DNA of 15,180 nt, taken from the UHGV virus genome UHGV-0058267. The stretch is one strand, 5' to 3'. This DNA comes from a virus. The notes below the pieces were generated by a model. That model saw nothing but the letters and a program-made list of their open reading frames with translations. It did no database searches and was not told the origin of the DNA. The translations under genes and the position numbers were made by a program. Shown here piece after piece: positions 1 through 15,180 of the stretch; the first letter of the stretch is position 1; the number at the start of each line of letters is the position of its first letter.

Positions 1-231
1 CATTACGTCATGAGTGCAACCGCAGAGATCGGGCGTGTTGCTGCAGGTGCGGTATCTGGCGATGTAAAAACCAGTGCAGGTCGTCGTGATGCTATCAGCA
101 GCATTAACTCTGTAACACGACTGATGGCGCTGGCCGCTGTTTCATTGCAGGCCCGTTTACAGACTAATCCTGCGATGGCGAGTGCAGTTGATACCGTGAC
201 TGGCCTCGGTGCTTCATTCGGTTTGCTGTGA
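1..231 (+). CDS. C-terminal part of a phage regulatory CII-family protein (coliphage 186 CII / CP76-like). The 5' end lies outside the window.
   Basis: Frame 1 is open from base 1 to TGA at 229-231. The C-terminus ...SLQARLQTNPAMASAVDTVTGLGASFGLL matches my recollection of the 186 CII C-terminus. It sits at the head of a 186-type early operon. Confidence 0.55.
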   Translation, partial: HYVMSATAEIGRVAAGAVSGDVKTSAGRRDAISSINSVTRLMALAAVSLQARLQTNPAMASAVDTVTGLGASFGLL

Positions 232-238
232 GGTGCTT

Positions 239-535
239 ATGCTTACGAAAGAACCATCATTTGCATCGCTGCTGGTAAAACAAAGCCCGGCAATGCACTA
301 CGGTCACGGCTGGATCATGGGTGAGGATGGTAAACGCTGGCATCCGTGTCATTCACAAGATGAATTGCTGTCTGAATTGACCACGGGGAAACGGAGAAAG
401 TCAAAATGTATGCAGCGGAAAGTGAAGTGGTTTATCAGTTTCGTTACAGAGGGGAGAGTTATTCAGTACCTGAAGATGATTTGCTCTGTTGTTATCCGTC
501 GTTGTCGGGCGATGGCAGTTACTTTTTCACGCTAA
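239..535 (+). CDS. Fil-like (phage filamentation protein family) small early protein. The 3' end is uncertain because the ORF runs 130 nt into the next gene.
   Basis: ATG at 239 is preceded by GAGGTG (230-235). The N-terminus MLTKEPSFASLLVKQSPAMHYGHGWI... is the conserved start of P2/186-group Fil-like proteins as I recall them. Remembered family members are shorter than the 98 aa here. Confidence 0.45.
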   Translation: MLTKEPSFASLLVKQSPAMHYGHGWIMGEDGKRWHPCHSQDELLSELTTGKRRKSKCMQRKVKWFISFVTEGRVIQYLKMICSVVIRRCRAMAVTFSR

Positions 536-630
536 AGGATGGGACGTTTTTACGGGGAGAGCAGGTTAAAGAAACGATACGAAAAAATGTATCTCCTCTT
601 GAACGTTACCGTAATAACAAACAACGATAG
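406..630 (+). CDS. Conserved hypothetical P2/186 early-operon protein
   Basis: 74-aa ORF with ATG at 406 preceded by ACGGAGAAAG. It lies in the same orientation within the early gene string. No recognisable catalytic motif. Confidence 0.5.
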   Translation: MYAAESEVVYQFRYRGESYSVPEDDLLCCYPSLSGDGSYFFTLKDGTFLRGEQVKETIRKNVSPLERYRNNKQR

Positions 631-652
631 TTGCGTTTTGGGGATATGAATT

Positions 653-994
653 ATGGCAATTAATGGCGCTGCGGCGACTGTTCCATTAAGCCCCGGTGAA
701 CGCCTGAATGGACTTAATCACATTGCGGAGCTAAGGGCGAAAGTTTTTGGCCTGAATATTGAGTCAGAGCTTGAGCGGTTTATTAAAGATATGCGTGATC
801 CACGGGATATCAATAACGAACAAAATAAACGGGCACTGGCTGCTATATTCTTTATGGCAAAAATTCCAGCTGAACGTCATAGCATCAGCATTAATGAGCT
901 GACCACTGACGAAAAGCGGGAGCTGATTAAAGCAATGAATCATTTTCGTGCAGTGGTGAGCTTATTTCCCAGACGGCTAACCATGCCGAATTAA
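653..994 (+). CDS. Conserved hypothetical P2/186 early-operon protein
   Basis: 113-aa ORF with ATG at 653 preceded by GGGGATATGAATT. Its composition is typical of coding sequence, and it occupies the position of the orf81/CP8x genes. Confidence 0.6.
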   Translation: MAINGAAATVPLSPGERLNGLNHIAELRAKVFGLNIESELERFIKDMRDPRDINNEQNKRALAAIFFMAKIPAERHSISINELTTDEKRELIKAMNHFRAVVSLFPRRLTMPN

Positions 995-1061
995 CCAACT
1001 AATGAAATTAATGGCGTAAACCCGCCGGGCATCCCTTTATCTAAATTCAGGAGAATTGATT

Positions 1062-1295
1062 ATGCGTAATATTGAAACCCTCACGACTAAAACCGGACCG
1101 GATGATGCAGGGCTTAATATTTTACTGACAGAGGCTCGTCTGGAAGAACGCCGGGCAAGGGCTGAAGCAATGGCAGCTCGCCTTGATAGTCTGGCGTGTC
1201 ATATTACATCCCGCCAGCTAAACCACGTCGAAGCGGCAGAACTGCTGCGTGTGACTGCTGAAGCAATCCAGAACGAAGCGCAGGAGATCCACTAA
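1062..1295 (+). CDS. Small helical early protein (P2 orf82 / DUF2732-like)
   Basis: ATG at 1062 lies 9 nt after GGAG (1049-1052). The track start at 1056 is a TTG only 3 nt from the RBS. The stop overlaps the next start (TAATG at 1293-1297). Confidence 0.6.
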   Translation: MRNIETLTTKTGPDDAGLNILLTEARLEERRARAEAMAARLDSLACHITSRQLNHVEAAELLRVTAEAIQNEAQEIH

Positions 1296-1522
1296 TGGCT
1301 GATGCAATGGATCTCGTACAGCAGCGCGTTGAAGAAGAACGCCAGCGCCATATCCGTGCTGCCCGTGCCAAAACGCCGGGCGTGTCCCGCGTGCTTTGCA
1401 TTGAGTGTGAAGCGCCAATTCCGCCAGCACGCCGCCGCGCCATTCCAGGTGTGCAGCTTTGCATTACCTGTCAGGAAATCGCAGAACTGAAAGGCAAACA
1501 TTACAACGGAGGTGCTGTATGA
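1295..1522 (+). CDS. TraR/DksA-family C4 zinc-finger protein (P2 orf83-like)
   Basis: Contains CIECEAPIP...N...CITCQ, a four-cysteine finger with the family spacing. 75 aa. Translationally coupled on both sides (TAATG upstream, ATGA downstream). Confidence 0.85.
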   Translation: MADAMDLVQQRVEEERQRHIRAARAKTPGVSRVLCIECEAPIPPARRRAIPGVQLCITCQEIAELKGKHYNGGAV

Positions 1523-2376
1523 GCACCATCCTGAAATGGGCGGGAAATAAAACGGCCATTATGGCAGAACTGAAAAAATACCTTCCTGCTGGCCCGCGAC
1601 TGGTTGAACCTTTCGCGGGTTCCTGTGCTGTGATGATGGAGACGGATTACCCCAGCTATTTGGTTGCGGATATTAATCCTGATTTAATCAACCTCTATAA
1701 AAAGGTTGCCGCTGATTGTGAATCGTTTATATCTCGCGCCAGAGTTTTATTTGAGAACGCAAACAGGGAGATGGCTTATTACAACATAAGGCAGGAGTTT
1801 AATTACTCAACTGAAATTACTGATTTCATGAAAGCAGTATATTTCCTGTATCTCAATCGTCACGGTTACCGTGGTTTATGTCGCTATAACAAGAGCGGGC
1901 ATTTCAACATTCCCTACGGTAATTATAAAAATCCGTATTTCCCTGAAAAAGAAATTCGTGCATTTGCAGAAAAAGCCCAGCGGGCAACATTTATCTGCGC
2001 CAGCTTCGATGAAACGCTGGCAATGTTGCACGCGGGAGATGTGGTGTATTGCGATCCGCCGTATGACGGTACGTTTTCCGGCTATCACACTGATGGTTTC
2101 ACTGAAGATGACCAGTATCACCTGGCATCCGTTCTTGAACATCGGTCATCAGAAGGACATCCAGTCATTGTTTCTAACAGTGACACATCCCTGATCCGTT
2201 CGCTGTATCGCAATTTTACTCACCACTATATCAAGGTAAAACGCAGCATCGGTGTGGCAGCTGGCGAGGGTAAATCAGCAACAGAAATCATTGCTGTTTC
2301 CGGGCCGTGCTGCTGGATGGGATTTGATTATTCGCGTGGCGTGGATAGTTCTGCCGTGTACGGAGTACGTGTATGA
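1519..2376 (+). CDS. dam: Dam-type DNA N6-adenine methyltransferase (orphan; no partner endonuclease visible)
   Basis: Starts [11 protein letters not shown]. Carries the AdoMet motif EPFAGSCAV and the catalytic DPPY motif ([10 protein letters not shown]). ATG at 1519 overlaps the TraR stop (ATGA). The upstream extension to 1459 lies inside the TraR gene and is discounted. Confidence 0.9.
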
Positions 2377-4787
2377 GTCATGACGATATGAGCAACTCTA
2401 GCGGCTTTAACGAGGCCGCTGCAGCATTTTCATGGAACGGCCCGAAAAAGGCCATTAACCCTTATCTGGACCCGGCGGAAGTTGCGCCGGAGTCTGCACT
2501 TTCAAACCTGATCACTCTGTACGCTGCCGATAATGAGCAGGAACAGCTGCGCCGCGATGCACTGAGTGAGCAGGTCTGGGAGCGTTATTTCTTTAATGAA
2601 TCTCGTGATCCTGTCCAGCGCGAAATGGAGCAGGATAAGCTCATTAGCCGGGCAAAGCTGGCGCATGAACAGCAGCGTTTTAACCCGGACATGGTCATTC
2701 TGGCGGACGTCAGCGCCCAGCCCACCCATATTAGCAAGCAGCTGATGCAACGTATCGAATACTTCAGCAGCCTGGGCAGGCCAAAGGCTTATTCCCGCTA
2801 TTTGCGTGAGACGATTAAGCCATGTCTGGAGCGACTGGATTGTGTACGTGACAGTCAGCTGTCTGCTTCTTTCCGTTTTATGGCAAGCCATCAAGGGATG
2901 GAGGGCCTGCTGATCCTGCCTGAAATGAGTCAGGATCAGGTGAAACGCCTGTCCACCCTGGTAGCTGCGCATATGAGCATGTGCCTTGATGCAGCTTGTG
3001 GCGATTTGTATGCCACCGATGACGTTAAGCCAGAAGAAATCCGCAAGACATGGGAAAAGGTGGCGGCGGAAACCCTGCGTCTGGATGTCATCCCACCTGC
3101 GTTTGAGCAACTCCGTCGGAAAAGAAACCGCCGTAAACCCGTGCCCTATGAACTCATTCCGGGTTCGCTGGCGCGTATGTTGTGCGCCGACTGGTGGTAT
3201 CGGAAATTATGGAAGATGCGTTGCGAATGGCGGGAAGAGCAGTTGCGTGCTGTCTGCCTGGTCAGCAAAAAAGCATCTCCCTATGTCAGCTATGAAGCCG
3301 TGATGCATAAACGTGAGCAGCGCCGTAAGTCGCTGGAGTTTTTCCGTTCTCATGAACTGGTGAACGAAGACGGCGACACGCTGGACATGGAGGATGTGGT
3401 AAACGCCAGCAGCAGCAACCCTGCGCATCGCCGCAATGAGATGATGGCCTGTGTTAAAGGTCTGGAGCTTATCGCGGAAATGCGCGGTGACTGCGCCGTT
3501 TTCTACACTATCACCTGTCCGTCACGTTTCCATTCCACGCTCAACAACGGCAGACCCAACCCGACCTGGACAAATGCGACGGTAAGACAAAGCAGCGATT
3601 ATCTGGTCGGCATGTTTGCTGCATTTCGTAAGGCAATGCACAAAACCGGGTTGCGCTGGTATGGCGTGCGGGTGGCTGAGCCGCACCATGACGGTACTGT
3701 GCACTGGCATCTCATGTGCTTCATGCGTAAAAAAGACCGCCGCGCCATCACTGCATTACTGCGTAAGTTTGCCATCCGTGTAGACCGCGAGGAGCTGGGC
3801 AACAACACGGGGCCACGCTTTAAGTCTGAGCTGATTAACCCGCGCAAAGGAACACCGACAAGCTACATCGCGAAATACATCAGTAAGAACATTGACGGGC
3901 GTGGTCTGGCTGGCGAGATCAGCAAGGAAACGGGTAAATCCCTGCGTGATAACGCCGAATACGTTAATGCCTGGGCGTCTCTGCATCGTGTTCAGCAGTT
4001 CCGCTTCTTTGGTATTCCGGGACGTCAGGCTTACCGTGAACTTCGCTTGCTGGCTGGTCAGGCGGCAAGGCAACAGGGTGACAAAAAAGCAGGTGCGCCG
4101 ATACTGGATGACCCGCGCCTTGATGCCATCCTGGCTGCTGCTGATGCTGGTTGTTTTGCCACCTACATCATGAAGCAGGGCGGCGTACTGGTTCCCCGTA
4201 AATATCACCTTATCAGAACCGCTTATGAAATCAACGAAGAGCCGACCGCCTATGGCGATCACGGCATTCGTATTTATGGCATCTGGTCACCCATTGCAGA
4301 GGGCAAGATCTGCACTCATGCAGTGAAGTGGAAAATGGTTCGTAAGGCCGTTGACGTTCAGGAGGCGGTAGCCGACCAGGGCGCTTGCGCCCCTTGGACT
4401 CGTGGCAATAACTGTCCCCTTGCTGAAAATTTGAACCAACAGGAGAAAGATAAATCAGCAGATGGGGACCCCAGAACGGATATTATCAGCATGGATGACA
4501 AGGAGTTGCACGATTTCCTGCACAGTATGAGCAAAAAAGAGCGCCGGGAACTGGCAGAAAGGCTTCGCCTGGTTAAACCGATACGGCGTAAAGACTACAA
4601 ACAGCGAATTACAGACCATCAGCGACTGCAGCTCGTCTATGAGCTGAAGTCCAGAGGATTTGATGGTAGCGAGAAAGAGGTCGATTTACTCCTTCGCGGC
4701 GGCAGTATTCCGTCAGGAGCAGGCCTGCGTATCTTCTATCGGAACCAGCGTTTGCGGGAAGATGATAAGTGGCGGAACCTGTATTAA
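2373..4787 (+). CDS. A: P2 gpA-type replication initiation endonuclease (HUH rolling-circle nickase)
   Basis: 804 aa. HUH-type metal motif in [17 protein letters not shown], and paired catalytic tyrosines in [10 protein letters not shown] (the YxxxY of gpA). The start overlaps the dam stop (ATGA at 2373-2376). Confidence 0.95.
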
Positions 4788-4879
4788 TTACGCGGGTTAA
4801 CAATTCGTGCTCTAAATAATACCCGGTATATCAGGCTGATGAACGTAAAAAAACGTTTTACATCAGTAAGATTATTGTA

Positions 4880-4914
4880 TACTGTGAATATAAACAGTGG
4901 TTATATATACAGTA
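4880..4914. promoter_or_regulatory. LexA (SOS) operator: one near-consensus box plus an overlapping degenerate second box
   Basis: 4880-4899 reads TACTGTGAATATAAACAGTG, i.e. CTG-N10-CAG with an AT-rich spacer, against the consensus TACTG(TA)5CAGTA. 4895-4914 reads CAGTGGTTATATATACAGTA, i.e. GTG-N10-CAG with one mismatch in the CTG arm. Both lie 27-60 nt upstream of the ATG at 4941. Confidence 0.65.
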
Positions 4915-4940
4915 TTGCGTGTGGTGTCATAGGAGGAAAA

Positions 4941-5129
4941 ATGCAGGACTATTTTTTGGAGTCTTTGAAGCTCCAGCGCATTGATTTTTTTCTTAAGCTT
5001 GTCGCGGCTAGTGAGTGTAGTGATGAAGAGAAGGGGCTGGCTCTGCAGTGGGTTTCTGAATTGACTGATGAACTCATGGCAAAAATCAGAACTCACGAAT
5101 ACAACCGCTCAATGGATGTCATCAGTTGA
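4941..5129 (+). CDS. Small SOS-controlled protein of unknown function; possible antirepressor-type partner of the DinI-like gene
   Basis: 62 aa. ATG at 4941 is preceded by AGGAGGAAAA. The longer track ORF from 4839 would start upstream of the LexA boxes and promoter region, so it is discounted. Confidence 0.5.
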   Translation: MQDYFLESLKLQRIDFFLKLVAASECSDEEKGLALQWVSELTDELMAKIRTHEYNRSMDVIS

Positions 5130-5139
5130 GGTGACTTTT

Positions 5140-5373
5140 ATGCGCATTGAAATAATGATCGATAAAGAGCAGAAGATTAGCCAGTCTACCCTGGACGCCC
5201 TTGAATCCGAGCTTTACCGCAATCTGCGCCCCCTGTATCCCAAAACGGTAATTCGTATCCGAAAAGGTAGCTCTAACGGTGTGGAACTGACCGGACTGCA
5301 ACTGGACGAAGAAAGAAAACAAGTGATGAAAATTATGCAGAAGGTGTGGGAAGACGACAGCTGGCTGCATTAA
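5140..5373 (+). CDS. DinI-family protein (P2 orf91 / 186 SOS-operon type)
   Basis: 77 aa. MRIEIMIDKEQKISQSTLDALESELYRNL...WEDDSWLH has the length, N-terminal MR(I/V)E pattern and acidic Trp-containing C-terminus of DinI. RBS TGAGGTGA at 5127-5134. Confidence 0.85.
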   Translation: MRIEIMIDKEQKISQSTLDALESELYRNLRPLYPKTVIRIRKGSSNGVELTGLQLDEERKQVMKIMQKVWEDDSWLH

Positions 5374-5462
5374 GAAACGTTGCTGGCATCAGTACTTGAT
5401 TCTGAAGCCAGCAAGGTTGAACAACGAGCAGGGCGAGGCGTTAGTGTTATCATCAAAGAATT

Positions 5463-6020
5463 TCACATAAACATCTGGATTTGCTCGTTTTTTAGTTGGT
5501 TGATTTTTTCGCGCAATCTGATCTTTTCATCAGCTTTTTCCAAAGAGGCTGGTGACATGCAGTTAATCAAAGCGTCAAGGTGCTCTGGAGATTTGATAAT
5601 AAAGAACTTTTTGTATTTATTAACAAAAACGACAGAGCATTTTTTACGTTTAAGAAGCTCAATCACGTTACTCAGAGTACCCGTGCTCTTCGTATCCCAA
5701 ACCATTAATCCATAATCGGCTTCTTCTGCCATTTTGAGATCTTTCGCAGTGAAAAACGCGCGAGTGCCGGCTGCATGGCTAGTACTTACTACATGTACAG
5801 GCCATGAGCCAAGATTATTGCGCGGTTTTTCTGAGCTACTGAATACTGTGGCTTTTTCACATCCAAGTTCTAGCAATACGCGTTGAACAGATGAATCAAC
5901 ACCATTGGCATCACCAACTACAATACGAAAACGCGAGTTAACAATTTTTTTCAGACGATCCACGATGAGTGTGTCAAGGTTTTTGATGGTTATTGAACCA
6001 GCAACAAATACCGTAGTCAT
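5463..6020 (-). CDS. DprA/Smf-like (SLOG Rossmann-fold) protein; ShosA-like component
   Basis: Contains VFVAGS...RIVVGDANGVDSSVQ, the GxAxGxD nucleotide-binding signature of DprA/SLOG domains, and a C-terminal coiled-coil tail. ATG at 6020 lies 5 nt after GGAGATAG. The track start at 6032 is a TTG inside the upstream gene. The gene starts 2 nt after the PRTase stop. Confidence 0.7.
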   Translation of the reverse strand: MTTVFVAGSITIKNLDTLIVDRLKKIVNSRFRIVVGDANGVDSSVQRVLLELGCEKATVFSSSEKPRNNLGSWPVHVVSTSHAAGTRAFFTAKDLKMAEEADYGLMVWDTKSTGTLSNVIELLKRKKCSVVFVNKYKKFFIIKSPEHLDALINCMSPASLEKADEKIRLREKINQLKNEQIQMFM

Positions 6021-6022
6021 CA

Positions 6023-6604
6023 CTATCTCCAAGTCAAAGCTGCAACATAAATGCTTCTAACCTTAGTATAATCGTTTAGCACAGCACAAGCAGCCTCCAT
6101 AGATGCGCCTGTATGGTAGAGGTCGTCAATGATAAGGACATTCCAGTTGCCATTATTCTCAATACTGTCATTAACAGAGAACGAATTACCCAGCGCCGTG
6201 ATTTTCTCTTCTTTTGTATTCAGGTTCTTTAGCGAAGCCCCGCCGGGGGCTTTCAACAAGAGGTCATCGAAGCATGGTTTGCCAACTAGTTTGGCTAGTT
6301 CCTGAGCTATTTCGGTCACTGGCTGGCGTGCACGCTGATTAGATGCAGCCATTGGAACGATAAACCCGACATTGCTGAAATGAGGAAAGGCATGCTCTGC
6401 TAGGCATTGGGCTAAAGGCTTAACTTGTGACCAATCGTCACGGTATTTAAGCTGGAAAAGAGATTCGCCTACCTCAGTACGCTCAGTCTCAAACCGCATA
6501 TGTCCCCACTCATCGTAACCAATGGGAATGCTGCGGATGCTGTGTTTATCCATCGCAAGACCTAATTCCCAATTTCCAACAATCTGTTTTATGTTGACTT
6601 TCAT
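6023..6604 (-). CDS. ComF/GntX-like type I phosphoribosyltransferase; ShosT-like component
   Basis: PRPP-binding loop VLIIDDLYHTGASM (aa 156-169, acidic pair D160-D161). 193 aa. It is the first gene of a two-gene minus-strand operon. Confidence 0.8.
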   Translation of the reverse strand: MKVNIKQIVGNWELGLAMDKHSIRSIPIGYDEWGHMRFETERTEVGESLFQLKYRDDWSQVKPLAQCLAEHAFPHFSNVGFIVPMAASNQRARQPVTEIAQELAKLVGKPCFDDLLLKAPGGASLKNLNTKEEKITALGNSFSVNDSIENNGNWNVLIIDDLYHTGASMEAACAVLNDYTKVRSIYVAALTWR

Positions 6605-6875
6605 GGCTCACCGTTTGCTGTGTAAAACACCAAAGACTACCTCTTGTTATATTTGGTGAAAGCGAAAGTTTCATTTTTTGCAGTGGAGATCAAATGTTAC
6701 TCCGTGAACATTTTTAGCATGTGGCCTCGCTACACGGTTTGGCGTAACTACTGCATGTCTATACTGCATGAATCCGCATGATCGTTTAAGGATCGCTCTA
6801 GTTGGGGCCTGCTAGGTATGGCGGGCTTTTGCTTATGTCATGCAGGTGCATGAAAACCACTATATAAAGCGGGCA

Positions 6876-6894
6876 GGCGTGGCGGGGATACGAT
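6876..6894. other. Candidate cos cohesive-end sequence (186-like)
   Basis: GGCGTGGCGGGGATACGAT compared with the 186 cohesive end as I remember it, GGCGTGGCGGGGAAAGCAT: 16 of 19 identical, including the first 13. It lies between gene A and the portal gene, where P2-family cos sits. Confidence 0.55.
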
Positions 6895-6951
6895 TGCGCT
6901 CGCATCCTTTTCGTATTAATCTGATATCAATTTAAAACGAAGAGTTCGCAA

Positions 6952-8055
6952 ATGAAAATTATTTCAATATTTAATAATAAAGGTGGTGTAGGAAAATCCA
7001 CTCTTGGATACCATACTGCGCATGCATTGGCAGAGAAAGGTATTAAAACTTTAATGATTGACCTTGATCCACAGTCGAATCTCACTTTACAGTGTATTTC
7101 TCCTGAGGAGTTAGAAAAGTTATGGCTAGAAGAAGAGCCATTTATTGAGGACTTCCAATCAGCTTTAGAGGAAAGTAAACTTTCGTATCAAGATTTTTTG
7201 AGTAAGCCGAGAAGCATTCATTGCTTATTAAAACCAATAGAAGATGGCGTCTACGAATCTTCTTCACTAAGTTCTGTTTATGAGCTTAATGATAAATTAG
7301 GTATTATTCCAGGTCGTTTAAGTTTGCATAAATATGAGGATAAAATCGCGAAGGGTTGGAGTGATGCCTTCATGGGAGAACCTCAAGCACTGCGACTTAT
7401 TACCAGTATTAGGAACTTATGTCTAGAAGCAGAGGAAAAATTTGGTTATGAAATGGTAATAATAGACACATCTCCTAGTCTCGGTATGCTTAACAGAGTT
7501 ATCATTTCTACATCAACCGGATTTTTTGTCCCATGCATGCCCGATATGTTCTCCACCTTTGGGATTACTAACATAGGAGAGTCATTAAAGAATTGGAAAA
7601 ATCAGTTCGATACCATGTATAAACTTTTGCCTGATAAAAAGAGAAATGTTTTCCCTAAAAACTTCGTTAAGTTTTTAGGTTATACTATTTATAACGCGAA
7701 GAAATATGAAGGCAGAAATGAACTTGATTTAGCGACCGCGCATTACTCATATGTTCAGAAAATTCCCAATGTGATCAAAAAACACATTCCTCAAGAATGT
7801 TATCAAGAGCAAGATCTTGCAGACATTTCACAACCAATTGGTGGAAAATCAGTTATTCACTCGCATAATACTCTTCCTTCTATGTCTCAAAAGTATAGGG
7901 TGCCCATATGGAAAGTTCCTTTCATCCAATCCATGAGCGCAGAAGACAGAGCCACTGTTTCAGGTAATAGACAGACTTTTCTTGACAAGCAGCAGGCATA
8001 TAGTGATTTTGCCGATTCTCTTTTGGCTCGTATTGATAAGATTGGAGAAGAATAG
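6952..8055 (+). CDS. ParA/MinD-family (deviant Walker A) ATPase with a large acidic insertion and a C-terminal extension
   Basis: MKIISIFNNKGGVGKST carries the KGGxGK[ST] motif with signature K10 and K15. Walker A' is LMIDLDPQ and Walker B is YEMVIIDTSPS (D172). At 367 aa it is about 100 aa longer than a minimal ParA. The DNA is very AT-rich. Confidence 0.85.
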   Translation: MKIISIFNNKGGVGKSTLGYHTAHALAEKGIKTLMIDLDPQSNLTLQCISPEELEKLWLEEEPFIEDFQSALEESKLSYQDFLSKPRSIHCLLKPIEDGVYESSSLSSVYELNDKLGIIPGRLSLHKYEDKIAKGWSDAFMGEPQALRLITSIRNLCLEAEEKFGYEMVIIDTSPSLGMLNRVIISTSTGFFVPCMPDMFSTFGITNIGESLKNWKNQFDTMYKLLPDKKRNVFPKNFVKFLGYTIYNAKKYEGRNELDLATAHYSYVQKIPNVIKKHIPQECYQEQDLADISQPIGGKSVIHSHNTLPSMSQKYRVPIWKVPFIQSMSAEDRATVSGNRQTFLDKQQAYSDFADSLLARIDKIGEE

Positions 8056-8057
8056 TT

Positions 8058-8735
8058 ATGGCTCTTAAAGAAAAATATGCGGACATTTATAGGCGTCTTA
8101 AAGATGAGATCGATGCCTATGAATATTTCATGAAGAATATTAAAAATTTTTTCGAGTCAACTAAAGTAAAAGCTCATGTCCATTCACTTCGTTTTAGGTT
8201 GAAAGATATTGATCATCTTTTAGAGAAAATAGAAAGAAAAAACCATGAGGATGATCAGTTACCTGAAGCAGAGCGAAAAGGTCATATCACAGCTGAAAAT
8301 ATTTTTAACCGTATAACGGATATAGCTGGAATAAGAGTATTACACCTTCATTTAAGTCAAATGGAAGATATACATCGTGCAATTATGAGGGCAGTAGATG
8401 AAGGGGAGTATGCGCTTTTTGAAGAGCCAAAGGCATATACTTGGGATCCTGAGTCCAAAGTTTATTTTGAGAGTTTGGGTCTTAAGCCTCATGTAAAACA
8501 AAGTTTTTATACGAGCATTCATTATGTCCTGAAACCTAATAGAGAAGGGAGTGTTACTTGTTGTGAAGTTCAAGTCAGAACTCTTCTTGAGGAGGTTTGG
8601 GGGGAAATTGATCATACAATGAATTATCCTATCCAGCATGTCGATGAGAACTGCAAAGAACAGATAAAAATTCTTGCTAGACTGATTGGCGCTGGAAGTC
8701 ATTTAGCTGATTCAATTATGAAACGCTATCAATGA
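8058..8735 (+). CDS. Small RelA/SpoT-homologue synthetase-domain protein (toxSAS-like nucleotide pyrophosphokinase)
   Basis: All core SAS motifs are present: R47-L-K49-x9-K (FRLKDIDHLLEKIERK), TD88IAGIR, Y151TSIH155 and E170VQVRTLLEEVWGEIDH. 225 aa with no hydrolase or regulatory domains. The start lies 2 nt after the ATPase stop, with GGAGAAG upstream. Confidence 0.85.
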   Translation: MALKEKYADIYRRLKDEIDAYEYFMKNIKNFFESTKVKAHVHSLRFRLKDIDHLLEKIERKNHEDDQLPEAERKGHITAENIFNRITDIAGIRVLHLHLSQMEDIHRAIMRAVDEGEYALFEEPKAYTWDPESKVYFESLGLKPHVKQSFYTSIHYVLKPNREGSVTCCEVQVRTLLEEVWGEIDHTMNYPIQHVDENCKEQIKILARLIGAGSHLADSIMKRYQ

Positions 8736-8740
8736 AGAAC

Positions 8741-8761
8741 AGGCAGGAATCATACCTGCCT
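8741..8761. terminator. Hairpin between convergent genes; probable bidirectional terminator
   Basis: AGGCAGG-aatcata-CCTGCCT: a 7-bp perfect stem with a 7-nt loop, flanked by A/T-rich sequence. It lies 6 nt after the RSH stop and 6 nt before the portal-remnant stop. Confidence 0.6.
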
Positions 8762-8766
8762 TAATG

Positions 8767-9141
8767 TTAAATAAGTTTGTAGTCTTCAAAGTTTATTATC
8801 GGCTCATCTAACCATTTGTTAATCTCCTCAATTCTCTTTTGAAGAGGTTTAAGTTCGTTCCTAACAAAAACCATACTAGCCTTCTCCACATCCCCAAACC
8901 CCCCAACATTATTAGGCATAATCCCCATCATTTGCGGCGGCACGCGGTGCGCAGCCATCATGTCATCGCGGCTGACATTTTTGATATTCAGAAACTCATC
9001 CTTCGCCGCCACCTCTGACAACGGGATAATCTGAAGCCCGTCCTTTTTGCCGTTAGGCGAGTACATAAATAGGTTGCGGAAGTTACCCAGGGCGGCGGAG
9101 CGATGAGTTCTAACGGGATCGTGGTTGATGCGCATCAGCAT
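8767..9141 (-). pseudogene. Q: 3' fragment (about 124 codons) of the portal gene Q; the N-terminal two thirds are deleted
   Basis: ...SRDDMMAAHRVPPQMMGIMPNNVGGFGDVEKASMVFVRNELKPLQKRIEEINKWL... matches the conserved C-terminal region of P2 gpQ / PBSX-family portals, which are about 340 aa in P2 from memory. Upstream of 9141 the DNA encodes V/W on the other strand. Confidence 0.8.
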
Positions 9142-9186
9142 ACTGGCGTCCTGAAAGGCGGCGATACAACCGGAGGCCCGGTATGA
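9139..9186 (+). pseudogene. V: Last ~15 codons of the baseplate spike gene V (remnant)
   Basis: The frame ending at TGA 9184-9186 reads ...HTGVLKGGDTTGGPV*. It overlaps the W start as ATGA, as V/W do in P2-family phages. Nothing resembling the rest of V lies upstream. Confidence 0.4.
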
Positions 9187-9542
9187 CGCTTTATAGCGGG
9201 ATGAACAATACCAGCGGTAAAGCTATTACTGATATTGACCATCTGCGCCAGTCGGTGCGGGACATTCTGCTGACACCGCAGGGTAGCCGTATTGCCCGCC
9301 GGGAATATGGTTCCCTGCTGTCGGCACTGATAGATCAGCCACAAAATCCGGCATTACGCCTGCAGGTCATGTCGGCAGTGTATGTGGCGCTGAGTCGCTG
9401 GGAGCCACGGTTGACGCTGGATTCCATCACCATCAACAGCAATTTTGACGGTTCAATGGTGGTGGAGCTGACCGGGCGGCGGAATAACGGTGTGCCTGTG
9501 TCCCTTTCCGTATCAACAGGAGCAGAGAATGGCAGTGATTGA
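9183..9542 (+). CDS. W: Baseplate wedge protein gpW (GPW/gp25 family)
   Basis: 119 aa. ...DIDHLRQSVRDILLTPQGSRIARREYGSLLSALIDQPQNPAL... is collinear with P2 gpW. RBS GGAGG at 9172-9176. Confidence 0.9.
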   Translation: MTLYSGMNNTSGKAITDIDHLRQSVRDILLTPQGSRIARREYGSLLSALIDQPQNPALRLQVMSAVYVALSRWEPRLTLDSITINSNFDGSMVVELTGRRNNGVPVSLSVSTGAENGSD

Positions 9543-10437
9543 CCTTTCGCAGTTGCCTGCGCCGCAGATTGTGGATGTGCCGAACTTTGAGACGCTGCTT
9601 GCCGAACGCAAGGCAGAATTTGTGGCGCTTCATCCGAAAGATGAGCAGGAGGCTGTGATCCGCACGCTGGAACTGGAATCTGAACCCGTCACCAAATTGC
9701 TGCAGGAGAACGCTTACCGTGAGTTGCTTCTGCGCCAGCGCATTAACGAAGCCGCGCAGGCGGTGATGGTGGCTTACGCGATGGGCGGCGATCTTGACCA
9801 GCTCGCTGCCAACTACAACGTGACACGCCTGACGGTGACGCCTGCTGATAATGATGCTGTGCCGCCCGTTGCAGCTGTGATGGAAAGCGATGAAGCGTTA
9901 CGCCTGCGTGTGCCTGCAGCCTTTGAGGGGCTTTCAGTTGCGGGGCCAACTGCAGCTTATGAATTTCATGCCCGAAGCGCCGACGGTCGGGTGGCGGATG
10001 CCAGTGCAACCAGCCCGGCACCTGCAGAGGTGGTGCTGACTGTCCTTAGCCGCGAAGGCGATGGAACAGCAGAAAAAGACCTGCTGGATGTGGTGGAGAA
10101 AGCCCTGAACAGTGAGAACGTCCGCCCGGTGGCTGACCGTCTGACGGTTCGCAGTGCAGAAATCATCCCGTACCGCGTGGAAGCTACCATTTTTCTCTAT
10201 CCGGGGCCGGAAGCAGAGCCGGTAATGGCAGCGGCAAAAGCCAGCCTGCAGAAGTACATCGCCAGTCAGACGCGTCTTGGTCGGGATATTCGCCGTAGCG
10301 CCATTTTTGCCGCGCTGCATGTTGAGGGTGTTCAGCGTGTGGAACTGGCTTCCCCGCTGGCGGATGTGGTCCTGAACAAAACGCAGGCGGCATCATGTAC
10401 GGAGTGGAGCGTGACCAACGGGGGAACGGATGAATAG
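9529..10437 (+). CDS. J: Baseplate protein gpJ
   Basis: MAVIDLSQLPAPQIVDVPNFETLLAERKAEFVALHPKDEQEAV... is collinear with the P2 gpJ N-terminus. 302 aa from ATG 9529 (AGGAG at 9518-9522). The track start at 9490 is a GTG inside W. Confidence 0.9.
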   Translation: MAVIDLSQLPAPQIVDVPNFETLLAERKAEFVALHPKDEQEAVIRTLELESEPVTKLLQENAYRELLLRQRINEAAQAVMVAYAMGGDLDQLAANYNVTRLTVTPADNDAVPPVAAVMESDEALRLRVPAAFEGLSVAGPTAAYEFHARSADGRVADASATSPAPAEVVLTVLSREGDGTAEKDLLDVVEKALNSENVRPVADRLTVRSAEIIPYRVEATIFLYPGPEAEPVMAAAKASLQKYIASQTRLGRDIRRSAIFAALHVEGVQRVELASPLADVVLNKTQAASCTEWSVTNGGTDE

Positions 10438-11035
10438 TCTGCTGCCACCGGGTTCAACACCACTGGAGCGCCGACTGGCACAAACCTGCAGCGGGATTTC
10501 TGATCTGCAGGTGCCGCTTCGTGACTTGTGGAATCCGGCAACCTGTCCGGTCAGTTTCCTGCCTTATCTCGCCTGGGCTTTCTCTGTGGATCGCTGGGAC
10601 GAGGGCTGGACAGAAAGCGTCAAACGCCAGGTGGTGAAGGATGCTTTTTATATTCATCAGCATAAAGGGACCACCAGTGCCGTGCGGCGGGTGGTGGAGC
10701 CGTTCGGATTCCTGATCCGCATTATTGAGTGGTGGCAGACCGGAGAAACACCGGGCACGTTTCGCCTGGATATTGGCGTGCAGGACCAGGGCATCACTGA
10801 AGATACCTATCTGGAACTTGAGCGGCTGATAAGCGATGCCAAACCATGCAGCCGTCACATGACTGGCATGTCCATCAATCTGCAGACCAGCGGTCCGCAT
10901 TGGGTAGGGGCTGCCAGCTATCTTGGCGAAGAAATCACGATCTATCCGTATATCAACGAAACGATTATTTCCGGTGGCACCGCGCATGAAGGCGGGGCGG
11001 TCCATGTTATTGACACAATGAGAGTGAATCCATGA
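10430..11035 (+). CDS. I: Baseplate / tail-fibre-attachment protein gpI
   Basis: MNSLLPPGSTPLERRLA...FLPYLAWAFSVDRWDEGW... is the P2 gpI family signature. It overlaps J by 8 nt and H by ATGA. Confidence 0.9.
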   Translation: MNSLLPPGSTPLERRLAQTCSGISDLQVPLRDLWNPATCPVSFLPYLAWAFSVDRWDEGWTESVKRQVVKDAFYIHQHKGTTSAVRRVVEPFGFLIRIIEWWQTGETPGTFRLDIGVQDQGITEDTYLELERLISDAKPCSRHMTGMSINLQTSGPHWVGAASYLGEEITIYPYINETIISGGTAHEGGAVHVIDTMRVNP

Positions 11036-12774
11036 GCACAAAATTTTATACCCTGCTGACGGAGATTGGTGCGGCGAAGCTTGCCAGCGCCACTGCACTT
11101 GGTGTGCCGCTTAAAATTACCCATATGGCGGTGGGGGATGGCGGCGGAGCATTGCCGACGCCGGACGCAAAGCAGACTGCACTGGTAAATGAGAAACGCC
11201 GGGCTGCGCTGAATATGCTTTATATCGACCCGCAGAACAGCAGCCAGATTATTGCCGAACAGGTGATCCCTGAAAACGAGGGCGGTTGGTGGATACGTGA
11301 AGTGGGCCTGTTTGATGAGTCAGGGGCATTGATTGCCGTGGGCAACTGCCCGGAAAGCTATAAGCCGCAACTGGCTGAAGGCAGCGGGCGCACCCAGACC
11401 GTGCGTATAGTGCTGATAACCAGCTGCACGGACAATATCACCCTGAAAATCGATCCTGCCGTCGTGCTGGCAACCCGCAAGTATGTGGATGACAAGGCAC
11501 TGGAGCTGAAGGTGTATGTGGATGATCTGATGGCAAAACACCTTGCCGCACCAGATCCGCATTCACAGTACGCGCCAAAAGCCAGCCCGACATTTACCGG
11601 AACCCCCAAAGCGCCAACGCCAGCGGCAGGGAATAATACCACGCAGGTTGCGACCACCGCGTTTGTACAGGCGGCACTGACGGCTCTTATTAATGGTGCG
11701 CCAGCCACGCTGGACACACTGAAAGAAATAGCCGCAGCCATTAACAATGACCCGAAATTCAGCACCACCATTAACAATGCGCTGGCACTGAAAGCGCCGC
11801 TGTCGAGTCCGGCACTTACCGGAACGCCAACAGCACCTACTGCGGCACAGTCGGTCAACAATACACAGATTGCCACCACGGCTTTTGTGAAATCGGCGAT
11901 TGCAGCAATGGTGGGTTCTGCACCTGCGGCACTGGATACACTGAACGAACTGGCGGCGGCGCTGGGGAATGACCCGAACTTTGCCACGACAATGCTTAAT
12001 GCACTGGCAGGTAAACAACCGCTGGACAATACGCTGACTAATTTGAGTGGAAAGGATGTAGCTGGTCTTCTCACATACCTTGGTTTGGGAGAAGCCAGAT
12101 TCTCTGGTCGTTTGTTAAACACGAATATTTTTAAAAGCTCTGGAAAATATATCCCAACACCAGGGACAAAAAAGATAAGGGTCATTGCCTCTGGTGGCGG
12201 TGGCGGCGGCGGTGGGGTTCCTGAAACAACAGAAAATCAGCAGGCAACAGCCGGAGCTGGATTGAGCGGCGCATTTATTGAAGCATTTTTCGAGGTTGAT
12301 AATGATTTCGAAGTCAACGTTATTATCGGTGCTGCAGGTAAAGGGGGGGGAGCCGGAGGAAATTCAGGTAGTGAAGGTGGCACAACTTATTTCGGTTCCA
12401 TGATAACTGCACCAGGTGGTACAGGCGGTGGCGCGGGGGGAGCATCTGCAAACACATCATATATTCAGGGTATTTCATGGGGTGCCAGTCCGACATCGTC
12501 CGGTACAGTACTAAGAGCATTTCGCTGTAGTGCAAAAACACCAGGAGCAATGGTTATCTCTGTTAAAGCTGTAGCAGGTGGTACCGGGGGGGATACACCA
12601 TTAGGTTCAGGCGGTATAGGTGGTGCAAGTTCTTCATCATTCAGCGGACGTGGTGGTGGTAAAGCTGAGGGCTTTGGTGCTGGCGGAGGCGGAGCCTGCG
12701 CACCTGCTGGAAGTGAGGCTCAATCGGGAGGTGACGGTGCCCCGGGAATAGTTATTGTTGAGGAGTATGCCTGA
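11032..12774 (+). CDS. H: Tail fibre protein gpH. The conserved N-terminal and shaft part is currently joined to a glycine-rich C-terminal domain encoded inside the invertible segment.
   Basis: The N-terminus MSTKFYTLLTEIGAAKLA...WWIREVGLFDESGALIAVGN is P2 H-like. It is followed by two fibre repeats. After the crossover site comes ...YIPTPGTKKIRVIASGGGGGGGG...GGDGAPGIVIVEEYA*, a typical glycine-rich fibre-tip domain. Confidence 0.9.
   Translation: MSTKFYTLLTEIGAAKLASATALGVPLKITHMAVGDGGGALPTPDAKQTALVNEKRRAALNMLYIDPQNSSQIIAEQVIPENEGGWWIREVGLFDESGALIAVGNCPESYKPQLAEGSGRTQTVRIVLITSCTDNITLKIDPAVVLATRKYVDDKALELKVYVDDLMAKHLAAPDPHSQYAPKASPTFTGTPKAPTPAAGNNTTQVATTAFVQAALTALINGAPATLDTLKEIAAAINNDPKFSTTINNALALKAPLSSPALTGTPTAPTAAQSVNNTQIATTAFVKSAIAAMVGSAPAALDTLNELAAALGNDPNFATTMLNALAGKQPLDNTLTNLSGKDVAGLLTYLGLGEARFSGRLLNTNIFKSSGKYIPTPGTKKIRVIASGGGGGGGGVPETTENQQATAGAGLSGAFIEAFFEVDNDFEVNVIIGAAGKGGGAGGNSGSEGGTTYFGSMITAPGGTGGGAGGASANTSYIQGISWGASPTSSGTVLRAFRCSAKTPGAMVISVKAVAGGTGGDTPLGSGGIGGASSSSFSGRGGGKAEGFGAGGGGACAPAGSEAQSGGDGAPGIVIVEEYA
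11584..12024 (+). repeat. Two tandem ~73-aa tail-fibre shaft repeats within H
   Basis: Repeat 1 (11584-11802): SPTFTGTPKAPTPAAGNNTTQVATTAFVQAAL..APATLDTLKEIAAAINNDPKFSTTINNALALKAPL. Repeat 2 (11803-12024): SSPALTGTPTAPTAAQSVNNTQIATTAFVKSAI..APAALDTLNELAAALGNDPNFATTMLNALAGKQPL. Confidence 0.85.
12068..12093. promoter_or_regulatory. Left recombination site (hix/gix/cix type) for the serine invertase, inside H
   Basis: TTCTCACATACC-TT-GGTTTGGGAGAA: two 12-bp half-sites around a 2-bp TT core, matching the TTnTCnnAAACC half-site pattern of Hin/Gin/Cin sites. 12080-12100 is a perfect 21-bp inverted repeat of 13516-13536. Confidence 0.85.
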
Positions 12775-13040
12775 TGAGTAATTTTGCTCTGATTGAACAT
12801 GGCGTGGTGAAAAATATTATTATCTGGGATGGAGAGGGTGATTTATTCTCTAATTGCGAAATTATAAATATTGATCATATAGATGCAGGCGTCGGTTGGT
12901 TCTATTCTGACGGAGAGTTTATAGCACCACCGGAACCGGAAATGACTGAATATGATGTTGGTAACATCGACGCGGTGATGGAAGCAGATACCAGCACCGC
13001 GCCGGGGGTTATCTGGCCAGTTCCACCTGAGATGGTTTAA
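12774..13040 (+). CDS. Small protein downstream of the active fibre tip; putative fibre chaperone or assembly factor
   Basis: 88 aa. The ATG overlaps the H stop (TGATG at 12772-12776). MSNFALIEHGVVKNIIIWDG... resembles small ORFs that I recall following glycine-rich fibre genes. No catalytic motif. Confidence 0.5.
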   Translation: MSNFALIEHGVVKNIIIWDGEGDLFSNCEIINIDHIDAGVGWFYSDGEFIAPPEPEMTEYDVGNIDAVMEADTSTAPGVIWPVPPEMV

Positions 13041-13206
13041 TCTCAATCAGAATGGGTTCGCCATTCTCGTTAACAGATATTTCCATTCCTTCAGGGATTT
13101 CAGATGCAGTAAAAAACCAGTTATCTTCTGGTAATTCCACAGCCCCGGTCACGTCATGAAGACCGGGGATTACTTCAGTCAAAGTAACAGGATTAAACAG
13201 GCGCAC
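13009..13206 (-). CDS. Alternative small fibre accessory gene, silent in the present orientation
   Basis: GTG at 13206 lies 7 nt after GGAGAG (minus strand ...cctGGAGAGtttattGTGcgc) and overlaps the stop of the silent fibre cassette by 14 nt. This gives MRLFNPVTLTEV..., 65 aa. The track start at 13296 would overlap the cassette by 104 nt. Confidence 0.4.
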   Translation of the reverse strand: MRLFNPVTLTEVIPGLHDVTGAVELPEDNWFFTASEIPEGMEISVNENGEPILIEIKPSQVELAR

Positions 13207-13548
13207 AATAAACTCTCCAGGAAAAAGCACTTGTTGATGGTCTTCCGTCGTACATCTGGCAGCGGACATAAAAACCTGTATTACTGACCTGGTCATCCAC
13301 GATCATTGAAACGTGAACGTTATTAGGTGTGGCCTCGTAATCTGTTCTTATTCTTTCCGCTATGCTGATAAAACGTGAAAGCTTAGGTAGTGCAATTGGA
13401 TAAACGACTTTAGCCAGCCCATTATCATTGGAACCACCAGTTCCAAATACTTCTATTGCACCATCTGACCAGCGTATCCATGCACCATTGACATTAGCTC
13501 CTCGCTGAATGACATATCTGGCTTCTCCCAAACCAACGTTTAAGAAAA
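13193..13548 (-). CDS. Silent, promoterless alternative tail-fibre C-terminal cassette (gp53-like tip), expressed only after inversion
   Basis: The minus-strand frame reads ...NVGLGEARYVIQRGANVNGAWIRWSDGAIEVFGTGGSNDNGLAKVVYPIALP...RVYCAPV*. GLGEAR is encoded by the shared inverted repeat, so inversion fuses it in frame to H (...TYLGLGEAR). The upstream MMPVSRNLCIF of the track ORF lies outside the segment and is fortuitous. Confidence 0.75.
13523..13548. promoter_or_regulatory. Right recombination site (hix/gix/cix type)
   Basis: TTCTCCCAAACC-AA-CGTTTAAGAAAA. The inner half-site is the exact reverse complement of the inner half of the left site, and the core AA opposes TT on the left, giving an inverted orientation. 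Confidence 0.85.
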
Positions 13549-13603
13549 TGCAGAGATTACGGCTAACTGGCATCATCTCCGGTTTTTATTCAGGGGGATG
13601 ATC

Positions 13604-14170
13604 ATGCTTATTGGCTATGTACGCGTGTCAACAAATGACCAGAACACCGATTTGCAACGTAATGCACTGAACTGCGCGGGATGTGAGCGGATTTTTGAGG
13701 ACAAAATCAGTGGCACTAAGTCCGACAGACCGGGGCTGAAAAAACTGCTCAGGACACTATCGGCAGGAGACACGCTGGTTGTCTGGAAGCTGGACCGGTT
13801 GGGGCGCAGTATGCGGCATCTTGTTACGCTGATAGAAGAGTTGCGCCAGCGTGGCGTGAATTTCCGAAGCCTGACTGACAGTATTGATACCAGTACCCCA
13901 ATGGGCCGTTTCTTTTTTCATGTCATGGGTGCCCTGGCTGAAATGGAACGCGAACTGATAGTTGAACGTACCAGGGCAGGGCTGGCTGCAGCTCGTGTTA
14001 AAGGCAGAGTAGGTGGACGCCGTCCTAAGTTGACCAGCGAACAGTGGGCACAGATTGGGCGTTTACTCGAGGCCGGAGAATCAAGACAGCGTATTGCACT
14101 GATTTTTGATGTAGGCGTTTCTACCATTTATCGAAAATTTCTGGCAAATAAGAGCAATGAATCTCCCTGA
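13604..14170 (+). CDS. Hin/Gin/Cin/Pin-family serine DNA invertase
   Basis: MLIGYVRVSTNDQNTDLQRNAL... (catalytic Ser in VRVST) followed by ...LVVWKLDRLGRSMRHL...FFFHVMGALAEMERELIVERT... and a C-terminal HTH (VSTIYRKF). ATG at 13604 lies 6 nt after AGGGGG. The track start at 13598 abuts the RBS. Confidence 0.92.
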   Translation: MLIGYVRVSTNDQNTDLQRNALNCAGCERIFEDKISGTKSDRPGLKKLLRTLSAGDTLVVWKLDRLGRSMRHLVTLIEELRQRGVNFRSLTDSIDTSTPMGRFFFHVMGALAEMERELIVERTRAGLAAARVKGRVGGRRPKLTSEQWAQIGRLLEAGESRQRIALIFDVGVSTIYRKFLANKSNESP

Positions 14171-14218
14171 ATCAGCTTTATTTTGATTATCCCTGAAAGC
14201 AGACAAATACCGTCATTT

Positions 14219-14236
14219 TGTGTGAATAACGGTACA
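14219..14236 (+). promoter_or_regulatory. Candidate Ogr/Delta-type activator site of the P2 late promoter PF
   Basis: TGT(14219-14221)-N12-ACA(14234-14236), the TGT-N12-ACA dyad of P2-family late promoters. It is centred ~85 nt upstream of the FI ATG, which is compatible with a -55 position and a short leader. Confidence 0.5.
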
Positions 14237-14312
14237 ACTGCGCTTAGCTGTTTGTCAGGCACAATCACTTCAACATAGGGCGAAGCCTAATCCAATCAGG
14301 AGGTTCGCCACT

Positions 14313-15101
14313 ATGGCTCAGGATTACCACCACGGGGTGCGCGTTGTTGAAGTCAACGAAGGCACCCGATCCATTACCACGGTGAGCACAGCCATCGTGG
14401 GCATGGTCTGCACGGGCGATGATGCCGATGCAAAAATGTTTCCTCTTAATAAACCCGTACTGATCACTGATGTGCTGACTGCCAGCGGTAAAGCGGGTGA
14501 GTCCGGCACGCTGGCCCGTTCGCTGGACGCCATCGCTGACCAGGCAAAACCCGTGACCGTTGTTGTGCGTGTGCCGCAGGGTGAAACGGAAGAAGAAACC
14601 ACGACCAATATCATCGGTGCAGTGACCGCTGAAGGAAAAAAAACAGGCATGAAAGCCCTGTTATCTGCTCAGACACAGCTCGGCGTTAAACCGCGCATTC
14701 TCGGCGTGCCAGGTCATGATAACAAAGCCGTTGCTACTGAGTTGCTGAGTGTGGCGCAAAGCCTGCGTGGGTTTGCCTACCTGTCAGCATATGGCTGCAA
14801 GACGGTACAGGAGGCGATCACTTACCGTGAAAACTTCAGCCAGCGCGAAGGAATGCTGATCTGGCCTGACTTTACTGGCTGGGACACGGTGCTGAATGCC
14901 GAAGCAACGGCATATGCCACCGCCCGTGCGCTTGGTCTGCGCGCCAAAATTGATGAGCAGACCGGGTGGCACAAAAGCCTGTCCAACGTGGGCGTGAACG
15001 GTGTCACCGGAATTTCTGCAGATGTGTTCTGGGATCTGCAGGACCCGGCAACCGATGCGGGACTGCTTAACCAGAACGACGTCACCACGCTTACACGGTG
15101 A
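14313..15101 (+). pseudogene. FI: Tail sheath gene FI, truncated at codon 262 (the C-terminal third is missing)
   Basis: MAQDYHHGVRVVEVNEGTRSITTVSTAIVGMVCT...YATARALGLRAKIDEQTGWHKSLSNVGVNGVTGISADVFWDLQ... is collinear with P2 FI. P2 FI continues ...TTLIRRDGFRFWGN... to about 390 aa (from memory), whereas here it reads TTLTR then TGA. RBS AGGAGG. Confidence 0.7.
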
Positions 15102-15180
15102 AAAGCATCACGGGGGCGTTGCGCCGCTGGGTGGAAGCTAACCCGGAACTGACAGGCACACTGATGAAAGCAGCGGCTGG
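15101..15180 (+). pseudogene. Open frame running out of the window, with no start codon; possibly an internal fragment of the tape-measure gene T
   Basis: The frame from 15101 reads KSITGALRRWVEANPELTGTLMKAAAG with no stop to the window end. A W-x2-x-NPEL-x-hydrophobic/Ala stretch is typical of tape-measure proteins. The assignment rests on pattern memory only. Confidence 0.3.

Follow-up and report, generated by a model that had tools for sequence, protein, structure and literature searches.

In coliphage 186 the promoter p95 is repressed by LexA, and its product Tum sequesters the CI repressor reversibly (PMC7708051); that Tum inhibits CI is carried at second hand, as a cited result, in PMC7708051 and PMC3121763. 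The p95–tum unit lies just downstream of gene A, with its LexA site overlapping the −10 element, and encodes both halves of Tum in one fused frame of 146 amino acids, followed by orf97; from an internal GTG start the DinI-like part is also made on its own, and this shorter product is annotated as a modulator of induction. In the account that Lemire et al. (PMC3121763) give of Bunny et al. 2002, a stop codon splits the tum genes of Fels-2 and PSP3, and the antirepressor activity of PSP3 resides in the upstream gene of the split pair (PMC3121763). The GenBank record of PSP3 describes tumA as 'similar to 5' end 186 tum; UV induction of prophage' and tumB as 'similar to dinI and 3' end of 186 tum', and the Fels-2 record compares STM2726.1, the DinI-family gene that follows STM2728, to PSP3 TumB.

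Experimental evidence for a near relative of the locus studied here comes from the E. coli HS prophage DuoHS, in which ECHS_RS04495, 189 bp long, annotated as a 'hypothetical protein' and flanked by gene A and the DinI-like ECHS_RS04500, has been named tum (PMC12055606). Either an in-frame deletion of that gene or a lexA(Ind-) background abolishes mitomycin-C-induced lysis and virion formation (PMC12055606). A related logic, likened here from its published description alone, is found in the dinI–antirepressor operons of Gifsy-1, -2 and -3 (gfoA, gftA and gfhA), in which a LexA-boxed promoter precedes a DinI homologue and a small antirepressor, which binds a non-cleavable repressor (PMC3121763); these operons differ in that dinI comes first and in that both the antirepressors and the repressors are of lambdoid families unrelated to those here. 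Removing the dinI homologues from Gifsy prophages did not significantly alter induction (PMC3121763).

The tumA–tumB unit and its host prophage

The stretch of DNA analysed here (15,180 nucleotides; hereafter the window) is an E. coli-integrated prophage of the 186/Fels-2 type, within the P2 family (Peduoviridae). Directly 3' of gene A, which ends at 4787, it carries a two-gene unit beginning at 4941 that is very probably the split (tumA–tumB) version of the SOS-induction operon of P2-like prophages of the Fels-2/186 type. Its features are as follows.

2373..4787, + strand: gene A, replication endonuclease, 804 aa (open reading frame list; RefSeq name in the CFSAN061762 prophage, 98% identical)
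4857..4862, + strand: putative −35 element (TTTACA) of a p95-equivalent tumA promoter (by analogy with 186 p95)
4880..4885, + strand: putative −10 element TACTGT, within SOS box 1 (the annotated p95 −10 of 186 is the TACTGT of its LexA site)
4880..4899, + strand: SOS (LexA) box 1, TACTGTGAATATAAACAGTG (exact CTGT-N8-ACAG; top LexA-like score; conserved)
4895..4914, + strand: SOS box 2, CAGTGGTTATATATACAGTA (second-best LexA-like score; matches colicin double operators)
4931..4936, + strand: ribosome-binding site AGGAGG of tumA (sequence reading)
4941..5129, + strand: tumA (ORF1), 62 aa, antirepressor homologue (translation, Fels-2 and HS identity, profile links to 186 Tum)
5128..5133, + strand: ribosome-binding site GAGGTG of tumB, overlapping the tumA stop TGA at 5127–5129 (sequence reading)
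5140..5373, + strand: tumB (ORF2), 77 aa, DinI-family (Pfam DinI; homologue of PSP3 TumB and of the Tum C-terminal half)

An initial annotation, made from the letters of the window, had described two LexA boxes, a strong ribosome-binding site, a 62-aa open reading frame and a DinI gene 10 nt further on, all of which are present at the positions listed. It had likened the unit to a LexA-repressed promoter driving Tum at the same map position in 186, which matches the annotated p95–tum, and its size comparison (62 + 77 = 139 aa, against 146 aa for 186 Tum) is arithmetically right. The order of gene A and then tum is common to 186, PSP3, Fels-2, DuoHS and the Yersinia and Cronobacter phages. The window differs from 186 in that its two halves are set apart by a stop codon and 10 nt of spacer bearing a separate ribosome-binding site, GAGGTG, in that it has two overlapping LexA boxes rather than one, and in that orf97 is absent.

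Positions 4700–5600 are 100% identical to E. coli CFSAN061762, and about one fifth of complete E. coli genomes (1125 of 5426) have a related copy, as do phages of Klebsiella, Salmonella, Escherichia and Yersinia. The closest described systems share its organisation to different degrees. DuoHS has a TumA identical at 61 of 62 residues, an identical TumB and the same double SOS box, and its attachment region, rcdA/ybjL, is that of the related CFSAN061762 prophage and of the sister contigs described below; it differs from the window in being complete, inducible and infectious, and in its hotspot cargo and CI type. Fels-2 STM2728/STM2726.1 is split in the same way, with a TumA 98.4% identical, only synonymous changes in tumB and the same double box. 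PSP3 tumA/tumB is likewise split as in the window, but its TumA is highly divergent from ORF1 (14% identity; 6.8% in an hhalign alignment that is in register) and it has a single LexA box.

The initial annotation had also placed the unit in a prophage without head and lysis genes, and this is true. Relative to an intact relative, the portal gene is joined to gene V at 9082–9088 across a 7-nt overlap, an 8.6-kb deletion that has removed the terminase, capsid, holin, lysozyme and spanin genes, and at a second junction near 15092 the tail sheath gene is fused to the tape-measure gene. The portal–V junction was absent from all complete E. coli genomes searched, and an exact search for it among one-genome-per-species contigs returned no match. 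A truncated portal protein is on record in 61 blocks of assemblies, and through it we located sister contigs, 99.3–99.7% identical to the window, that share the portal–V junction and have lost further late genes. These contigs retain CI (in a tandem-N-terminal-domain form), apl, cII, gene A, tumA–tumB and the cargo; the CI gene lies outside the window, and the CI of this deleted prophage is seen only in them. The hotspot cargo (5463–8735) comprises candidate defence or toxin genes, namely a ShosT/PsyrT-like PRTase and a ParA-like ATPase with a RelA/SpoT domain protein.

The LexA operator and promoter

Box 1 is the sole exact CTGT-N8-ACAG in the 15.2-kb window, where 0.15 are expected per shuffle; at least one such site arose in 30 of 200 shuffles, so that the count of exact boxes carries weak significance by itself. 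The call of a double box is nonetheless solid because of its placement and conservation. Box 2 is offset from box 1 by 15 nt and shares 5 nt with it, and has a perfect right half and a degenerate left half (GTGG for CTGT). On an approximate LexA heterology matrix, the two are the best LexA-like sites on either strand of the window, at 4.95–8.97 against 10.7 for the next. That matrix, an approximate reconstruction from E. coli boxes, returned 4.77 for recA (published HI 4.31) and 0.58 for umuDC (published 2.77); because it does not reproduce the published values, we kept it to the ranking of sites within the window.

The 35-nt double-box pattern is shared, in position as well as in form, by CFSAN061762, Fels-2 and E. 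coli HS. The tumA operator occupies the position of the LexA site annotated over p95 in 186, and the LexA site of PSP3 is homologous in position as well. A single LexA box is present in 186, PSP3 and the more distant TumA loci; among the latter, a consensus LexA box immediately precedes the homologue in each of three phages, Yersinia phage vB_YenM_06.16-2, Cronobacter phage ESSI-2 and Escherichia phage ESSI2_ev040.

A generic promoter scan found no + strand sigma-70 promoter upstream of tumA. By analogy with the annotated p95 of 186 (TTCACA-18-TACTGT), the tumA promoter would be TTTACA-17 nt-TACTGT, with TATACT at 4878–4883 (15-nt spacer) as an alternative putative −10. Taken with this predicted promoter, the overlapping LexA boxes indicate, at the level of sequence, that tumA is under SOS control.

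The overlapping second box, already proposed in the initial annotation, has a precise precedent. A plasmid search with the upstream segment (96 nt) matched positions 4874–4920 of the window to small Col plasmids by the hundred, at 83–86% identity over 43–47 nt; the matching segments are followed, about 40 nt on, by genes for colicin D and pore-forming colicins. Aligned to three colicin promoters, the tumA operator shares with them the double box CTGT-N8-(A/C)CAGTGGTTATATATACAGTAT, and it has the arrangement of the colicin-type operator: 20-nt boxes, a 15-nt offset and the common CAGT(G) of box 1. Two differences set the colicin operons apart: their downstream genes are unrelated to tumA–tumB, and the −35 element is about 8 nt nearer the boxes at tumA than in the colicin promoters. 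Colicin double SOS operators bind two LexA dimers, and basal expression from them is very low (PMC2994835). We infer that the Fels-2-type operator may likewise be a tighter lock than 186 p95.

Relationship of the two products to 186 Tum

The downstream gene is readily placed. ORF2, which is RefSeq WP_001217575.1 and the same protein in E. coli HS, matches the Pfam DinI family (PF06183) over profile positions 1–63 with E 6.6e-23 and 81.3 bits, against a cutoff of 24.2. It scores 42.7 bits on the NCBIfam DinI equivalog model, below the cutoff of 111, and is therefore taken to be a DinI-like paralogue rather than the chromosomal DinI. The initial annotation had stated that 186 Tum resembles DinI, and this is borne out by Pfam (residues 87–145, E 1.8e-17); the alignment of ORF2 with Tum that it had proposed covers Tum residues 71–145 at 41% identity (E 3e-24), that is, the C-terminal DinI domain. 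Membership of the DinI family makes TumB a candidate for RecA-filament binding and modulation of the SOS response. A hairpin at 5118–5135, over the tumB ribosome-binding site, was considered as a terminator-like structure and rejected, its stability not exceeding that of shuffled sequences (z −0.65); because it is no stabler than shuffles, we make no claim of structure-based translational coupling.

The upstream gene is less easily recognized. ORF1 has no model in Pfam or NCBIfam, and in RefSeq and most phage records it is labelled 'hypothetical protein' or, wrongly, 'levan regulatory protein'. It is 100% identical in 39 phage records, 98.4% identical to Fels-2 STM2728, and differs from E. coli HS ECHS_RS04495 in a single residue of 62 (T51S). 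A pairwise BLASTP comparison with 186 Tum gave no alignment. Three independent profile tests nevertheless show homology between ORF1 and the N-terminal, non-DinI part of Tum. Both match the same three PHROG families: phrog_698 at 3.6e-38, phrog_8554 at 2.4e-8 and phrog_1993 at 2e-3 for ORF1, and phrog_1993 at 1.4e-22, phrog_8554 at 1.4e-11 and phrog_698 at 2.7e-5 for the N-terminus of Tum. Against an HMM of the ORF1 family, 508 decoys reached no more than 12 bits, whereas 186 Tum scored 24.5 and a Yersinia 'tum protein' 34.6 bits. In an hhalign comparison, ORF1 residues 2–44 align with Tum residues 2–44, colinear and ungapped, with 94.2% probability (E 1.1e-7); the N-terminal 44 residues of Tum are homologous to ORF1. 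A six-sequence alignment gives the shared core [LI]-[QE]-R-[IV]...C...[LIV]-A-L-x-[WL]-[IVL]-x-[ED]-[LIM].

The family to which ORF1 belongs comprises 66 cluster representatives at 50% identity, nearly all of them stand-alone proteins of 50–100 aa. An AlphaFold model of TumA predicts a two-helix hairpin (helices 2–22 and 28–61; pLDDT 89.4), for which Foldseek found only generic helical hairpins in the PDB (best E about 1); a sequence search of the PDB with TumA found no relative. Many database entries of 84–101 aa suggest an earlier start, and for ORF1 an upstream ATG at 4839 would give 96 aa; we rejected it since the extension crosses the operator and the ribosome-binding site and since the family alignment begins M-Q/R-D. 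Three comparisons of codons gave synonymous-to-nonsynonymous differences of 5:1, 2:1 and 3:2 in ORF1 and of 5:0, 3:0 and 5:0 in ORF2, where all differences from Fels-2 and HS are synonymous. With differences from the Fels-2 and HS orthologues that are mostly or only synonymous, both genes are under purifying selection.

The suggestion that the pair represents a split 186 Tum is thus upheld, by profile homology, by the precedent of PSP3 and Fels-2 and by the genetics of HS. The initial annotation would have given it up had the 62-aa frame lacked Tum similarity and conservation; what we find is profile homology to the Tum N-terminus, where BLASTP is blank, and a sequence conserved in Fels-2 and HS.

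Induction in a prophage without head and lysis genes

The sequence and the colicin operators suggest that, in an undamaged cell, LexA dimers on the two overlapping boxes would cover the −10 element and the transcript start, keeping the promoter off. Upon DNA damage, activated RecA would promote LexA self-cleavage and the operon would be transcribed, a step for which the lexA(Ind-) phenotype of DuoHS and the p95 promoter of 186 provide genetic support. TumA would then bind CI stoichiometrically, keeping it off its operators and derepressing the early lytic promoter; CI binding is known for 186 Tum and a requirement in induction for the HS orthologue (PMC7708051, PMC12055606). Both LexA binding and TumA–CI binding are thus predicted for the allele in the window. 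TumB, co-expressed, probably tunes the activity of the RecA filament and how strong or lasting the SOS signal is, and would not itself be the inducer. With the head, lysis and part of the tail genes lost, the prophage would therefore keep an intact switch from which phage release is no longer possible. The split tumA–tumB operon is already known from PSP3 and Fels-2, with a near-identical HS gene characterized by experiment, and the unit is ordinary except for its residence in a prophage without head and lysis genes.

The reverse assignment, in which the DinI-like ORF2 induces and ORF1 is an unrelated small frame or leader peptide, might be read from the databases, where ORF2 has the only Pfam or named-family match and ORF1 is 'hypothetical'. 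It is scarcely credible and already contradicted: loss of the ORF1 orthologue ECHS_RS04495 abolishes induction in HS (PMC12055606), the antirepressor activity of PSP3 maps to the upstream gene (PMC3121763), Yersinia- and Cronobacter-type phages have LexA-boxed loci in which TumA stands without a DinI gene, and ORF1 is itself homologous to the Tum N-terminus. In a deleted prophage, the main remaining role of TumA might be to induce, under LexA control, other P2-like prophages resident in the same cell that have a CI related in its N-terminal domain. Phages with an identical TumA have CI repressors only 36–59% identical overall; compared with the CI of CFSAN061762, these are 69–78% identical in the N-terminal domain and 25–40% in the C-terminal domain. 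Across 11 phages, in pairs that are not independent, TumA identity follows that of the CI N-terminal domain (Spearman 0.88) and not that of the C-terminal domain (0.14), a pattern that suggests that TumA contacts the N-terminal domain of CI. Trans-acting antirepressors are, moreover, documented in Salmonella for Gifsy and Fels-1 prophages (PMC3121763). Yet shared ancestry of the early region, with the CI C-terminal domain alone swapped, would produce the same correlation, and the source genome has no known second P2-like prophage; we regard such a role as unlikely.

A further possibility, which extends the initial annotation, is that the LexA–TumA switch has been co-opted to amplify the cargo, with gpA-driven replication, in situ or after excision, raising its copy number and expression in the absence of particles. 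The loss of head and lysis genes is real (at 9082–9088, with the second, sheath–tape-measure junction near 15092), the sister contigs erode late genes yet keep CI, apl, cII, gene A, tumA–tumB and the cargo intact, and the cargo resembles defence or toxin modules. Against this, the early region may have been kept merely because the deletion is recent; selection is inseparable from time because intact prophages have copies of tumA–tumB that match at 100%. Upon derepression, Fil-like and other early functions would be expressed as well and rolling-circle replication would start on an unexcised template, both of which, judging from 186 and P2, are expected to harm the cell. Amplification of this kind thus seems quite improbable. 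A broader conjecture, which we hold to be doubtful, joins these ideas: a near-invariant TumA would be a common key for P2-like prophages, which share its N-terminal target on CI and vary the C-terminal oligomerization domain, and the deleted prophage, with its double-locked switch, CI, gene A and cargo, would have been kept for a reason, as an inducer in trans or as an SOS amplifier of its cargo.

Read as the split SOS-induction operon of a Fels-2/186-type prophage, the unit adds little as a finding, the split operon having been described and the HS gene being known as a LexA-controlled trigger of induction. Its practical use is in annotation: the 62-aa gene is labelled hypothetical or mislabelled and has no Pfam or NCBIfam model, although the region is present in 1125 of 5426 complete E. 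coli genomes. The colicin-like double operator and the link between TumA and the CI N-terminal domain are minor points that could serve specialists, bearing as they do on induction thresholds and on cross-induction among P2-like prophages.

Deletions and cargo of the prophage

The late region of the prophage is disrupted by two internal deletions, the first of which, by joining the portal gene to gene V, accounts for the loss of the head and lysis genes.

Internal deletions in the window
9082-9088: junction of the first deletion (8.6 kb), where the portal gene meets gene V across 7 nt of microhomology
about 15092: second deletion, tail sheath gene joined to tape-measure gene

The first junction is common to sister assemblies (L021, L022 and L023), from which late genes have been progressively further lost and in which CI, the early genes, gene A, the tumA-tumB pair and the cargo are all intact. 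Sister contigs also match the window across roughly 280 nt between the fil-like and DUF5347 genes (371-652, enclosing a 74-aa ORF at 406-630), a segment unlike that of the related prophage of E. coli CFSAN061762. Separately, in the tail-fibre region (12774-14170), short ORFs in opposing orientations accompany the gene for a 190-aa serine recombinase (13598-14170), an arrangement suggestive of a Gin/Cin-type invertible segment for host range.

The cargo is variable and lies at the P2 hotspot position, between tumB and the portal remnant; its genes are candidate defence or toxin modules. Similarity of Fels-2 and the E. coli HS prophage to the window ends directly after the tumB stop codon.

Cargo genes within 5463-8735
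minus strand: 189-aa protein, no family hit
minus strand: ShosT/PsyrT-like phosphoribosyltransferase, 193 aa (PADLOC, E 1e-8)
plus strand: ParA-like AAA_31 ATPase, 367 aa
plus strand: RelA/SpoT-domain protein, 225 aa

The tumA operator and gene calls

Two overlapping LexA boxes make up the tumA operator, whereas 186, PSP3 and distant TumA loci have a single box. On small Col plasmids, the colicin D and pore-forming colicin genes are preceded by SOS operators that are likewise double and overlapping, with 83-86% identity to 4874-4920 over 43-47 nt. Elsewhere in the window, the intergenic sequence TACTGCATGTCTATACTGCA (6749-6768), between the divergent phosphoribosyltransferase-like and ParA-like genes, ranks third by LexA-like score (10.7, on an approximate scale); it lacks the CTG...CAG symmetry and may be an unrelated operator.

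Many database entries for the TumA protein are 84-101 aa long, the gene having been called from an upstream ATG (4839 in the window) that lies 5' of the tumA promoter and operator; they go under names such as 'hypothetical protein' or 'Levan regulatory protein', and neither Pfam nor NCBIfam holds a model for TumA. A small hairpin, GTCATC...GGTGAC (5118-5135), spans the stop codon of tumA together with the ribosome-binding site of tumB, with a stability not above that of shuffled sequence (z -0.65). Beyond tumB, before the convergent 189-aa gene, lies an 8-bp inverted repeat, TTGCTGGC...GCCAGCAA (5380-5414), with a 19-nt loop and no clear T-run.

TumA, its partner repressors and the DinI part

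CI repressors paired with identical TumA proteins show 36-59% overall identity and have the N-terminal domain alone in common (loci compared: L001, the CFSAN061762 prophage, 14324-14893; L011-L019; and the sister assembly L021, 19764-20375). Two tandem copies of this domain are present in the CI of the window's own lineage (L021 and L022) and in that of Klebsiella phage Kp4872-2.

LexA-boxed TumA homologues also follow gene A in three phages that have no DinI-like gene there.

TumA homologues in DinI-less P2-like phages
L008, 777-959: Yersinia vB_YenM_06.16-2
L009, about 790-990: Cronobacter ESSI-2
L010, 753-1013: Escherichia ESSI2_ev040

Among P2-like phages a LexA-boxed TumA homologue can thus occur where no DinI-like gene is present, which makes the DinI part an optional addition to the antirepressor.

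What the first reader, a model, noticed from the sequence alone, without database searches (positions are those of the whole stretch)
5374..8766. cos lies in the middle of the accessory island, with independent cargo operons on both sides
The 186-like cohesive-end sequence (6876-6894) lies in a 347-bp intergenic region. The ShosTA-like operon diverges to its left and the ParA-RSH operon to its right. In P2, as I recall it, the moron genes tin and old lie only on the A side of cos, and Q follows cos closely. Here about 1.8 kb of cargo has been placed between cos and the Q stop, leaving only 31 bp (the hairpin) between the cargo and Q. On a linear virion genome the two modules would therefore sit at opposite ends. 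One would enter the cell first and the other last on injection.
Basis: partly seen in the sequence, partly recalled or inferred. Interest (0 to 1): 0.5.

Follow-up and report, generated by a model that had tools for sequence, protein, structure and literature searches.

The report
cos splits a known prophage cargo hotspot
The packaging site (cos) of this P2-family E. coli prophage does sit between two independently swappable two-gene cargo cassettes, but this layout is common in its phage lineage, has been described since 1996, and this copy of the prophage is a deletion remnant that can no longer make virions.

Summary
A unique P2-family cos lies at 6876-6894, inside a 347-bp intergenic region. 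A PRTase/DprA-like cassette (5445-6748, minus strand) diverges to its left. A ParA-RelA/SpoT cassette (6900-8766, plus strand) diverges to its right and ends 31 bp from the portal (Q) stop.

- Cargo between cos and Q is not unusual. It was present in 49 of 93 sampled P2-family contigs, in 25 of 29 from this cos lineage, and in Fels-2 and RE-2010. The site was described by Dodd & Egan in 1996.
- Both cassettes, and loci carrying both, are already listed in Rousset et al. 2022.
- Q here is only a 106-codon remnant. An 8.6-kb deletion removed the head, terminase and lysis genes, so the virion and injection argument applies only to intact relatives such as E. coli CFSAN061762.

New details from this work:
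- The conserved cos unit is asymmetric, from about -130 to +5..+7 relative to the first cos base.
- The two slots assort independently.
- The mosaic switch maps to 30 bp inside the cos core.
- Q-side cargo is almost always transcribed away from cos (36 of 39).

Interest is low.

The parts
4941..5129 (+). Small conserved ORF downstream of replication gene A. It is part of the conserved left flank.
   Evidence: Maps onto RefSeq CDS WP_001154434 in CFSAN061762, Z0117EC0116, STEC384 and D2. The flank is 96-99% identical in relatives.
5140..5373 (+). DinI/Tum-like gene, the last conserved gene on the A side.
   Evidence: Pfam DinI E=1.3e-22. RefSeq WP_001217575 in relatives.
5376..5418 (.). Hairpin after the DinI-like gene, probably the terminator of the rightward early/SOS transcript. 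It lies in the conserved flank, which ends at 5444.
   Evidence: Fold of -23 to -27 kcal/mol, z about -2. Conserved flank boundary.
5445..6748 (-). A-side cargo cassette, 1,304 bp, including its own upstream region 6605-6748.
   Evidence: Absent from Z0117EC0116, where the DinI flank joins the cos block directly. Present full-length at 99.5% identity or more in 16 of 5,426 E. coli genomes.
5463..6020 (-). DprA / LD-cluster4-like protein (the proposed ShosA-like partner).
   Evidence: [quoted passage not shown] HMMER evidence here is not significant: Pfam DNA_processg_A E=0.21, and no PADLOC hit.
6023..6604 (-). Phosphoribosyltransferase / ComF-like protein (ShosT-like).
   Evidence: PADLOC ShosT E=1.3e-8 and PsyrT E=1.5e-7. 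NCBIfam comF E=3.6e-5, below its cut-off. Identical to component 2 of system #98.
6749..6899 (+). Conserved cos block of 151 bp, from -127 to +5 around the cohesive-end sequence. It is the only sequence shared between relatives that carry different cargo.
   Evidence: BLAST breakpoints against L126, L127 and L128. Phage hits cover 6749-6904. The identity profile across 120 loci rises at -130 and falls after +26.
6752..6779 (+). Upstream TGCAT repeats (6752, 6765, and an imperfect CGCAT at 6775). Candidate terminase-recognition elements.
   Evidence: TGCAT sits at -130..-101 in 70-86 of 113 loci and at -29 in 111 of 113, and is almost absent on the Q side. The repeats are aligned in P2, 186 and P4. 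Their function is inferred.
6847..6901 (+). 55-bp cos core, TGCATGAAAACC...GGCGTGGCGGGGATACGAT TGCGCTC, shared with P2, 186 and P4.
   Evidence: Alignment and pattern match. It corresponds to the '55-bp core' of Ziermann & Calendar 1990 as quoted in PMC5694545.
6876..6894 (+). Predicted 19-nt cohesive-end sequence.
   Evidence: 16 of 19 bases match 186 and 14 of 19 match P2. The same ATACGAG/T type occurs in 43 of 120 IMG/VR P2-family loci. Cleavage was not tested.
6864..6893 (.). Mosaic switch interval. To its left the window follows the haplotype of prophages that carry the PRTase cassette. To its right it follows the haplotype of prophages that carry ParA-RSH.
   Evidence: Five-way alignment A1, with flank identities.
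6900..8766 (+). Q-side cargo cassette, 1,867 bp.
   Evidence: Homology to STEC384 and D2 stops at 6899 and resumes inside Q at 8772 or 8812. Present full-length at 99.8% identity or more in 7 of 5,426 E. coli genomes, always next to the portal gene.
6952..8055 (+). ParA/MinD-class P-loop ATPase (KGGVGKS motif).
   Evidence: Pfam AAA_31 E=6.5e-28 and CbiA E=7.7e-13. [quoted passage not shown]
8058..8735 (+). Small RelA/SpoT-homologue (RSH) nucleotidyl/pyrophosphotransferase.
   Evidence: Pfam RelA_SpoT E=9.6e-17, 61.7 bits against a cut-off of 27. Distant matches to the small alarmone synthetases RelQ, RelP and YjbM in the PDB. PADLOC PDC-S33 E=3e-5.
8741..8761 (.). Hairpin between the RSH stop and the Q stop. 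A probable bidirectional terminator that belongs to the cargo cassette.
   Evidence: Terminator-like on the minus strand. -11.5 and -12.5 kcal/mol on the two strands, z -3.3 and -3.9. Each different Q-side cargo has its own, different hairpin at this position.
8767..9088 (-). Remnant of portal gene Q: the C-terminal 106 codons plus the stop codon.
   Evidence: Pfam Phage_portal, partial, profile positions 200-276 of 321. 100% identical to the 3' end of the 342-aa portal gene of CFSAN061762.
9082..9088 (.). Deletion junction with 7-bp microhomology (GTTACCC). 8,596 bp are missing: the N-terminal part of Q, then P, O, N, M, L, X, the holin, lysozyme, lysB/C, R, S and most of V.
   Evidence: BLAST against the intact relative L005 and sequence inspection.

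Best explanation
The region is the well-known variable 'A-to-Q' hotspot of a P2-family (Felsduovirus-like, retron-Ec67-type) E. coli prophage. A short conserved cos unit divides the hotspot into two separate cargo slots.

The cos unit runs from about -130 to +5..+7 relative to the first cos base. It holds three upstream TGCAT repeats, the 55-bp core and the 19-nt cohesive-end sequence. All recognisable conserved elements lie on the A side of the cut. On the Q side only 5-7 bp are conserved. Anything beyond these limits varies freely.

Each slot holds a self-contained two-gene candidate anti-phage cassette that is transcribed away from cos:
- PRTase plus a DprA-like protein on the A side, convergent with the early/DinI transcript.
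- A ParA-like ATPase plus a small RelA/SpoT homologue on the Q side, convergent with the late Q-P operon and ending in its own hairpin.

Cassettes are swapped between related prophages by recombination. The A/DinI flank, the cos block and the portal gene serve as the homology arms, so the two slots assort independently. The arrangement seen here looks like a recombinant of a PRTase-cassette prophage and a ParA-RSH prophage, with the crossover inside the invariant 30 bp of the cos core.

Shown: the anatomy, the breakpoints, the independent assortment, the mosaic switch point and the frequencies. Inferred: that recombination is the exchange mechanism, that the TGCAT repeats bind terminase, and that the cassettes act in defence.

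In this window the prophage has since lost its head, terminase and lysis genes, so cos is a relic in this copy.
For: - cos identity.
- Asymmetric conservation from -130 to +26. Homology breaks 6-8 bp after the 19-mer across dozens of unrelated cargos. TGCAT positions in 113 loci.
- Slot boundaries at 5444/5445, 6748/6749, 6899/6900 and about 8771-8811.
- Independent assortment: Z0117EC0116 has ParA-RSH only. STEC384 and D2 have the PRTase cassette with other Q-side genes. Cassette counts are 7 and 16 genomes, with one genome carrying both.
- Mosaic switch between 6864 and 6893. The left flank is 99.0% identical to STEC384 against 96.0% to Z0117. The right flank is 98.9% identical to Z0117 against 84.5% to STEC384.
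- Q-side cargo frequency: 49 of 93 loci overall, 25 of 29 in this cos lineage and 4 of 28 for the P2-type cos, Fisher p=4e-8.
- Named functional phages with the same layout: Fels-2 and RE-2010.
- Intact relative with an identical locus and a full gene set.
- Literature: the A-Q hotspot and both cassettes are catalogued in PMC9122126. The cos-to-terminator insertion site is from Dodd & Egan 1996, cited in PMC5694545 and PMC6868368.
Against: - Cleavage at this cos was not shown, and this copy cannot package.
- No convincing sigma-70 promoter was found in 6605-6951. The scan was no better than shuffles, so divergent transcription rests on gene orientation alone.
- Defence activity of these two cassettes has not been tested. 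The DprA+PRTase system validated by Rousset et al. is a different, larger variant.
- A 30-bp crossover interval is short for RecA-dependent recombination, so another route cannot be excluded, for example recombination stimulated by a break at cos.
Confidence: 0.85

Rival explanations
1. Cargo placement and orientation are shaped by what happens at the DNA end, not by passive tolerance. Under this reading the Q-side slot is the leading end of the injected genome, and its genes point inward so they can be expressed before circularisation. Alternatively, cos cleavage itself creates the entry point or recombination hotspot for new cargo.
For: - 36 of 39 distinct Q-side cargos are coded away from cos, p=3.6e-8, while the A side shows no bias (19 vs 20).
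- A very sharp common breakpoint lies 5-7 bp beyond the cohesive end.
- The mosaic switch maps inside the cos core.
- The P4 hotspot genes gop-beta-cII occupy the same side and orientation.
- All recognition repeats lie on the other (A) side. By analogy with lambda cosB, this would make the Q side the last end packaged and the first ejected. That step is inference.
Against: - P2 packaging and ejection polarity could not be retrieved.
- The orientation bias is equally explained by sharing one bidirectional terminator with Q and by keeping transcription out of cos.
- The sharp breakpoints are equally explained by purifying selection on cos.
- These genes are expressed from the prophage, where entry order does not matter.
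Confidence: 0.1
2. The ParA-RSH pair is not anti-phage cargo. It is a maintenance module (partition or addiction) that lets the element persist as a plasmid-like replicon.
For: - ParA-class ATPase, with weak matches to partition ParA/RepA models.
- Rousset et al. note putative partition systems in about a quarter of P2-like hotspots.
- Toxic RSH enzymes are classic toxin-antitoxin toxins (PMC7229694, listed).
Against: - There is no ParB or centromere partner. The adjacent gene is the RSH.
- All partition-model scores are far below their cut-offs and cover only the Walker A region.
- The partition modules in Rousset's tables are StbA/Plasmid_stab_B, not this pair.
- All 7 occurrences are chromosomal prophages.
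Confidence: 0.1
3. The whole 5445-8766 segment, cos included, is a single island acquired in one event, and the 19-mer is a passenger or chance sequence.
For: Only the contiguity of the cassettes in this window and in CFSAN061762.
Against: - The cos block is conserved at this position in hundreds of relatives, with or without either cassette.
- Each cassette occurs alone with other partners.
- No other cos candidate exists in the window.
Confidence: 0.02

Closest known systems
P2 'TO region' (tin and old) between gene A and cos
   Same: Non-essential anti-phage genes next to cos on the A side, transcribed leftward away from cos. This matches the PRTase/DprA-like cassette here.
   Different: P2 has nothing on the Q side: the Q stop is 167 bp from cos and only the terminator tQ lies between. 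The genes themselves are unrelated.
Retron Ec67/Ec86 insertion site in a 186-related prophage (Dodd & Egan 1996, Virology 219:115, as cited in PMC5694545, PMC6868368 and PMC7826664)
   Same: Foreign DNA replaces the segment between cos and the end of the DNA-packaging (portal) operon. The prophage type is the same, with a Dam methylase upstream of A.
   Different: The cargo here is ParA-RSH rather than a retron. In this lineage the replaced segment also takes out the ancestral terminator and the last codons of Q, and each cargo brings its own hairpin.
Felsduovirus phages Fels-2 and RE-2010 (Salmonella)
   Same: Same backbone: the A-DinI flank is 92-94% identical and the cos type is the same. 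There is a 1.7-kb ORF (Fels-2) or an AIPR abortive-infection gene (RE-2010) between cos and Q on the plus strand. Fels-2 also has a 732-bp ORF on the A side.
   Different: Different cargo genes, and those phages are intact.
P2-like A-Q defence hotspot catalogue (Rousset et al. 2022, PMC9122126)
   Same: Same locus definition. Both cassettes are listed, #98 with identical proteins and #110 with the same ParA, and loci with both are in Table S5A.
   Different: That paper, and the 2026 follow-up PMC13586616, treat A-Q as one hotspot 'adjacent to cos'. In the passages I read they do not separate the two sides, and a term search of the 2026 paper found no mention of 'orientation'.
Satellite P4 hotspot (gop-beta-cII) next to cos
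   Same: Shares the 55-bp cos core and the upstream TGCAT repeats. Its cargo starts just after the cohesive-end sequence on the same side as the Q-side slot and is transcribed away from cos.
   Different: P4 has no portal gene. No cargo was shared between P4-like and P2-like loci in my sample, in line with PMC13586616.
Lambda cos (cosQ-cosN-cosB)
   Same: An asymmetric packaging site in which the terminase-recognition elements sit on one side of the nick site. This is established knowledge used here as an analogy.
   Different: No sequence relationship. The roles of the TGCAT repeats and the packaging direction in this lineage are inferred, not shown.

Membership tests
P2-family (Peduoviridae) cos site | 19-nt cohesive-end sequence of the form GGCG(A/T)GGCGGGGA...... 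| tested here: met
   6876-6894. 16 of 19 bases match 186 and 14 of 19 match P2. Unique in the window.
P2-family (Peduoviridae) cos site | Conserved 55-bp core shared by P2, 186 and P4 (Ziermann & Calendar 1990, as quoted in PMC5694545). | tested here: met
   6847-6901 aligns with P2, 186 and P4. A 42-nt degenerate core pattern matches with 0 mismatches.
P2-family (Peduoviridae) cos site | Position between the replication gene A region and the 3' end of portal gene Q. | tested here: met
   gpA is at 2373-4787 and the portal remnant at 8767-9088. The intact relative has the same order.
P2-family (Peduoviridae) cos site | Terminase cleavage giving 19-nt 5' overhangs at the virion DNA ends. | not testable with these tools
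   Needs virion DNA from an intact relative. The prophage in the window lacks terminase and head genes.
P2-like A-Q anti-phage hotspot (Rousset 2022) | Variable gene content between gpA and gpQ in otherwise related prophages. | tested here: met
   The arrangement is listed in Table S5A.
P2-like A-Q anti-phage hotspot (Rousset 2022) | The cargo confers phage resistance. | not testable with these tools
   Systems #98 and #110 are catalogued but are not among those reported as tested.
cos-to-terminator replacement site (Dodd & Egan 1996) | Foreign DNA lies between cos and the terminator of the portal/terminase operon. | tested here: inconclusive
   The left junction is 5 bp after cos, which fits. 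The right junction lies inside the last codons of Q, and the hairpin is specific to the cargo rather than the ancestral terminator. I could not read the 1996 paper itself.
ShosTA (PRTase toxin plus DprA-like antitoxin) | ShosT-type phosphoribosyltransferase. | tested here: inconclusive
   PADLOC ShosT E=1.3e-8, covering profile positions 81-208 of 237 only. Pfam Pribosyltran E=0.01, below its cut-off.
ShosTA (PRTase toxin plus DprA-like antitoxin) | ShosA-type DprA-like partner. | tested here: not met
   No PADLOC hit. Pfam DNA_processg_A E=0.21. Only the HHpred-based label in Rousset Table S5B supports a DprA/LD-cluster4 fold. Call it 'ShosTA-like', not a member.
RelA/SpoT homologue (small alarmone synthetase / toxSAS class) | RelA_SpoT nucleotidyltransferase domain. 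| tested here: met
   PF04607, 61.7 bits against a cut-off of 27. Distant PDB matches to RelQ, RelP and YjbM.
RelA/SpoT homologue (small alarmone synthetase / toxSAS class) | Toxicity neutralised by a cognate partner. | not testable with these tools
   Needs expression experiments.
ParABS partition system | A ParA ATPase together with a ParB/centromere partner. | tested here: not met
   The ParA-class ATPase is present. The only partner gene is the RSH, and partition-model scores are far below their cut-offs.

The most novel reading that the evidence does not exclude
The cos site is an active organiser of the hotspot, not just a landmark inside it. New combinations arise by crossovers within the roughly 30-bp invariant cos core, possibly stimulated by terminase cutting. 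The Q-side slot is orientation-locked: 36 of 39 cargos point away from cos, as in P4. Under this reading the lock exists because the Q side is the leading end of the injected DNA, so its defence genes can be transcribed before the genome circularises.
Probability: 0.1. Interest if true: 0.55.

Novelty: already known. Interest (0 to 1): 0.2.

Why it matters
As stated, the finding re-describes the P2-family A-Q hotspot, and a cos-to-portal insertion site known since 1996. Its value is mostly as correct annotation.

The added details could help anyone mining or engineering these hotspots:
- The functional cos unit can be delimited to about 155 bp and is strongly one-sided.
- The hotspot is really two slots that reshuffle independently. 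Treating A-Q as one locus inflates the count of 'arrangements' and mixes unrelated systems.
- Slot use is lineage-specific: P2-type phages load the A side and Felsduovirus-like phages load the Q side.
- Q-side cargo has a near-fixed orientation.

These points are incremental, not surprising.

Tried and rejected
- Promoter scan of 5300-9200: 6 sites against 9.4 expected, and none in the 347-bp intergenic region. Uninformative.
- Pfam, PADLOC and NCBIfam on the DprA-like protein: no significant hit. The 'ShosA-like' label therefore rests on the HHpred-based label in the published table.
- Search for P2 packaging or ejection polarity (Chattoraj & Inman 1974; Ziermann & Calendar 1990). Only citations could be found, with no statement of which end is attached to the tail. 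The 'first in / last in' claim stays open.
- Test of whether Q-side cargo is shared with P4-like satellites through the common cos core. The 8 P4-like loci in the sample shared no cargo. The one apparent hit, L061, is a truncated P2-like locus.
- Search for the window's Q-V deletion junction in 5,426 complete E. coli genomes. It was not found. One genome, AREA_497, appears to have a different portal-baseplate deletion in this region, judged only from the span of its match.
- PANGU (nucleoid protein plus toxSAS) as an identity for ParA-RSH. It resembles it only in logic, and the sensor family differs.
- A first three-way MAFFT alignment misaligned the Q side because the P2 record carries cos at both ends. 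It was redone anchored at cos.

Full report
**What the window is.** ORF listing and domain scans show a P2-family prophage. The gene order is:
- Dam methylase (1459-2376)
- replication protein gpA (2373-4787)
- a small ORF and a DinI/Tum-like gene (to 5373)
- two minus-strand genes (5463-6604)
- a 347-bp gap
- a ParA-class ATPase (6952-8055)
- a RelA/SpoT-domain protein (8058-8735)
- a portal fragment on the minus strand (8767-)
- baseplate and tail genes W, J, I and H, an invertase, and the tail sheath

The closest complete genome is E. coli CFSAN061762. It is 100% identical over window 4700-9088 and carries an apparently intact prophage with the same genes around cos.

The 19-mer GGCGTGGCGGGGATACGAT at 6876-6894 is the only cos-like sequence in the window. 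A 42-nt degenerate P2/186/P4 core pattern matches at 6847-6888 with no mismatch, where none is expected by chance. Anchored alignment with the circularised ends of P2, 186 and P4 shows the shared core TGCAT(T/G)AAAACC-N7-(A/G)AAG(C/T)GGGC(A/G) + 19-mer + (T/C)GCGC. This matches the '55-bp core' of Ziermann & Calendar as quoted in PMC5694545. All the stated distances are correct: 347 bp intergenic, 1872 bp from cos to the Q stop, and 31 bp between the RSH stop and the Q stop. The 31-bp gap holds a 7-bp-stem hairpin at 8741-8761. The recalled P2 layout is also correct. In P2, Q stops 167 bp after cos with only tQ in between, and tin and old lie on the A side. In 186 the portal gene stops 176 bp after cos.

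The 'Q' next to the cargo is only the last 106 codons of the portal gene. Relative to CFSAN061762 the window lacks 8,596 bp. That segment holds the N-terminal part of Q, P, O, N, M, L, X, the holin, lysozyme, lysB/C, R, S and most of V. The junction carries 7 bp of microhomology (GTTACCC, 9082-9088). A second deletion junction lies at 15092. This copy therefore cannot build heads or cut cos. The argument about virion ends applies only to intact relatives.

**Anatomy of the island.** Comparison with E. coli relatives that carry other cargo gives sharp boundaries.
- In Z0117EC0116 the DinI flank (to window 5444) joins the cos block (from 6749) directly. The A-side cassette is therefore 5445-6748.
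- In STEC384 and D2, homology to the window runs through 6899, only 5 bp past the cohesive-end sequence. It resumes inside the 3' end of Q at 8772 or 8812. The Q-side cassette is therefore 6900 to about 8770.
- What remains between the cassettes is a 151-bp cos block (6749-6899).

Across 120 P2-family loci pulled from IMG/VR with a cos pattern, identity to the window is confined to about -130..+26. On the Q side, dozens of unrelated sequences start 6-8 bp after the 19-mer, following a common (C/T)GCGCGC. The motif TGCAT occurs three times at -130..-101 and once at -29 in nearly all loci, and almost never on the Q side. In the window these repeats are at 6752, 6765, 6775 (imperfect) and 6847. 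The cos unit is therefore strongly one-sided. I infer that the repeats are terminase-recognition elements; I did not show this.

**The two slots are independent.** In 5,426 complete E. coli genomes the ParA-RSH cassette occurs full-length in 7 and the PRTase/DprA-like cassette in 16. Only CFSAN061762 has both. ParA-RSH occurs with an empty A-side slot. The PRTase cassette occurs with three hypothetical genes, an AAA ATPase, DUF262, AIPR and others on the Q side.

A five-way alignment of the cos block shows where the window's haplotype switches. Up to 6863 it follows the PRTase-cassette prophages, differing from Z0117 at about 25 sites. From 6894 on it follows the ParA-RSH prophages, including the last base of the 19-mer. 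The mosaic switch therefore lies in the 30 invariant bp from 6864 to 6893, inside the cos core. Flank identities agree: 99.0% against 96.0% on the left, and 98.9% against 84.5% on the right.

**How common is cargo on the Q side?** Of 93 IMG/VR loci where both cos and the Q stop could be placed, 49 have more than 300 bp between them. The distance is bimodal: about 145-210 bp, or 382-4389 bp. Slot use depends on lineage (Fisher p=4e-8):

| cos type | loci with Q-side cargo |
|---|---|
| the window's type (ATACGAG/T) | 25 of 29 |
| ATAGCAT | 13 of 18 |
| 186-type | 5 of 12 (mostly one small ORF of about 490 bp) |
| P2-type | 4 of 28 |

In the window's lineage the A side is often minimal, about 480-800 bp holding only the small ORF and DinI. 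Cargo on both sides is also frequent.

Named phages show the same layout. Fels-2 has a 732-bp ORF on the A side and a 1.7-kb ORF on the Q side. RE-2010 has an AIPR abortive-infection gene on the Q side. P4's gop-beta-cII hotspot sits on the same side of cos in the same orientation.

**Extra regularities.** 36 of 39 distinct Q-side cargos are coded on the strand leading away from cos (61.8 kb against 5.8 kb, p=3.6e-8). The A side shows no bias, 19 against 20. Each Q-side cargo ends in its own hairpin just before the Q stop. The last ~35 residues of the portal protein also differ between relatives with different cargo. The replaced segment therefore reaches into the end of Q.

**The cargo.**
- The PRTase gives a partial PADLOC ShosT hit (E=1.3e-8). 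Its partner gives no significant DprA or ShosA hit here. 'ShosTA-like' is acceptable; membership is not shown.
- The RSH has a clear RelA_SpoT domain and only distant similarity to small alarmone synthetases.
- The ParA-class ATPase has no ParB partner.

Both cassettes are already listed in Rousset et al. 2022 Table S5B: #98 (33 occurrences) with identical protein sequences, and #110 (29 occurrences) with the same ParA. Loci with both are in Table S5A. Neither is among the systems reported as tested. The validated DprA+PRTase system is a larger variant from APEC O1 that sits on the A side of a P2-type cos.

**Comparison with what is known.** The A-Q interval is the published P2-like defence hotspot 'adjacent to the cos site' (PMC9122126; PMC13586616). 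Later papers state that the position between cos and the packaging-gene terminator is where retrons Ec67 and Ec86 replaced DNA in a 186-related prophage (Dodd & Egan 1996), and that it is a proposed hot spot for foreign genes in P2-like phages. The finding's central point is therefore already known. In the passages I read, I did not find these points stated:
- the explicit split into two slots by a roughly 150-bp one-sided cos unit
- the lineage-specific slot preference
- the Q-side orientation bias
- the crossover mapping to the cos core

The 2026 paper does not contain the word 'orientation'.

**Verdict.** The structure is real and well explained: two independently recombining cargo slots flank a minimal cos unit in a Felsduovirus-like prophage, which in this window has decayed. 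It is ordinary for the lineage and already catalogued. The one reading that would raise interest is that end biology sets the orientation and boundaries of the Q-side slot, through leading-end expression or cos-stimulated recombination. This remains unproven because the packaging and ejection polarity could not be established here.

Noticed in passing
window 8767-9141 and 9082-9088; also 15092 and 371-652: The prophage is a remnant. An 8,596-bp deletion runs from inside portal gene Q to the end of V, with 7-bp microhomology GTTACCC. A second junction at 15092 fuses the tail-sheath gene to the tape-measure region, losing about 3 kb. A 282-bp segment at 371-652 replaces 32 bp of the intact relative. 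The Q-V junction is absent from 5,426 complete E. coli genomes.
   Followed up: partly
IMG/VR loci L006-L125, region between cos and the Q stop: 36 of 39 distinct Q-side cargos are coded on the strand that leads away from cos (61.8 kb against 5.8 kb, binomial p=3.6e-8). A-side cargo shows no orientation bias (19 against 20).
   Followed up: partly
window 8767-8870; L126-L128, L131, L132 portal 3' ends: The last ~35 residues of the portal protein diverge between relatives with different Q-side cargo, while the rest of the protein is conserved. The swapped segment seems to include the 3' end of Q and a cargo-specific hairpin terminator.
   Followed up: partly
window 6952-8735: A ParA-class ATPase paired with a small RelA/SpoT homologue. 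In logic it resembles the recently described PANGU systems (nucleoid-bound sensor plus toxSAS effector, bioRxiv 10.64898/2026.04.06.716658), but the sensor family is different. It is listed as untested system #110 in Rousset 2022.
   Followed up: partly
window 12774-14170: A serine DNA invertase (13598-14170) sits next to the tail-fibre gene H (11032-12774), with oppositely oriented ORFs at 13009-13576. This suggests an invertible tail-fibre host-range segment.
   Followed up: no
window 6894 and alignment A1: The last base of the 19-nt cohesive-end sequence (T here, G in most of the lineage) travels with the Q-side ParA-RSH cassette, not with the rest of cos. The cohesive end itself is therefore mosaic.
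   Followed up: partly
IMG/VR loci L008, L052, L081, L083, L098: A cos variant, GGCGTGGCGGGGAGAGCAT, occurs only in loci without detectable gpA or gpQ. These are probably P4-like satellites with their own cos subtype.
   Followed up: no

Follow-up and report, generated by a model that had tools for sequence, protein, structure and literature searches.

Genomic context and gene structure of the cassette

The window analysed here, a stretch of 15,180 nucleotides from the UHGV virus genome UHGV-0058267 that represents a P2-like prophage of E. coli, harbours two adjoining minus-strand genes close to a cos-containing segment of P2 type. The original prediction had assigned them to the ShosTA (DprA-PRTase) defence system, which raises the question of whether the pair is a genuine ShosTA or belongs to another family. 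Our analyses make it moderately probable that the two genes represent a compact, separate and shorter family of the toxin-antitoxin/abortive-infection class that combines a phosphoribosyltransferase (PRTase) with a DprA-like SLOG protein, and that they constitute a self-contained mobile module. Judging from sequence comparisons and structural models, the cassette looks like a stripped-down cousin of ShosTA and PsyrTA, not a true ShosTA.

The presence of the two ORFs and the 2-nt gap between them, as initially described, agree with the sequence and with RefSeq, and the PRPP-binding loop and the VVGDANGVD motif were both located (Table 1). In the ORF list, gene 2 opens at a TTG codon (6032..5463). 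We placed its real start at the ATG codon at position 6020, because the N-terminus of the family reads MTTVF and the RefSeq protein is 185 residues long. After the TAG stop codon of the PRTase gene (6025-6023) come TG and this ATG, with a GGAG motif 7 nt 5' of the ATG, a layout that implies translational coupling. RefSeq names the two proteins 'ComF family protein' (WP_024219116) and 'hypothetical protein' (WP_096314295). Both genes are real, as evidenced by their RefSeq annotation, by numerous homologues whose length hardly varies (741 clusters at 90% identity for gene 1 and 1810 for gene 2) and by confident AF2 models, with pLDDT values of 90.8 for the PRTase and 93.8 for the SLOG protein. 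At the stringency of the scanning tools, scans of positions 5300-7000 revealed no convincing sigma-70 promoter 5' of gene 1 and no terminator 3' of gene 2, and Rfam and tRNA scans of the whole window found nothing.

Table 1. Coordinates of the cassette and its surroundings in the window
Feature	Coordinates	Strand	Size or residues	Accession or match	Remarks
Gene 1, ComF-like type I phosphoribosyltransferase	6604..6023	-	193 aa, ATG start	WP_024219116	Proposed toxin/effector
Gene 2, minimal DprA-like SLOG-fold protein	6020..5463	-	185 aa	WP_096314295	Proposed antidote/regulator; Rossmann core (residues 1-144) and C-terminal helical tail (145-184)
PRPP-binding loop VLIIDDLYHTGASM	6098..6139	-	Gene 1 residues 156-169		D160, D161, T165, G166
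First SLOG glycine-rich motif, VVGDANGVD	5895..5921	-	Gene 2 residues 34-42		
Gene junction	6018..6036	-			Order GGAG, stop TAG, TG, ATG (read from sequence)
cos-containing conserved P2 segment	about 6749..6904				Upstream bound of cassette; context, outside the system
DinI-like gene	5140..5373	+		PHROG 189 DinI, 2.6e-30; RefSeq 'DinI-like family protein'	Convergent with cassette; other hotspot boundary

As the original prediction had proposed, the pair occupies the tin/old hotspot of P2, between the DinI-like gene and cos. On its own, the cos stretch is conserved in about 1150 E. coli genomes as well as in P2-like phages, Fels-2 and SopEPhi among them, and it is similar to the cos-proximal sequence of the hotspots cloned by Rousset et al. 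The locus is the P2 defence hotspot known from experiments. A pair of genes for ParA-like and RelA/SpoT proteins is found on the far side of cos. Table S5B of Rousset et al. (2022) already contains, under system #98, two protein sequences identical to those of the window, with 33 occurrences in P2 hotspots, and the same accessions also appear with ParA-like and RelA_SpoT genes in their Table S5A. For system #98 the catalogue provides HHpred labels and no name or phenotype, and the system is present in neither the validated (Table S2A) nor the tested-negative (Table S2B) list. Literature searches with the RefSeq accessions and on ComF, SLOG and anti-phage themes found the short pair discussed nowhere beyond that supplementary catalogue.

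A compact PRTase with an intact PRPP-binding site

Foldseek searches with the AF2 model of the gene 1 product yielded 103 PDB matches at E <= 1e-3, the best 50 of which are all PRTase-fold proteins. The top matches include H. pylori ComFC (7p0h, E=3.5e-6), HP1257, ShosT (8zvd/8zvb) and APRT, and OPRT is a structural neighbour as well. The hallmark of type I PRTases (four hydrophobic residues, two acidic residues and T-G) is present as LIIDDLYHTGAS. In an alignment of 40 homologues, D160, T165 and G166 of the PRPP loop are invariant and D161 is nearly so. This loop aligns with that of APRT and with the ShosT loop KILVIDDFCTEGN, and the D160/D161 pair is equivalent in the alignment to D331/D332 of ShosT. 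The ComF-like type I PRTase fold announced in the original prediction is thereby borne out: by sequence and model, the gene 1 product is a type I phosphoribosyltransferase fold with an intact PRPP-binding site, and catalysis is predicted.

The sole Pfam match of this protein, Pribosyltran (residues 153-179), is under the gathering score, and its 23.8 bits with the comF profile TIGR00201 fall far short of the cut-off of 233.55. Residues 1-45 are modelled as a short stretch of beta structure, and the protein contains only three Cys residues (positions 67, 111 and 173), none of them N-terminal, and therefore lacks the ComF zinc finger. The PADLOC profile for ShosT matches with 33 bits (E = 1.3e-8) over 128 of its 237 positions, and that for PsyrT with 28 bits (E = 1.5e-7), residues 43-190 aligning with positions 538-681 of 689, i.e., the PRTase end of the profile.

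A minimal DprA-like SLOG protein

In Foldseek searches, the gene 2 model matched ShosA best, and DprA and other SLOG proteins were also among its best matches, in line with the DprA/SLOG fold that had been anticipated. The features characteristic of the SLOG superfamily, a Rossmannoid fold, two glycine-rich loops and nearest structural neighbours within the superfamily, are all found. VVGDANGVD fits the DprA pattern G-x-A-x-G-[IV]-D and is paired by hhalign with VSGLAYGID of ShosA; its residues G36, G40 and D42 are invariant even among relatives at 27-50% identity. The broader family also retains a DprA-like GGSR motif after strand 1.

With gene 2 as the query of profile searches, there was no match to PADLOC ShosA at E <= 0.01 or to Pfam DprA (DNA_processg_A), and PADLOC PsyrA (E = 0.012, 12.8 bits) fell short of the same E <= 0.01 threshold. 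Across 40 members of the gene 2 family, weak matches were obtained to ShosA (9/40, best E=5.7e-4) and to DNA_processg_A (16/40, best E=1.2e-3), PsyrA being the commonest weak match of the family. The 185-residue protein has no SAM domain in its AF2 model and no HTH match in Pfam, and it is basic, with a pI of 9.5. Some of its relatives are fused to Abi_alpha, HEPN_AbiU2 or antitoxin-type HTH domains. One candidate fusion of the PRTase and SLOG proteins (P0375, 404 aa), which would have been a 'Rosetta-stone' protein, was discarded: a TGA codon is found exactly at the usual gene junction and all Trp codons are TGG, and this protein therefore results from read-through by the gene caller.

Strict linkage, asymmetric loss and mobility

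In 83 of 92 loci selected for the SLOG gene, the PRTase gene immediately precedes it, the two being separated by -4 to +10 nt. Conversely, a full SLOG gene is found downstream in all 95 testable loci selected for the PRTase. Losses are asymmetric. The SLOG gene is intact while the PRTase gene is truncated (five) or absent (three) in 8 of 79 SLOG-selected genome loci, and the reverse situation, an intact PRTase gene with loss of the SLOG gene, was found in none (Fisher p = 0.0015). Such an asymmetric loss of the PRTase fits a toxin role for this protein and an antidote role for the SLOG protein.

The PRTase-SLOG pair moves horizontally as a cassette, and members of several phyla carry it in prophages, on plasmids or in their chromosomes. 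It is present in 389 of 185,579 species-level genomes and on 101 plasmids, and in 0 of 50,697 isolated phage genomes. Among complete E. coli genomes, 16 out of 5426 have it. P2-like prophages of E. coli carry it in two different moron slots. It adjoins a type II restriction-modification system on one IncFII plasmid and repA on another plasmid, occurs with integrase, reverse transcriptase and transposase genes in one genomic island, and is also seen as isolated chromosomal insertions; its hosts include non-competent ones. The GC content of the pair is 42.9%, versus 53-55% for the backbone. The immediate neighbours at 42 genome loci are mixed, with genes for resolvase, transposases, integrases, Bro-N and M78 peptidase along with many housekeeping genes, a survey that supports mobility and does not amount to strong 'guilt by association' for defence. 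Co-dependence with the ParA-like/RelA-SpoT module across cos was also considered and rejected: the cassette and that module are carried by 16 and 7 genomes, respectively, and both occur together in one only.

This distribution bears on the most mundane reading of the locus, namely that an ordinary metabolic or housekeeping pair, with a purine salvage PRTase or a cellular ComF/GntX protein, happens to reside in a prophage. The RefSeq names 'ComF family protein' or 'amidophosphoribosyltransferase' and the APRT and OPRT structural neighbours of gene 1 would be in keeping with it. We regard it as extremely unlikely given the sub-threshold TIGR00201 and Pribosyltran scores, the patchy occurrence in E. 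coli and in species-level genomes, the AT-richness of the pair relative to its backbone and its movement among prophages, plasmids and islands. In agreement with the original prediction, the low TIGR00201 score sets the PRTase apart from housekeeping ComF proteins, and in relatives the gene is strictly linked to a SLOG gene.

Relationship with ShosTA

The validated ShosTA of E. coli APEC O1 (system #9, alias 'DprA + PRTase' or Rst_DprA-PPRT in Rousset et al. 2022; structures 8zva, 8zvb and 8zvd) is composed of ShosT, a 424-residue protein with an N-terminal HAD-like pyrophosphatase and a PRTase domain, and ShosA, of about 327 residues, with an N-terminal SAM domain, a DprA domain and helix alpha14 at the C-terminus. 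ShosT bound PRPP and none of the tested purines; mutation of D331/D332 abolishes its toxicity, for which the pyrophosphatase domain is nearly dispensable. In ShosA, the ssDNA-binding arginines R139, R234 and R261 are essential for neutralisation. [quoted passage not shown]

If the pair were a genuine, merely shortened ShosTA, it would act in exactly the same way, with the PRTase as toxin and the SLOG protein as a type IV antitoxin able to bind both ssDNA and RecA and to repair the damage. The pair shares with ShosTA its two-gene PRTase and DprA-like SLOG organization in the same P2 cos-proximal hotspot, the equivalent DD pair of the PRPP loop and the DprA-type G-x-A-x-G-V-D motif of gene 2; ShosA as the top structural match of gene 2, ShosT among those of gene 1 and the PADLOC ShosT match also speak for this reading. 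We nevertheless consider it unlikely. The 193- and 185-residue proteins, whose size was given as under half of that of the validated ones, lack the HAD/pyrophosphatase and SAM domains and helix alpha14, the latter two being needed for ShosA activity or stability. The ssDNA-binding arginines do not appear to be conserved either: in a low-confidence hhalign/motif alignment, R139, R234 and R261 fall on I10, A92 (with K93 adjacent) and I120 of gene 2, although the broader family has its GGSR motif at the first of these positions. Gene 1 is structurally nearer to ComFC than to ShosT, and Rousset et al. cluster the pair (#98) apart from system #9.

Direct membership in ShosTA was explored with PADLOC, Pfam and PDB profiles and by aligning the family profiles to the APEC O1 proteins (Table S2A) with hhalign; it was rejected, with motif-level similarity only. 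PDB profile searches with both families returned neither ShosA nor ShosT, and hhalign gave probabilities of 1.7% for ShosA and 3.3% for ShosT, with only 23 columns aligned for the latter. Of the original assignment, the folds, the operon and the hotspot therefore stand, whereas the domain architecture, the ShosA and Pfam DprA models and the near-noise hhalign values depart from ShosTA; the PADLOC check is likewise split between 33 bits only for ShosT and no match for ShosA.

Relationship with PsyrTA/RqlHI, ComFC-DprA and other SLOG proteins

In RqlH, the toxic part is the C-terminal PRTase domain, which is genotoxic alone, and the antidote RqlI, which has a DprA/MoCo-carrier-like (SLOG) region, is encoded immediately 3' of RqlH. 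The cassette has the same order, with the putative toxin gene first and the gene for a SLOG-type antidote second, and the PsyrT profile matches gene 1 at its PRTase end. However, in PsyrT/RqlH, a protein of ~690 residues, the PRTase is fused to a RecQ-like helicase, a domain absent from gene 1, and RqlI is ~400 residues long with a C-terminal HTH domain that gene 2 lacks. A PRTase-only toxin is plausible in view of the near-dispensable pyrophosphatase of ShosT and of the genotoxicity of the RqlH PRTase domain alone.

Another possibility is that the pair serves the mobile element itself in DNA handling, as a miniature ComF-DprA couple for the protection or channelling of ssDNA, and is neither a toxin-antitoxin nor a defence system. 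ComFC binds ssDNA and, through the same loop as that of gene 1, PRPP; in C. jejuni and S. pneumoniae it interacts with DprA, and its zinc finger is needed for DNA uptake and membrane association. In favour of such a couple, gene 1 has its closest structural match in the competence protein ComFC (7p0h), DprA is among the best matches of gene 2, and the SLOG protein is basic. However, gene 1 is devoid of the four-Cys zinc finger and scores far under the ComF family cut-off, and gene 2 lacks the SAM domain, the C-terminal domain and apparently also the ssDNA-binding arginines of DprA. The genetic context consists of mobile elements, not competence loci, and the cassette is also found where the host is non-competent, on plasmids or as an isolated insertion in a chromosome, and in none of the isolated phage genomes. 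A cooperative pair would not predict the asymmetric loss of the PRTase, and we hold this possibility to be very unlikely.

Other SLOG proteins, including YpsA, the MoCo carrier protein, LOG phosphoribohydrolases and the SLOG domain of ThsA, bind or cleave nucleotide-derived ligands; their catalytic or ligand-binding motifs and their partners were not seen here. A further reading is a writer/eraser or writer/reader pair, in which the PRTase would add ribose-5-phosphate to a base, a nucleotide or a macromolecule and the SLOG protein would either hydrolyse the N-glycosidic bond, as a LOG-like phosphoribohydrolase analogous to DarT-DarG/NADAR, or sense the product. The LOG catalytic motif is PGGxGTxxE. 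In its place gene 2 has KSTGTLSNVIE, with a displaced Glu, the sequence-level signal favours DprA, ShosA and PsyrA over LOG, and the broader family keeps the DprA-like GGSR motif, all of which make the writer/eraser reading unlikely. In a more specific version, the pair would be a 'phosphoribosylation' counterpart of DarT-DarG: the stand-alone PRTase would move ribose-5-phosphate from PRPP to a base of DNA, of RNA or of a nucleotide, and the SLOG protein, whose fold includes LOG phosphoribohydrolases and some of whose relatives are fused to NADAR and DUF4326 domains, would enzymatically remove or specifically sense the adduct. This version appears improbable to us.

Proposed mode of action and implications

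In our favoured reading, a shorter family of PRTase and DprA-like SLOG toxin-antitoxin systems, the P2-like prophage would carry the module as a moron in the cos-proximal defence hotspot. ShosT and the RqlH/PsyrT PRTase domain suggest by analogy that the gene 1 product would be the toxic effector, using PRPP to phosphoribosylate some nucleophile and thereby disturbing nucleotide or DNA metabolism. As long as the cell is uninfected, the translationally coupled SLOG protein would hold the PRTase in check. This restraint might be lifted on phage infection, either because the SLOG domain senses a cue derived from DNA or nucleotides or because host synthesis is shut off, and abortive infection would follow. 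The same logic could result in plasmid or prophage addiction.

PRTase toxins are common to ShosTA, PsyrTA/RqlHI and retron effectors. With a 193-residue PRTase and a 185-residue SLOG protein, the cassette would represent the bare core of this class. It is widely distributed, and the confident models of both proteins make it an attractive minimal system to search for the physiological acceptor substrate and to study the restraint of the PRTase by the SLOG protein. Should the DarT-DarG-like reading be true, the cassette would mediate a reversible modification of nucleic acids or nucleotides not yet described in bacterial immunity, and the lack of accessory domains would also make it the simplest system for finding the substrate of ShosT, PsyrT/RqlH and the retron PRTase effectors. 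If it is not defensive, the pair is a candidate new plasmid or prophage addiction module. Present defence HMM sets appear not to call it as a system, PADLOC giving a weak ShosT match and no partner match, and the class may therefore be undercounted in E. coli prophages and in Klebsiella and Enterobacter plasmids.

Genomic setting of the PRTase-SLOG pair

The window spans the early region and the hotspot of an E. coli P2-like prophage, and its positions 5380-6950 are 100% identical to E. coli strain CFSAN061762, whose prophage has its integration site near mdfA/ybjH/rcdA. As originally predicted, a minus-strand operon of two genes separated by 2 nt lies between the DinI-like gene and cos; gene 1 codes for a phosphoribosyltransferase (PRTase) and gene 2 for a SLOG protein. 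The junction reads GGAGATAG-TG-ATG, with the Shine-Dalgarno sequence within the end of gene 1. Gene 2, which the ORF listing begins with a TTG at 6032, starts at the ATG at 6020 according to its RefSeq annotation and to the N-terminus of the family, MTTVF. Both predicted motifs were located, the PRPP loop VLIIDDLYHTGASM with D160/D161 at residues 156-169 of the PRTase, and VVGDANGVD at residues 34-42 of the SLOG protein. The pair is AT-rich (GC 42.9%, versus 53-55% in the phage backbone). The stretch upstream of gene 1 is common to about 1150 E. coli genomes and to P2-like phages, e.g. Fels-2 and SopEPhi, and is the cos region.

Features of the window and of related loci
Feature	Coordinates	Strand	Remarks
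Dam-like methylase, gpA replication endonuclease, small ORF, DinI-like gene		plus	early region
Gene 2 (SLOG)	6020..5463	minus	185 aa, WP_096314295
Gene 1 (PRTase)	6604..6023	minus	193 aa, WP_024219116; pair after DinI-like gene
cos region	about 6749-6904		~155 bp, just upstream of gene 1
ParA-like ATPase and RelA/SpoT-domain genes	6952-8735	plus	beyond cos, portal (Q) side
Portal remnant	8767-9141	minus	
Deletion junction	about 9082-9088		within 7-bp overlap
Tail-fibre gene H	11032-12774		
ORFs resembling tail-fibre C-terminal/assembly segments	13009-13576	minus	
Cin/Gin-type DNA invertase gene	13598-14170	plus	
gpD-ogr variant, loci L003-L007	5411-6558		E. coli chromosomes
Orphan SLOG, loci L022, L063, L066, L081, L085	about 5850-5995		
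Orphan SLOG, loci L060, L086, L092			
Apparent fusion, locus L194	1491-2705		
AIPR-family gene, 30EVA1 (locus L002)	9537-11290		

Two compact protein families

Both families are of constant length. Gene 1 homologues (741 clusters at 90% identity, about 193 aa) bear the NCBI name 'ComF family protein'; gene 2 homologues (1810 clusters, about 185 aa) are all 'hypothetical' and devoid of Pfam domains among precomputed annotations. AlphaFold models built from 40-sequence alignments were confident for both proteins (pLDDT 90.8 and 93.8, respectively). The best structural match of the gene 1 model was H. pylori ComFC (7p0h; E = 3.5e-6, TM 0.62), followed by HP1257, ShosT (8zvd/8zvb) and adenine and orotate PRTases. 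Together with a canonical PRPP loop, invariant across the family, this bears out the predicted ComF-like PRTase. The ComF zinc finger is missing because the sequence has no N-terminal cysteines, and at 23.8 bits the protein falls well short of the ComF family cut-off of 233.55; its sole Pfam match is a sub-threshold one to the PRPP loop.

The gene 2 protein matched nothing in Pfam. In its family, weak matches to Pfam DNA_processg_A, PADLOC PsyrA and PADLOC ShosA were obtained for 16, 14 and 9 of 40 members, respectively (best E about 1e-3). This sequence-level signal is faint but consistent, and the first glycine-rich motif fits the DprA pattern G-x-A-x-G-V-D; the DprA/SLOG-fold partner proposed initially is correct.

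At E <= 1e-3 the wider SLOG family numbers 2089 representatives, some of them fused to NADAR, DUF4326, Abi_alpha, HEPN_AbiU2 or antitoxin-type HTH domains (among proteins P0277, P0294, P0349, P0367, P0339 and P0248), and neighbours at two loci (L198, L199) include a Macro-domain gene and a longer, 265-aa PRTase beside a 30%-identity relative. It seems that one SLOG module has been combined with a variety of conflict-system partners. LOG, YpsA and MCP neighbours, with the NADAR, DUF4326 and Macro associations, suggest another reading, a phosphoribosyl writer/eraser or writer/reader pair, which we deem rather unlikely.

Relation to ShosTA and PsyrTA

PRTase toxins with DprA-like SLOG antidotes in the P2 hotspot are a class already known. 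The validated system, 'DprA + PRTase' of the APEC O1 P2 hotspot (Rousset et al.), had its structure dissected later. ShosT, of 424 aa, has an N-terminal HAD-type pyrophosphatase domain, and ShosA, of about 327 aa, combines a SAM domain with a DprA Rossmann domain and carries an additional helix at its C-terminus. The proteins of the window, in contrast, are not half as large and lack the pyrophosphatase, the SAM domain and that helix, although the gene 2 protein ends in a conserved helical tail of its own. Family profiles of both genes did not find ShosT or ShosA among all PDB sequences. With hhalign, only the PRPP loop aligned to APEC O1 ShosT (probability 3.3%) and only the SLOG motif region to ShosA (1.7%). 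Three arginines serve ShosA and DprA for ssDNA, two of the three being essential for neutralisation; they align to I10, A92 and I120 of gene 2 in that 1.7%-probability alignment, and GGSR is kept at the first site in looser relatives. A ComF-DprA-like role in DNA handling, on which these apparent substitutions and the missing zinc finger bear, seems very improbable.

The exact two proteins are listed as system #98 in Table S5B of Rousset et al. 2022, separately from the validated system #9, and figure in neither the validated nor the tested-negative table. Already catalogued, the pair does not amount to the discovery of a new kind, yet its architecture is distinct, compact and widespread. Smaller proteins, missing domains, weak or absent profile matches and a separate catalogue entry therefore place it next to ShosTA and PsyrTA rather than within either. 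Of the ShosTA assignment first proposed, the PRTase and DprA/SLOG pairing in the P2 hotspot held, but the extra domains are absent and profile similarity is limited to motifs; PADLOC gave 33 bits for ShosT (28 for PsyrT) on gene 1, but nothing at E <= 0.01, ShosA included, on gene 2. True ShosTA membership is thus unlikely, and the pair seems to escape being called as a system by current defence HMMs.

Linkage, asymmetric loss and mobility

Among 92 loci collected via the SLOG protein, from Gamma-, Beta- and Deltaproteobacteria, Acidobacteria, a Peptococcaceae MAG and a Paceibacterota MAG, 83 have the PRTase gene immediately upstream (gap of -4 to +10 nt). Conversely, metagenomes and viral contigs yielded 99 PRTase-selected loci, of which 95 extend far enough to be judged; in every one of these a full SLOG gene lies downstream, and no PRTase stands without its partner. 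Exceptions include five genome loci with an intact SLOG gene after a 13-49-residue C-terminal PRTase remnant and three with no PRTase. Loss of the PRTase is one-way (Fisher p = 0.0015, from small, partly phylogenetically clustered counts), as one would expect of a PRTase that does harm when the SLOG protein is absent, and the orphan SLOG genes look like 'antidote' genes left after toxin decay. Orphan loci are mostly from Pseudomonas, plus one each from Serratia, Cupriavidus and a Paceibacterota MAG.

The cassette, which is mobile, consists strictly of the two genes. A 404-aa PRTase-SLOG fusion was discarded as gene-caller read-through of the TGA stop at the normal junction; its contig also bears a RepA_N plasmid replication gene. 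At the cos-proximal hotspot, the pair is present in 16 of 5426 complete E. coli genomes. A second variant (SLOG 63% identity; 521 contigs) lies between gpD and ogr of P2-like prophages, a different moron slot. The pair also occurs on 101 plasmids, 55 of them conjugative, adjoining a type II restriction-modification system and recombinases on an IncFII plasmid and repA on another, in an island with an integrase, a reverse transcriptase, a transposase and an M78-HTH gene, and, in Neisseria, as a bare insertion among housekeeping genes. None of the 50,697 isolated phage genomes contains it. Immediate neighbours mix mobile-element and housekeeping genes. A role in housekeeping metabolism appears extremely improbable.

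Proposed function

We favour a toxin-antitoxin-like abortive-infection or addiction module as the probable function, in which a PRPP-dependent PRTase effector would be restrained by its co-translated SLOG partner. Alongside the observed architecture, folds, conserved PRPP loop, linkage, mobility and asymmetric loss, analogy with ShosTA and RqlHI suggests that toxicity may reside in the PRTase and neutralisation in the SLOG protein. [quoted passage not shown] ShosA acts indirectly through ssDNA and RecA; RqlI binds its own toxin. The gene 2 protein differs from ShosA in that it has no SAM domain and appears to lack the ssDNA arginines.

Other features of the prophage

Beyond cos, the genes for a 367-aa ParA-like ATPase and for a 225-aa RelA/SpoT-domain protein resembling small alarmone synthetases, spaced by 2 nt and of 36% GC, look like a second, uncharacterised hotspot module. 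PADLOC gave only weak matches, to candidate families PDC-M28B and PDC-S33, and Rousset Table S5A includes this arrangement. Present in 7 of the 5426 genomes, it assorts independently of the PRTase-SLOG pair and co-occurs with it only in CFSAN061762; two independent nucleotide-centred modules thus flank cos, as foreseen.

The window lacks about 8.6 kb found in the otherwise 98%-identical CFSAN061762 prophage, i.e. the N-terminal two-thirds of portal, the terminase, scaffold, capsid, head completion, lysis and tail completion genes, and gpV, a loss that should leave this prophage defective for particle formation. The deletion junction was found in no complete E. coli genome of the collection. 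Downstream of gene H, the invertase gene and the ORFs before it (13009-14170) look like an invertible host-range cassette.

In most other pair-bearing E. coli genomes, the match to the window ends inside the cos region (about window 6893-6918). One such genome, 30EVA1, was inspected; across cos it has an AIPR-family (abortive-infection phage-resistance) gene with a frameshift in place of the ParA-like/RelA-SpoT module. These features show recombination at cos.

Follow-up and report, generated by a model that had tools for sequence, protein, structure and literature searches.

A ParA-like ATPase coupled to a stand-alone RelP/RelQ-like synthetase: a candidate anti-phage module carried as cargo by P2-type prophages

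Introduction

Toxic RelA/SpoT-homologue (RSH) synthetases, or toxSAS, are controlled by several types of antitoxin, e.g. a small type II antitoxin, an SAH hydrolase, Panacea/PAD1 or a fused pseudo-ZBD, and the NetFlax network includes ATPase antitoxins. The toxSAS that target tRNA need a basic surface patch to guide the tRNA acceptor stem. CapRel is reportedly a proven phage sensor. ParA-type ATPases, like nucleoid-associated proteins, normally bind nucleoid DNA. PANGU, though it includes a toxSAS, is no toxin-antitoxin system: after phage attack the toxSAS is licensed by a sensor bound to DNA and makes pppGpp; type I consists of Pag1A, a YejK-like nucleoid-associated protein, and Pag1B, a GRel toxSAS, of which the effector is inert alone and neither gene is toxic alone (bioRxiv 10.64898/2026.04.06.716658). 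Pag1B (37.5 kDa) comprises a SYNTH domain and a C-terminal acidic DNA-mimic domain (bioRxiv 10.64898/2026.04.06.716658). GiPD474 is a single-gene defence of the Gifsy-1 prophage, an AAA_31 ATPase that resembles ParA/MinD/Soj and has both a Walker A motif and one further domain, and provides about 5-log protection against T4, FO1 and Alf5 (PMC12724215).

The stretch of DNA analysed here (the window) comprises 15,180 nucleotides of the viral genome UHGV-0058267. A first-pass annotation proposed that two of its genes form an undescribed anti-phage system in which an ATP-gated antitoxin or sensor releases an RSH toxin upon infection.

The locus and its prophage setting

The cassette is carried by a defective P2-type prophage. 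Its two genes, annotated as lying 2 nt apart and encoding a deviant-Walker-A ATPase of 367 aa and a stand-alone RSH of 225 aa, were confirmed as open reading frames with the expected motifs. The locus has the following features:

6876..6894, + strand: cos-like 19-mer GGCGTGGCGGGGATACGAT, the left edge of the cargo slot
6952..8055, + strand: ParA/Soj-fold ATPase gene, 367 aa, class I of a distinct ParA-like clade (from Pfam and fold)
8045..8060, + strand: operon junction, with a GGAGAA Shine-Dalgarno in the ATPase 3' end, TAG stop, 2-nt gap and ATG (from sequence)
8058..8735, + strand: stand-alone RSH synthetase-domain gene, 225 aa (from Pfam and fold)
8741..8761, strand unassigned: hairpin with a 7-bp G+C-rich stem, between the convergent RSH and portal genes

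The 19-mer has three mismatches to what we take to be the P2/186-type cos sequence, with a chance expectation of 0.01 for such a match, and the alignment of the window to other E. coli P2-like prophages stops at about 6905, just past it. The cassette lies between cos and the portal stop codon at 8767. It is AT-richer than its surroundings, as had been noted from hand counts, its GC content being 0.33-0.38 at about 7000-8800, whereas the backbone from 9000 onwards has 0.55-0.60. Seven complete E. coli genomes carry the pair between a DinI-like gene or cos and the portal gene Q of a P2-like prophage. Different cargo occupies this slot in further P2-like prophages of E. coli: an AIPR (Abi) protein, a 778-aa AAA ATPase or two hypothetical proteins. 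The pair occupies a variable prophage cargo slot, and the placement of the cassette in an accessory hotspot near cos and Q was correct. The neighbouring gene pair at 5463-6604 is DprA+PRTase, a validated system.

The hairpin had been described as the cassette's own terminator. The structure itself is real (-11.5 kcal/mol, z = -3.2), but its U-run on the + strand is weak and a terminator scan flagged it as terminator-like on the - strand only. A promoter scan found no consensus sigma-70 promoter between cos and the ATPase ATG, an observation that counts against a defence reading.

The ATPase

Three features of the ATPase gene are needed below:

6979..6999, + strand: deviant Walker A KGGVGKS, aa 10-16, with signature lysine K10 (invariant in the alignments)
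7105..7209, + strand: class-I-specific acidic insertion, aa ~52-86 (from alignment and charge profile)
7714..8052, + strand: clade-specific C-terminal helical extension, aa ~255-367 (beyond the canonical ParA core)

The 41.7-kDa protein matches Pfam AAA_31 (6.5e-28) and CbiA (7.7e-13), and its AF2 model has a pLDDT of 89.8. Foldseek ranks 3PG5 (DIP2308) first and Soj/ParA next, and the family profile matches 3PG5 at 6.5e-32 over residues 1-330. There are 2,624 database relatives at E <= 1e-10. Walker A' corresponds to DLDPQ at aa 37-41 and Walker B to IIDTSPS at aa 170-176. K10, G11-K15, D37, D39 and D172 are invariant in both classes of the ATPase (see below), and ATP-dependent dimerisation and hydrolysis are therefore expected, as predicted from the biochemistry of ParA and MinD.

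The ATPase has 367 aa as compared with 243-264 aa in canonical ParA/Soj structures. Its C-terminal extension also aligns in 3PG5, in a SIR2-linked relative (L221) and in Orf23 of phage ST160. The acidic insertion, with a net charge of -6 to -8 per 25-aa window, is kept in 29 class I sequences, where W58, E61 and D67 are invariant. It is missing in class II, SIR2-linked and stand-alone relatives.

The RSH synthetase

Two features are distinguished within the RSH gene:

8319..8567, + strand: active-site span, from D88 (DIAGIR) via Y151/S153/H155 to E170 (CEVQVRT) (invariant; aligned to RelQ)
8652..8720, + strand: invariant C-terminal helix, aa 199-221, ...LARLIGAGSHLADSIM (from alignment)

The RSH matches Pfam RelA_SpoT at 9.6e-17 and has 1,683 database relatives. 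Its AF2 model (pLDDT 86.3) has a single domain and no C-terminal domain, and its partner has the AAA_31/ParA fold; the initial description of an RSH with the ATPase as sole partner is thus accurate. The claim that it keeps every catalytic element also holds. Among 29 homologues, R47, K49, K57, R60, K61, D88, G91 and R93 are invariant, as are Y151, S153, H155, E170, Q172, R174, T175 and H186, and the invariant catalytic residues align to the ATP/Mg site of RelQ, including RelQ D72/R77 and E139. The catalytic set is complete, and judged from their sequences both the ATPase and the RSH are intact and catalytically competent. The C-terminal helix has L206, A207, L209, G213 and H215-M221 as invariant residues, although model confidence is lowest over the last ~20 residues, from about aa 201 (pLDDT about 55-57). 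The helix is a candidate protein-protein interface.

The RSH fold is nearer to RelP/RelQ than to CapRel or FaRel2. Close homologues are named "(p)ppGpp synthetase" by NCBI, and the protein scores 42.6 bits against the NCBIfam RelQ equivalog GTPPhKinYjbM, for which the cut-off is 320. Identity among homologues across proteobacterial classes is 57-84%; such conservation could equally fit a physiological enzyme and counts against a defence reading. The RSH is slightly acidic (family median pI 6.2), with a local +6 segment in the sequence, at aa 25-49, that overlaps the ATP site. Because the protein is net acidic, there is no support for a tRNA-binding basic surface as in tRNA-targeting toxSAS. 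The family median pI, set against the basic patch of those enzymes, suggests that RSH chemistry is of the nucleotide type.

Coupling of the two genes

The two genes also occur together outside the window. In 77 of 80 RSH loci, one per species, the ATPase gene immediately precedes the RSH gene in the same orientation, and the distance between ATPase stop and RSH start is mostly -4 to +5 nt in these 80 loci, which indicates translational coupling. The reverse is seen in viral contigs, where an RSH follows every class I ATPase for which downstream sequence is available. Pairwise distance matrices of the two proteins are correlated (r = 0.885 in class I and 0.708 in class II; Mantel p <= 0.001). 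The ATPase and the RSH form an obligate, translationally coupled and co-diverging pair, and this pair is a real, horizontally mobile operon.

A catalytically intact RSH is found beside a missing ATPase in loci L050 and L080, beside a frameshifted ATPase in L064 and L068, and beside an ATPase split by a 1.88-kb insertion in L083, a cultured isolate. Polar loss of expression or assembly errors could be the cause instead. These loci bear on whether the pair is a classical toxin-antitoxin system, in which the RSH would be constitutively toxic and the ATPase would act as antitoxin by type II sequestration or reversal, until infection or loss of the element frees the toxin. Strict co-occurrence and co-divergence are in line with such a system, as are the bicistronic overlapping layout (the gene of the putative antitoxin leads, which is common at toxSAS toxin-antitoxin loci), the MazE/PIN toxin-antitoxin neighbours in Desulfotignum and the existence of ATPase antitoxins in the NetFlax network. 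Yet an intact RSH persists without an intact ATPase in five independent loci, and a 41.7-kDa conserved ATPase, hydrolysis-competent by sequence, is far more machinery than sequestration needs. Moreover, the ATPase clade also occurs with SIR2 or Schlafen-like partners or alone, which fits a sensor or regulator chassis better; the RSH is nearest to the non-toxic RelP/RelQ; and, as PANGU illustrates, a toxSAS that has a large partner does not necessarily form a toxin-antitoxin pair with it. We consider a toxin-antitoxin system unlikely. The ATP-gated antitoxin of the first-pass annotation is not supported in view of the same loci, and the PANGU analogue is licensed by an activator.

A clade of ParA-derived ATPases

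Class II ATPases have no acidic insertion and are still paired with an RSH. They come with a third gene, found in 41 of 44 class II loci and in none of 33 class I loci, so that third gene and insertion are mutually exclusive. The product is a small, conserved protein with a basic tail whose gene adjoins that of the ATPase; searches of Pfam (ParB_N included), PADLOC and the PDB gave no relative of it, and a match to a designed repeat protein was judged spurious. The acidic insertion had been thought to mask a basic face of the toxin. While the insertion is real and conserved in class I, the mask is not supported, since the RSH is slightly acidic and class II has the third gene in place of the insertion.

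More distant members of the clade have other partners. SIR2 lies immediately downstream of the ATPase in 17 of 80 metagenome loci and in two viral loci, and a Schlafen/AlbA_2 protein immediately upstream in 38 of the 80, mostly with a 4-nt overlap; some of the latter loci sit inside BREX- or Hma-like loci. Coupling of ATPase relatives to such effector domains fits an anti-phage role. Stand-alone members occur in prophages and in the P22-like phage ST160, where the gene occupies a repressor-proximal, rexAB-like slot. Tentatively, the clade may be a large unrecognised ParA/Soj-derived group that was repurposed from DNA positioning to infection sensing and serves as a chassis with interchangeable effectors. 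It would be marked by an FNNKGGVGK[ST]T...DxDxQxN...FLGY core and the C-terminal helical domain, with 3PG5 as a member, and the effector would be a RelP/Q-like alarmone synthetase, a SIR2 NADase, a Schlafen/AlbA_2 protein or none. In the ParA-RSH version of this possible scheme, an ATP-bound, nucleoid-associated ATPase would report phage damage to or occupation of the chromosome and thereby trigger alarmone synthesis, aborting the infection, and the switch would have a built-in regulator of one of two kinds, the class I insertion or the third protein of class II.

A simpler role for the ATPase would be plain partitioning or positioning, as the segregation ParA of the prophage or another replicon with the RSH as an unrelated passenger. 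The protein has a genuine ParA/Soj fold and deviant Walker A, PHROG and NCBI both label it a ParA-like partition protein, and the small basic-tailed protein beside class II ATPases could be an adaptor. However, all NCBIfam partition models are far under cut-off and match mainly the N-terminal P-loop region, and the class II protein has no match to ParB_N. A ParB/parS partner, which the first-pass annotation took as the sign of plain partitioning, is not seen: there is no ParB or centromere-binding gene in the window or in the 33 class I loci. The pair is essentially absent from 72,556 plasmids, where the one weak match (45% identity) is on a 1.7-Mb chromid. P2-type prophages integrate and need no partition system. 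The coupling to the RSH is reciprocal, with overlapping stop/start codons and co-divergence. With no ParB, absence from plasmids and reciprocal coupling, a partition system was rejected as highly improbable.

Distribution and neighbourhoods

The pair is rare and widely scattered. Of 5,426 complete E. coli genomes, 7 have it, each time in the P2 cos-Q slot, which bears out the expected recurrence in this hotspot; it is also present in Klebsiella and Citrobacter. One-per-species genomes of 185,579 species gave 234 confirmed matches (about 0.13% of species) across many bacterial phyla. The loci are chromosomal or in integrated prophages, and the pair is on about 30 IMG/VR viral contigs. GenBank phage genomes contain no class I ATPase and only distant RSH matches.

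In Desulfotignum the pair is flanked by AbiGi and MazE/PIN, and the genes right next to it at other loci encode, among others, type IV restriction enzymes, DrmD, BrxH, PDC-S candidates, integrases and transposases. This defence-island signal is no more than suggestive. Housekeeping genes are neighbours at many loci, e.g. the ADH genes conserved in Poribacteria (locally conserved synteny), and these loci count against a defence reading.

Such flanks could also be expected of a physiological stress or dormancy module, in which the ParA-like ATPase gates a small alarmone synthetase to tune growth, persistence or lysogeny and induction, the pair being mere cargo. The best matches of the RSH are the housekeeping RelP/RelQ, NCBI names its close homologues as (p)ppGpp synthetases, and its sequence is highly conserved across phyla. 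Set against this are the very patchy occurrence, the presence on viral contigs, a prophage slot that holds Abi-type genes elsewhere and an RSH score far below the RelQ equivalog cut-off. The ATPase clade, moreover, is repeatedly found with SIR2 and Schlafen-like effectors and embedded in BREX/Hma loci. A purely physiological role seems rather unlikely.

Proposed function and mechanism

We favour, with modest confidence, the reading that the two genes are a horizontally mobile conflict module, which most likely acts against phages by abortive infection and travels as cargo of prophages. The predicted defence role is likely because the pair is rare, off plasmids, free of ParB and in a cargo slot, and because distant ATPase relatives are coupled to SIR2 and Schlafen-like domains. 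The anti-phage part of the original proposal is consistent with these relatives and their BREX/Hma loci; its antitoxin direction is not supported.

In the proposed mechanism the RSH is the effector, a RelP/RelQ-like pyrophosphokinase that would be inactive by default. The ATPase, its obligate partner, would be a switch that works by ATP-dependent dimerisation: upon sensing a sign of infection it would license the RSH. This sign may be a phage protein, or it may be that the nucleoid DNA to which ParA-type ATPases normally bind is lost or altered. Once activated, the RSH would use ATP to pyrophosphorylate a nucleotide, so that (p)ppGpp or (pp)pApp is made and NTP pools are drained; the tRNA CCA end is a less likely acceptor. 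The infected cell would presumably stop growing ahead of phage release. We infer an activator rather than an antitoxin because the RSH keeps its catalytic residues where the ATPase is absent, frameshifted or split.

If this is correct, a ParA-type ATPase switch would be a third control mode of an RSH immunity effector, beside the antitoxins, small or fused, of toxSAS and CapRel and the nucleoid-associated protein of PANGU. ParA/MinD ATPases, the best-studied spatial organisers of bacteria, would then recur as scaffolds of defence systems in which the effector (RSH, SIR2, Schlafen-like) can be exchanged, and the orphan structure 3PG5 would gain a functional context. The same role would extend to thousands of genes that are labelled "ParA family protein" or "(p)ppGpp synthetase" and reside in prophages of E. 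coli, Klebsiella and numerous environmental phyla, and would add to the P2 cos-proximal hotspot a new candidate missed by current defence-finding databases. The mutually exclusive insertion and third gene provide a handle for dissecting the mechanism.

Comparison with known systems

PADLOC-DB v2.0.0 (2023) has no full-length match for either protein of the window, the partial matches being to the PDC-M28B P-loop (28 bits, residues 4-39) and PDC-S33 (21 bits), and class II and SIR2-linked relatives are likewise without a real match. The literature searched yielded no description of the pair, and a ParA partner of toxSAS is mentioned neither in Jimmy et al. 2020 nor in the NetFlax paper. The claim that no named system has this architecture stands to that extent, but its novelty needs tempering in view of two recent precedents, PANGU and GiPD474.

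The toxSAS and CapRel systems (Jimmy et al. 2020; Kurata et al. 2021; Zhang et al. 2022) share with the window pair the RSH synthetase fold with a full catalytic set and a bicistronic, prophage-borne arrangement. In contrast to them, the window pair has no small antitoxin, SAH hydrolase, Panacea/PAD1 or fused pseudo-ZBD, its partner being the 367-aa ATPase, and the RSH fold is nearer to RelP/RelQ. RelP and RelQ (PDB 6EWZ, 5DEC) are the best structural and sequence matches of the RSH, which differs from them in its distinct invariant C-terminal helix, its position far below the NCBIfam equivalog cut-off, its location on mobile elements and its obligate coupling to an ATPase.

The ATPase shares fold, deviant Walker A, Walker A' and Walker B with ParA/Soj/MinD proteins, and 3PG5 is a full-length homologue. 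Unlike the partition ATPases, it is coupled to an enzymatic effector instead of a ParB or parS partner, and it has about 110 extra C-terminal residues and the acidic insertion. GiPD474, by its description, is similar in being a prophage-borne AAA_31/ParA-like ATPase with Walker A and an additional domain; it acts alone, whereas the window ATPase is paired with an RSH. One clade relative, L203, was suspected to be GiPD474 (STM474_RS13505) from GGVGKT at residues 29-34 (one possible start), and an exact look-up identified it as a Pseudomonas protein.

PANGU is likewise a two-gene operon with a separate larger partner and a stand-alone RSH effector, and the window-type RSH also appears to be tolerated without its partner, to judge from intact genes beside a disrupted ATPase. 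The systems differ in the partner, which is an AAA_31/CbiA ParA/Soj-fold ATPase by Pfam and fold in the window and NA37/YejK in PANGU, and in the RSH, which at 225 aa has no counterpart to the C-terminal acidic DNA-mimic domain of Pag1B. The acidic segment is found in the ATPase of the window pair and in the RSH effector of PANGU.

Gene pair in the window

The pair consists of a ParA-like ATPase gene followed by a gene for a stand-alone RelA/SpoT-homologue (RSH) synthetase. It lies among the following features:

5463-6032 and 6023-6604, - strand: overlapping genes of a DprA-like + ComF/phosphoribosyltransferase (PRTase) pair, on the other side of cos
6876-6894: cos-like 19-mer, by sequence match
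6952-8055, + strand: ATPase gene, 367 aa; Pfam AAA_31 (6.5e-28), also CbiA
3' end of the ATPase gene, + strand: ribosome-binding site GGAGAA for the RSH gene, by sequence
8058-8735, + strand: RSH gene, 225 aa; Pfam RelA_SpoT (9.6e-17)
8741-8761: hairpin with a 7-bp G+C-rich stem, flanked by the stops of the RSH gene and the convergent portal gene; -11.5 kcal/mol, z = -3.2

The first-pass annotation had described two genes 2 nt apart, and these coordinates agree with it. All of the motifs it named in both proteins were found, and the catalytic residues are invariant in alignments of database homologues: K10, G11-K15, D37, D39 and D172 in the ATPase, and R47, K49, K57, R60, K61, D88, G91, R93, Y151, S153, H155, E170, Q172, R174, T175 and H186 in the RSH, the latter set aligning with the ATP/Mg site of RelQ. 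The pair is also AT-richer than the phage backbone, as had been proposed from hand counts (GC 0.33-0.38 vs 0.55-0.60 from 9000 onward), and because of the cos-like 19-mer it can be placed exactly between cos and the portal gene, again as claimed. The suggestion that the pair has its own hairpin terminator holds for the hairpin but less well for the terminator, as the U-run on the + strand is weak.

The predicted structure of the ATPase (pLDDT 89.8) has a ParA/Soj fold with ~110 additional C-terminal residues. In both structure and sequence it comes closest to DIP2308, a C. diphtheriae protein that is uncharacterised (3PG5; Foldseek 5.8e-14, profile 6.5e-32 across residues 1-330), with Soj/ParA next in rank. 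Against curated partition, MinD and BcsQ models the ATPase scored far under threshold and aligned mostly through its N-terminal P-loop region. When dimerised with ATP, ATPases of the ParA type bind nucleoid DNA. The invariance of the signature lysine and catalytic aspartates argues that the ATP switch of the window protein is in use. The predicted RSH structure (pLDDT 86.3) is good apart from an invariant C-terminal helix. According to published work, tRNA-modifying toxSAS enzymes rely on a basic surface whose charge is reversed in RelP/RelQ, whereas the present RSH family is slightly acidic (median pI 6.2), so that a nucleotide seems a more likely acceptor than tRNA, although this is not decisive.

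Prophage setting and the cos-Q cargo slot

The window is a P2-like prophage with genes for Dam methylase, replication endonuclease A, a DinI-like protein, baseplate gpW/J/I, tail fibre, invertase and sheath. E. coli CFSAN061762 matches the cassette region (6600-8800) at 100% identity and a longer aligned stretch (653-9088) at 98.1%. Relative to that genome, the window has lost 8.6 kb that begins within portal gene Q and runs through the end of gene V. At the junction (9082-9088, in the portal remnant region 8767-9204), which shows 7-bp microhomology, a portal fragment of 124 aa is fused to the sequence directly ahead of gpW. The prophage is therefore defective, yet the cargo has been retained.

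The pair occurs in 7 of 5,426 complete E. coli genomes, always in the cos-Q slot. Three further P2-like prophages of E. coli that share the DprA/PRTase flank (L234, L235, L236) hold alternative cargo between cos and portal: a frameshifted gene of the AIPR (abortive infection) family, two hypothetical genes (272 and 248 aa), or an AAA ATPase of 778 aa. The PRTase of the 5463-6604 pair gives a PADLOC match to ShosT (1.3e-8), and this pair corresponds to the DprA+PRTase P2-hotspot system that protects against T7 and lambda (Rousset et al.).

Elsewhere in the window, the C-terminal domain of tail-fibre gene H is glycine-rich (Pfam Gly_rich_2). Behind this gene come small ORFs on both strands and then a serine invertase (13598-14170; Resolvase + HTH_7). 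This region (11032-14170) is probably an invertible host-range switch.

Distribution and obligate pairing

Searching the protein database gave 1,683 relatives of the RSH; the 120 top-ranking ones all measure ~214-253 aa, and Proteobacteria account for most of those whose source is named. A scan of one genome per species confirmed 234 RSH relatives, and the best 80 loci were fetched (L-numbers below denote fetched loci of relatives). These 80 come from Proteobacteria, Poribacteria, Acidobacteriota, Bacteroidota, Nitrospirota, Actinomycetota and Myxococcota, as well as a Lachnospiraceae MAG. Co-occurrence outside the window locus had been set beforehand as a test. A ParA-like ORF lies directly upstream of the RSH on the same strand at 77 of these best 80 loci, with a stop/start junction of -4 to +5 nt in most, and ~30 IMG/VR viral contigs carry the pair as well. 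The exceptions are a truncated RSH remnant (L037), a locus in which the ORF just upstream appears transposase-like in our reading of its sequence (L050), and one without explanation (L080). Conversely, in viral contigs the RSH comes next after every close ATPase relative having downstream sequence. Distances among the ATPases correlate with those among the RSH proteins in both architectures described in the next section (r = 0.885 for class I, n=32; r = 0.708 for class II, n=34; Mantel p <= 0.001). The ATPase and RSH are an obligate unit, and the association is reciprocal.

The pair was essentially missing from 72,556 plasmids and was not found in the deposited phage genomes searched. Among plasmid matches H31-H54 are distant RSH relatives (31-35% identity). 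They sit on ~181-kb Bacillus anthracis plasmids, presumably pXO1, on further plasmids of the Bacillus cereus group, and on one from Paracoccus marcusii (5 kb).

Two architectures

The loci fall into two classes, which differ in an acidic insertion in the ATPase and in a third gene. The window belongs to class I.

Comparison of class I and class II loci (feature: class I; class II)
Loci: 33; 44
ATPase length: ~366 aa; ~335 aa
Identity to window ATPase: 44-73%; 24-31%
Acidic insertion (aa ~52-86): yes; no
Extra third gene upstream: never; 41/44 loci

The third gene, immediately upstream of the class II ATPase gene (L033-L082, e.g. L043:6338-6931), encodes a conserved ~190-aa protein with a basic C-terminal tail and the core motif SPKEFL..TDVERVACLAYYLTHYR..PHFKTLD..LNTEAAQPKFSN. 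It has no relative in Pfam, PADLOC or PDB. It is missing from three class II loci, two of which are cut off by contig ends. Since the insertion is confined to class I and the third gene to class II, the two are mutually exclusive, which suggests equivalent or compensating roles.

Licensed effector or toxin

The first-pass annotation had read the ATPase as an antitoxin or sensor that releases an RSH toxin. Loci that lack the ATPase (L050, L080) or have a frameshift in it (L064, L068) nevertheless keep all RSH catalytic residues. In a cultured Desulfotignum phosphitoxidans isolate (L083:7145-9023), a 1.88-kb element with a 7-bp target duplication splits the ATPase gene at ~codon 44; its two ORFs (193 and 133 aa) have no Pfam match. 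Metagenomic copies of this locus (cf. L084) are intact, and the RSH downstream of the element is identical to theirs. A lethal toxin would not be expected to outlive the loss of its antitoxin, and for this reason we favour a model in which the RSH would be an effector licensed by its partner ATPase. Polar loss of expression or assembly errors could otherwise explain RSH survival. What sets the effector off, what it makes and what the acidic insertion does are matters of inference in this model.

Possible defence context and related ATPase modules

Genomic context points towards conflict systems, given the variable prophage slot, the position of the pair between AbiGi and MazE/PIN in Desulfotignum, and a resolvase remnant beside it in Burkholderia multivorans. 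Across species the pair has 146 immediate neighbours, among them integrases, transposases, ResIII helicases, type IV restriction enzymes, DrmD, BrxH, PbeA and PDC-S candidates, but also many housekeeping genes.

More distant full-length ATPase relatives (25-30% identity, C-terminal domain covered) are found with other effectors. A SIR2 gene lies directly behind the ATPase gene at 2 viral and 17 of 80 metagenomic loci (L221:8001-9876, L223:7388-9314, L239-L262), with stop and start codons overlapping or nearly abutting in most. The SIR2_2 protein (~290 aa) resembles ThsA/LmuA, the ATPase is 25-28% identical to the window protein over its whole length, and PADLOC does not recognise the module as a system. 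At 38 of 80 metagenomic loci (L266-L317), and at L205:6755-8981, a Schlafen/AlbA_2 + HATPase_c_4 protein (~400 aa) is encoded upstream, mostly with a 4-nt overlap with the ATPase gene start. The L205 module has a 1,084-aa ORF on one side, PglZ on the other and a 681-aa ORF downstream, and we read it from these sequences as a probable BREX-like locus; at L287 and L311 the module adjoins an HmaB-like DUF1156 methylase. Some ATPase relatives are embedded in BREX-like (beside PglZ) or Hma-like (beside the HmaB methylase) loci. Of the indirect arguments for a defence role, effector swapping on one ATPase clade is the strongest.

Stand-alone members of the clade also occur in prophages. Orf23 of P22-like Salmonella phage ST160 (L237 2995-4068; 357 aa, 25% identity to the window ATPase, E = 6e-22) comes right after the c2 repressor and a DUF3024 gene, a position that we read as the one where lambda has rexAB. 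In a Pseudomonas prophage contig (L203:4223-8063), a lone ParA-like gene sits beside a convergent two-gene unit. One product of this unit (335 aa) looks YejK-like by eye in its N-terminal sequence; if so, the unit would be an operon like PANGU (a YejK-like protein with a toxSAS) and the region a small defence island.

Comparison with known systems

Neither protein had a match in PADLOC-DB v2 beyond the P-loop, as expected if the pair belongs to no named system, and no description of it was found in full-text literature searches or in key toxSAS, NetFlax and P2-hotspot papers. The pair itself looks undescribed, but RSH-based defence is already known from PANGU. Plain partitioning by a ParABS system is very unlikely: there is no ParB in the window or at the 33 class I loci, and plasmids hardly ever have the pair. 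Toxin-antitoxin pairs of the toxSAS type and CapRel differ in that the window pair lacks any known antitoxin type, and the window RSH falls far under the RelQ equivalog cut-off. GiPD474, likened here by description only, is a prophage ParA/AAA_31-type protein like the window ATPase but acts as a single protein, giving ~5-log protection against T4, FO1 and Alf5 (PMC12724215).

The pair may work like an RSH-based abortive-infection system. Its closest characterised analogue is PANGU type I, in which a chromosome-bound YejK-like protein is paired with a GRel toxSAS that does nothing on its own but produces pppGpp after the sensor has left the degraded nucleoid; each gene by itself is non-toxic (bioRxiv 10.64898/2026.04.06.716658). 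The NA37 sensor and DNA-mimic domain of PANGU are not in the window pair. What is new about the pair is the kind of partner that accompanies an RSH effector, and a wider possibility is that ParA-like ATPases serve as a general defence chassis.

Follow-up and report, generated by a model that had tools for sequence, protein, structure and literature searches.

The A-cos-Q region of P2-like phages is a hotspot for anti-phage genes, and a DprA+PRTase system originating from this region has been validated (PMC9122126). Moreover, 'grounded' or cryptic P2-like prophages that carry genes in the defence hotspot have been described, in which genes for mobility and morphogenesis are deleted or pseudogenised (bioRxiv 10.64898/2026.02.27.708500; reviews PMC6379469). 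The defence genes of such defective elements are nearly identical to those of intact phages, and it was left open whether the elements have been domesticated (bioRxiv 10.64898/2026.02.27.708500). Complete relatives of the element described here are the Escherichia phage Cartapus (Peduoviridae, Elveevirus) and the intact prophage of Escherichia coli CFSAN061762 (NZ_CP042901.1), which is integrated between rcdA and ybjL. A defective relative is the P2-like prophage of E. coli AREA_497 (NZ_CP123329.1), in which Q is directly fused to V and the head and lysis block is missing. Deletions that arise in E. coli by illegitimate events at short homologies have direct repeats of a few bases at their endpoints, of which one copy is kept, and no mobile element is involved.

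The window analysed in this study is the whole stretch of 15,180 nt, a metagenome contig (ENA ERZ1310293, NODE_2766) with a coverage of 3.6x (Table 1). The name given to a sister contig suggests the human gut as its origin. Its blocks are collinear with P2-like (Peduoviridae) genomes such as that of Cartapus at 95-98% identity, and the order of its genes, which runs from cII-fil-dam-A via cos and Q to V-W-J-I-H and further to FI and T, shows P2-like synteny. The hallmark domains Phage_GPA, Phage_portal, GPW_gp25, Baseplate_J and Tail_P2_I as well as a sheath domain are present. The best match of the window is the CFSAN061762 prophage, with which it is collinear save for two gaps. The ends of the window fall inside cII and T, and contigs sharing its first deletion joint adjoin ogr-ybjL in E. 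coli. Judged by its sequence, the element is a P2-like (Peduoviridae, Cartapus-like) prophage of E. coli.

Table 1 Features of the window (positions refer to the 15,180-nt contig)
Feature	Position	Strand	Remarks
dam (285 aa) and replication gene A (804 aa)	1519..4787	+	both uninterrupted
Stretch across the first joint	4371-9217		A 3' end, both cargo cassettes, cos, Q remnant, joint, V remnant, W start
Cargo cassette 2, A-cos hotspot	5463..6604	-	ComF/ShosT-like phosphoribosyltransferase (193 aa) and 185-aa protein, intact
cos region	6844..6902		by homology; genome ends and cos annotation of phage Cartapus
Cargo cassette 1, cos-Q hotspot	6952..8735	+	ParA-like ATPase (367 aa) and RelA/SpoT-domain protein (225 aa), intact
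Terminator-like hairpin	8741..8761	-	flanked by the RelA/SpoT-like cargo gene and the Q remnant (3' end)
Portal (Q) remnant	8767..9087	-	3' 321 nt; last 106-107 of 342 codons and stop
Chimeric ORF, 124 aa	8767..9141	-	18 antisense-V codons, one repeat codon, portal C-terminus
Deletion joint 1 (Q/V)	9082..9088		GTTACCC (7-nt direct repeat), one copy; placed by BLASTN with the intact relative and by three-way alignments
Baseplate spike (V) remnant	9082..9186	+	105 nt; last 34 of 192 codons and stop
Baseplate gene W, 119 aa	9183..9542	+	intact; GPW_gp25, E=1.5e-13
Tail genes J, I, H	9529..12774	+	intact-looking; downstream of joint 1
Serine recombinase, 190 aa	13598-14170		homologous Cartapus gene annotated as Gin-like DNA invertase
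Truncated sheath ORF, 262 aa	14313..15101	+	crosses joint 2 into out-of-frame T
Deletion joint 2 (FI/T)	15092		fusion of nt 780 of FI (tail sheath) with nt 1594 of T (tape measure); 2,995 bp missing, 1-nt overlap
T fragment	15092-15180		after joint 2

The early region of the CFSAN061762 prophage has the same layout as the window and comprises cII, fil, the genes for DUF5347 and DUF2732, traR, dam, A, orf62 and dinI. It is followed by the cargo cassettes that flank cos and by the genes Q, P, O, N, M, L and X. After X, the intact prophage carries the genes for the holin and the lysozyme, lysB/lysC, R, S, V, W, J, I and H, and then the rest of the element. In the fil region, 258 nt that are present in the window (395-652) are missing from the CFSAN061762 prophage, which has 8 nt instead. 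Since a longer Fil protein of 98 aa is encoded by AREA_497 and other relatives, this small deletion occurred in the reference and not in the window. A look-up of the DUF5347 protein revealed that CI variants of 311-313 aa occur naturally and that the hotspot cargo is highly variable. At the other end of the window, the variable region of the tail fibre (12774-14170) contains short ORFs on both strands together with the serine recombinase, and it presumably represents an invertible host-range segment that persists in the dead prophage.

The comparison with the intact relative allowed us to place the junction between Q and V at base level. The homology to Q reaches position 9088 of the window and the homology to V begins at position 9082. 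The resulting overlap of 7 nt corresponds to the heptamer GTTACCC, and the three-way alignments revealed a seamless joint with no extra DNA, IS or other insert. In the progenitor allele, that of CFSAN061762, the heptamer is found once in Q (reference positions 12293-12299, at about codon 236 of the portal gene) and once in V (20889-20895, at about codon 158 of the baseplate-spike gene), in direct orientation and 8,596 bp apart. Thus, the repeat is present at both endpoints in the progenitor, a single copy has been kept in the window and foreign DNA is absent, as is the case for deletions at short homologies. A microhomology of at least 7 nt has a probability of 6e-4 for random pairs of endpoints in the progenitor, and therefore the joint was guided by homology and does not reflect a chance overlap. 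The 26-mer that spans the joint reads GTTGCGGAAGTTACCCAGGGCGGCGG. A preliminary description of this DNA, made from the sequence without database searches, had suggested looking for microhomology at the joint, which has now been found. It had placed the joint at 9120-9190; the joint is real but lies 32 nt to the left of this interval. Moreover, the homology to the portal gene does not begin at ~9141, as had been assumed, but ends at 9087/9088, and the bases 9139-9141 form a fortuitous ATG in antisense V.

On the minus strand, the remnant of Q is 100% identical to the gene for the portal protein WP_089588520.1 of E. coli CFSAN061762, and its product matches the Pfam family Phage_portal (E=1.6e-9). 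The remnant belongs to an ORF of 124 codons, whose translation starts with MLMRINHDPVRTHRSAAL from antisense V, continues with a G encoded within the repeat and then reads NFRNLF...KLI. This protein is annotated as 'phage portal protein' at NCBI (GCZ34142.1) and had also been regarded as a portal product in the preliminary description. This is true for its last 106 residues, which are identical to the C-terminus of the intact portal protein of 342 aa, but not for the first 18 codons. The chimeric ORF gives rise to a pseudogene product, and neither the joint nor the ORF has a function of its own. On the plus strand, the extent of the V remnant was set by alignment to the intact V gene (579 nt) of CFSAN061762. 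The remnant encodes the peptide VTQGGGAMSSNGIVVDAHQHTGVLKGGDTTGGPV followed by the stop codon and comes with neither a start codon nor a promoter. The stop codon of V overlaps with the start codon of W (ATGA). It had been claimed that only the last codons of V precede an intact W gene; W is indeed intact, but 34 codons of V are left instead of the 15 that had been quoted. A scan of the plus strand from 8500 to 9600 yielded no sigma-70-like site upstream of W.

According to the annotation of the intact CFSAN061762 prophage, 8,596 bp have been lost at the single Q/V junction. The lost DNA comprises 69% of Q and 82% of V, in each case from the 5' end, and all of P, O, N, M, L, X, the holin and lysozyme genes, lysB/lysC, R and S. 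Altogether, 14 complete genes are gone, including those for the large and small terminase, the scaffold, the capsid, head completion, X, the holin, the endolysin, the spanins, R and S. The view that one junction removed the 5' part of Q, P, the head, lysis and tail-completion genes and most of V can thus be read directly from the intact counterpart. By analogy with P2, it is well supported that the element would be unable to package DNA, to build heads, to complete tails and to lyse the host, and the late promoters PP, PO and PV would have been removed as well. The gene content missing in comparison to the annotated intact prophage also supports the earlier statement that the element forms no particles and causes no lysis. 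Complementing genes may be located elsewhere in the host, for instance on a second P2-like prophage, which is compatible with a contig of 15 kb. In three relatives (L021, L024 and L025), variable inserts are located between S and V, in the region that is deleted from the window. They consist of an ORF of 176 aa, an ORF of 386 aa, and a DUF4435 gene together with a gene for an AAA_15/SMC_N ATPase. The S-V interval may be a further cargo hotspot, which the deletion would have removed.

The second gap, at joint 2, concerns the 3' end of the sheath gene, the tube gene, E/E' and the 5' half of T, and L009 and L010, two further metagenome assemblies from ENA, contain this joint as well. With 8,596 bp and 2,995 bp absent in comparison to the intact counterpart, the window shows the gene loss of a defective prophage. 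The copies of the element in isolates (L005, L006 and L007) show 0-1 differences to the window in the region 2741-9217. The deletion is recent because there are 0-1 substitutions among the copies and 100% identity to the intact prophage. Nevertheless, the lineage bearing the Q/V joint is still losing genes. In L005, L007 and L031, a further 7,270 bp are missing between H and T (3-nt overlap), while L006 has lost 11,390 bp from W to just upstream of ogr (2-nt overlap), by which the element has shrunk to about 12.6 kb. Thus, the overlaps at the other joints of the lineage amount to 1-3 nt, as compared to 7 nt at the Q/V joint. Furthermore, L005 and L006 have a +1 frameshift in dam at the equivalent of window position 1572, and the gene is called as two ORFs of 29 aa and 247 aa, whereas it is intact in the window. 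In L031 (GCA_014331605.1), an IS3 element at 10259-10369 is inserted in the Q remnant, so that 86 aa of the chimeric ORF are left; the contig breaks off within IS3, before the cargo. Gene loss is commonplace in this prophage family. Other P2-like prophages at the site next to rcdA have decayed in unrelated ways and include one with a truncated A gene and without dam and the portal gene (L012), and in another a portal fragment of 191 aa is located beside an intact terminase gene (L018).

With high confidence, we interpret the site as a passive scar that a single illegitimate deletion at short homologies has left in an E. coli prophage of the P2-like type. The window is 100% identical to both flanks of the CFSAN061762 prophage over the positions 4371-9217. 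A progenitor with two direct copies of GTTACCC, one in Q and one in V, would have undergone slipped mispairing or annealing between the heptamers, independently of RecA, which would have expelled 8,596 bp and left one copy of the repeat behind. The repeat suggests slippage or annealing as the probable molecular mechanism. The remnant was then inherited in an E. coli lineage, in which more deletions, a frameshift and the insertion of an IS element have eroded it further. That the early region and the cargo of the hotspot are still whole would be due to the short time that has elapsed, regardless of whether they are useful. Other routes to the joint were considered as well. A deletion mediated by an IS element was ruled out by the seamless joint, and the activity of an invertase was judged unlikely in view of the plain 7-nt direct repeat. 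A nested origin, i.e. a second deletion within a joint like that of AREA_497, was rejected for three reasons: the identity between the Q alleles is only 85%, the two elements carry different cargo, and T sequence absent from AREA_497 persists in the window.

In an exact-protein look-up covering NCBI, Logan and ENA, the 124-aa protein spanning the joint was found on 39 contigs, including contigs from isolates that are 265 kb (GCA_003303855.1) and 211 kb (GCA_014331605.1) long and lie next to ogr-ybjL. The presence on 39 contigs and the 100% identical chromosomal flanks of L005 and L006 indicate that the lesion is inherited. The coverage of just 3.6x and the fact that P2-like prophages often occur in at least two copies per genome (median 2 places) could raise the suspicion that the joint is an assembly artefact of a metagenome contig. 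We regard this as practically out of the question since the identical protein is encoded on contigs of up to 265 kb from independent isolate, SRA and metagenome assemblies and since an overlap of 7 nt is far short of any assembler k-mer. A misassembly, which the preliminary description had named as an outcome that would overturn its reading, can be dismissed because the joint is common to many assemblies. Thus, the Q/V joint is genuine and inherited. As to its presence in related strains, which the preliminary description had suggested checking, it is shared by the 39 contigs but absent from 5,426 complete E. coli genomes. Exact scans with the 26-mer also did not detect it in the species-representative genomes of GTDB and in the metagenomes of JGI. 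The absence from these three collections suggests that the joint marks a fairly rare lineage. The characterised isolate copies of the joint belong to one clone (clone A; L005, L006 and L007), and together with the absence from these collections this speaks against long-term vertical retention across diverged hosts.

A related question is whether both deletions of the window belong to the same element. The window departs from the isolate clone in two patches on either side of the identical core, at 923-2740 and from position 9218 onward. The patch starting at 9218, which was compared up to position 11384, is about 2.8% divergent and the changes are overwhelmingly synonymous. Such clustered synonymous differences are typical of an exchange of alleles with another P2-like phage and not of mutation in place. 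Either homologous recombination has exchanged the tail region in the lineage of the window or the contig is chimeric across 9082-9217. In the latter case, remnants with the Q/V and the FI/T joint would represent two P2-like prophages that were joined to the right of ~9217 via the identical V'-W stretch of 136 nt. The change from identity with clone A in 2741-9217 to a difference of ~2.8% from 9218 would fit a chimera, as would the right side of clone A, which is 99.96% identical to the progenitor as compared to 97.1% for the window. It would also be in line with the coverage of 3.6x and with the fact that the contigs L009 and L010, which contain the FI/T joint, stop short of the Q/V joint. However, homologous recombination between co-resident or incoming P2-like phages is common and yields the same mosaic, the second patch at 923-2740 is of the same character and the contig was recorded for two samples. 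Therefore, we consider a chimeric contig rather unlikely; it would bear on whether both deletions share one element, but not on the reality of the Q/V joint. A protein look-up found the W allele of the window in over 24,000 collection blocks from intact prophages.

The preliminary description had stated that dam, A, the cos region and both cargo cassettes are uninterrupted, and indeed their lengths are equal to those in the intact prophage. The cos region, which is 100% identical to that of the CFSAN061762 prophage, was assigned through the genome ends of Cartapus; the 19-nt cohesive-end sequence of P2 has no match with up to three mismatches. The cargo matches PADLOC models for ShosT (1.3e-8), PDC-M28B (2.2e-7), PDC-S33 (3.2e-5) and PsyrT, all of them weakly. 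For the 185-aa cargo protein, no family was matched in Pfam, NCBIfam and PADLOC, and a PDB sequence search yielded chance-level hits (E at least 0.5). Both cassettes are candidates for uncharacterised defence or toxin-antitoxin systems, and intact prophages, for example the one of CFSAN061762, contain them too.

The scar could have been followed by domestication, which means that the remnant persists because the host benefits from the cargo and possibly from immunity functions, and that selection shapes the surviving parts. In the window as well as in every variant with the joint that was seen, none of the four cargo ORFs is disrupted, and all three secondary deletions are located on the tail side and none on the early and cargo side. 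With two halves of about the same size, however, the probability that three events fall on one of them is about 0.125, which is not significant; moreover, they may be nested and not independent. The surrounding A-cos-Q region is a documented anti-phage hotspot (PMC9122126), but the weak matches to named defence systems make the role of this particular cargo in defence a putative one. The study reporting conserved defence genes in defective P2-like elements does not itself decide on domestication (bioRxiv 10.64898/2026.02.27.708500), and AREA_497 independently displays the same pattern with its intact retron. On the other hand, 0-1 substitutions across 6.5 kb among the copies and a cargo that matches the intact prophage at 100% identity cannot give a dN/dS signal, and sister copies carry the frameshift in dam and the IS3 element in the Q remnant. 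After so recent a deletion, retention tells nothing about selection. The earlier proposal of a domesticated prophage retained for its cargo reads too much into the data, and we regard domestication as a tentative and rather improbable explanation. The loss of the head genes and the persistence of W, J, I, H and the invertase region of the tail fibre might also be taken as signs that a headless P2-type tail has been kept as a bacteriocin, like the R-type pyocins. Such a tailocin consists of a complete contractile tail along with a lysis cassette. Of these parts, the window has lost the spike gene V, R and S for tail completion and the entire lysis cassette with holin, lysozyme and lysB/C. At joint 2, its sheath gene is cut short, and the tube gene, E and the 5' half of the tape-measure gene T are absent. 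Moreover, sister copies lack the genes from H to T or from W to D. This explanation therefore deserves next to no credence. It is also very improbable that the remnant is an incipient helper-dependent, cos-packaged defence island, which is mobilised by co-resident or superinfecting P2-like phages, although several traits are reminiscent of a satellite. The capsid genes are deleted while cos (6844-6902), the A/ori module and the ogr end have been kept, the lost structural genes could all be supplied by a helper, and L006 with its size of about 12.6 kb comes close to P4. In the annotations of the window and its relatives, genes for capsid-size redirection or helper derepression are not evident. 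If true, a satellite would have arisen by deletion directly from the lineage of its own helper.

Taken as the scar of a short-homology deletion, the Q/V joint fits what is known of such deletions in E. coli and has nothing unusual about it. The CFSAN061762 prophage and Cartapus, of which the latter shares a backbone that is 95-96% identical, have the same gene order and the same cargo as the window, but both are complete and carry the Q-to-V and FI-to-T blocks that are missing here. The prophage of AREA_497 (L002) is located at the same chromosomal site and represents an independent event, in which 693 nt of Q and 159 nt of V were kept with an overlap of 3 nt (12678-12680). Its Q allele is only 85% identical to that of the window, two more deletions are located in T and between T and D, and its hotspot harbours, unlike the window, the retron Ec78 (RT, PtuA and PtuB). 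Because the Q/V deletion of AREA_497 is separate and has other breakpoints, such losses recur. Thus, the element is a defective P2-like prophage that still carries hotspot cargo, i.e. a known kind of object, and it represents neither a new mechanism nor a new type of element. Its value is that of a worked example, with sister remnants at different stages: the Q/V joint only plus FI/T, then H/T, then W/ogr, in addition to the frameshift in dam and the insertion of IS3. These stages provide a time-ordered picture of the rate at which a P2-like prophage erodes after the loss of the lytic block while the cargo of the defence hotspot is still whole. The lineage could also serve as a natural system for asking whether defence genes in defective P2-like elements are stabilised by selection or have simply not yet been lost. 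In comparison to the 'grounded' P2-like prophages mentioned above, the exact progenitor allele, the joint at base level and the successive sister remnants are all resolved here.

Follow-up and report, generated by a model that had tools for sequence, protein, structure and literature searches.

A fibre-tip switch in a prophage that can no longer make virions raises the question of what, if anything, the switch still does. The initial annotation of this locus proposed that an invertase exchanges the tip of the tail fibre between a glycine-rich and a gp53-like domain, and asked whether the arrangement is a relic or serves a helper phage or a tailocin-like use. We examined the window, that is, the whole 15,180-nt stretch of DNA (virus genome UHGV-0058267), a contig of a prophage remnant assembled at low coverage from a gut metagenome. 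The switch is, with high probability, a site-specific inversion system of the Gin/Cin/Pin type that belongs to a P2-like (Peduoviridae) prophage, and it is most likely left over here, with no role at present.

Results

The window follows the P2-like gene order A, (Q...V), W, J, I, H, ..., FI, T, has Pfam matches for GPA, portal, gp25/W, Tail_P2_I, tail fibre and sheath, and shares 99.3% identity over 6 kb with a complete P2-like prophage that lies next to ssrA. The prophage of the window is defective owing to two internal deletions, which are marked by the first two of the following features.

8767-9141, minus strand: portal-gene fragment, joined at about 9082-9087 to the 3' end of the baseplate gene V, as located by comparison with an intact relative
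14313-15101, plus strand: truncated tail-sheath gene FI (262 aa versus 390), running at 15092 into the middle part of the tape-measure gene
14219-14236, plus strand: TGT-N12-ACA element that precedes the sheath gene by 77-94 bp, where P2 has its pF activator site

At the portal-V junction, head, lysis and tail genes amounting to about 10.4 kb are missing, as is the V-operon promoter, and a search upstream of W-J-I-H found no remaining Ogr-type late-promoter element. The truncation of FI was seen by blastn against an intact relative, and the FI-T junction ORF recurs in another pair of metagenome assemblies, with a difference of 4 SNPs in one. The initial annotation took the prophage to be unable to build virions; head, lysis, tube and tape-measure genes have been lost, and the W-J-I-H genes and the switch remain as intact ORFs. 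Many E. coli assemblies carry the portal-V junction ORF (61 index blocks), and a search of complete E. coli genomes with the whole window returned no record with both deletions (best coverage 69%). The activator site of the P2 record lies at 17555-17583, with the FI start at 17652.

The recombination sites and the repeat in which they are embedded are as follows.

12068-12093, plus strand: left recombination site (site L), TTCTCACATACC TT GGTTTGGGAGAA, core TT at 12080-12081
13523-13548, plus strand: right recombination site (site R), TTCTCCCAAACC AA CGTTTAAGAAAA, core AA at 13535-13536
12080-12100: left arm of a perfect 21-bp inverted repeat, with the breakpoints of the UC4224/UC4315 and 214-4 inversions (see below) inside it
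13516-13536: right arm of the same repeat, pairing with 12080-12100

These are paired, inverted 26-bp sites of the Gin/Cin type, each with 12-bp half-sites around a 2-bp core, and the opposed, matching cores and the perfect repeat were found where the initial annotation had placed them. The pattern TTYTCNNAAACCNNGGTTTNNGARAA, with up to three mismatches allowed, matched the window twice, at sites L and R and nowhere else (chance expectation 0.01; 0 of 200 shuffles reached two matches). The proposed half-site TTnTCnnAAACC is borne by two of the four half-sites, and the outer ones, with CATACC in site L and AAACG in site R, are one base off each. For comparison we used gixL of Mu (TTATCCAAAACC TC GGTTTACAGGAA) and cixL of P1 (CAATCCTAAACC TT GGTTTAAGAGAA), of which the latter has the same TT core. 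The peptide LGLGEAR is indeed encoded in both directions, at 12079-12099 and on the opposite strand of the right repeat, and the crossover must fall within the 21-bp repeat arm.

The sites enclose two convergent arms, and the fibre gene H runs into the left site.

11032-12099, plus strand: constant part of tail-fibre gene H, encoding residues 1-356 with LGLGEAR as the last seven, beyond the invertible segment or at its border
12101-12774, plus strand: variable tip A, now fused to H (ON), TNF-like and glycine-rich (27% Gly), 224 aa
12774-13040, plus strand: 88-aa accessory ORF travelling with tip A, not a Caudo_TAP chaperone
13009-13206, minus strand: 65-aa accessory ORF (GTG start) travelling with tip B, a 65-aa hypothetical protein in relatives
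13193-13515, minus strand: variable tip B, now OFF, 107 aa, which inversion would fuse to H

The constant part matches PF12571 (Phage_tail_fib) over residues 1-150 at E 2.9e-64. The initial annotation had made its proposal depend on the joining of the frames, and these join in silico in both orientations: a simulated inversion stays in frame and turns the 580-aa H into one of 463 aa, with a 356-aa prefix common to both. The C-terminus of the fibre and the accessory gene are thereby exchanged behind a constant N-terminus, and the proposed swap of the accessory ORF is supported by the anatomy of the segment and by the two orientations seen in E. coli. The length of 107 residues given for the alternative tip was correct, and the present tip, put at 227 residues, has 224 after LGLGEAR (225 including the R). 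Both fused forms of H are annotated in genomes, the 463-aa form in UC4315, 214-4 and several draft genomes. A model in which inversion flips a promoter was rejected in favour of a swap of coding sequence, because a scan of 11900-14400 for promoters and terminators stayed at chance level and revealed no promoter that reads outward from the segment.

A search for both orientations had been proposed, and for the cassette in complete E. coli genomes both were found, with breakpoints at the sites. Cassettes of about 97% identity occur there in full length at 15 places in the orientation of the window and at 9 in the flipped one. In the laboratory derivative UC4315, recorded as a mutant of UC4224, a 1457-bp segment is the exact reverse complement of that of the parent, with identical flanks and breakpoints inside the 21-bp repeat. 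The record of strain 214-4, which contains an untrimmed overlap with frameshifts, has the prophage and its chromosomal flank repeated at both ends, one copy per orientation, and here too the breakpoints are inside the 21-bp repeat. Inversions in P2-like prophages of EPEC have been detected by sequencing, and homologous systems verified by PCR and sequencing (PMC4272514). The three assemblies of the remnant itself are in one and the same orientation.

The recombinase gene was said to be intact and to lie just outside the right site, and the features found there are these.

13604-14170, plus strand: Gin/Cin-family serine DNA invertase, 188 aa, with Ser9 and the motifs GYVRVST, DRPG and VVWKLDRLGRS
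13622-13693, plus strand: stretch homologous to the P1 cin recombinational enhancer (+19 to +90 of the gene)

The protein is built like the small serine recombinases, its catalytic domain with the nucleophilic Ser9 at the N-terminus (PF00239, E 1.7e-52) and a helix-turn-helix at the C-terminus (PF02796, E 4.9e-15). It matches the Mu Gin structures 3uj3 and 4m6f at E 1.8e-91, 3uj3 being aligned over residues 1-184, and is 73-74% identical to Gin and 76% to Cin. Its start is likely the ATG at 13604, which gives 188 aa as in relatives, and not 13598. All catalytic motifs are intact, and the protein carries the substitution P180L, directly after the recognition helix and at a position conserved in 9/9 homologues compared. 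The Leu is lineage-specific, recurring in an independent contig (L012), and could weaken DNA binding by the invertase. In the P1 record, the enhancer is annotated at 31678-31749 and cin starts at 31660. The corresponding 13622-13693 is identical to P1 at 56/72 positions and to Mu at 52/72, which is similar to the adjacent coding sequence, so that a putative enhancer function here is suggested by position and homology only. Candidates for Fis sites at +22 and +71 of the gene, common with Mu, came from a simple G-N13-C scan and are too weak to serve as evidence.

Tip A has both the sequence and the predicted fold of a glycine-rich distal domain. It matches PF21722 at E 1.3e-07 (32.4 bits; cut-off 24.3) and phrog_6202, a tail fibre family, at E 3.3e-53, and its profile finds the fibre of cyanophage Pam3 (7ypx) in the PDB at E 7.9e-14. 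The AlphaFold2 model (pLDDT 89.6) led Foldseek to 7ypx_A (E 4.4e-08, TM 0.64), followed by the tail tip of Bxb1 and the TG domains of ALK/LTK. Tip A thus has its homologue in the Pam3 fibre, at the receptor-binding end (PDB 7YPX; PMC9608196). [quoted passage not shown] Unlike gp24, however, tip A is fused to the shaft of a P2 H protein and controlled by inversion, and whereas Pam3 has the Tfa-like chaperone gp25 (PMC9608196), the ORF downstream of tip A encodes an unrelated protein of 88 aa. In all of the cassettes seen, the glycine-rich tip is followed by an ORF of 87-88 aa. The 88-aa ORF matched phrog_14370 (unknown function; E 2.3e-08) and no Pfam or NCBIfam family, and a PDB sequence search gave chance-level matches only, with no relative among them.

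The label of tip B as gp53-like stands on PF21882 (Gp53-like_C) alone, a family matched at 17-17.6 bits, below the Pfam cut-off of 24.9. Among homologues of tip B, 11/12 match the same family at E <= 0.1 (best 7.7e-4), and tip B itself matches phrog_2557 at E 5.7e-15. Its AlphaFold2 model is unreliable (pLDDT 50.5) and too poor for a fold search, and PDB sequence searches with tip B and with its profile gave chance-level matches only. The accompanying minus-strand ORF, convergent with the 88-aa ORF and overlapping it by 32 bp, is probably the 65-aa, GTG-started one at 13009-13206, as in relatives, and not a 95-aa ORF with an ATG start. It matches positions 1-66 of the 145 of phrog_5400 (E 6.7e-23) and, weakly, the tail fibre assembly family phrog_188 (E 0.0019). 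NCBIfam searches returned nothing for H, either tip or either accessory ORF.

A Caudo_TAP protein, as in P2 G, Mu U and lambda Tfa, is not found downstream of either tip: PF02413 matched neither the 88-aa nor the 65-aa ORF with a limit as loose as E <= 1, and it is matched at E 4e-30 to 6e-29 by the equivalent ORFs in phage 500465-1 and ETEC6335. That the 65-aa ORF is a truncated form of the 147-aa Tfa of phage 500465-1 was rejected, the two being without similarity; arm B of that phage is unrelated to the arm here except for the site-encoded peptide. It is conceivable, if improbable, that the 88-aa and 65-aa ORFs represent new, non-Tfa classes of fibre-tip maturation factors.

Discussion

The locus closely resembles the G segment of Mu with Gin and the C segment of P1 with Cin in its invertase (73-76% identical), in the build of its sites, in the position of the invertase gene just outside one site (about 55 bp off), in the enhancer-homologous stretch in the 5' coding region of that gene, and in the constant fibre N-terminus outside a segment that holds two convergent arms, each with a tip and an accessory gene. 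It differs in being part of a P2-like element and in the size of its segment, which is 1.4 kb compared with about 3 kb in Mu and about 4.2 kb in P1. The arms differ as well: a Pam3-like glycine-rich tip and a 107-aa tip take the place of the S/S'-type tips, and the accessory ORFs are not chaperones of the U/U' type. The interval between G and FI (fun/Z), considered an unusual position by the initial annotation, is the regular location of the invertase in many P2-like phages and prophages. In the P2-like cassettes compared (Escherichia phages 500465-1, Cartapus, pro483 and P88, Klebsiella Kp48xx and the prophages of EPEC E2348/69), the common order is I - H - arm - arm - invertase - sheath, the constant part of H and the invertase are 95-98% identical to those of the window, and the off-state ORF has the same junction peptide (..NVGLGEA). 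The P2-like phages, with the gene order H, Tfa, Tfa, tip, invertase, sheath, have two canonical arms with a Caudo_TAP assembly protein in each, whereas both arms here are non-canonical. Arms are exchanged as modules, since a gp53-like arm is combined with a canonical one in ETEC6335 and a glycine-rich arm with a Caudo_TAP arm in another locus (L015).

The small serine invertase would bind both 26-bp sites, cut at the matching 2-bp cores and invert the 1.4-kb segment between them, for which it presumably requires, as Gin and Cin do, that Fis occupy an enhancer near the 5' end of the invertase gene. The crossover would take place inside the LGLGEAR codons, and because these are common to both arms, the 356-residue N-terminus of H could be joined to either tip. 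In the present state, H would end in the 224-residue tip A, followed by the 88-aa ORF, and in the alternative state in the 107-residue tip B, followed by the 65-aa ORF. In intact relatives, a population of lysogens may in this way release phage with two receptor specificities. Since the remnant is without head, lysis, tube and tape-measure genes and without the promoter of the fibre operon, its switch has most likely just been left over, which is how we would answer the question of a relic. Among sister remnants with the same portal-V junction, one (L024) has lost the C-terminal part of H, the switch and the invertase, another (L025) everything from W to ogr, and most places found with this junction have likewise lost the switch (22 similar to L024).

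A possible but doubtful alternative is that flipping no longer occurs in the remnant lineage, P180L crippling the invertase or its gene being silent, and that the glycine-rich tip is locked on H. The occurrence of P180L in two independent assemblies and at so conserved a position, the single orientation of all three remnant contigs and the ongoing decay of the element are in line with this reading. However, P180L is a single, conservative-looking substitution outside the catalytic domain, assemblies show the majority orientation alone, and other invertases of the same cell may act in trans, as has been reported for PinQ on the e14 segment (PMC12529663).

It is improbable that the remnant has been kept because orientation-dependent variants of H serve the host, either by masking a surface receptor from other phages or by providing fibres for a co-resident P2-like phage or tailocin. 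A precedent is the cryptic prophage e14, in which PinQ-driven inversion creates StfE2, which blocks the adsorption of T2 (PMC12529663). The e14 P segment with Pin, including the PinQ-StfE2 case, resembles the present locus in being an invertible fibre segment with a Hin-family invertase in a defective prophage, but e14 is lambdoid and the remnant P2-like, and a host phenotype has been reported for e14 whereas sister remnants here have discarded the switch. Given the intact W-J-I-H and switch ORFs, and plus-strand cargo genes (6952-8735) directly upstream of the fibre genes, read-through from the latter could express H, and it is equally improbable that H made in this way places both tips at the cell surface, where they would mask receptors from incoming phages, or passes them to a co-resident P2-like phage. 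Against such uses stand the deletion of the promoter region of the fibre operon, the absence of an Ogr-type element and the switchless sisters; with sheath, tube and tape-measure genes truncated or missing, the locus cannot yield a tailocin, and we do not favour the helper or tailocin use that had been raised.

That the two orientations in the databases reflect assembly errors, or RecA-mediated recombination between short inverted repeats and not the invertase, is hardly credible: inverted repeats can mislead assemblers, and the 214-4 record is imperfect, but the repeat is just 21 bp, much below read length, complete genomes have 24 full-length places, divided 15:9 between the orientations, the breakpoints lie exactly at canonical 26-bp sites beside a Gin homologue, and inversion of this kind was verified by PCR and sequencing in homologous systems (PMC4272514).

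The mechanism, location and biological logic of the switch are those of the textbook, and the locus, while opening no new question, is a well-documented further example of a tail-fibre switch of the Gin family. It illustrates how modular the cassettes of P2-like phages are, with a common crossover peptide (LGLGEA) that lets very different tips combine, including a Pam3-like glycine-rich tip of a kind not previously discussed in P2-like inversion cassettes. In addition, it explains why ORFs annotated as a 243-aa "glycine-rich domain" or a 126-127-aa "hypothetical" protein stand as orphans beside a recombinase in hundreds of E. coli genomes: each is half of a fibre gene in its off state.

Recombination sites and the fusions they exchange

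Copies of the fibre-tip cassette that are nearly identical to the one in the window do flip. The elements of the cassette, including the two sites bounding the invertible segment and the small ORFs behind the glycine-rich tip now fused to tail-fibre gene H (tip A) and the alternative tip on the minus strand (tip B), are as follows:

12068-12093, site L, TTCTCACATACC TT GGTTTGGGAGAA, by direct extraction
13523-13548, site R, TTCTCCCAAACC AA CGTTTAAGAAAA, by direct extraction
12080-12100 and 13516-13536, perfect inverted repeat of the 21-mer TTGGTTTGGGAGAAGCCAGAT
12774-13040, plus strand, accessory ORF of 88 aa downstream of tip A
13009-13206, minus strand, accessory ORF of 65 aa downstream of tip B
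13604-14170, plus strand, serine invertase of 188 aa with a resolvase catalytic domain and HTH_7

An inverted-repeat search recovered arms of 33 nt (12068-12100 and 13516-13548) that are 85% complementary, and a degenerate Hin-family site pattern, allowing up to three mismatches, matched site L and site R alone in the 15-kb window, where the chance expectation is 0.01 and 0 of 200 shuffles gave two matches. Extraction, repeat search and pattern scan thus agree with the initial annotation on the two sites and the perfect 21-bp repeat. Aligned with sites from the reference genomes of Mu and P1, both have the architecture of Mu gixL/gixR (TTATCCAAAACC TC GGTTTACAGGAA) and of P1 cixL (CAATCCTAAACC TT GGTTTAAGAGAA), and the outer half-sites are the less conserved ones in all of them. 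The TT core is shared with cixL, in which the crossover lies between the two T's according to the P1 record.

When 12080-13536 was reverse-complemented in silico and H was translated from its start at 11032, its product changed from 580 aa in the present state to 463 aa, with the first 356 residues, ending in LGLGEAR, common to both forms; both fused forms exist as annotated proteins. The 107 residues predicted for tip B were recovered, whereas the glycine-rich tip has 224 residues and not 227. As proposed, an accessory ORF is swapped along with the tip, since each arm has its own small downstream ORF; the two ORFs are convergent and overlap by 32 bp. Neither of them is a Caudo_TAP assembly protein, unlike their equivalents in related cassettes. 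No promoter-like element reading out of the invertible segment was found; therefore, a promoter flip is ruled out and the inversion is a swap of coding sequence.

Hundreds of database proteins that begin with MMPVS..CIFLNVGLGEA and are 243 aa ("glycine-rich domain-containing protein") or 126-127 aa ("hypothetical protein") long represent this fibre gene's halves in the off state, each annotated as a gene of its own. The glycine-rich tip also contains a run of eight G (12343-12350), at which UC4224, an E. coli cheese isolate, reads GGTGGGGG and in strain OkiPb01677, whose copy is 99.9% identical, the run is seven G long, splitting H into ORFs of 456 aa and 74 aa; slipped-strand variation or a sequencing error in the homopolymer could account for this difference in length.

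Both orientations in E. coli genomes

A megablast search of 5,426 complete E. coli genomes with 11032-14320 gave 15 matches, full-length and in one piece, with the segment oriented as in the window, and 9 in the flipped orientation, when the segment of the query was inverted in silico. UC4224 has the window's orientation and UC4315, a mutant of UC4224 according to its record, the opposite one; the 1457-bp segments of the two strains are exact reverse complements, strain-specific SNPs included, between identical flanks, and the switch points fall inside the 21-bp repeat. Likewise, chicken-farm isolates with identical scores differ in orientation (CM188745 versus CM188749 and CM188746). In the record of strain 214-4 (NZ_CP025840.1), both ends contain the prophage together with the flanking chromosome (nfsA, rimK, grxA), with more than 27 kb compared, which looks like an untrimmed circular assembly overlap; the two prophage copies, each with frameshifted pseudogenes, show one switch orientation apiece, which fits a mixed culture. 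Together with the in-frame fusions, these natural cases uphold the invertase-driven tip swap, and experimental proof of inversion in E. coli P2-like prophages has already been published (PMC4272514).

The two tips and the invertase

In Pfam, tip A scores above the cut-off of PF21722, a glycine-rich domain, and it matches PHROGs of phage tail fibres at their C-termini. In the PDB, a profile built from 41 homologues matched the cyanophage Pam3 fibre protein (7ypx, E 7.9e-14) along the TNF-like plus glycine-rich stretch up to the C-terminal ..GIVIVEEY motif, a region that is the receptor-binding end of the Pam3 fibre (PMC9608196). The AlphaFold2 model of tip A is confident (pLDDT 89.6), and Foldseek placed Pam3 gp24 at the top (E 4.4e-08, TM 0.64), followed by the Bxb1 tail tip and then the ALK/LTK TNF-like/glycine-rich domains. 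For tip B, the structure model is unreliable, and the match to Gp53-like_C is below threshold, although 11 of 12 homologues show this match as well. The label "gp53-like" of the initial annotation is hence plausible for tip B but not established. Tip B occurs in a narrow range of bacteria (E. coli, E. albertii, Klebsiella, Salmonella and Enterobacter).

Over its whole length, the invertase aligns with the crystal structure of Mu Gin (3uj3, E 1.8e-91), catalytic serine included; its identity is 73-74% with Gin and 76% with Cin. In the P1 record, the Cin enhancer is placed at +19 to +90 of cin; the counterpart in the window, 13622-13693, shows 78% identity with P1 and 72% with Mu, about as much as the neighbouring coding sequence, and therefore speaks for homology of position, not of function. 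The gene had been described as intact, which holds for both domains and the catalytic serine. However, residue 180 (14141-14143), directly after the recognition helix, is Leu, and is Pro in all nine aligned homologues (57-99% identical; from an E. coli prophage, Mu, P1, pro483, P88, a Yersinia Mu-like phage, Erwinia ENT90, a Stenotrophomonas phage and a Haematospirillum plasmid), a change that bears on whether this copy is inactivated. Leu180 is not a read error, because an independent assembly of the same remnant has it too.

A known setting with exchangeable arms

The G-FI interval, occupied by fun(Z) in P2 itself, had been considered an unusual place for such a switch, but it is a common one: the same invertase lies there behind an invertible fibre segment in many P2-like phages (500465-1, Cartapus, pro483, P88 and a series from Klebsiella) and in a sizeable fraction of E. 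coli genomes. The arms are swapped as modules among cassettes. ETEC6335 combines the tip-B arm with a canonical tip and Tfa arm, two draft E. coli genomes (L015 and L018) combine the glycine-rich arm with a Caudo_TAP arm, and phage 500465-1 has two canonical arms, yet the site-encoded peptide (..NVGLGEA / LGLGEAR) is constant; thus, the recombination site doubles as a module junction. The switch is a new arm combination in a long-known type of system, within a decaying prophage.

A stage in prophage decay

The window represents a whole metagenome contig (ENA ERZ1310293, NODE_2766, 15,180 bp, coverage 3.6). Compared with the complete prophage that adjoins ssrA in OkiPb01677, to which it is 99.3% identical, it has two deletions; CFSAN061762 has a further intact relative. 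The first deletion, of about 10.4 kb, starts within the portal gene, ends at the 3' end of V and takes away head and lysis genes as well as the promoter of the V operon. The second, of about 3 kb, runs from mid-FI to mid-T and removes the sheath C-terminus, the tube, E/E' and the T N-terminus; it is real, because its junction, which yields an FI-T fusion of 262 aa, recurs in two other assemblies, one of which differs by four SNPs and extends into T and U. Many E. coli assemblies (61 index blocks) have the portal-V junction ORF. At most of these places (L024 and 22 similar ones), a larger deletion that begins at the N-terminal 170 residues of H and reaches T has removed switch and invertase, and in L025 (SRR28808175), with the same portal-V junction, everything from W to ogr is deleted. 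The switch is therefore dispensable in this series of decay, of which the window shows one stage. L024 (GCA_003303855.1, NSBB01000024.1) and L025 share the window's identical portal-V junction and cargo, and their series derives from one prophage whose site adjoins an aspartate:alanine antiporter gene and ybjM.

As to what the switch might serve in such a remnant, a host-level role has been reported for the e14 segment (PMC12529663), and by analogy the switch could have one as well, although we regard this as very improbable. The tailocin-like use raised as a question is not favoured, as a locus devoid of sheath C-terminus, tube and T N-terminus cannot yield a tailocin. The sole Ogr-type TGT-N12-ACA element near these genes is that of pF, upstream of FI; none was found upstream of W-J-I-H.

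A block at 5463-8735, with the replication gene on one side and the 124-aa portal fragment on the other, looks like candidate anti-phage cargo at the P2 hotspot. Its minus strand encodes ORFs of 185 aa and 193 aa with weak ShosT/PsyrT-like phosphoribosyltransferase matches (E 1e-8), and its plus strand a ParA-like ATPase (367 aa) and a RelA/SpoT-domain protein (225 aa) weakly matching the PADLOC candidate PDC-S33. A Dam-type (D12 class) adenine methyltransferase gene (1459-2376) lies directly upstream of, and overlaps, replication gene A, as in related prophages.
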